Source: a virus (taxonomy: Duplodnaviria; Caudoviricetes). Taken from it: a DNA stretch of 25,706 nucleotides. The DNA is taken from positions 1 to 25,706 of IMG/VR virus record IMGVR_UViG_3300020045_003397. One strand, 5' to 3'. A program made the position numbers and the translations under genes. The notes below the pieces were generated by a model. That model saw only the letters and a program-made list of their open reading frames with translations. It was not told the origin of the DNA and did no database searches. Numbering within the stretch: position 1 is the first letter of the stretch; each line of letters starts with the position of its first letter. Of this stretch, positions 1-25,706 are shown one piece after another.

Positions 1-2
1 CA

Positions 3-488
3 ACCGAATTTAATAAACTGTTTTCACCGGATCAAAGCAGCGAATTATACCGGAATATTGATAAGTTGATATTTCAAAATAAGTTAGTTATAATGCAATC
101 ACTTGCAGCAGCTATTCATGTTCATTTGGTACATAAGGTGCAGTTGGATTTGACACGGCAGAAGATCGGAATGAAAGCACAGCCAGACGAAGCACTGCAA
201 TACTACATTGAACAGGTGCAAGCGGTTGCCGGAATTGAGATTAAAACACTTGAAGATGTTGCAGCATTTCGTGATGAACTGGAGCGGTCAGTTGATAAAT
301 TTACTGAAATGTTCCCAGATAAAGAGCCGGTAAAAAGTGCTAAAATTATGGAACTGTTTTTTATTTACTGTCAAATAATGGAAATCAATCCTTCATATGC
401 TGATATGACATTAACAGAATTTGCTGATTTCAAAAACCAGGCAGAAGAGCGGAGCCGAAAAATGCAGGAACAATTAAAGAAAAAGTGA
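3..488 (+). CDS. Probable tail assembly chaperone (5' partial)
   Basis: Frame is open to the window edge. Helical protein upstream of the tape measure gene, with a chaperone-like C-terminus (YADMTLTEFADFKNQAEE). Positional call. Confidence 0.55.
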   Translation, partial: TEFNKLFSPDQSSELYRNIDKLIFQNKLVIMQSLAAAIHVHLVHKVQLDLTRQKIGMKAQPDEALQYYIEQVQAVAGIEIKTLEDVAAFRDELERSVDKFTEMFPDKEPVKSAKIMELFFIYCQIMEINPSYADMTLTEFADFKNQAEERSRKMQEQLKKK

Positions 489-489
489 T

Positions 490-738
490 ATGAAAACAAA
501 AACCACAACCAAGCAACAAATTGCTTTCTTATATTTTGATATAAAAGCAATATTTAAGTACTTCACCTTATACATGCACTTTAAGTTAGGTGAAAAAATA
601 CTTTATAAGACTAAAGACGGCAGTTGGAATGAAGGAAATTTCATTAAATGTAAATTTGGATTTATTCCATTAATACATGCTGATTGCGGGAATGGGATAG
701 TTTTGTTTGTAGCAGATAAGATTAAAAAATACGCATAG
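490..738 (+). CDS. Hypothetical protein between chaperone and tape measure genes
   Basis: 82-aa AT-rich ORF that fills the gap almost exactly (1 nt and 2 nt spacing). Confidence 0.55.
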   Translation: MKTKTTTKQQIAFLYFDIKAIFKYFTLYMHFKLGEKILYKTKDGSWNEGNFIKCKFGFIPLIHADCGNGIVLFVADKIKKYA

Positions 739-740
739 TT

Positions 741-3200
741 ATGGCCGAAATAGAATCCATTGTAAGCAAAGAAGCGATAGCCGGAATAAAGGCTGCTGAT
801 GAAGCATTGACTGCGTTCGATAAGAATATGCAATCGAGTATTACGGCGTTGAATCAATTTACGGTTGAGTTGAAAAAGCAGGGTATTACCGTTAAAGATT
901 TGGTTTCTATTCAGAAAGCACAAGTATCACAAACAAAGGTTATAAATGACGCTCAGAAAGAGGCCGCAAAAGTATTACGTGAATCAGAACGCGCTGCCAA
1001 AGCACAGGCCGCCACACTTGCTAAATTAGCCGCAAAAGAGAAGGAACACAACGAGGCGTTAAAGTTGGAAGTTAAGACGATTCAGGATGCACAAAGGCAG
1101 AATAAGGCACTAACACAGGAACGGAATAAGGCCGTTACTTCATTCGGCAAACAATCGCAGGCAGTTAAGGATTTGAACGCGAAATTAACTCAGAATACGG
1201 AGTTTATGAGGGCGAACGGAACGGCGGCAGATAAGCAACGGATGAACATAGGCAATTACGGGGCTGCATTGAGTGGCGCAAAAACAGCTGCTTTAGGTTT
1301 GGTTTCAGCGTTGGGTATAACAGCTGGTTTGGCAGGGGTTTTAAAGTTGGCACAAGGTATTATTGCCAGTACCGGTAAAACGGCTGATGAGTTTGAATTT
1401 ACTTTATCCGGATTAAAAGAACAGGCACAATTTGCGGCACGGGCATTTGCAAATTTTGACTTTACCAATTTTATACAGGGCATGAAAGATGCAAATAAAG
1501 AGGGTAGAAGGTATGCTGAAACATTAGATTTAATTGAAGATTTGCAACGTGCAAACCAACTACAGGCAAACGATATTGAACGGCAAATATTAGAGCAACG
1601 CATAATTGCAAAGAATAAAGGCAATGAGTTAGGAGTAAGGGAGGCCGCTGTAAAAGAGATTATCCGGCTTGAAGAACTTAAACTTACACAGGTTCAAACA
1701 ATTACAAAGAAAGGTATTGATAATGAACTTAAAAACGCTGCATTCAGAGGTAAAGTTAACGAGGCTGATGTACTTGATTTCGTAAAGAATTATGATAAGA
1801 AAGTCGAAGTAATTAAAAACGGACAAAAGTTAATTGCTGACATTGAAGCAAAAACCACTAAAACAGTCGCAACAAAGCAAGGTATTTATGTAGAGGTTGA
1901 AGATGTGGCAGCAAGAAAAAAAGCCTATGCAGATTTAACAGCAGCGCAAAAAGAATCAGTAAAGTTTGCCAATATAGAGAAGCAATTAACTGATGAAAAA
2001 CGGGCTTCAATAGTTGCCGCTGTCGATGCAGATCAAAAGGCAACAAATGAAATGTTATCCGGTAAAGAATCGCTTATAAGGTTGGAAAATTCACTAAGAA
2101 GTGAGCTGCTGAAAACTCAGGATGAAGGTTATGGAGGCGCTACAAAAGAAATTAAAAAACAAGTAACAGAACTAGATAAACTAACTACAAAAATATCTGA
2201 TCTTAATTCAGCCATGTATGAATTGAGGTTAACAAATCAGCCTATACCAGATTCAATGGTAAGGGAGTTGATAAGTTCACAGGCTGCTTTAGAACGGGTA
2301 AAAACTGAGGTAGAAGGTATTGCACTTGGAATGGCAGGAATACAAAGTAAAGGCGCAAAGATTATACCTGTAACCGGTGGCGGTACTCCTGTATTTACTC
2401 CACGTGTAACAGGTGGTTCAGGCGGTGCAGCAGCTAATGAAGTGCGATCAAAAATGTTCGGCGAAGGCGAGCTATCACAATTCGCTATTGAACAGGCGCA
2501 GGTTACCTCAGATGCAACGTTTCAGATTATATCGGATTCAGCTACGGCTGAATTTGATCTTAAAATGTCGCTACTTGAAAAGGAAAAAGAGGCTAAACTA
2601 AGTAACACCAATCTGACAGAGGCACAAAAGAATAAGATTGAAGCGGACTATGCTAAAAAGGCGGCAAAGTTAAAGACTGAACAGTTTAAAAAACAAAAGG
2701 CCGCCGATATTATTCAGGCTATTATTAACACGGCACTGGCAGTTAGTAAGGCATTGCCAAACGTTCCGTTATCAATAGCCGCCGGAGTTGCAGGAGCCGC
2801 ACAAGTGGCAGTAATAGCCGCTCAAAAAGTACCACAGTTTGACTCCGGAACAATCAACACCCCTTCAGAATTTATCGCTGGTGAACGTAGGCCGGAATGG
2901 ATGGTTGAGCCTTCAGGCCGTGTTCAGTTGGTAACAAAACCAACACACTTTAAGAATATGGCAGGCGCAACGGTTATAGGTGGTGCAGAAACGCAGCGAA
3001 TGTTAGAACAGGGACTTGCACCTTCTGCAATTGATTTACGGCCTGAGATACAGGCAATGCGAACGGATATAGTCAACACAATTCGCAACAAACGCGAACT
3101 ACATATCAGTGCAAGCGGCTCAAAGATTACCGAAAGACAAGGCAATTACAACAAAGAATATTTTAATCGGAAAGTTTCATGGTTACACAGGCAGAATTAA
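741..3200 (+). CDS. Tail tape measure protein
   Basis: 819 aa, Ala/Lys-rich coiled coil. Has the QRMNIGNY motif, hydrophobic Gly/Ala segments and a C-terminal AQVAVIAAQKVPQFDSG...AGERRPE signature typical of tape measure proteins. Confidence 0.9.
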   Translation: MAEIESIVSKEAIAGIKAADEALTAFDKNMQSSITALNQFTVELKKQGITVKDLVSIQKAQVSQTKVINDAQKEAAKVLRESERAAKAQAATLAKLAAKEKEHNEALKLEVKTIQDAQRQNKALTQERNKAVTSFGKQSQAVKDLNAKLTQNTEFMRANGTAADKQRMNIGNYGAALSGAKTAALGLVSALGITAGLAGVLKLAQGIIASTGKTADEFEFTLSGLKEQAQFAARAFANFDFTNFIQGMKDANKEGRRYAETLDLIEDLQRANQLQANDIERQILEQRIIAKNKGNELGVREAAVKEIIRLEELKLTQVQTITKKGIDNELKNAAFRGKVNEADVLDFVKNYDKKVEVIKNGQKLIADIEAKTTKTVATKQGIYVEVEDVAARKKAYADLTAAQKESVKFANIEKQLTDEKRASIVAAVDADQKATNEMLSGKESLIRLENSLRSELLKTQDEGYGGATKEIKKQVTELDKLTTKISDLNSAMYELRLTNQPIPDSMVRELISSQAALERVKTEVEGIALGMAGIQSKGAKIIPVTGGGTPVFTPRVTGGSGGAAANEVRSKMFGEGELSQFAIEQAQVTSDATFQIISDSATAEFDLKMSLLEKEKEAKLSNTNLTEAQKNKIEADYAKKAAKLKTEQFKKQKAADIIQAIINTALAVSKALPNVPLSIAAGVAGAAQVAVIAAQKVPQFDSGTINTPSEFIAGERRPEWMVEPSGRVQLVTKPTHFKNMAGATVIGGAETQRMLEQGLAPSAIDLRPEIQAMRTDIVNTIRNKRELHISASGSKITERQGNYNKEYFNRKVSWLHRQN

Positions 3201-6181
3201 AGGCAAAGAATACACCGATTGACGGTAAACGGTTTGCATTTGTTTTGCAGAACGGTGCAACACCTTACACCCTGAAATATGCCCCTGACGGTTGGGAAGA
3301 TGACGAATACAAATTAGTGAGGGATATGCAATATTTCGGGGTGTTCCGAAAATTTGCAGTATCAGAACTGAAATTCGTAAAAGATGGACGGGATTACTTG
3401 GCAGCAGTTTACGAAGCAGACGGAGTAAACGGGGATTGTTCATTCACAGTTACCGAAACAACACCTTCAGGAATTCCCCGCAACAGGTTTACCGGTTACA
3501 TTGATTTTTCTACCTATAAAATTACTGAGTTATCGGTAGATGTCCAGATTATAGACGGATCATTTACTGATTTGGTATTGAGCCGAAAAAATACTGAGGT
3601 TAATCTACTTGGCACTGTTTCAATTGACGGGGACACATTGGCACCTCCTGCAACTGAATTTCTGATAGTACCTGAAATAAATATTAACCAGGTAGCAAAT
3701 TGGGCTGGTTATGATTATGATACTGTTTACAATGGATTGCATTATTTATTCGTTAGGCTTGTAAATAGCGAATTTACTGAGGCAAAAACAGCAGACACTT
3801 ACGGCGAAATGTTTTTTTCAGATGCACAGGCTGATTATCTAGGATCAAAGCTAAACTATAAAATACAGGGAGTTTTAACCGGTGACAGTCCATCAGCCGA
3901 ATTTATTTGGAATTACTACATATCAAAATGGGTAGGTGCAACTGAAACGATACTTTATACTGGGGTTGTTTTATTTATTGGTGATACTCCTATAAATATT
4001 GACATTAGCAGCCTTTTAACATTAGATATAAATACGGGGGATTCTCTTTCTATTCGTGGAAACATAACCAACACGTCAGGCACCGGAATAGTTCAGTTTA
4101 GCAATATAGAATTAAAATTAACTAAACTAACAAACTCAATACCGGAAAGGACTATTAAGATGTTTCTTTATCACGAAGCATTTGAGCGGGCATTACAGCA
4201 CTTAACAGGAAATACAAGTAAGTTCTATTCAAATCTTTTGGGAAGGATTGAAATAGGATACGATGCAGATGGGGCATTCGGGTCAATTACATCAGGGCGA
4301 TATATCCGAAATATATTTGGTTTAAACTCAACTATGCCGGTTACGCTTGAAAATCTTTACAAGTCAATTAAAGTAATTTACTGTGCAGGCATGGGTATTG
4401 AAGCAATTGGTGGTGTCGAAAAGGTGGTAATTGAAAGCATTGAACACTTCTTTAATAATACAGTTATTGTAAATGTTTCAAACCGGATTGCAGCCGAAAC
4501 AATCGTAAAAGAATACTACCCTGAACTAGCATTTAATCAAATAATGTGCGGATATAATTCGTATGATTACGAAGCGTTAGGAGGTATTTATGAATACAAT
4601 ACGGCTAATAAATATAGCACTTGCATTAAGCCTGTAGAAAAGAAATTAGAAATAATTTCACCATATAGGGCTGATTTGTCAATTTATATAAAACTAACAA
4701 CAGAGCCGGAAGAAAATAGAGATATACAGGGGGAAAGTGACATTATTATAATTGATACAATAAAGGATGGGATTGATTATGTGGCAAGGACATCAGAGGG
4801 TTTCACACAGGCCGAAGCAGAAAGCAATACCGATGTACTGTTAAACCTTATGTTAACACCGGCCAGAATCATACGCCGTTGGGGTTCGTTTCTTCGTGGA
4901 TTCCTAGAAAAGTATCTGACTTCTGAATTGGTTTGGCAGACTTCGGATAAGAACACAAAGTTAAAATCAACTGAAACAGGCGGATCTGAAATCATTGAAA
5001 ACGCTTCGATATTGGTTTCAACCTTGGCTAATCCTTTATGGCATCCTGAGGTATTTACTTTAGAGGTTCCGGCACTTGAAAATGATATCGAACTGATTAA
5101 AGATAATCCGTATGGGTTGATTCAAATTACAGGAACAGAATACGGTTGGATATTAGACTACAAGAGTAAGAACGAAAACGGGAAGAGTGAATTTATACTT
5201 TTACGCTGTAACACTGACTATGTTACTCCAGGCGGTTCCCCGGTTTACCCTGCATCAATCACGATAAATAAAACTATTACCGGATTTCCCGAAGATTTAG
5301 AAACGAAGTTCAAAGTTACAATACTTTCGAGCGGTGGCGGTTCGTACTACGATTTAACAATTACGCAGGGCGTTCCGCTTGTTTTAACAAATGTTCCATA
5401 CGGTGATTATATTGTAACAGAAACTTTTATTCCTGAAGGGTATGTACTAAGTTCAATAACCGGTGGCACGTTCACAATTGATAAGGATAATTTGCATTTT
5501 GTTGTTGATATTGTAAACATCAAATATGATTCGGTGATGTACGGCGGATTATATAATAATATGGCCGTTCGTGATGCAAGAGAAATAACAGCATCCGGTT
5601 ATTCAGTAGCTACAAAAACGGATTTTGAAACACTACAAACTTATTTAGGTGGTGCTGCAATTTCTGGCGGTAAACTCAAAGAAGCAGGGTTAACATATTG
5701 GAATAATCCAAACACGGGCGCAACGAATGACTTTTTATTTAACTTCAAAGGGAACGGGCAAAGGTCAGGATTAGATGGAACGTTTGATTCGTTAAAAAAT
5801 AACGGTTTTGTATGGACTGATGTATATGCCGGTTATGGAGGGAATTACTATCAATTCTATTGTTCATACAATTCAGCTGCATCAGTATCAAATGGAGTTA
5901 AACCTGAAAAATATGGATTAGGATTGCGAATAATTAAAGACATACCAACAGCAGCAGATTTACTTAAAACAGACGGCCAGCCATGTGATCCTTATATTGA
6001 TCCATCAGGTTATGTTTACGAAACGGTAAAGATCGGAACACAAGTATTTGTTAGATCAAACGTAAAAACAAAGCACTACCGAAACGGTGAATCAATCGCT
6101 ATAGTTACCGATAACTCCGAATGGTCTGCACTAACAACCGGCGCAATGTGCTACTACAATAACGACATAAACAACGCATAG
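3179..6181 (+). CDS. Large tail/baseplate protein with a Cna-B/SpaA-like domain and a C-terminal Fib_succ_major-like domain
   Basis: 1000 aa directly after the tape measure gene, with N-terminal LKYAPDGW. SITINKT...LTNVPYGDYIVTETFIPEGY at about 5252-5520. YGGLYN...GGKLKEAG..YWNNPNTGATN...GLRIIKD at 5540-5941. Confidence 0.8.
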   Translation: MVTQAELKAKNTPIDGKRFAFVLQNGATPYTLKYAPDGWEDDEYKLVRDMQYFGVFRKFAVSELKFVKDGRDYLAAVYEADGVNGDCSFTVTETTPSGIPRNRFTGYIDFSTYKITELSVDVQIIDGSFTDLVLSRKNTEVNLLGTVSIDGDTLAPPATEFLIVPEININQVANWAGYDYDTVYNGLHYLFVRLVNSEFTEAKTADTYGEMFFSDAQADYLGSKLNYKIQGVLTGDSPSAEFIWNYYISKWVGATETILYTGVVLFIGDTPINIDISSLLTLDINTGDSLSIRGNITNTSGTGIVQFSNIELKLTKLTNSIPERTIKMFLYHEAFERALQHLTGNTSKFYSNLLGRIEIGYDADGAFGSITSGRYIRNIFGLNSTMPVTLENLYKSIKVIYCAGMGIEAIGGVEKVVIESIEHFFNNTVIVNVSNRIAAETIVKEYYPELAFNQIMCGYNSYDYEALGGIYEYNTANKYSTCIKPVEKKLEIISPYRADLSIYIKLTTEPEENRDIQGESDIIIIDTIKDGIDYVARTSEGFTQAEAESNTDVLLNLMLTPARIIRRWGSFLRGFLEKYLTSELVWQTSDKNTKLKSTETGGSEIIENASILVSTLANPLWHPEVFTLEVPALENDIELIKDNPYGLIQITGTEYGWILDYKSKNENGKSEFILLRCNTDYVTPGGSPVYPASITINKTITGFPEDLETKFKVTILSSGGGSYYDLTITQGVPLVLTNVPYGDYIVTETFIPEGYVLSSITGGTFTIDKDNLHFVVDIVNIKYDSVMYGGLYNNMAVRDAREITASGYSVATKTDFETLQTYLGGAAISGGKLKEAGLTYWNNPNTGATNDFLFNFKGNGQRSGLDGTFDSLKNNGFVWTDVYAGYGGNYYQFYCSYNSAASVSNGVKPEKYGLGLRIIKDIPTAADLLKTDGQPCDPYIDPSGYVYETVKIGTQVFVRSNVKTKHYRNGESIAIVTDNSEWSALTTGAMCYYNNDINNA

Positions 6182-6184
6182 AAA

Positions 6185-6958
6185 ATGATAAATATACCCA
6201 TCGCACAATCAATCCGATTCAGGCCGATAAATAACGACCTGCCAAACTTCGATAATACTTTCGCGGCTGATGCTGATTCGTTCCCATATGCGTTTACTCA
6301 GTACGTCAATCCTGAAACTATACCGATTCAGATAGTTACACCGGATGATAATGAATCATTGGCATATTTGGATTTGATACATAACGGAACGAGAACCCGC
6401 ATAGTTGATGAATCAACTACTTATATCGGTGATTTTAAATACAATACTTTTCCGGTGCTGTTAGGTAGTTATTCAGGACAATGCTCTTACATGGAGGCAT
6501 TTTTAGAAGTTAACGGAGGAGGCGAAGTACTTTCATATCGTTCTGAGCGATTCAGCGTACTGGAACAGCCTAAGTACTTGCGTTTGGACTGGTTCAATTC
6601 TGAAAACTCTTGGCAAATGGATTATTCCGCTGGGTTGGTACATTCGATGTGGGTAGATGCAAAACAATGGAAACTACAGCCTGCCGGTGATGCTTCAATT
6701 TACATGAATCAGGGCGAAGTTGTAAAGTTAAAAGAAACAGTACAGCGGGTTTTCCTTTTGGAATGTGAAGTTCCGTATTATATTGCTGAACAAATGATTT
6801 TAGCAATGGCGCACGATAGATTTTACATAAATTCGATTGAGTTTGTTACTGAAAAAAAGGCCACAATTACGCAGTTAGGCCAGTCTATGATGTATTCGTT
6901 TTCGGCAGAGGTAAAGCAAAAGACAATAGTAGGATTGAATACGCATGATGTTGGATAG
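6185..6958 (+). CDS. Putative tail/virion structural protein
   Basis: 257-aa beta-rich ORF coupled to the upstream tail gene. Positional call. Confidence 0.6.
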   Translation: MINIPIAQSIRFRPINNDLPNFDNTFAADADSFPYAFTQYVNPETIPIQIVTPDDNESLAYLDLIHNGTRTRIVDESTTYIGDFKYNTFPVLLGSYSGQCSYMEAFLEVNGGGEVLSYRSERFSVLEQPKYLRLDWFNSENSWQMDYSAGLVHSMWVDAKQWKLQPAGDASIYMNQGEVVKLKETVQRVFLLECEVPYYIAEQMILAMAHDRFYINSIEFVTEKKATITQLGQSMMYSFSAEVKQKTIVGLNTHDVG

Positions 6959-7012
6959 TAATTTTATCAACAAATTGAGCAAAAGGTAAATAAGAACTTA
7001 AATTTGCAATGA

Positions 7013-8635
7013 ATGGAAACAAATCTGAAATATATCAACCTTATTTGTACTTACCTGGGTGGGGTTGGTGGGCATAATCTGAACATTGCAGGTGAAAACG
7101 AGATTTGCACTTTGTTAGGTGGCACCGGTGGGCACTTTTTAGAAATCAACGCATTGAATGAAATCTGCACTATTCAGGGAGTAACAGCAGGGCATTCGCT
7201 GAACTTGTCGGCATTGAGTGCGATAGGGGCGACTACGTATAAGACGAATTTGGAGGCATGGAAAAACATTCAGGAATACACAGTGTTGAACCACAACGAA
7301 CCGGAAACGGTTGCGCTATTAGCACGAATGACTACGCAGCCAGACGCAGCCAGAATAACGATTATTAACGATACTATAAAAGAATTAAAAACATCCGGAT
7401 TATTTGATTTAGCTGATGTTATCAGATTTCATGCAGGTGCTAATGAACAGGCAGTTTTGCTTAATTGGAAAAAGGATTCGCACAACGCTGTAAAAGTTGG
7501 TACTCCTACTATACATGCAGATAGAGGAATTGAGGGAACGCGAACAGGGTATATTAATAGCAAATTCAATGCTTTTTCGGGTGGTGTAAACTATTCACAG
7601 GATTCTGCTACAATTGCTCTTTTCAAAATAAAATCTGAAAATGCTATCGTTGTTGATTGTGGGGCGCAAATGTCAACAACATCACGAAGGATTATGATCG
7701 GAGGTGGAAGTAATAATTTTGGGAGGTTGCATGTAAGTTCAGTTCCATCATTTACAGCTACATATCTGCCTTATTCTAATACACTTTTTGAAATTGCGGT
7801 TAGAAGTGCATCGAATTTAGTTACCAAATATCTGGACGGCATTCAATCTTACACCTATACAACTGTAAGTGATACGCCACCAGATTTAGAATTATTTGAA
7901 CTTGCAAATAACTCAGGAGGCGACGTTAATTTACCATCTATTTCTATAATCGGTGCTTTGTATATTGGCGCAAAATTAACAGCAGATCAGGTAATTGCAT
8001 TAAATGGAATTGTTAAAAATTATCTTATAAAAGTAGGTGCAATAAAGGATTTTATAGGTATAATTGGAGATAGTACGGTAGCTGCTTATAGTGGATTCAA
8101 CCCTGTTTGTACTTACTTGAATGATGAATATAATTATAGTGCAGTACACTTAGCAACACCCGCAGACACTATAAACGGTCAGTTACTAAAATGGAATGCA
8201 CTATCAGCAGTTACTAAGTTGCAATTTACCAAAGTAATGGTGCAAATTGGAATTAATGATTGCAATTATACCATTCCTTTAGCTACTACACTTGCAAAAT
8301 ATCAGGAATTAATTGATAAAATTAAATCTGAAATATCAGCTACTTGTAAAATAGTTGGATGCACACTAACCCCGTTCAGAGGTCGATTTGATACGCTTTA
8401 CACAACTAATGCACCAACAGCATACGCAAATTGGTTAGCTATAAATGCAGCGATAAAAGGAGAGGGCGCAACCCCATTTACAAAAATTGATATGGTTGTA
8501 AGCGATCATACTACAACTATGGATGCAGGGGATGGATATTTAGCTGCTATCTATGATTCAGGGGATGGAGGACACGAAAACGATTTGGGTAGGGCAGTTG
8601 TTGGGGCAGCATGGAAGGCAGTAATTGAATCTTAA
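7013..8635 (+). CDS. Virion-associated protein with a C-terminal SGNH/GDSL hydrolase domain
   Basis: SGNH blocks IGDST, QIGIND and DGGH. N-terminal 20-aa repeats and a central beta-rich region. Confidence 0.8.
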   Translation: METNLKYINLICTYLGGVGGHNLNIAGENEICTLLGGTGGHFLEINALNEICTIQGVTAGHSLNLSALSAIGATTYKTNLEAWKNIQEYTVLNHNEPETVALLARMTTQPDAARITIINDTIKELKTSGLFDLADVIRFHAGANEQAVLLNWKKDSHNAVKVGTPTIHADRGIEGTRTGYINSKFNAFSGGVNYSQDSATIALFKIKSENAIVVDCGAQMSTTSRRIMIGGGSNNFGRLHVSSVPSFTATYLPYSNTLFEIAVRSASNLVTKYLDGIQSYTYTTVSDTPPDLELFELANNSGGDVNLPSISIIGALYIGAKLTADQVIALNGIVKNYLIKVGAIKDFIGIIGDSTVAAYSGFNPVCTYLNDEYNYSAVHLATPADTINGQLLKWNALSAVTKLQFTKVMVQIGINDCNYTIPLATTLAKYQELIDKIKSEISATCKIVGCTLTPFRGRFDTLYTTNAPTAYANWLAINAAIKGEGATPFTKIDMVVSDHTTTMDAGDGYLAAIYDSGDGGHENDLGRAVVGAAWKAVIES

Positions 8636-8656
8636 AAATGGTTCACATTTGGAACA

Positions 8657-8995
8657 ATGAAAGCACTTTTAACCGCCATATTATTACTCATAACCATGAC
8701 CACAACGGCTCAGACTTACAACCTGTCGCAAATGTCAGCATGTCGTGTAAAGCGGGGCGAAGTGATAGGACGGGCAGTTCTGAATGATGTTGGCGACATA
8801 GTAAAGTTTTCAATCAAATCAGATCCGACTAAATGCCTTTCAATTGACAAACAGAGCCGAATAATAATAGCGAATGAAAAGCGATGGAACAAATTACCGG
8901 AGGGGCTTTATATAGTGCGGATTCAACTAAAGCACGGCAAAGCGTCATTCGTTGCGACTGTTAAAGTATATAAGCTATGTACGACGAACCGCTGA
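8657..8995 (+). CDS. Hypothetical exported protein (possibly cadherin/Ig-like)
   Basis: Signal-peptide-like N-terminus (MKALLTAILLLITMTTTAQ) and beta-strand pattern. Confidence 0.55.
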   Translation: MKALLTAILLLITMTTTAQTYNLSQMSACRVKRGEVIGRAVLNDVGDIVKFSIKSDPTKCLSIDKQSRIIIANEKRWNKLPEGLYIVRIQLKHGKASFVATVKVYKLCTTNR

Positions 8996-9291
8996 CAATA
9001 CCGGAAGCGCAACAGGCACGAATCACAGTTGAAAGGCTGGGAGGGTGGCACGTTATCGGATGGGTTCAGGATTCAGGATGGGAAGCGGTTGTTAATAATG
9101 GTGAAGAGTGGGGACGGATATTAGAGGACGGCACAATGCGAATTAACGGCGAAATGGTTCAGGACAAATCATTGGCATTGACAGACGAATATAGCGGAAT
9201 GTGGGGGCCAGGTTACGGGAGGGAAGCACAGAATCGGGCGGGATTGCTGCATAAATATTATCGAAAAAAAAGATACTTTAAAAACTTGTAG
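8977..9291 (+). CDS. Hypothetical protein
   Basis: 104-aa ORF overlapping the upstream gene on the operon strand. Confidence 0.55.
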   Translation: MYDEPLTIPEAQQARITVERLGGWHVIGWVQDSGWEAVVNNGEEWGRILEDGTMRINGEMVQDKSLALTDEYSGMWGPGYGREAQNRAGLLHKYYRKKRYFKNL

Positions 9292-9295
9292 GACT

Positions 9296-9538
9296 ATGGC
9301 GTATGGATTCTTAGAAGATTCGAAAGGCAACAAATCAAACAGCCGGTTAATAGGTGATGTATTGATTGGGTTTGCTATGGTTGTTTCTATTGCATTTATT
9401 GTGATTAAATTTGTTAAACCGTCAATAGATTTGATTAATTTAGCACAGGCAATAGGGCTGCTATTTGGTACTGTTGCAGGTATGGCAATGACTTTTTTAG
9501 GATTTCAAAAACGGACTGAAAATAAAGATGAATCATGA
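9296..9538 (+). CDS. Putative holin
   Basis: 80 aa, two hydrophobic segments, charged C-terminus, located upstream of the endolysin. Confidence 0.65.
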   Translation: MAYGFLEDSKGNKSNSRLIGDVLIGFAMVVSIAFIVIKFVKPSIDLINLAQAIGLLFGTVAGMAMTFLGFQKRTENKDES

Positions 9539-9816
9539 CAAGTACAGCAAGCTCACGCGCTCAATTTATTTACGGTATTTTACTATCTTTGATTCTGGCC
9601 GGTGTTGGCTGGAACCTATCAATTTTAAGTGAAATAAAATCTGATATGAATATCTGGATTGAACGGACTACACGGGTAGAAACTCAGGTAAAATATAATG
9701 AGTTCGATGTGTTGAAAGTCCGCGAAGATGTAAAAGAACTAAATAACAGAATGCTAAAACTTGAAGCAATAATAAGAGAAGAAAAAACCTTTAAAAACTA
9801 CGCAGATGGAAATTGA
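9535..9816 (+). CDS. Membrane-anchored coiled-coil protein of the lysis module
   Basis: One N-terminal TM segment followed by heptad-like sequence. ATGA overlap with the holin. Confidence 0.6.
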   Translation: MTSTASSRAQFIYGILLSLILAGVGWNLSILSEIKSDMNIWIERTTRVETQVKYNEFDVLKVREDVKELNNRMLKLEAIIREEKTFKNYADGN

Positions 9817-9964
9817 TGTAATTTGTAAAGCCTGTTCATTCGGGCCGTGTAAGATAGGAAACCTTGCACACAACTGCCAATCAACCGTAAAACCGGCTAA
9901 TGTTTATACGGTTCAGGATATGGTAAACTTTCGAATGGTGCAAATCTTAAAGGCGCAAGAATGA
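9806..9964 (+). CDS. Small Cys-rich hypothetical protein (52 aa; absent from ORF track)
   Basis: Hand translation MEIDVICKACSFGPCKIG...ILKAQE*. Fills the gap, and its TGA overlaps the endolysin ATG. Confidence 0.55.
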   Translation: MEIDVICKACSFGPCKIGNLAHNCQSTVKPANVYTVQDMVNFRMVQILKAQE

Positions 9965-10386
9965 AAGTTTCAGAACATTTCGATCTTCGCGAATTTGTTG
10001 ATCCGGTTACCTTCGGAAAATTTGGTGATAAATCATTGCAGTTTATTGATCCAAAAATATTCGCTATTGCTGAAGCATTCAGGGCATTGTTATTCGTACC
10101 AGTGACAATTAACACTTGGCACACCGGCGGGAAATACAAAGAATCAGGTTTGCGCCGGTTCGATACCGCAACAGGGGCGAAATATTCGCAACATAAATTT
10201 GGCCGTGCTATTGATATTAAGGTAGTCGGGTCAAATTACAACGAATTACGCAGTTTGGTACGTTATCATTGGGCGGAGTTAAAAGAGGCCGGATTGACCA
10301 CAATGGAACTCGACACGCCGACATGGTTACACTTGGATTGCAGAAATACCGGTTTAGATTCACTTTATGAAATACCGTTCAAATGA
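9961..10386 (+). CDS. Endolysin, peptidase M15-like (Zn-dependent)
   Basis: SEHFDLREF start, SGLR, SQHKFGRAIDI and WLHLD match the M15 H-x6-D...H zinc ligands. Confidence 0.88.
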   Translation: MKVSEHFDLREFVDPVTFGKFGDKSLQFIDPKIFAIAEAFRALLFVPVTINTWHTGGKYKESGLRRFDTATGAKYSQHKFGRAIDIKVVGSNYNELRSLVRYHWAELKEAGLTTMELDTPTWLHLDCRNTGLDSLYEIPFK

Positions 10387-11081
10387 AAAAATACACCCTA
10401 CACATAATAATAACCGCATTACTTATTGCATTCGCTATCATGTACTTTGTTTGGGACGCACAACAAGCAAAACAACGCCGTGAAATTAGCGATTCAACGC
10501 TACAAATCGAACGACTTAACACACAATTGGCGATTGATTCAACCGTTATAAGTGGCAAAGATTCGATCTATCACAAACTGATTGCCGTTGCCAACGAATC
10601 AGAGAAAGACCGCAAGCGATTGAAGCGGGAAAACTCGCAGATATTAACAGCACTTGAAGCGGAGCGGGCAAGAGTGCAAGAGTTAAACGATTCTGAGGCG
10701 GTTGGTTGGTTCCTAGATTCGAACGGGGCTGAACACTATCCAGTCGTGAAATACGATTCTGCATACTTGATTCCGTTGGACGTAATTCAGTCGGCTAATA
10801 TGACCGCCGTGGAAGCACGTGGAATAGCTGAGTTAAACGTTAACCTATTGCAACAGGTAACAGGATTGGAAGGTGAATTAAGCGGTTGTAACGAGGCGTT
10901 AAAGAACCGTAACGAAGTGATTGACGTATTGAATCACAGTTCTGGCGTAAAGGATAAACAGATCGCAGAGGCACTTTCACAGGTTAAGGCTTCGGATAAG
11001 ATCGCACAGAAAGAAAAAGGAAAACGTATATTTTGGCAAGGCATTACAGGAGTTGCATTGATACTTGGTTTTGTGTTTTAG
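10383..11081 (+). CDS. Spanin-like coiled-coil membrane protein
   Basis: Follows the endolysin. N-terminal TM, long coiled coil, hydrophobic C-terminal tail. Confidence 0.55.
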   Translation: MKKYTLHIIITALLIAFAIMYFVWDAQQAKQRREISDSTLQIERLNTQLAIDSTVISGKDSIYHKLIAVANESEKDRKRLKRENSQILTALEAERARVQELNDSEAVGWFLDSNGAEHYPVVKYDSAYLIPLDVIQSANMTAVEARGIAELNVNLLQQVTGLEGELSGCNEALKNRNEVIDVLNHSSGVKDKQIAEALSQVKASDKIAQKEKGKRIFWQGITGVALILGFVF

Positions 11082-11104
11082 TTGGTTTGGTTTGGTTGAG
11101 TGTT

Positions 11105-11140
11105 ACCCCGTCCGGTTGTGGTTTTCCGGCGGGGTTTTTT
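11105..11140 (+). terminator. Rho-independent terminator ending the late operon
   Basis: ACCCCG(T)CCGG-loop-CCGGCGGGGT followed by a T run. Confidence 0.85.
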
Positions 11141-11142
11141 AT

Positions 11143-11241
11143 TGATATATGTCAATGGCTGATTGATAAGTATCATTGTAAATTAGTATAAATGTCAGCG
11201 GTAAATATTAGGATTGTATATACAATTGGTTGTACCTTTAC
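11143..11241 (+). promoter_or_regulatory. Early promoter/operator element, copy 1
   Basis: TGA-N6-TCA-type boxes at 11143, 11164 and 11186. Palindrome ATTGTATATACAAT at 11213-11226. TACCTTTAC (-7-like) at 11233. Confidence 0.7.
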
Positions 11242-11271
11242 TTCATCAAACAACAACTAAAACTAAACAAT

Positions 11272-11535
11272 ATGAACACACAATTCAACACAATCGAACA
11301 AATCTACAACAGTAAGGATATTGCTAATTCATCCGCTTACTTAGCCGCTTGCGAACAATTTGAAATCGAGGCTTCACAATTCGCCAATAATGAAAATGTT
11401 TTCTGCCGCAAATATGCAGAAGAAGTTAGCTTGGCATACGACAGGGCAAAACATGCAGATTGTTCCTACTCAGTATATGCAGAGGCTTATAAGGCTGAAA
11501 AATTATTGGAAAGAGCATGGAATAACGCAGATTAA
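11272..11535 (+). CDS. Hypothetical early protein (87 aa)
   Basis: ATG at 11272 after an A-rich leader is preferred, because the track's TTG start lies within the promoter element. Confidence 0.7.
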   Translation: MNTQFNTIEQIYNSKDIANSSAYLAACEQFEIEASQFANNENVFCRKYAEEVSLAYDRAKHADCSYSVYAEAYKAEKLLERAWNNAD

Positions 11536-11579
11536 TTATAAACCAAACAGCTGAGCCACCGGCTACACGGGCAAACAAA

Positions 11580-11720
11580 ATGATCTTAGACCAATTCGAG
11601 CGGATGCTATTAATCACAAATGATCAATCGTTATACGCAGCCCGATTAAGGCTAAAAATAGCAATACTGCATCTTAAAAGAGAAATTGAACGTTCAATCC
11701 TTAAAGTAATAAAACCATGA
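11580..11720 (+). CDS. Small hypothetical protein (46 aa; absent from ORF track)
   Basis: MILDQFERMLL...ILKVIKP*, with an ATGA overlap to the next gene. Confidence 0.55.
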   Translation: MILDQFERMLLITNDQSLYAARLRLKIAILHLKREIERSILKVIKP

Positions 11721-11989
11721 AACAAATAAACCTAAAACTACACCCACATCAGATCGACCTACTCAACCAGGTGGGCAACCGTTCGGAATACATCCGCACG
11801 TTGATCGAAAAAGACGCAAACAGCACGGTCAGGTTCAAGTATGCCGCTGACATTATCACGACTATGTGTGTTAAGGCAATGTCTGAGAAAACAGAACTGG
11901 AAATTATCTCGATGCTCGGATCAATGTTGGCGGGGCAAATGTCGGGGAACGATCAACTTGGGGTAATATTGGAAAGGGTGGGGAAATGA
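11717..11989 (+). CDS. Ribbon-helix-helix-like DNA-binding protein
   Basis: N-terminal KQINLKL strand then helices with NRSEYIRTLIEKD, a CopG/Arc-like pattern. Confidence 0.6.
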   Translation: MKQINLKLHPHQIDLLNQVGNRSEYIRTLIEKDANSTVRFKYAADIITTMCVKAMSEKTELEIISMLGSMLAGQMSGNDQLGVILERVGK

Positions 11990-12240
11990 ACAAGATAACA
12001 GGGAATGAACCAGCAATGCCGATTTATAGTGCAGAAGGATTACCAACCTATACATCTATGATGAATAAAGGCTACCCAGAGGCGACAGGCCTAACCATTC
12101 GCCAACAATTCGCAATGGCGGCTATGCAGGGATTACTTGCAAATCCAAATAAAGGGTATGCACTTATTGAAAGAATTGCCGTAGATGCAGTTATATATGC
12201 TGACGCACTTATTGACGAACTTAACAAATCAGAACAATGA
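11986..12240 (+). CDS. Conserved phage hypothetical protein
   Basis: GLTIRQQFAMAAMQGLLAN...AVIYADALIDEL, a motif common in phage early regions. Confidence 0.75.
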   Translation: MNKITGNEPAMPIYSAEGLPTYTSMMNKGYPEATGLTIRQQFAMAAMQGLLANPNKGYALIERIAVDAVIYADALIDELNKSEQ

Positions 12241-12488
12241 GCCACAGCAGCTATTACCACGGATCAGACAGTTATGTCGGCCGCTGCCCAATGTGCGACA
12301 GGCGAACCGGCACGTGTTACGATGAACTTTGCGAGGACTGTTTCAATGATAAACCAGTGATTTGTCCCCAGTGCGGCGACCACGTTCAACCGGACCAGAT
12401 GGAAGGTTCAATTTGCCGGTATTGTTTTGAGTTTGAACGTACGGGCAAAATGGAAGAGGTGGAAAGTGTTTGGAGTAGTATTCATTGA
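12237..12488 (+). CDS. Small zinc-finger-like protein
   Basis: Four CxxC pairs. ATGA overlap with the upstream gene. Confidence 0.65.
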   Translation: MSHSSYYHGSDSYVGRCPMCDRRTGTCYDELCEDCFNDKPVICPQCGDHVQPDQMEGSICRYCFEFERTGKMEEVESVWSSIH

Positions 12489-12502
12489 TAAATTAAAATG
12501 AT

Positions 12503-12673
12503 ATGAATACCCAAGACTGGATTTGCCCGAATTGTGGTTCAATATGGGGGTTCGATGAATGGCAATTTGAGCAATGTGATTGCTGCGGATATCCCGAATG
12601 CAAAGATTATAATGAAGATTTTGAATCGTATCAGGATATAGAGTTTGATAATCCATACAGTAGTATTTATTGA
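12503..12673 (+). CDS. Small zinc-ribbon-like acidic protein (56 aa; absent from ORF track)
   Basis: MNTQDWICPNCG...CDCCGYP...SSIY* by hand translation. Confidence 0.6.
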   Translation: MNTQDWICPNCGSIWGFDEWQFEQCDCCGYPECKDYNEDFESYQDIEFDNPYSSIY

Positions 12674-12742
12674 CAAATCTCAACCCAAACCCGCATAAAT
12701 GTCAGCGGATAAACAGAACAATGTATATACTTTTACCTTAAC
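12671..12742 (+). promoter_or_regulatory. Early promoter/operator element, copy 2
   Basis: TGACAAATCTCA at 12671, GCATAAATGTCA at 12693, TGTATATAC at 12722, TACCTTAAC at 12734. Shares ATAAATGTCAGCGG with copy 1. Confidence 0.6.
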
Positions 12743-12769
12743 TTAGCATAAAATTTAAAACCACAAAAT

Positions 12770-12955
12770 ATGAAACTTGAAATCGTAAAGTACCAAAATG
12801 ACAAACTTGAAGACCGTTGGAAAATCACAAAAGACGGCAGTTTTATCAATCTTTATTCCGTTGAATCGGAGGCCGTAACTGCATTTGATAAGTTAGTCGA
12901 AAGGTTAAAAGAACCAAAACTTACAGAAACCATTATTAAATCTGTTGAGATATGA
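12770..12955 (+). CDS. Hypothetical protein
   Basis: 61-aa ORF after the promoter element. ATGA overlap with the next gene. Confidence 0.7.
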   Translation: MKLEIVKYQNDKLEDRWKITKDGSFINLYSVESEAVTAFDKLVERLKEPKLTETIIKSVEI

Positions 12956-13581
12956 CTAACATAACCAAATTTCATGGCAACCTGGAACGCCTTGTAAAAC
13001 AGGACAAAATTATGGTAGCTCTGAATCAGGAGCCGCCGCAGGAGTGGGTAAAGCAGCACCCGTATATCAAAGATTTCAACTACCTTCCGATTGAGCGTGT
13101 GGAATGGTTGCTTCGTACTTTCTTCAAAACCAACTACAAAATTGAAGTTATCAAGACCGGAACCATACTGAACGCAATCGAGGTTACAGTTAGGGTACAT
13201 TACCGCGATATTGAATCCGGCGAATGGATGTATCACGATGGGGTTGGTGCAAAGGAAATACAAACCACTAAAGGAAGCGGTGGCCTGAACCTTGATTTGT
13301 CAAACATAAATAGGGGAGCTGTTGAAATGGCACTCCCTATTGCTAAGACTATTGCAATTAAGGATGCATGCGATCACTTAGGCCGGATATTCGGGAGTGA
13401 CTTGAACCGTAAGGGGCAGATGACTTATGCCGAAGACAGCAGGCTTCAGCCGATTGATATTAATAGCGAATTGTTCGTGAAGATGAAAGAGGCGGTTAAA
13501 AAAGGTACTCATACCATTGAACAGATTGAAAAGAAATATAACTTAACTGATGAGGTAAAGGAGGCGTTAAATGGAAAATAG
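12952..13581 (+). CDS. Single-strand annealing recombinase, Rad52/Sak-like
   Basis: YLPIERVEWLLRTFF, HDGVGA and AKTIAIKDACDHLGRIFGSDLNR motifs. Sits next to an exonuclease. Confidence 0.7.
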   Translation: MTNITKFHGNLERLVKQDKIMVALNQEPPQEWVKQHPYIKDFNYLPIERVEWLLRTFFKTNYKIEVIKTGTILNAIEVTVRVHYRDIESGEWMYHDGVGAKEIQTTKGSGGLNLDLSNINRGAVEMALPIAKTIAIKDACDHLGRIFGSDLNRKGQMTYAEDSRLQPIDINSELFVKMKEAVKKGTHTIEQIEKKYNLTDEVKEALNGK

Positions 13582-13747
13582 TGGAAGTATTATATACACA
13601 ATAGATTTTGGCGGAAATGTAAAAGCTAAAATTGAAGTACATGATAATAGCATTACTGTATTAAATGCTATGAATGGTTACGGTGACAATATAAGTCTTG
13701 ATGAAATAGATATTTCATTTATAATTAATCCATCTGAACTCTTATGA
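13571..13747 (+). CDS. Small hypothetical protein (58 aa; absent from ORF track)
   Basis: MENSGSIIYTIDFGG...NPSELL*, overlapping both neighbours. Confidence 0.6.
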   Translation: MENSGSIIYTIDFGGNVKAKIEVHDNSITVLNAMNGYGDNISLDEIDISFIINPSELL

Positions 13748-14334
13748 AACAATTTAAACTTCGTGCCTCCGCCGCTGGCACTCTAATACCAAACGGCAAA
13801 GGATCACTGCTATCAGTGGGTGGCAAAACATACCTGAAAGAGTGGGTAATATCACAACTCTACGGCGTTGAAAAGCAGATCAAATCAAAGTATATTGATA
13901 AGGGTGTGTTTCACGAAGATGAGGCAATAAGCCTGACCGTTAAAATGTTGAACATTGAATTTGCTTTGAAAAACGAGGCTAATTTTGAAGATGAGTATTT
14001 CACAGGAACGCCGGATATGATTCTGACGGATTCAATCATTGATATTAAGAACTCGTGGGATTGCTTTACATTCCCGTACTTGGAAACTGAAATACCAAAT
14101 TCAGATTACTTCTATCAGTTACAGGTTTATATGCACCTGACAGGCAAACGCAAAGCACAATTAGTTTATGTATTGTTGGACACTCCAGCGACACAATGGG
14201 ATGCCGGTATTATTTATAACGTGCCGGATAAAATGAGAATAAAGACGTTTGACGTTGAGTATGATGCTGAGGTTATCCAGCTACTGCAACGTAAAGTAAT
14301 TGAAGCAAGGGAATTTATTAACACTTTAATCTAA
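13744..14334 (+). CDS. YqaJ/lambda-exonuclease-like PD-(D/E)XK nuclease
   Basis: LRASA, GTPD...IIDIKNSW and YQLQVYM motifs. Confidence 0.85.
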   Translation: MKQFKLRASAAGTLIPNGKGSLLSVGGKTYLKEWVISQLYGVEKQIKSKYIDKGVFHEDEAISLTVKMLNIEFALKNEANFEDEYFTGTPDMILTDSIIDIKNSWDCFTFPYLETEIPNSDYFYQLQVYMHLTGKRKAQLVYVLLDTPATQWDAGIIYNVPDKMRIKTFDVEYDAEVIQLLQRKVIEAREFINTLI

Positions 14335-14398
14335 CCAAAACATCTGCGCTATCGGATTGACGGGCGACGATATGAGAGAAATAAAGTTATTTTTTTTG

Positions 14399-14406
14399 TA
14401 TATTTG
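14399..14406 (+). promoter_or_regulatory. Bacteroidota -7 promoter element upstream of the HNH gene
   Basis: TATATTTG matches TAnnTTTG and lies 4 nt before ATG 14411. Confidence 0.5.
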
Positions 14407-14410
14407 CATT

Positions 14411-14905
14411 ATGGAATGTAAATGCGGATACACAACAGAAAATAAAAAATCTTTTTCTAATCATATTAGATACGGATGTAAGTCTAAAGAGATATTATAC
14501 TTTTGTTTGCAATGTGGAGAAAAATTACCTATTAATATAAAGCCTAAAGATGGTAGGAAATTTTGTAATCACAGTTGTTACGCTATGTGGAGGGGTAATA
14601 ATTTAAAAGGCAAATACGCTCCTAATTACATAAATGGTAAATGCAATGAAAATTTATTGTTTAGAGCCTCATATGAATATAAGTATTGGAGGTTGTCTGT
14701 TTTTAAAAGAGATAATTTTACATGCGTTTTATGTGGGGACAATTCAGGAGGTAATCTTCAGGCGCATCACATAAAGGATTTTGCATTATTCCCAGAATTA
14801 AGATTAGACATAAATAACGGACAAACACTTTGTAAAAAATGTCATAAAAAAACAGAAAATCATGGATTTAAAAAATCAAACACAAAAAAGAGAAATAAAG
14901 TTTAG
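14411..14905 (+). CDS. HNH endonuclease with N-terminal Zn-binding motifs
   Basis: RDNFTCVLCG...AHHIK...NGQTLCKKCH. Flanked by 14-bp direct repeats. Confidence 0.9.
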   Translation: MECKCGYTTENKKSFSNHIRYGCKSKEILYFCLQCGEKLPINIKPKDGRKFCNHSCYAMWRGNNLKGKYAPNYINGKCNENLLFRASYEYKYWRLSVFKRDNFTCVLCGDNSGGNLQAHHIKDFALFPELRLDINNGQTLCKKCHKKTENHGFKKSNTKKRNKV

Positions 14906-15287
14906 AGGTTTACTTACACATAGTAAACTTACTGTGATTGGGAACCTAATTATTAGTAAAAACGGTAAACCATATATAATTCCTGCTGAAGTTTTTGAGC
15001 CAGATGGACACCATTTAATAATTGATTCAGATAATCCATTTTGGGTAGAACCTGAAACAATCTGCCAATTCACCGGATTATTAGACAAATCAGGGCTTGA
15101 AATTTATGAGGGTGATATAATTGACCACTATGCGCTACATGGATATGTTGTTTATGAAAACGGTATGTTTTCAATAAGCAGCAATGCAAACACACAATTC
15201 TGTAATTGCAAACAGCCTTTAGCATATCACGATGTTAGCGAAATGGAAGTTATCGGAAACATTCACCAAAACCCATCAATGTTATGA
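14862..15287 (+). CDS. YopX-family protein
   Basis: REIKFRG...PETICQFTGLLDKSGLEIYEGDII...EVIGNIHQNP. Confidence 0.88.
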   Translation: MDLKNQTQKREIKFRGLLTHSKLTVIGNLIISKNGKPYIIPAEVFEPDGHHLIIDSDNPFWVEPETICQFTGLLDKSGLEIYEGDIIDHYALHGYVVYENGMFSISSNANTQFCNCKQPLAYHDVSEMEVIGNIHQNPSML

Positions 15288-15550
15288 AAATACTATTCAT
15301 CAGCCTAACAGCAATAGCAGTAATAATCGGATTCGTGCTGTTCACATACAGGCATAGCCGTTACACAGAACGTGAAGAACGCATCAACATCGAAGCATGG
15401 CGCAAAGGATTGCAACGCGGAGACCTGGTTAACGTGCGGGGAATGGTTCACAGGATCGAGGCGCTGCACCCTAAAGGGGTTGTTGAATTGTTCCGGTATT
15501 CTGAGGAGAATTCATTTGCAACACTGGGGGAGTTTTGGCCGGTGGAGTGA
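15284..15550 (+). CDS. Hypothetical membrane-anchored protein
   Basis: N-terminal TM segment then an LQRGDLVNV SH3/KOW-like stretch. Confidence 0.6.
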   Translation: MKILFISLTAIAVIIGFVLFTYRHSRYTEREERINIEAWRKGLQRGDLVNVRGMVHRIEALHPKGVVELFRYSEENSFATLGEFWPVE

Positions 15551-15647
15551 TGAAAGGCCGCATCACACGCCGTGCATTTGGCGGCTTGTAACTAACGTTT
15601 GAAGGCTATGATTAGTTAACATTTTACCTCAAAAAACTCAAAATACA

Positions 15648-15860
15648 ATGTTAGAAATACCTTTTAATTGGGACTGTGAAAAAATTAGTTGGGTAAGGGG
15701 AAGAATTGCAAGCAGAATGATATGTGAGAACGCTAAATCTATTGAAGATTCTGAAATATAAAGAACGCTTATTGGCACTTGCTTGCCTACCAGGCTAATT
15801 GAAATTGCAAAAGAATGGAAAAGAGAAAATTATAATCAAATGCTAAAGGAAATAATATGA
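15648..15860 (+). pseudogene. 70-codon ORF interrupted by one in-frame TAA (15759-15761)
   Basis: The frame resumes after the TAA and ends at a TGA overlapping the next ATG. Confidence 0.5.
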
Positions 15861-16090
15861 AATACGGAATATTAAAAATAGGCGATGTTGTAAAATATAC
15901 TTCAGAGGCTAAACAAAGAATGCCGACAATCACAGATGATAAAGAATATACGGTTACAAATATTGACTGTGATGATTCACATGCTGACGGCATAAAAGAG
16001 GATGGTGACGAATGGTACGGAGCAGATATTTATTGGCTAAATAGAATTAGGAAAGGTAGTACGGCTGCTCACAAAACTAAAAAATGTTAA
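15857..16090 (+). CDS. Hypothetical SH3-like protein (unit 1 cargo)
   Basis: LKIGDVVKY...KEYTVTNID. The stop codon lies inside the right repeat arm. Confidence 0.65.
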   Translation: MKYGILKIGDVVKYTSEAKQRMPTITDDKEYTVTNIDCDDSHADGIKEDGDEWYGADIYWLNRIRKGSTAAHKTKKC

Positions 16091-16204
16091 TTAATTATAG
16101 CCTTTGTTAGCAATCAGTTGGCTATATTCTTGTCAGATACGATGCGAAGTTCGAGGATTGTAACTGCTGTTTTAAAAGACTTCGTAACAGCCAATTGTTG
16201 CTAA

Positions 16205-16817
16205 CGAATATAGCTAAATGCAGTGCTACCCTATGTTAAATTGAAAACGAAAAGTAATAGTTTAATATTTTTAACACGTACAACATGAAAAACGAACTTG
16301 AAAATTTAAAAGCAAGCATTCATATTATTATTGATTTTTTCGATAAAAGCAAACCGAGAAGTATTGAAAAAATGCACGAAATGATTGATGAAAAAATTGA
16401 TTCTTTCGTAAATGAGAAATTATTATCAATCATGTGGAATAAGTATTCAGAAACAAAACCAACAGAATCGGGTAGATATTTAGTTGTACATTATGGTAAA
16501 GTATGTACTGCCACATGGAATGAAGAATATAAGGCGTGGGATGTCAAATGGATTGAAGATGAAGATGGTGATATGATAGATATTGTTTATAATGAATCAA
16601 ATGTAACATACTGGTGTAAACTACCAGATAAACCAATTTGATCGCCTTGCAAATAAGGTGAACAAAGTATAAATGCTCGTTAACAAAAAATATTAAACTA
16701 TGGAATGTATGTTGCTAATTTTCATTGAGGTTGTGAACAGCGCATTGCATTTAGCTGATGTTATGCGCAGTTGTTTTATTAATCTTTCTTGGCTGCTAAT
16801 TTCACAATGGCGCATAA
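16205..16817. repeat. Cassette unit 2 (613 bp)
   Basis: Stem B 16212-16226/16742-16756. Inner perfect 16-bp IR 16257-16272/16686-16701. 59-bp stem A 16760-16818. Confidence 0.8.
16285..16641 (+). CDS. DUF551-like phage protein (unit 2 cargo)
   Basis: WNKYSETKP...GRYLV...VTYWCKLPDKP pattern. Confidence 0.7.
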   Translation: MKNELENLKASIHIIIDFFDKSKPRSIEKMHEMIDEKIDSFVNEKLLSIMWNKYSETKPTESGRYLVVHYGKVCTATWNEEYKAWDVKWIEDEDGDMIDIVYNESNVTYWCKLPDKPI

Positions 16818-17420
16818 CGGATACGCACATGCACAGGGCTACACATATTGAAATTGAAAAACAAAGTAAACAATAAATTAATTTTTTAACACGTCTTACC
16901 ATGAACAGAGAAATTAAATTCAGAGGTGCAAGAGTAGCAAATAATCAAATGATTTATGGCTATTTTGTAGTAGCTCCAAATGGAGAGCATCGCATTTATA
17001 TGCAGCCGTTCCCCGAAGCAACAAATAATACTTATTATAGCGTATGGAATAATTCTGTTAGTCAGTTTACAGGGCAACAAGATTGTAACGATAAAGATAT
17101 TTATGAGGGTGATATTATAAAAACCGGAACAGATAAAGTGATGTGTGTAAGATGGAGCCAAAAACATGCATCATTTGTGATTGATCGTGAAGGCTGGGCT
17201 TTTCTGCATTATTTTGGAGAAGCGTTTGATGGCAAAGATTGCGAGGTAATTGGCAATAAATTCGAGAATCCGGAATTGCTCGTTAACAAAAATTAATTTA
17301 TTGTGATGATAAACGACCGCTATTTTATTGTTGCTGTGAACTATGCCTTGTGTATGTGCGGTGTTATGCGCCGTTGTTCCTTTTCTTCTTTTTGGCTGCT
17401 AACCTTACAATGGCGCATAA
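16818..17420. repeat. Cassette unit 3 (603 bp)
   Basis: Stem B 16824-16839/17345-17360. Inner perfect 17-bp IR 16870-16886/17288-17304. 59-bp stem A 17363-17421. Confidence 0.8.
16901..17296 (+). CDS. YopX-family protein (unit 3 cargo)
   Basis: MNREIKFRG...SQFTGQQDCNDKDIYEGDII...EVIGNKFENPELL. Confidence 0.88.
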   Translation: MNREIKFRGARVANNQMIYGYFVVAPNGEHRIYMQPFPEATNNTYYSVWNNSVSQFTGQQDCNDKDIYEGDIIKTGTDKVMCVRWSQKHASFVIDREGWAFLHYFGEAFDGKDCEVIGNKFENPELLVNKN

Positions 17421-17880
17421 CAGACCGGCGCTATATGAAGTTTATTCTTTTCCCTTAATCAACTCAAACATCAAAAAAAATAAAATTATGGCACTAACTA
17501 CCTACATGAATATTGGAGAATTAGAAAATTACTCCAAAATTGAAGATAAAAATTTGGATGAACTATTTCAGGAGGTAAGAGCAATATTCCCTCAATATTA
17601 TGTTCAGGAATATTTATTTACCATTTCGAGTGGTTTTTGGAAAACCGAAAAGGTGAGAAGATACACGGTTTATAATGATTTAGGTTGTGAAGCTCAAATA
17701 TTGATGTTACCAGGCCAGTATATTACCGCTTCTGGACTAATAGCATTCTTTTTAGGGCTAATAAACGGAGCAAAGAATAAAAGTATGGCTGCTCAGATCG
17801 CTCAAAAAGAATAAATTACATATAGCGCCTGTTAGTTACAGGCCGCATCACACGCCGTGCATCGGGCGGCTTGTAACTAA
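17421..17880. repeat. Cassette unit 4 (460 bp)
   Basis: Stem B 17427-17451/17805-17829. 51-bp stem A 17831-17881. Confidence 0.8.
17488..17814 (+). CDS. Hypothetical protein (unit 4 cargo, 108 aa)
   Basis: ATG 17488 follows an A-rich leader. The track's longer version runs through repeat arms. Confidence 0.7.
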   Translation: MALTTYMNIGELENYSKIEDKNLDELFQEVRAIFPQYYVQEYLFTISSGFWKTEKVRRYTVYNDLGCEAQILMLPGQYITASGLIAFFLGLINGAKNKSMAAQIAQKE

Positions 17881-18507
17881 CAGATGGCGCTATACGCAGG
17901 CCGACCCGTCAAACTATCAACTAAATCACTCAATTAACTAACCGGCTTGCGTACAGCGTTTGTTAGTTGTAGTAAAAAACCGGACATCAAAATACACGTT
18001 TTACCTAATAATTGAAAAACTATGAAAACAAGAGAAGAATTTTTATTACCAGTAATGCCAATAATATTAGAGAGCAAAATTTCGAGAAAAGAAAAAACAG
18101 ATTTACTGTTGGGTTTAATGCATGACTACGCTATTGAGTATGCAACGAAATTTGTAGAATTTCTAATTGAAAATTCAGATGTTAAAAATAAAAAAGACAA
18201 AACAGTAATCACGATTGACTTTGATAAATTAAAAGCAATTGATTTCGATAAATATATCAACAATAACGAATATCCAAAAGCGAATTTAAGAGAAACCGTA
18301 GTAATTGATCATTCCGGAGTAAATAAATTAAAGCCACAAGAGTGGACATTTACATCAGGAACCGGAGTTGTCGATAGCTACGAAACTAAATATAAAAAGT
18401 GCATTGAGGTAATTAAGAGGTTCGATCCTGGAATTATTGGCATGTACGATTTGTAGCTGGTCGCCGAACCCGCACGTTAACTCGTCCGGTTTGTTTATTA
18501 CAACTAA
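17881..18507. repeat. Cassette unit 5 (627 bp)
   Basis: Empty stem B 17886-17903/17943-17960. Stem A 17962-17985/18484-18508 encloses the cargo. Confidence 0.8.
18022..18456 (+). CDS. Hypothetical protein (unit 5 cargo)
   Basis: 144-aa ORF with an A-rich leader. Confidence 0.7.
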   Translation: MKTREEFLLPVMPIILESKISRKEKTDLLLGLMHDYAIEYATKFVEFLIENSDVKNKKDKTVITIDFDKLKAIDFDKYINNNEYPKANLRETVVIDHSGVNKLKPQEWTFTSGTGVVDSYETKYKKCIEVIKRFDPGIIGMYDL

Positions 18508-19115
18508 CGAATGGTGCTATATATCAGGCCGGCACGAATAACTAAAAGGCTTGTAAACTAATGAACTACCGGCTTGTATATAGCACGTGTTAGGCACTGT
18601 AATTAAAAAACGCTCAAAATACTAATTCTAAAAATTGATAAAATGGCATTTGAAAACGGAAACAAGGCAGACGGAAAACACTACTGGTTAACTCCTCCTG
18701 ATCTTATGAAACAACTAAATGATGAATTTAACTTTGATTTTGATCCTTGCCCTTTCCCGAAGCCTGATGATTTTGACGGCCTGAGAATGGAGTGGGGACA
18801 AAGAAACTATGTTAACCCTCCTTTTGGATCTTATACATGTACAGTTGATGGCAAAAAGAAAGGTCCAACAGCATGGGCAAGGAAATGTATTGAGGAATAC
18901 AAAAAAGGTAAATTAGTTGTACTGGTTTATCCGATTGATAAATGGGTGCTAATGTTACTTAGCGTATTAGGTGCGGAAGTAAGAAATTTAAAGGATGTAA
19001 GATGGCACTCAACCGAGGATAACGAACAAGGCCCCGGAACTGGCCGACATGTGGCAATGTTTATTTTAGATCCGCAGAATGCTCGTTGACCATGTTTTTT
19101 AATTATTGTGCCTAA
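18508..19115. repeat. Cassette unit 6 (608 bp)
   Basis: Empty stem B 18514-18532/18569-18586. Stem A 18589-18611/19094-19116 encloses the cargo. Confidence 0.8.
18643..19089 (+). CDS. Phage DNA N6-adenine methyltransferase, Dam-like (unit 6 cargo)
   Basis: WLTPPDL...FNFDFDPCP...DGL..EW...YVNPPFG motifs of the short phage Dam family. Confidence 0.85.
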   Translation: MAFENGNKADGKHYWLTPPDLMKQLNDEFNFDFDPCPFPKPDDFDGLRMEWGQRNYVNPPFGSYTCTVDGKKKGPTAWARKCIEEYKKGKLVVLVYPIDKWVLMLLSVLGAEVRNLKDVRWHSTEDNEQGPGTGRHVAMFILDPQNAR

Positions 19116-19316
19116 CAATCTGCTATACGCAACTAAACAATTACTTTAACATCAACTTGTTTACTTATAGCAACTTAGCGCAAATAATAACCACATAAAA
19201 TTAACCGAAAAGATGCCCGAAAAATAGGCGCAACATTGAGAAATCTCAATGCAAACAACAACAAATGTCATTACCCAATCAGAACCAATTACCGATAAAT
19301 AGACTAATTTAGAGCC

Positions 19317-19490
19317 ATGAAATACAAGCAAGAAACCCGTTACGATGTACTGGACAAAGTAGAAAAGAACCACATTAAACCGGTCGTATGCAAACAGTGC
19401 CAGTGCGAATTGCATCCGGACGATGGGGAATATTGCGAGGAGTGCTGGGCGGAGGTTATGTATTTAGAAAACAATTTAAAACCACGATAA
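19317..19490 (+). CDS. Small zinc-binding protein (57 aa; absent from ORF track)
   Basis: MKYKQETRY...CKQCQC...YCEECW...LKPR*. The stop overlaps the next ATG. Confidence 0.6.
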   Translation: MKYKQETRYDVLDKVEKNHIKPVVCKQCQCELHPDDGEYCEECWAEVMYLENNLKPR

Positions 19491-19738
19491 TGAATAAAAC
19501 TATTTTTGTAGCTGCCGTAAAAGGCGGAAGATGTTGTAATGGAGCGCACCGAGATAGAGGACAAGTAGTACATTATGTTACGCCATTACCAGTTGGCACA
19601 AATGGCGATTGGTTTAAAAAATCATTATGCGGTGTTGAACCTGGTCGAAGGAGTTATGGTTGTAGTAATACTAACAATGTAGTTAATTGTCCTAAATGCC
19701 TTAAAAAATATTCTGAGGTTATAAACACCACAGGATAA
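19490..19738 (+). CDS. Hypothetical Cys/His protein (82 aa)
   Basis: Coupled start at 19490 (TAATG). VVH...SLCG...VNCPKCLK. Confidence 0.65.
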   Translation: MNKTIFVAAVKGGRCCNGAHRDRGQVVHYVTPLPVGTNGDWFKKSLCGVEPGRRSYGCSNTNNVVNCPKCLKKYSEVINTTG

Positions 19739-19808
19739 AGTGCGAAGAACTCAAAGAACTCGGATTTGCTAAGACTGAACTACAATTAATTAACCCAACC
19801 CTATTCTA

Positions 19809-19994
19809 ATGAAAACACTCCTAATGACCGACAACAGCCGAATAGTTGACACCGGCAAAGACATATACCAATATTACAAGCGGGTAGCGGTGCAGTATAA
19901 GCCGTGGGTGCTTGTCCGGTCAAAGGATAGCCGAGGGAAGCAGATGTATTTTGCGACCGAGGCAGAATTGATGGAATTTATTAATAACCAATAA
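19809..19994 (+). CDS. Hypothetical protein
   Basis: 61-aa ORF on the operon strand. Confidence 0.6.
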   Translation: MKTLLMTDNSRIVDTGKDIYQYYKRVAVQYKPWVLVRSKDSRGKQMYFATEAELMEFINNQ

Positions 19995-20004
19995 AATAAA
20001 CACA

Positions 20005-20298
20005 ATGATAACTCTAAAGATTGACGTTACCAAAATCAACAAAGACAGGTTGTATAAAGGTGCAAAAGGCACTTATCTAAACTGCACAATGATCGACACC
20101 CCAAACTCAGAATACGGGGATTATATGATTGTTGAAGAAACAACGAAAGAAGAACGGGAAGCTGGAACAAAAGGCACAATTCTGGGAAATGGTAAGATTA
20201 TCAGGCCAAGGAATGAACAGCCGGCAACACAACAGGCGTTTAGCCAACCGGCAGCGAACACTGCACCGGTTGAGGATGATTCAGATTTACCTTTTTAA
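20005..20298 (+). CDS. Putative single-stranded DNA-binding protein
   Basis: Short beta-rich core, Q/P/A linker and an acidic DDSDLPF tail. Confidence 0.75.
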   Translation: MITLKIDVTKINKDRLYKGAKGTYLNCTMIDTPNSEYGDYMIVEETTKEEREAGTKGTILGNGKIIRPRNEQPATQQAFSQPAANTAPVEDDSDLPF

Positions 20299-20333
20299 TT
20301 AAAAATAAATTACCTTTTTAATTAAATTATGCT

Positions 20334-20341
20334 TATCTTTG
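20334..20341 (+). promoter_or_regulatory. Bacteroidota -7 promoter element
   Basis: TATCTTTG located 24 nt upstream of ATG 20366. Confidence 0.5.
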
Positions 20342-20365
20342 TTGATATAATTAACCTTAAATTTT

Positions 20366-20878
20366 ATGGATACAAAGATTTGTTTTAAATGTGAACTAAG
20401 TAAGCCTATTTCTGATTATTACTTTCACAAAGGTATGGCTGATGGACACTTGAATAAGTGTAAAGATTGCACTAAAAATGACGTTAAAGAACGGTATAAC
20501 AAACTTGCAGATAATATTGAATATGTAGAAAAAGAACGCGCAAGGGGCCGCGAAAAATACCATAGGCTTGGATATAATGGTAAAAGGACAAATAGATACG
20601 ATAAAGTAAAAAATGCTAAAAGATACCTAAAAGCAAGAGGTATTTATACTACAGGAAAAGAAATTCATCATTGGAATTATAATTTTGCAAATGATGTTTT
20701 TCTTTTAAGTCCAAGAGCGCATAAATTAGTTCACAAGTACATTACTTTTGACGAAGAAACAAAATGCTTTAAATACAATGGATTATTACTAAAATCTAAA
20801 AAACACCATTACGCAATGATAAAAAAAGTTTTTTCTGTAAATAATGTTCTTTACGAAATCGAATCAATAGACCTCTAA
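20366..20878 (+). CDS. HNH-like endonuclease with an N-terminal CxxC...CxxC domain
   Basis: KICFKCELSKP...DGHLNKCKDC and EIHHWNY...LSPRAHKLVH. Confidence 0.7.
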   Translation: MDTKICFKCELSKPISDYYFHKGMADGHLNKCKDCTKNDVKERYNKLADNIEYVEKERARGREKYHRLGYNGKRTNRYDKVKNAKRYLKARGIYTTGKEIHHWNYNFANDVFLLSPRAHKLVHKYITFDEETKCFKYNGLLLKSKKHHYAMIKKVFSVNNVLYEIESIDL

Positions 20879-20886
20879 CATCGGCC

Positions 20887-20984
20887 AACCGGAAGGCGAG
20901 AAAGGTACACGCAGCCTATTAATTGTTTGTTTCTCCTTTCAATGATAGACATTTTCGCAGGTTCGAATCCTGCTCCTGTTGCTA
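20887..20984 (+). ncRNA. tRNA-like element (pseudo-tRNA with an expanded anticodon arm)
   Basis: Perfect T arm GCAGG-TTCGAAT-CCTGC at 20957-20973, D-like arm GCG..GGTA..CGC, 6/7 acceptor pairs. No canonical anticodon loop. Confidence 0.55.
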
Positions 20985-21043
20985 ATTTTTTTTATCAACA
21001 AACCACTAATTAACAGAGAATTGTAGTATATTTACACCATAAA

Positions 21044-21140
21044 AGGCGACCAAACCGATGAAAAGAAACTCACTTAAAACCCTAATTACATTACCCGCAT
21101 CTGCAATGGTTTGGTCGCCTGGCAGTGCGGGTTTTGTTTT
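21044..21140 (+). promoter_or_regulatory. Structured leader with alternative pairings (attenuator-like)
   Basis: 13-bp perfect IR 21044-21056/21108-21120 interleaved with hairpin 21093-21104/21122-21132 and a T-rich tail. Confidence 0.55.
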
Positions 21141-21157
21141 TGGGGTATTTTAGTCTT

Positions 21158-21436
21158 ATGAAAACATATTACATTTATTCGCTTACAGATCCGTACGATC
21201 TTAAAATAAATTACATTGGAGTAACTAATAATCCAGAAAACAGATCAAAAAACTATAGAACTGATCGTAAAATTTTAAACAATAGATTACGTGAATGGAT
21301 AAATAATTTACACGAATCTGGAAACATAGCAAAATTTACGATAGTTAAATCTAGTACAATAAAAACTGTTGCATGGAAAATTGAAAAGGCATTAATAAAA
21401 GCAATACAACCTGAATTTAACACATTAGGAAAATAA
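21158..21436 (+). CDS. GIY-YIG endonuclease-like protein
   Basis: YIYSLTDP...NYIGVTNNPENR...IEKALIK..QPEFN. Confidence 0.85.
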   Translation: MKTYYIYSLTDPYDLKINYIGVTNNPENRSKNYRTDRKILNNRLREWINNLHESGNIAKFTIVKSSTIKTVAWKIEKALIKAIQPEFNTLGK

Positions 21437-21440
21437 AGCC

Positions 21441-21791
21441 ATGTTCTACCAAATCCAATTTAACGACATTCAGGCTGCAATAGCACGAAGGATTGCATCA
21501 ATGCAGTTAGACTTAGCAAAGTATGCGGCAACTGAAAATGCTAATCAAAAATCAATTGATGTAAGAACCGACATATTAAACCAATTAAATGATTATCACG
21601 AATATGTCAATTCACTTTATATTGAGTTTAAACAGCAACAACAAACCGACTTTTCGGCTGGTTTTACAGAAGGGTATAAGAAGGCGCAAAATCAGTATGA
21701 GCCACATTTAAAGGAACGCTCAAACAACAAAGAAATTGATCGTTTCAATTCAATTACCCGTGCTATGGAAAAATGGCCAGAACTTTACTAA
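21441..21791 (+). CDS. Hypothetical protein upstream of the helicase
   Basis: 116-aa helical ORF coupled to the next gene. Confidence 0.65.
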   Translation: MFYQIQFNDIQAAIARRIASMQLDLAKYAATENANQKSIDVRTDILNQLNDYHEYVNSLYIEFKQQQQTDFSAGFTEGYKKAQNQYEPHLKERSNNKEIDRFNSITRAMEKWPELY

Positions 21792-21792
21792 T

Positions 21793-23370
21793 ATGATACT
21801 ACCTGAAATTAAAGTAAACGAAAACACGCTATCTGCCAAAATTGAGGCATTGGATAAGTATGAGCATACCGATCCGGTAAGCTGGTATAACTATCACAAG
21901 CGCGATTATTCGGCATTTATTTTGAGTGAACTTGGGTATGTAGAATATAACGGGAAGGTATTTTTTAAGGATGTAAATTGTGCTATTTGGTATGATAGTT
22001 TACTTTGCACGTTTGATGAATCTGAATACCTGAAGCCAAACCATAATTACACCCCTTTTCAAATCCTTGTAATGCTTAAATTTAAAGGCAATTACTATGC
22101 TGCAATTAATTGGATTAGTATTTATTACCTGAATGAAGATTCGCCGTATATCAGAATCGGGGTTGATTATTTCAAAAAGATTCAGAAAAAGGATCGTTTC
22201 GGTATTATCGGAGTTGACCTGAAAAAGTGGAAAAAGGAAGAAATAAAAGACGATCACGGAAAAGGATATTTAACCCGGGTTCCTAAATTTGATAATTTCT
22301 GCATTGAGCCTGACAATTTCAACTATCAGCCTGTTATTGAAAACTGCTATAACTTATACCACGCATTCAGGCACAAAGAGGCAAAAGGGGATATTAAATG
22401 GAGCCGTATTTTGATGGAGCATATTTTTGGGGATCAAGTAACATTGGGATATCGTTATTTGCAATGTTTATATTTACACCCTGATAGAATGCTCCCTATT
22501 TTGGTACTTGTATCACGGGAACGGCAAACCGGAAAAACAACCTTCCTGAATTGGCTTAACATGATATTCGGAGATAATTGCGTTATGATAAACCCTTCCG
22601 ACCTTACATCAGATTTCAACTCTTCCTATGCCACCGCAAACGTGATAGAGATAGAAGAAACTTTGATCGAAAAGAGTATAACGGTTGAAAAGTTAAAGGC
22701 GTTGGCTACCGGCAAATTTGTATCAGTAAATGAGAAATTCATAAGTAATTATAAACTGCCTTTTTTCGGCAAAATTATACTTGCATCAAATAATGAAGAT
22801 AAATTTGCAAAGGTTGACGAAGAGGAAATCCGGTTTTTTGTTCGCAAGGTCGGGAAGCCTATTTATAAAAATCACGATGTAGAAAACAATCTACGTGAAG
22901 AAATACCGGCATTCCTGTTTTACCTATCCTCACTTCCTGCGGTTGACTTTTCAGTTGGGAGGGTTCCGTTTACGGTTGAAGAGTTGAAAAACGAAACATT
23001 AACAGCCGTTAAAAAGGAATCTAAAACAGGACTTTATAAGGATATGTTTGAGCGTTTTGTAGATCACTTTTCAAACAGTTCAAAAAATGACGAATCTATA
23101 TTTGTGGTTCCGGTTGACATTAAAGAACGCTGGTATAAGAATTCCCATAACATCGATATACACTATATCAGAACCGTGCTGAAAAACGAATTCAATCTAA
23201 AACCTGGTGCGGCGATCAGATACGTGCCTTTTGGTGATGCAAGTACATACTCCTCAAAAGTTGGCACGGCATACGAAATAAAAAGGAGTATTTTCGGGAT
23301 TTTAGAGTTAGAAGAAGAAAAAGCAGATTTTTTAAATTACACTGAAATTAACAATAATTTACCGTTTTAG
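21793..23370 (+). CDS. Primase-associated SF3-type helicase (DUF5906/D5-like NTPase)
   Basis: Walker A RERQTGKTT, DFNS...IEIEE Walker B, KLKALAT and ILASNN sensor. ATG 21793 follows the upstream stop. Confidence 0.82.
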   Translation: MILPEIKVNENTLSAKIEALDKYEHTDPVSWYNYHKRDYSAFILSELGYVEYNGKVFFKDVNCAIWYDSLLCTFDESEYLKPNHNYTPFQILVMLKFKGNYYAAINWISIYYLNEDSPYIRIGVDYFKKIQKKDRFGIIGVDLKKWKKEEIKDDHGKGYLTRVPKFDNFCIEPDNFNYQPVIENCYNLYHAFRHKEAKGDIKWSRILMEHIFGDQVTLGYRYLQCLYLHPDRMLPILVLVSRERQTGKTTFLNWLNMIFGDNCVMINPSDLTSDFNSSYATANVIEIEETLIEKSITVEKLKALATGKFVSVNEKFISNYKLPFFGKIILASNNEDKFAKVDEEEIRFFVRKVGKPIYKNHDVENNLREEIPAFLFYLSSLPAVDFSVGRVPFTVEELKNETLTAVKKESKTGLYKDMFERFVDHFSNSSKNDESIFVVPVDIKERWYKNSHNIDIHYIRTVLKNEFNLKPGAAIRYVPFGDASTYSSKVGTAYEIKRSIFGILELEEEKADFLNYTEINNNLPF

Positions 23371-23644
23371 CTGTTAAAAACTCAAATGTTAAAAACTTAA
23401 CAAAACTTTTTAACAGCTTAACAATATATAAATCAATGCGTTACAAGGTTGTTAAAAAGTTAAGGAAAAAACGGAAGAGTTGGGGCTTTTTATACAACAC
23501 AATATAAAAACCTAACTACTTATATTTACTTAACTTTCTTAACAATAAAGAAAATAGTAATAAATAAGAGTATAAGTAACTAAATAACAGAATGTTAAGT
23601 TTGTTAAAAAGTTTGTTAAAAACCTGTTAAAAACTGTTAAGAAA
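23371..23644. repeat. Iteron-like AT-rich region, candidate replication origin
   Basis: TGTTAA at 23372, 23387, 23450, 23593, 23602, 23614, 23625 and 23635. TTAACA at 23397, 23410, 23418 and 23539. Confidence 0.7.
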
Positions 23645-23884
23645 ATGAAAACCGAAAACCTAATCCTTCAGTCCGGCGTTCACACGCTTAGAATTGACCT
23701 TTACGAAGAGTACAACAAAAAAAACGTTTGCCGAATTACCTGTATTGATGATGATTCATGTACAGAGGACGAAGACGGCGAATATATTGAAGAACATACA
23801 GAAGGCTGTTTTTATGCCAGTGTTCAGCAGATAGATCAAATCATTGAGAAGTTAAACGAGGCTAAAGCGTTTATAACATGCTAA
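23645..23884 (+). CDS. Acidic hypothetical protein
   Basis: 79-aa ORF overlapping the next gene. Confidence 0.6.
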   Translation: MKTENLILQSGVHTLRIDLYEEYNKKNVCRITCIDDDSCTEDEDGEYIEEHTEGCFYASVQQIDQIIEKLNEAKAFITC

Positions 23885-24372
23885 CCGACCGCCTCGCCCT
23901 CAAACGCCTAAAAGACATCGCAGCAACCAAGTTCAAAGAAGAACATCCGGAAAACCCATTTCCTGAGAGCTGCATACATCAGTACAACCCATCGAAAGCC
24001 AACGGACTAACGCGCTGCATAAAGGACTTCATAGAGTTCAACGGCGGACAGGCTGAACGGATATCGGTAACCGGACGCATGGTTGACAACACAAAAGTAG
24101 TAACCGATGTAATGGGACACCGCCGAATAGTTGGATCGGTAAGCTATCAGAAGTCTTCAATGACACGTGGCAGCGCCGATATATCGGCAACTATCAACGG
24201 ACGTTCTGTAAAGATCGAAATAAAGATCGGTAAAGACAGGCAGTCAGACGCTCAAAAGAAATATGAACAATCTATTGAACGTGCCGGAGGGATTTACCTG
24301 ATAGTACACACTCTGGCTGATTTCGTGAACTGGTGGGACAGTCAACAGACTCATGGGGACTTGTTCAGTTGA
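23878..24372 (+). CDS. VRR-NUC-like nuclease / Holliday junction resolvase
   Basis: GSADI...VKIEIKIGKDRQSDAQKKY...AGGIYLIV. Confidence 0.82.
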   Translation: MLTDRLALKRLKDIAATKFKEEHPENPFPESCIHQYNPSKANGLTRCIKDFIEFNGGQAERISVTGRMVDNTKVVTDVMGHRRIVGSVSYQKSSMTRGSADISATINGRSVKIEIKIGKDRQSDAQKKYEQSIERAGGIYLIVHTLADFVNWWDSQQTHGDLFS

Positions 24373-24447
24373 CATATCTCAATCGAAACAAGTATAAGTA
24401 TCATTGATGAAAATTAGGATTGTATATACATCATGTATTACCTTTAC
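24370..24447 (+). promoter_or_regulatory. Early promoter/operator element, copy 3
   Basis: TGACATATCTCA at 24370, GTATAAGTATCA at 24392, ATTAGGATTGTATATACA identical to copy 1, TACCTTTAC at 24439. Confidence 0.7.
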
Positions 24448-24488
24448 ACAATCAAACAAACAATACTAACAATTTAAAACTTCGAAAA

Positions 24489-24662
24489 ATGGACACAACA
24501 ACTTATAACAGGAACAAAGTAACAATGACAGACGGCAGTGTTTATAATATCGGACTTGGCATTATTACTACACGGCAAAAACACCACATAGAGAAAACAT
24601 CAATAGCTGGGTTTAAATATTATGTAAACCCATTTAATGGATTTGCATATAGGACAGTATAA
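24489..24662 (+). CDS. Small hypothetical protein (57 aa)
   Basis: ATG downstream of promoter copy 3. Confidence 0.55.
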   Translation: MDTTTYNRNKVTMTDGSVYNIGLGIITTRQKHHIEKTSIAGFKYYVNPFNGFAYRTV

Positions 24663-24983
24663 AGATACTGTTCCTGCGAAGTCAGGCGGAAGTAGGTATG
24701 CTGTTCTAATTGCATTAACCTTAATATCATGCCTCCATCCATTGTTAATTTTGCCGGATTTAATAAGCATTTCATTTTCCTGTTCCACTGTCATTGCAGA
24801 AAGTGGATAAAGGATCGGTTTAACTTCTTGTACTTTAAATTCCCACCCATTTGAACCTATTACTGGGGATTCGCTTTGGGACGATTTTGTAATCCTAGTA
24901 TTATTTCTTATTTTTTCAGAATAATCTTCGTAAAACCTGCACCCCAAATACAAGTGTGCTACATCTTTAAATTTTGTTTCCAT
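24600..24983 (-). CDS. Hypothetical phage protein whose C-terminus runs through the inverted repeat
   Basis: HLYLGC...VKPILYPLSAMTVEQ phage-type motif. LPPDFAGT is encoded by the IR. Confidence 0.65.
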   Translation of the reverse strand: METKFKDVAHLYLGCRFYEDYSEKIRNNTRITKSSQSESPVIGSNGWEFKVQEVKPILYPLSAMTVEQENEMLIKSGKINNGWRHDIKVNAIRTAYLLPPDFAGTVSLYCPICKSIKWVYIIFKPSY

Positions 24984-25673
24984 GATTTTATAATTTCGTA
25001 TTAATTAATTCATCCTTGTAACTTCTAAAATGCCGTGTCGGGTTCATCATTCCGCAGTAGTGCGATTCGAACCGCCGGTAAACAATCAACAGTGTTGAAT
25101 CCGAACCATATTTGTTTTTCATGTATTCGTCTGATTCTACATTGCGCTTTGAATTTAGCACCGTTGCATGGTCGCGGTTTGTCATTTTCCCAATGTCACC
25201 CAAAGACAACATACTATACCGGCTTAGGCACGTCTGCATGGCCTGCCTGATTCGTGTCGCGTCCTTATGTCTGCCTCGTTTACAAACGGCCTCAAACGTG
25301 GTGTTGAAATAGCTGCTTATGATTATACTGCAAGCTGTTTCTGGGGTGAGTTGGATAATGCCTGGGGCAGAGAAGGGGGTCATGTAATGGTTTAAATAAA
25401 TTTCGTATTGTTCTTCAGTTGAAATTAAACTTATTTGGTTTGGCTGTGCTATCCTCCAGTTGATAAAATTAACAACTTGATTTTTTGAATAGTCTTCCAT
25501 CAATTTAACAATTTTGTTTATTGTTGGAAATTCCGTAAAGTCTTTTAACTCTTCTTTTGCTGTTTCGTATGCTGTTTTCATACCTCCAAAATTACTAATT
25601 AATCCCTAAATTGATTCTCTTGTATCAAATAGTGTTGTACGGTTATCGCTTCCGCCTGACTTCGCAGGAACAG
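24668..25673. repeat. 1006-bp segment bounded by perfect 25-bp inverted repeats
   Basis: CTGTTCCTGCGAAGTCAGGCGGAAG at 24668-24692 and its exact reverse complement at 25649-25673. Confidence 0.9.
24988..25581 (-). CDS. Protein with a DnaA C-terminal-like HTH domain
   Basis: RIRQAMQ...SLGDIGKMTNRDHATVLNS resembles the DnaA domain IV signature (RDHTTV). Confidence 0.75.
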   Translation of the reverse strand: MKTAYETAKEELKDFTEFPTINKIVKLMEDYSKNQVVNFINWRIAQPNQISLISTEEQYEIYLNHYMTPFSAPGIIQLTPETACSIIISSYFNTTFEAVCKRGRHKDATRIRQAMQTCLSRYSMLSLGDIGKMTNRDHATVLNSKRNVESDEYMKNKYGSDSTLLIVYRRFESHYCGMMNPTRHFRSYKDELINTKL

Positions 25674-25706
25674 GATCGTTATTCTAAAACAAATCTTTCT
25701 TCGCAG

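Follow-up and report, generated by a model that had tools for sequence, protein, structure and literature searches.

Results

An alternating array of stems in the phage window

We analyzed a 25,706-nt stretch of DNA from a Caudoviricetes record (IMGVR_UViG_3300020045_003397), referred to in its full length as the window. It carries an array of six B stems and six A stems with genes in many of their loops; all its features listed here lie on the + strand. A strand-neutral stem detector, in which G·T, T·G, A·C and C·A were weighted alike, recovered the 12 stems together in a single alternating chain (15594-19114), and five shuffles gave chains of at most 2. At the left end of the array lies A0 (15555..15596), a truncated A hairpin without GTTA and with 95% identity to A4 (repeat family D4). 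The attC-like stem B1 (15593..16109; G15615·T16091) has genes in its loop, namely a 70-codon frame with an in-frame TAA after codon 37 (15648..15860) and a 77-aa ORF without Pfam or PHROG matches (15857..16090). It is followed by A1 (16106..16205; G16117·T16195), which has a short loop and requires one 5' bulge. B2 (16202..16763; G16223·T16745) encloses a 118-aa ORF (16285-16641) without a family match, and after A2 (16760..16818; G16770·T16808) comes B3 (16815..17366; G16836·T17348) with a YopX-family ORF (16901-17296; PF09643) in its loop. A3 (17363..17421; G17373·T17411) is akin to A2, and this likeness (repeat family D1) passes through GTTA and stops at TAAC. B4 (17418..17834; G17440·T17816), whose loop holds a 108-aa ORF (17488-17814) also lacking a family match, leads to A4 (17831..17881; G17841·T17871). 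B5 (17878..17965; G17899·T17947) and B6 (18505..18592; G18527·T18574) are short, 88-nt attC-like hairpins. Genes are present in the loops of the A stems next to them, a 144-aa ORF without a family match (18022-18456) in A5 (17962..18508; G17972·T18498) and a DNA methyltransferase-like ORF (18643-19089; phrog_111) in A6 (18589..19116; G18599·T19106). Relatives of this methyltransferase lie in an array at only 1/80 loci, hence belonging to a cassette does not characterize this gene family.

The array ends with a site (19113..19178) made of TAAC, 5 nt and a GCTATA-type half-site with A instead of G at base 11. Its partner arm is imperfect and without GTT, and no recombinase gene follows it. By-eye comparison with attI-like sites makes it a candidate attI-like site or else a decayed attC. 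Cuts at TAA|C would divide the array into six cassettes (15596-16204, 16205-16817, 16818-17420, 17421-17880, 17881-18507 and 18508-19115), each with one gene-bearing loop. Four of the six B loops are 350-480 nt long, compared with long loops in 7/238 viral sites, and such loops would hinder folding. No recombinase gene was found in the phage record, which is linear and 68% complete. The array may be a CALIN, a cluster of attC-type sites without a neighboring integrase, since a cluster is present and no recombinase was found, but its sites depart from attC as described below and the record is incomplete.

A G·T pair at a fixed position in all stems

The first-pass annotation of this DNA had reported a G·T wobble at an invariant position in all 12 stems, and we observed the same. 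A T lies 15 nt before GTTA in all six B stems and faces G in each (6/6), and in A1-A6 a T that also faces G (6/6) is found at base 11, counted backward from the C of TAAC. When the G·T positions were permuted within stems, a shared position arose in 0/200,000 trials for the B stems and in 0/200,000 for the A stems. The annotation had further counted 16 G·T pairs among 20 mismatches; this count varied with the chosen stem end. We counted 17 G·T, 4 T·G, 3 A·C, 4 C·A and 11 other mismatches with spacer and ragged ends included, and 14 G·T, 0 T·G, 3 A·C, 4 C·A and 7 others without the spacer. Since the positional pairs make up 12 of these 14, the window shows only a weak general strand bias (binomial p = 0.19, not significant for the non-positional part), and position and strand bias here are largely one observation. 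There are no 3'-arm bulges between -5 and -18 in the window stems. On folding, the top strand was the more stable one in 12/12 stems with RNA parameters and in 11/12 with DNA parameters.

The annotation had named the lack of a positional or strand bias in a larger set of homologous stems as what would refute its reading. Homologous sites showed the bias, in favor of that reading, the counts being of sites and not of independent events. G·T was present at -15 in 54/75 sites (13 more had it at -16) and at A11 in 78/87 sites of a recombinase-anchored bacterial set, and in 200/238 and 243/255 sites, respectively, of a viral set. It was also found in 296/305 sites of a pooled set, for which detection was blind to -15 and the A arms, and in 70/71 sites of a phage-recombinase-anchored set, with none on the other strand; the sites of these last two sets were picked without regard to the wobble. 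Altogether, hundreds of sites in Bacteroidota bacteria and phages have the same mark. A scan with a 14-base pattern returned mostly chance loci (a chain of 3 in 5/120) and was kept out of these counts, and one viral pattern scan gave no matches. G·T also outnumbered A·C at -10, -12 and -16, and T·G was rare. At -6, 61/238 viral sites had C·A as another fixed mismatch, which would favor the opposite strand; the query had fixed the 5' C in part of this viral set.

Covariation in the homologous arms was obtained by direct counting, and Watson-Crick pairs co-varied on both sides of the invariant base 11. At positions 4-9 and 12-15 the A arms paired in a fraction of 0.73-0.97 of the sites within a cassette and of 0.25-0.77 across cassettes, whereas G·T at position 11 was found in 0.84 and 0.83, respectively. 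Scoring -15 as A-T still left the fold strand more stable in 289/372 sites.

Architecture and orientation of the sites

In each site an AAC/GTT core is flanked by two pseudo-symmetric half-sites, an R half-site of the form G-T-T-R-K...G11-T12 and an L half-site that is typically G-C-T-A-T-A...G11-T12. The two wobble positions of the annotation are thus one position, base 11 of each half-site. The 3' strand has 4 spacer bases and the 5' strand 5-8, and the spacer is often partly paired.

The annotation had proposed that the folded strand corresponds to the attC bottom strand, and three observations agree with this. The G·T strand is antisense to the cassette genes and the recombinase in bacterial arrays (27/27 loci); its AAC is followed by G in 229/238 viral and 152/156 bacterial sites; and it is on this strand that attI-like sites meet the array at AA|C. 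The same strand is sense in phage arrays (57/58 viral loci), and the opposite orientations in bacteria and phages argue for folded DNA and not mRNA. Of the earlier suggestion that the top strand folds as ssDNA or RNA, the folding is supported, with ssDNA favored over RNA.

Attachment-like sites with the first cassette at G|TT lie beside the recombinase in 29 bacterial or metagenome loci and in 44/59 phage loci, and this cassette has T at base 11 in 29/29 bacterial and 42/44 phage sites. G is avoided at L11 of the attI-like site (1/29 bacterial and 2/44 phage sites, 3/73 together). A occupies this position only in part (19/29 and 22/44), hence T there is preferred, not required. No palindrome was apparent by eye in the phage attI sites. 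Segments shared between arrays have 23 left ends at AAC and 2 at GTT, and 8 right ends at AAC and 10 at GTT. We explain the GTT right ends by look-alike B sites, in which case shared cassettes would end at AAC.

A compact relative of IntI adjoins homologous arrays

Homologous arrays adjoin a tyrosine recombinase related to IntI but without its ~40-residue insertion. The stretch from patch II to box II measures 59-69 aa, compared with 107 in IntI, with the motifs mis-anchored or not located in 4/30 family members. The recombinase scored 210.5 with TIGR02249 (cut-off 265), and its best PDB match was VchIntIA (2a3v). In a FastTree tree, it claded with IntI, apart from 11 Xer-type sequences, with a support of 0.915, and TnpF fell inside the same clade; internal support was weak, so we claim no order of events. 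Relatives are present in 84/401 sampled Bacteroidetes genomes, many of them adjoining arrays. A stem chain is present at 28/67 bacterial or metagenome recombinase loci, and phage recombinase loci have at least 2 sites upstream in 17/37 cases and downstream in 0/62. In bacteria the recombinase is co-directional with the array and has an attI-like palindrome at its 3' end, whereas the phage recombinase is located downstream of the array, with the genes pointing the opposite way. A search with one bacterial recombinase as the query retrieved no viral relatives, and a profile matched viral proteins in 7/65 array loci, 6 of them distinct. The sites are likely read not by IntI but by this relative without the IntI insertion.

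Discussion

The alignments and counts make it probable that the stems are recombination sites of an integron-like array, in which the G·T pairs designate the top strand for folding as ssDNA. A compact tyrosine recombinase absent from the record would probably cut this strand at TAA|C. The enzyme would need T at base 11 of both half-sites. Since G is set against this T, both T's would be available on the folded G·T strand alone; a double-stranded junction would present one T each, and a hairpin of the opposite strand, with A·C, none. Strand and orientation could thus be chosen without extrahelical bases, and the product would be resolved by replication, as in integrons. The array in the window would be an orphan, served in trans or inactive. 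The most likely role of the wobble is to select strand and structure in single-strand cassette recombination, the fixed G·T likely telling the recombinase which folded strand to cut, where classical integrons use bulged-out bases.

Within this explanation, the geometry of the wobble itself could be what is read, with a pocket receiving the T flipped out of the weak G·T, and this T being the forerunner of the classical distal extrahelical T or its equivalent. The helical register agrees (among 77 classical sites, the distal T is at helical index 15 in 49/54 that have it), A-T at -15 is rare (3/305 pooled sites) though it would keep the T, and 10/80 classical sites have G·T at -16/-17. However, the wobble occurs in both half-sites, while the classical T acts on L-box monomers and prevents cleavage, according to the available parts of PMC2727003 and PMC4792948, and attI-like sites mostly have A at L11. 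We consider this variant possible but doubtful, accounting for a minor share of the probability of the explanation that contains it.

The annotation had named an asymmetric double-stranded binding site as an alternative. It is partly true, since sequence conservation extends to both wobble bases, also when arms from different cassettes are compared. If the sites were double-stranded, sequence-specific recombinase sites, G and T would be independent contacts and the wobble a by-product, and the Xer-like 11-6-11 spacing of the GTTA junction would fit, as would enzymes without the IntI insertion, which the accessible text of PMC4792948 ties to hairpin recognition. Such sites would not account for private arm complementarity reaching well past base 11 or for the stability of the fold strand with -15 as A-T. 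Moreover, spacers after AAC vary in length and sequence inside one array. A two-exchange reaction is normally intolerant of differing spacers. The genes are not inverted, and use for inversion, as in a shufflon, was rejected because gene orientation is uniform. We regard double-stranded sites as unlikely. Less probable still are RNA structures for processing, termination or translation control on the phage transcript. The G·T strand is the coding strand in this phage and other viral loci and is the more stable one as RNA throughout the window, but it is antisense in the bacterial loci, and the sites follow the recombinase and attI-like ends. Nor was there a credible Rfam match, with sub-threshold matches only in the window and none reaching the gathering score in two array loci. 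The stems may have a secondary RNA role in phages. Deamination of exposed single strands could yield G·T, consistent with its excess over A·C at other positions, but such a mutational artefact is highly improbable, as it cannot yield one position in nearly all pooled sites with Watson-Crick neighbors, and its mirror product T·G is rare.

We tentatively propose, at somewhat less than even confidence, a second integron branch, widespread in Bacteroidota and their phages, whose recombinase lacks I2 and would choose the folded strand according to its paired G·T wobbles. In evolution, the T of the wobble would correspond to the attC distal extrahelical T, and the system would stand as a living intermediate from Xer recombination to classical integrons and as a platform bearing tet(X3). 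The available text of PMC4792948 credits integron strand choice to three unpaired features, in whose reading a domain found only in IntI assists, and calls its origin from Xer-like ancestors an open question. The arrays offer another strand cue, a fixed wobble with an enzyme lacking the IntI domain. IntegronFinder 2.0 reported almost no integrons in Bacteroidetes, and a large cassette pool, including phage methyltransferases, may escape current tools. We found no description of this site grammar in a literature search that covered a minority of the subscription papers, and as far as that literature goes the G·T-marked sites appear to be a previously undescribed integron variant.

Classical integrons (IntI, attI and attC; VchIntIA with VCR, IntI1 with attCaadA7) share with these arrays the AAC/GTT core with R and L boxes, the G after AAC, an imperfect hairpin with an unpaired central spacer and a variable terminal loop; a crossover at AA|C on the folded strand would be a further common feature. 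They also share one-gene cassettes in one orientation and an attI-like site beside the recombinase. Classical attC has two or three extrahelical bases on the 3' arm of the bottom strand (G near -9 and T near -16/-17); the present sites have no conserved ones and instead carry G·T at base 11 in each half-site. A 3' bulge is lacking in 216/238 viral and 145/156 bacterial sites, compared with 3/77 classical controls. The R arm is paired over ~12-15 bp instead of 7, and the spacer, 5-6 nt per arm in attC, is longer on the 5' strand. The array recombinases lack the IntI-specific additional domain, ~40 aa. The system appears integron-like in working, yet departs from integrons in two defining traits.

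Phage CALINs, phage-borne cassette arrays without integrase and with methyltransferases, were described by Qi et al. 2023 (PMC9892861), whose available text is silent on the wobble, on long R arms and on any cognate recombinase. Polaribacter phage P12002L, for which that text reports two sites handled as ordinary attC, has sites of the present family, whose G·T pairs at -15 and 11 lie on the coding strand. Its attC1, the only one of six sites without shown IntI1 integration in the same text, fits the G·T-marked family by hand alignment. Smyshlyaev et al. 2021 (PMC8138268) defined an 'integron-like' tyrosine recombinase subgroup that includes TnpF and 144 Flavobacteriia, 71 Bacteroidia and 49 Cytophagia proteins and in which the insertion is reported not to be fully conserved; the accessible sections describe no sites or arrays for these members. 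XerCD/dif and the folded attP of CTXphi have the same 11-6-11 half-site spacing, and in the latter a folded single strand is recombined without I2 domain or extrahelical bases (PMC4792948, available part). Unlike housekeeping XerC/XerD acting on a single dif, the arrays have one dedicated recombinase, which groups with IntI, and many divergent arrayed sites with an asymmetric spacer and a fixed wobble.

Organization of the probable cassette array

The window is an entire virus record (25,706 bases, linear, estimated completeness 68%) with tail, exonuclease, primase-like and HNH genes, and no recombinase gene was found in it. Relatives of its sites suggest that the phage host belongs to the Bacteroidota. 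The segment 15593-19116 contains seven TAAC cores alternating with six GTTA cores, and each core takes part in one stem of either kind, B (TAAC...GTTA) and A (GTTA...TAAC). The phase TAA|C would split this array into six cassettes with one gene-bearing loop apiece, and the duplications D1 (A3, related to A2) and D4 (a truncated A0 resembling A4) end at, or just past, TAAC. Four genes are housed in B loops, and long B loops were rare elsewhere (7 among 238 viral sites); we speculate that in such cases it could be the short A hairpin that folds.

A small frame in the B1 loop (15648-15860) has an in-frame stop after codon 37 and is possibly a decaying gene. YopX-family genes lie outside (14862-15287) and inside (16901-17296) a cassette, and of the pair of minus-strand ORFs that closes the record (24600-25581), one matches a DnaA C-terminal helix-turn-helix. 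The arms of A2 (16760-16818) and A3 (17363-17421), TTATGCGC / GCGCATAA, presumably resemble the XerC arm of dif.

A G·T wobble at a fixed position

Using a strand-neutral detector that weighted all four transition mismatches equally, we recovered the 12 stems as a single chain, while five shuffles gave chains of at most 2. The first-pass annotation had reported a fixed G-T position in all of them, and this was confirmed. In the B stems, the T 15 nt before GTTA (-15) lies opposite G in 6/6; in the A stems, counting back from the C of TAAC, base 11 (position 11) is a T opposite G, likewise in 6/6; permutation reproduced the shared position in 0/200,000 trials for B and 0/200,000 for A. The overall G-T excess among mismatches that it had also claimed is softer than stated: with the spacer left out, the mismatches comprise 14 G·T (12 of them the positional pairs), 3 A·C, 4 C·A, 7 of other kinds and 0 T·G (p = 0.19). 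Folding energies of both strands, a check it had proposed, favored the top strand in 12/12 stems with RNA parameters and 11/12 with DNA parameters.

The observation is real and general, and the proposed larger set of homologous stems shows both positional and strand bias. The pattern scans that recruited viral and bacterial loci left both wobble bases unspecified, and further loci were then gathered by protein alone. In three Bacteroidota genomes, long arrays lie immediately downstream of a co-directional tyrosine recombinase. Chains of at least 3 stems were present at 28/67 bacterial or metagenome recombinase loci, many of the others having little downstream DNA. When these arrays are oriented solely by the recombinase gene, the G·T pair is at -15 in 54/75 B stems and at -16 in 13 others, 78/87 A stems have it at position 11, and the flanking bases vary freely among Watson-Crick pairs. 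The viral set comprised the 65 of 239 loci with an orientable array (174 had no chain or unclear orientation) and showed G·T in 200/238 B stems at -15 and 243/255 A stems at position 11. A detector blind to -15 and the A arms found G·T in 296/305 cases across the pooled array loci, these and all other wobble counts being sites within related arrays rather than independent events. Alignment identified 67 distinct phage recombinases; upstream of them, G·T was present in 70/71 sites on the gene strand, and a search of the opposite strand at these loci gave 0 G·T sites; at least 2 sites occurred at 17/37 loci with 2 kb upstream versus 0/62 downstream. The same site grammar appeared in assemblies labelled outside Bacteroidota (L218, L228 and L257), including one Altiarchaeales and one Bacillota.

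Both wobbles are base 11 of a half-site, one position and not two. In the bacterial and viral position tables, the R half-site reads G-T-T-R-K...G11-T12 outward from the core, and the L half-site, whose first base faces -5, is typically G-C-T-A-T-A...G11-T12. The interval between them is six bases on the 3' strand, with 1-4 additional bases on the 5' strand; Xer-type sites have 11-6-11 spacing, which the 3' strand matches. A arms are complementary inside one cassette and much less so between cassettes. As G·T at 11 is kept within (0.84) and across (0.83) cassettes alike, it survives cassette shuffling.

Strand identity and probable crossover phase

In bacteria, the strand opposite the G·T strand encodes the cassette genes (27/27 loci); in viruses, the G·T strand itself encodes them (57/58 loci having a gene call). 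Because this strand is antisense in bacteria and sense in viruses, one shared mRNA function is ruled out. A G directly 3' of AAC on the G·T strand (229/238 viral and 152/156 bacterial sites) is also the base after AAC in classical attC bottom strands, as stated in a passage of PMC2727003.

The bacterial recombinase gene is followed by a short palindrome, five bases, and GTT with the first cassette; 29 such attI-like sites were called, other hits of the same search being unmatched by the calling rule. In phage arrays, five or six bases separate the last TAAC from TATGTA, the motif that served as search rule, ∼55 bases before the recombinase start (44/59 loci). By either junction, crossover would fall at AA|C of the G·T strand. 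The ends of shared segments appear to agree with this phase in part (left ends: AAC 23, GTT 2; right ends: AAC 8, GTT 10). At L187:9400-9470 and L375-L396, the last codons of the recombinase are overlapped by the bacterial palindrome or come just before it, and the palindrome's arms differ by locus while complementarity is kept; the palindrome itself could fold or act as an operator.

The associated recombinase

The recombinase beside homologous arrays scored 210.5 against TIGR02249 (cut-off 265). Its best match was VchIntIA, but it has 28 residues versus 71 there, and patch II to box II spans 59-69 residues in its family versus 107 in 11 IntIs. In a tree, the recombinase, shorter phage versions and TnpF cluster with IntI, apart from Xer (support 0.915, internal nodes weak). 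On plasmid FJ012881.1 (L605:6061-8200), tet(X3) lies immediately downstream of tnpF, a short family member, behind an attI-like palindrome and GTTA; on its other side come TAAC and a truncated B-type arm. TnpF-like matches are frequent on Acinetobacter plasmids.

A possible role for the wobble

The window-type stems are most likely sites recombined as folded single strands, with all protein-DNA steps inferred. We hypothesize that the enzyme requires each of the two half-sites to present a T opposite base 11. Setting G against that T would allow a hairpin on one strand, whereas each double-stranded junction would retain one T only and the opposite-strand hairpin would have none. Base L11 of attI-like sites (G 3/73, A 41/73) is in line with such a requirement, but A is not invariant there, and C·A at -6 beside the spacer, the second recurrent mismatch of viral B stems (61/238 sites), points the other way. 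The main alternative is that the enzyme reads the shape of the wobble, with the T flipped out. The first-pass interpretation, a folded top strand whose geometry is read by a protein much as in attC, is supported with refinements, among them that DNA is preferred to mRNA and that the two positions are one.

Comparison with attC sites and phage CALINs

Phage CALINs, that of Polaribacter phage P12002L among them, were reported by Qi et al. (PMC9892861). P12002L carries window-type sites whose G·T lies on the coding strand of the phage. Its attC1 is the only one of six sites for which Qi et al. did not show IntI1 integration; by hand alignment attC1 fits the window-type family, with G·T at -16 and one 3' bulge. 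The detector does not call attC2 of this phage, which is located at array ends, a B stem. The minus strand of this cultured phage (L740, ∼29200-40600) holds several window-type arrays. They have G·T at -15 and 11, some of them carry genes in B loops, and a single attI-like sequence is common to two array ends; an annotated recombinase is absent. The literature searched contained no account of the wobble grammar.

As a control, 80 attC sites near true IntIs went through the same analysis. A 3' bulge at -9 was present in 54, a T at -16 or -17 was bulged out in 54, only 15 had G at R11, and none had G·T at -15. By contrast, 216/238 viral and 145/156 bacterial window-type sites have no 3' bulge. 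The classical distal bulged T falls at helical index 15 in 49/54 sites having it (of 77), the same helical register as the wobble T. Window-type sites probably work like integron attC, yet they lie outside it by their extrahelical bases and by the IntI domain.

Follow-up and report, generated by a model that had tools for sequence, protein, structure and literature searches.

Integron-like cassettes of a phage carry genes in either hairpin loop and reuse related ends around unrelated cargo

A stretch of 25,706 nucleotides from a virus of the Caudoviricetes (Duplodnaviria; IMG/VR record IMGVR_UViG_3300020045_003397, positions 1–25,706), hereafter the window, contains an array of six integron-like cassettes with one small gene each, all on the + strand. 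A cassette consists of a TAAC..GTTA hairpin and the next GTTA..TAAC segment. The gene may sit in either part, and four of the six genes (units 1–4) are placed within the loop of the hairpin site itself. The original prediction held that three fixed scaffolds had been loaded with different fragments. Scaffold reuse is real, as related ends bracket unrelated cargo here and in further phages. The picture of three fixed scaffolds that receive fragments is nevertheless an oversimplification: the scaffolds are neither fixed nor confined to three families, and both outer and inner arms, as well as the loop and junction motifs, are variable and mix between cassettes. On balance, we lean towards the view that the ends recur since recombination just inside them replaces the interiors, while selection for folding keeps the paired arms and template switching extends them.

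The array is bounded on the left by a GTTA..TAAC hairpin remnant without its left arm (15555–15596; 95% identity to 17840–17881). Unit 1 (15593–16109) is a loaded TAAC..GTTA hairpin with arms of ~30 bp. Inside are an ORF broken by a stop (from 15648) and a second ORF of 77 aa (15857–16090) whose final codons and stop lie within the right arm, and cassette 1 is completed by an empty 100-nt GTTA..TAAC segment (16106–16205). Unit 2 (16202–16763) is a loaded hairpin with outer arms, a leader and an inner inverted repeat of 16 bp (16257–16272 pairing with 16685–16701), which encloses a gene of 118 aa without a family (16285–16641). The A hairpin, an empty 59-nt GTTA..TAAC segment (16760–16818), completes cassette 2. 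The loaded hairpin of unit 3 (16815–17366) likewise has an inner inverted repeat (16–17 bp; 16871–16886 pairing with 17288–17303) and carries a YopX gene (16901–17296), the last codons and stop of which belong to the scaffold; a further A hairpin (17363–17421) completes cassette 3. In unit 4, also a loaded hairpin (17418–17834), the scaffold holds the stop and last nine codons of a 108-aa gene (17488–17814), and the cassette is completed by an empty 51-nt GTTA..TAAC hairpin (17831–17881). Cassettes 5 and 6 are each opened by a B hairpin, an empty 88-nt TAAC..GTTA site (17878–17965 and 18505–18592). Unit 5 (17962–18508) is a loaded GTTA..TAAC segment with arms of ~24 bp and a gene of 144 aa without a family (18022–18456); unit 6 (18589–19116) is of the same form, with 24-bp arms and a DNA methyltransferase gene (18643–19089) whose stop codon lies inside the right junction motif. 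The array ends at a half-site, TAAC followed by a left arm only (19113–19135), with no recombinase gene after it.

The motif positions and spacings of the original prediction were recovered wherever it gave them. GCTCGTTAAC ends at 16684 in unit 2 and 17287 in unit 3, 76 nt before the GTTA at 16760 and 17363, and TGTGAAC occurs at 16732 and 17335 in the same units. CAAAATAC lies at 17988 and 18615 in units 5 and 6, 26 nt past GTTA, and GCWCGTTRAC starts 36 and 35 nt ahead of their core ends. Units 1 and 4 have AACTCAAA 39 and 40 nt past the core and GGCTGCTCA 43 and 44 nt ahead of GTTA. Two details had to be corrected: CTAC and TAT are separated by three letters, not two, in the leader of unit 3, and the B hairpin measures 88 nt from TAAC to GTTA, not 90 bp. 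The division into three discrete families did not hold, since GCWCGTTRAC was found in units 2, 3, 5 and 6 and CAAAATAC in unit 1 too, so that the motifs cross families.

End similarity was tested against dinucleotide shuffles. The significance that had been expected was strong for units 2 and 3 (z 6.2 left and 5.7 right over 90 nt; 0/400 shuffles) and for the right ends of units 1 and 4 (z 5.3, with 3.6 on the left, over 50 nt; 0/500 shuffles). It was modest for units 5 and 6 (z 3.0 left, 3/500 shuffles; z 2.5 right, 6/500), though their B hairpins are clearly related (z 6.7, compared with 8.7 for the A hairpins; 0/1000 shuffles). The right ends of units 1/6 and 4/6 likewise reach z 3.2 and 2.6. 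When loaded segments of other phages served as the comparison, the left end of units 1/4 (12/38 as high) and the right end of units 5/6 (38/120) were unremarkable, and the remaining four unit ends stood out (0/38, 0/38, 0/38 and 1/120 as high).

The paired cargos are unrelated, as had been proposed: their middles are unrelated in DNA and in protein comparisons (lowest blastp E between units 0.5), which led us to reject a common ancestor for the paired cargos. The assignments of unit 3 to YopX (PF09643, E 4e-17) and of unit 6 to a methyltransferase (PF05869, E 0.002; phrog_111, E 3e-13) are supported. A "DUF551-like" gene in unit 2 is not, as Pfam gave no such match at E up to 5. Rather than 0.3–0.5 kb fragments, the cargo consists of whole ordinary phage genes. 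Methyltransferase cargo has scaffold-free relatives; the nearest viral relative of the unit-6 gene is one of these, and its gene family occurs within a different scaffold at another locus (L394). Among INPHARED phages only the cargo genes gave matches, and Rfam gave chance-level matches only.

Other phages also have related ends around unrelated cargo, namely the pair L084/L086, two cassettes of Polaribacter phage P12002L and the group L071/L227/L252/L133. The stretch 16815–17421, which is unit 3 with its A hairpin, recurs as a single unit with TAAC at both ends in record G001. There the ends are 96% and 94% identical, the YopX interior has 31% amino-acid identity and no blastn match, and the identity breaks off at the start codon on one side and the NPELL codons on the other, so that only ~5 and 12 nt of coding identity are retained. 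Methyltransferase cassettes keep ~60–95 nt of near-identical coding ends around interiors of 29–67% amino-acid identity. A pairwise comparison of ends and cargo in 148 loaded segments gave 83 pairs that match by 85% or more at both ends, and every one of them had homologous cargo; only 5 of these are at least 90% identical. The 83 are non-independent, as nearly all trace to the YopX pair and a single cluster of 27 methyltransferase segments. Unrelated cargo was seen only at 65–80% end identity (2/3 pairs in the 75–85% bin and 15/34 in the 65–75% bin). Near-identical ends thus hold divergent homologous genes, and more distant ends hold unrelated genes.

Scaffold ends were also searched for in phage and metagenome data, and real loci came from G001 only. 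Exact-pattern scans of viral contigs gave real loci in 1/8, 1/10, 0, 0/10 and 2/2 cases, all from that record, and a degenerate leader pattern hit only two records, neither new to the set. A genome scan (3 matches) and a metagenome scan (25 matches) returned chance matches only, and the array detector gave 0 chains in all of them. As the exact-pattern scans were nearly empty, scaffolds of the B type and of units 1/4 were found in the window only. No array was seen on a host chromosome in these scans, and a pair of Bacteroidota plasmid loci that encode a related recombinase lacked a chain. The expected empty scaffolds exist in part: many empty outer hairpins carry the unit-2 arm, but an empty inner scaffold was not found.

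A second, inner inverted repeat closing on the cargo was detected in 28/69 segments (0/600 random and 0/598 mixed-end controls), and in 31/94 after loci were added (controls 0/1,198), with the inner arm 47–58 nt from the core. These repeats are segment-specific and are found inside coding sequence too: three different ones lie entirely within methyltransferase coding sequence, 37–48 nt from the core, and sister cassettes are without them. The hairpin moves together with its downstream segment, with boundaries at TAAC; among 250 hairpin pairs at least 88% alike, the downstream flank was common to 114 and the upstream flank to 1. In GTTA..TAAC segments the first 9 bp pair perfectly in 100/123 cases. 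An unpaired spacer of 3–4 extra bases follows TAAC, and this asymmetry matches the gene strand in 104/111. As for extrahelical bases in the L box, the second B hairpin of the window has a single bulge and the first has none; the GTTA arms have a fixed mismatch at position 11 instead.

No recombinase was recognized in the window, which has neither a PF00589 match nor a match to the recombinase of its relatives; the record is 68% complete. Arrays of relatives end at a short Xer-like recombinase. Four uncultured records and the phages Freya_10 and Ingeline_1, examined by eye, have their last TAAC (CAAC in one) ~35–55 nt ahead of a recombinase of 264–271 aa, and genes run towards it. The half-site at 19113 and those ahead of the relatives' recombinases are candidates for an attI-type position. 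Four array-adjacent recombinases of 264–269 aa match TIGR02249 in two pieces at 153–158 bits, below the cut-off of 265, and none of the NCBIfam thresholds is reached.

An integron cassette consists of a gene followed by its own attC site and is transcribed away from the integrase, and the attC hairpin has a short terminal loop without genes. Here, in contrast, the hairpin precedes the segment with which it travels, the genes point towards the recombinase, and 4/6 window hairpins are 417–562 nt long and gene-bearing. An integron has its IntI integrase gene beside the array; the window array has none, and the array-adjacent recombinases of relatives fall far below the integron-integrase cut-off. 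IntI integrases have a specific insertion in the catalytic domain (PMC8138268). Promoter directions in integrons are given in PMC8876359. The likeness to attC sites and CALINs is that an AAC triplet and its GTT complement close the hairpin in 12/12 window segments, that a spacer is unpaired and that one strand folds better. The box consensus RYYYAAC / GTTRRRY (Nivina et al. 2016, PMC5027507) is mostly absent, with RYYYAAC in 1/7 and GTTRRRY in 1/6 cases in the window and in 13 and 15 of 119 segments overall. As in integron cassettes, the start and end of one segment are complementary, the cargo is gene-sized and promoterless-looking, and an array may terminate in a half-site next to a tyrosine recombinase, as it does in the relatives (PMC5027507; Loot et al. 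2017, PMC5371416). The differences are that the cassette ends pair over 14–30 bp, that the genes lie on the better-folding strand and that the recombinase has 264–271 aa. CALINs have been reported in phages, and that of P12002L (Qi et al. 2023, PMC9892861) has the same alternating array as the window, methyltransferase cargo and no integrase in the array. Its P12002L_attC1 oligo has the TAAC..GTTA hairpin form, with a left-arm start that corresponds by eye, rather than by mapping, to our 125-nt class. That paper treats the P12002L sites as ordinary attC, and the passages covered contain nothing on extended arms, loop genes, inner repeats, cargo swaps or a cognate recombinase; attC1 is the only one of six sites without shown IntI1 recombination, and attC2, which recombines, differs in sequence. 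Searches of the open-access literature gave no account of such wiring or of genes loaded into loops.

We propose that an excised single-stranded circle would fold as a single long stem capped by a loop on either side, and both loops could therefore tolerate cargo. A short Xer-like recombinase, supplied in trans here, would mobilize complete cassettes through cleavage of the gene-coding strand at TAAC. A phage annealing protein might swap interiors at conserved gene ends or at short loop-motif matches, which would place the same ends around different genes. Repeated swaps would leave ends of earlier cargo behind, and the scaffold would therefore grow inward and form families. Outside the array, 12952–14334 (+ strand) encodes a candidate Rad52/Sak-like annealing protein and an exonuclease, possible agents of such swaps; the former is a lead only, as PF04098 was on 11% of members of the fourth-ranked cluster. 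Rad52-like recombinases of phages exchange sequences that are short and diverged (De Paepe et al. 2014, PMC3945230), and such relaxed recombination fits the homolog swaps; alone, it leaves the self-complementary ends, the fixed cores and the first capture of an unrelated gene unexplained. The paired arms are probably kept by selection for folding and lengthened by template switching at quasi-palindromes, which perfects inverted-repeat arms, coding sequence included (PMC3820800, PMC8604942); those studies are on yeast, and the link to arms 300–1,000 nt apart is our own inference. Several observations weigh against this proposal. Homolog swaps leave the first capture of an unrelated gene unaccounted for, and no intermediate was found. 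The ~5 and 12 nt kept in the YopX swap are short for homologous recombination with a scaffold-free donor, and the junction motifs and inner-arm position are more regular than random accretion predicts. The window itself lacks a recombinase.

The alternative nearest to the original prediction, which we regard as possible but doubtful, is a dedicated process in which an enzyme, perhaps the Xer-like recombinase on secondary sites, inserts complete genes into empty hairpins at their tips. It would also duplicate a short motif and either generate the inner repeat or introduce it. Empty hairpins do fall into size classes (~46–60, 85–92 and 112–131 nt) with a loop repeat at 18–19 and 37 nt, and when the ends are joined at the repeated motif, units 1 and 4 give 86 and 88 nt, the empty B length, and unit 6 gives 59 nt, the A length. 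Cargo is cut near the gene ends, with the stop codon supplied by the scaffold in units 1, 3, 4 and 6. L084 and L086 have an identical 35-nt right end and are 90% alike over the first 30 nt, yet carry unrelated genes and different inner arms. Left and right junctions have a longer common substring within than between segments (4.25 versus 3.65 nt, p 0.003), in a test of 24 hand-placed junctions that is confounded by relatedness, with direct repeats that are short and degenerate. A YG-type motif occurs at 16/24 right junctions, against 22% of cargo windows. With a loop-motif matrix from other phages, units 2 and 3 score poorly and the unit-1 right junction is weak (6.2; cargo-window 95th percentile 5.3), so the identity of the window junction motif with the loop motif is a resemblance, not a result. 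Against such loading, unrelated cargo was seen in 0/83 near-identical pairs, ~2.9 Mb of scanned sequence gave no empty arm-motif-arm site within an array (a single match lay outside any array), and inner repeats that lie within coding sequence need no new insertion to arise. Neither the near-identical pairs nor the scans for empty inner scaffolds thus support the loading of unrelated DNA in one step. The broader claim that the arrays record de novo cassette genesis seems to us just as doubtful; it holds that whole genes are inserted into either loop of a two-loop single-stranded cassette with a fresh inner repeat each time, the empty 50-, 88- and 125-nt hairpins and the long-armed and nested units being successive stages of one IntI-free gene-capture cycle.

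It is improbable that the cassettes arose separately and that their common motifs are functional features of recombination sites under selection. The crossing of families by GCWCGTTRAC and CAAAATAC and the two unit ends no closer than segments of other phages fit that account, as does the strong site-level constraint at position 11 of the GTTA arms, which is mismatched in 96/100 segments (G opposite T in 74). Units 2 and 3, however, are more alike at both ends than any of the 38 outside comparisons and have related A hairpins, and ends 85–100% identical around interiors 29–67% identical are incompatible with convergence, which refutes it for the homolog swaps. We consider an RNA role of the arms equally improbable. 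In that account they form stems that close each gene for processing or translation, and nothing but ordinary homologous recombination between repeats reshuffles the units. In its favour, the coding strand has the more stable fold in 99/110 hairpins and 71/79 long-segment ends, the longest ORF begins inside the 125-nt hairpin in 53/64 cases, and PF00589 was found in only 9/50 and 2/37 array-bearing records, most of them incomplete. The boundaries at TAAC, the alternation of TAAC and GTTA cores along the arrays and the half-site array ends before a tyrosine recombinase argue against an RNA role; adjoining arms are too unlike for simple homologous shuffling, and promoter-like (17 versus 16.8; sigma-70 type only) and terminator-like (2 versus 2.0) matches are at chance level.

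To our knowledge, the origin of the genes in integron cassettes is unexplained. The present arrays place stages side by side in an integron-like system, namely empty hairpins, loaded hairpins and identical ends around swapped homologs. Their layout suggests that a whole gene can ride in the loop of a recombination hairpin and that ordinary phage genes, DNA methyltransferases prominent among them, are being packaged as cassettes. As the parts are small (a ~270-aa recombinase and sites of 50–125 nt) and the cultured phages P12002L, Freya and Ingeline have known hosts, excision, swapping and loading are directly testable. Swapped interiors with kept ends, if true, would show how such cassettes obtain their cargo.

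The array between positions 15596 and 19116 consists of 12 chained segments in which TAAC..GTTA alternates with GTTA..TAAC, every segment having an inverted repeat of its own that closes it (z 3.5-7.1 relative to shuffles). All motifs and spacings of the original prediction were found where it had described them. Of its paired scaffolds, units 2 and 3 show a clear relationship at both ends, units 1 and 4 show one chiefly on the right side, and that of units 5 and 6 is modest; the two A hairpins (empty, 59 nt) and the two B hairpins (empty, 88 nt) are strongly related within each pair. The interiors of paired units are unrelated, as had been proposed. Three separate scaffold families could not be upheld, as motifs cross between them; in each of the six units, the right-hand junction carries a (T/C)GC(T/A)C(A/G) motif. 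Unit 1 holds two ORFs, one (15648-15860) broken by a single in-frame stop and then a 77-aa gene.

A viral collection was scanned with the unit-2 outer arm, giving 119 loci spread over 41 of its 64 parts, a set biased to this arm, to which we added regions of the source records, the phage record G001 and Polaribacter phage P12002L. A search for alternating self-complementary segments detected 62 chains in 2.9 Mb and none in 255 kb of chance loci or in 25 shuffled 20-kb pieces; distinct chains numbered 78 after the final additions. Chains L113, L136 and L306 (duplicate or mixed orientation) and the isolated matches L082 and L106 were left out before pairs were counted.

The unit-3 hairpin and the A hairpin next to it recur jointly in G001, with similarity ending at TAAC on both sides. 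Hairpin pairs at least 88% alike (250 non-independent pairs from 50 anchored 125-nt hairpins) share the downstream flank in 114 cases and the upstream flank in one. Both observations argue that a cassette is a hairpin with its downstream segment; the same reading explains the position of A behind units 2 and 3 and of B ahead of units 5 and 6. There are exceptions, in which near-identical hairpins precede unrelated segments with different arms. Folded computationally as circles, the window cassettes form a single stem that runs unbroken through the core and is capped by a loop at both ends, a fold that does not fix the register because the other register would fold alike. The coding strand is the better-folding strand in 99 of 110 hairpins. 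At the far end of G001 (L029), about 21 kb from its first array, a second A hairpin is followed by a short hairpin.

Empty scaffolds, which the original prediction had proposed to look for, are usual at the outer level: the hairpin closed by the unit-2 arm is mostly empty and about 125 nt long, and the next gene starts within it in 53 of 64 cases. Empty hairpins fall into size classes of about 46-60, 85-92 and 112-131 nt. Units 1, 4 and 6 have a short repeated motif; when the two ends of each are joined there, at hand-chosen points, the products measure 86, 88 and 59 nt, a suggestive match to the sizes of B and A hairpins.

Units 2 and 3 also contain a second inverted repeat of 16-17 bp closing on the gene, absent from the original prediction; the two repeats differ in sequence and each is self-complementary. 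Of 69 loaded segments at least 260 nt long, 28 have such inner repeats, seven of them from one methyltransferase lineage, compared with 0/600 and 0/598 controls, and in 31 of 94 segments after later additions. Segments of either type contain them, often at a distance of 47-58 nt from the core, and the genes that they surround are unrelated (N6/N4, MT-A70, D12, C5 and Dam methyltransferases, SpoU, PAPS reductase, YopX and unknowns). Three different inner repeats lie within methyltransferase coding sequence and are missing from sister cassettes, so inner arms can arise after gene capture. In L139, a 1012-nt GTTA..TAAC segment, two nested inverted-repeat pairs surround a C5 methyltransferase, as if arms had formed in two rounds.

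Comparison of 148 loaded segments gave 83 pairs in which left and right ends are each at least 85% alike; nearly all come from a single methyltransferase cluster, to which the YopX pair is added. In every one of the 83 the cargo is homologous, with protein identity of at least 90% in only five. Cargo is unrelated in two of three pairs at 75-85% end likeness and in 15 of 34 at 65-75%. In the YopX pair, the start codon and the last conserved codons are where identity stops; between methyltransferase partners it extends from the ends 60-95 nt into the gene. The best case of unrelated cargo is the locus pair L084/L086, whose right ends are identical over 35 nt, whose inner arms differ and whose genes are unrelated.

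Judged from homolog termini (a single homolog for unit 4), units 4 and 6 carry complete genes that stop at the beginning of the scaffold. Among the best 80 of 183 viral relatives of the unit-6 methyltransferase, two are enclosed by TAAC/GTTA segments: L394 belongs to the same array system in another scaffold, its leader resembling the one in units 2 and 3, and the other resembles a classical cassette by eye. The closest of these 80, at 90% amino-acid identity, is scaffold-free, and its similarity to unit 6 begins shortly before the start codon and ends at the last conserved codons. C-terminal tails or flanks of the homologs P0073, P0077, P0078, P0083 and L377 look like read-through into what we take to be classical attC sites; members of this family may be carried by true integron cassettes as well.

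On balance, we favour, with moderate confidence, stepwise interior replacement within a folding-constrained cassette as the mechanism. A Xer-like recombinase supplied in trans would likely move whole cassettes, relaxed recombination acting at conserved gene ends or at short matches would likely exchange interiors, and template switching would likely perfect new arms. A study of relaxed phage recombination (PMC3945230) provides a basis for the swaps, and the window's candidate annealing protein and exonuclease are possible agents. A dedicated loader that inserts the cargo would better explain the regular junctions and size classes than stepwise replacement; however, it predicts empty inner sites, of which our search found none, and one-step pairs, which are missing. 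We regard it as rather unlikely. All enzyme roles named here are putative.

Read by eye, four uncultured records and the cultured phages Freya_10 and Ingeline_1 (no chain was called by the detector in these two) have a last core some 35-55 nt ahead of a same-strand tyrosine recombinase of 264-271 aa. The four array-adjacent recombinases tested fall under every NCBIfam cut-off. The window array ends in a half-site resembling the pre-recombinase core of these relatives, with no recombinase gene there, and none of their type was found in the window, whose 25.7-kb record is 68% complete (CheckV). Polaribacter phages Freya_1 to Freya_10 (H20-H30) are near-identical isolates of 44.0-48.9 kb with differing DNA ahead of the recombinase; these differences may reflect assembly ends or cassette gain and loss.

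The array lies in the early region of the window, which also carries tail, lysis, exonuclease and primase genes. The host is probably a member of the Bacteroidota, judging from phages of Polaribacter and Cellulophaga, which have the same array type. A second YopX gene (14862-15287; 28% identity to that of unit 3) lies immediately before the array and lacks a scaffold. A 209-aa protein (12952-13581), a candidate Rad52/Rad22, adjoins the exonuclease. A 37-bp inverted repeat, 92% complementary (24656-24692 and 25649-25685), flanks the window's sole minus-strand ORFs, one of which encodes a DnaA-type helix-turn-helix; the enclosed segment is possibly inverted or inserted DNA. Intergenic 91-nt direct repeats of 73% identity (11163-11253 and 24369-24459), with partial copies at 12669 and 19235, are possibly early promoters.

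The closest published record is the P12002L CALIN (Qi et al. 2023); the hairpin of the array type in that phage was the only site for which recombination with IntI1 was not shown. We found no description of the array wiring or of loop loading in the open-access literature, which our search covered. The phage array works like an integron but is no member of that class, because it has no IntI, its sites mostly depart from the attC box consensus, its genes run in the reverse direction, and they sit within hairpin loops.
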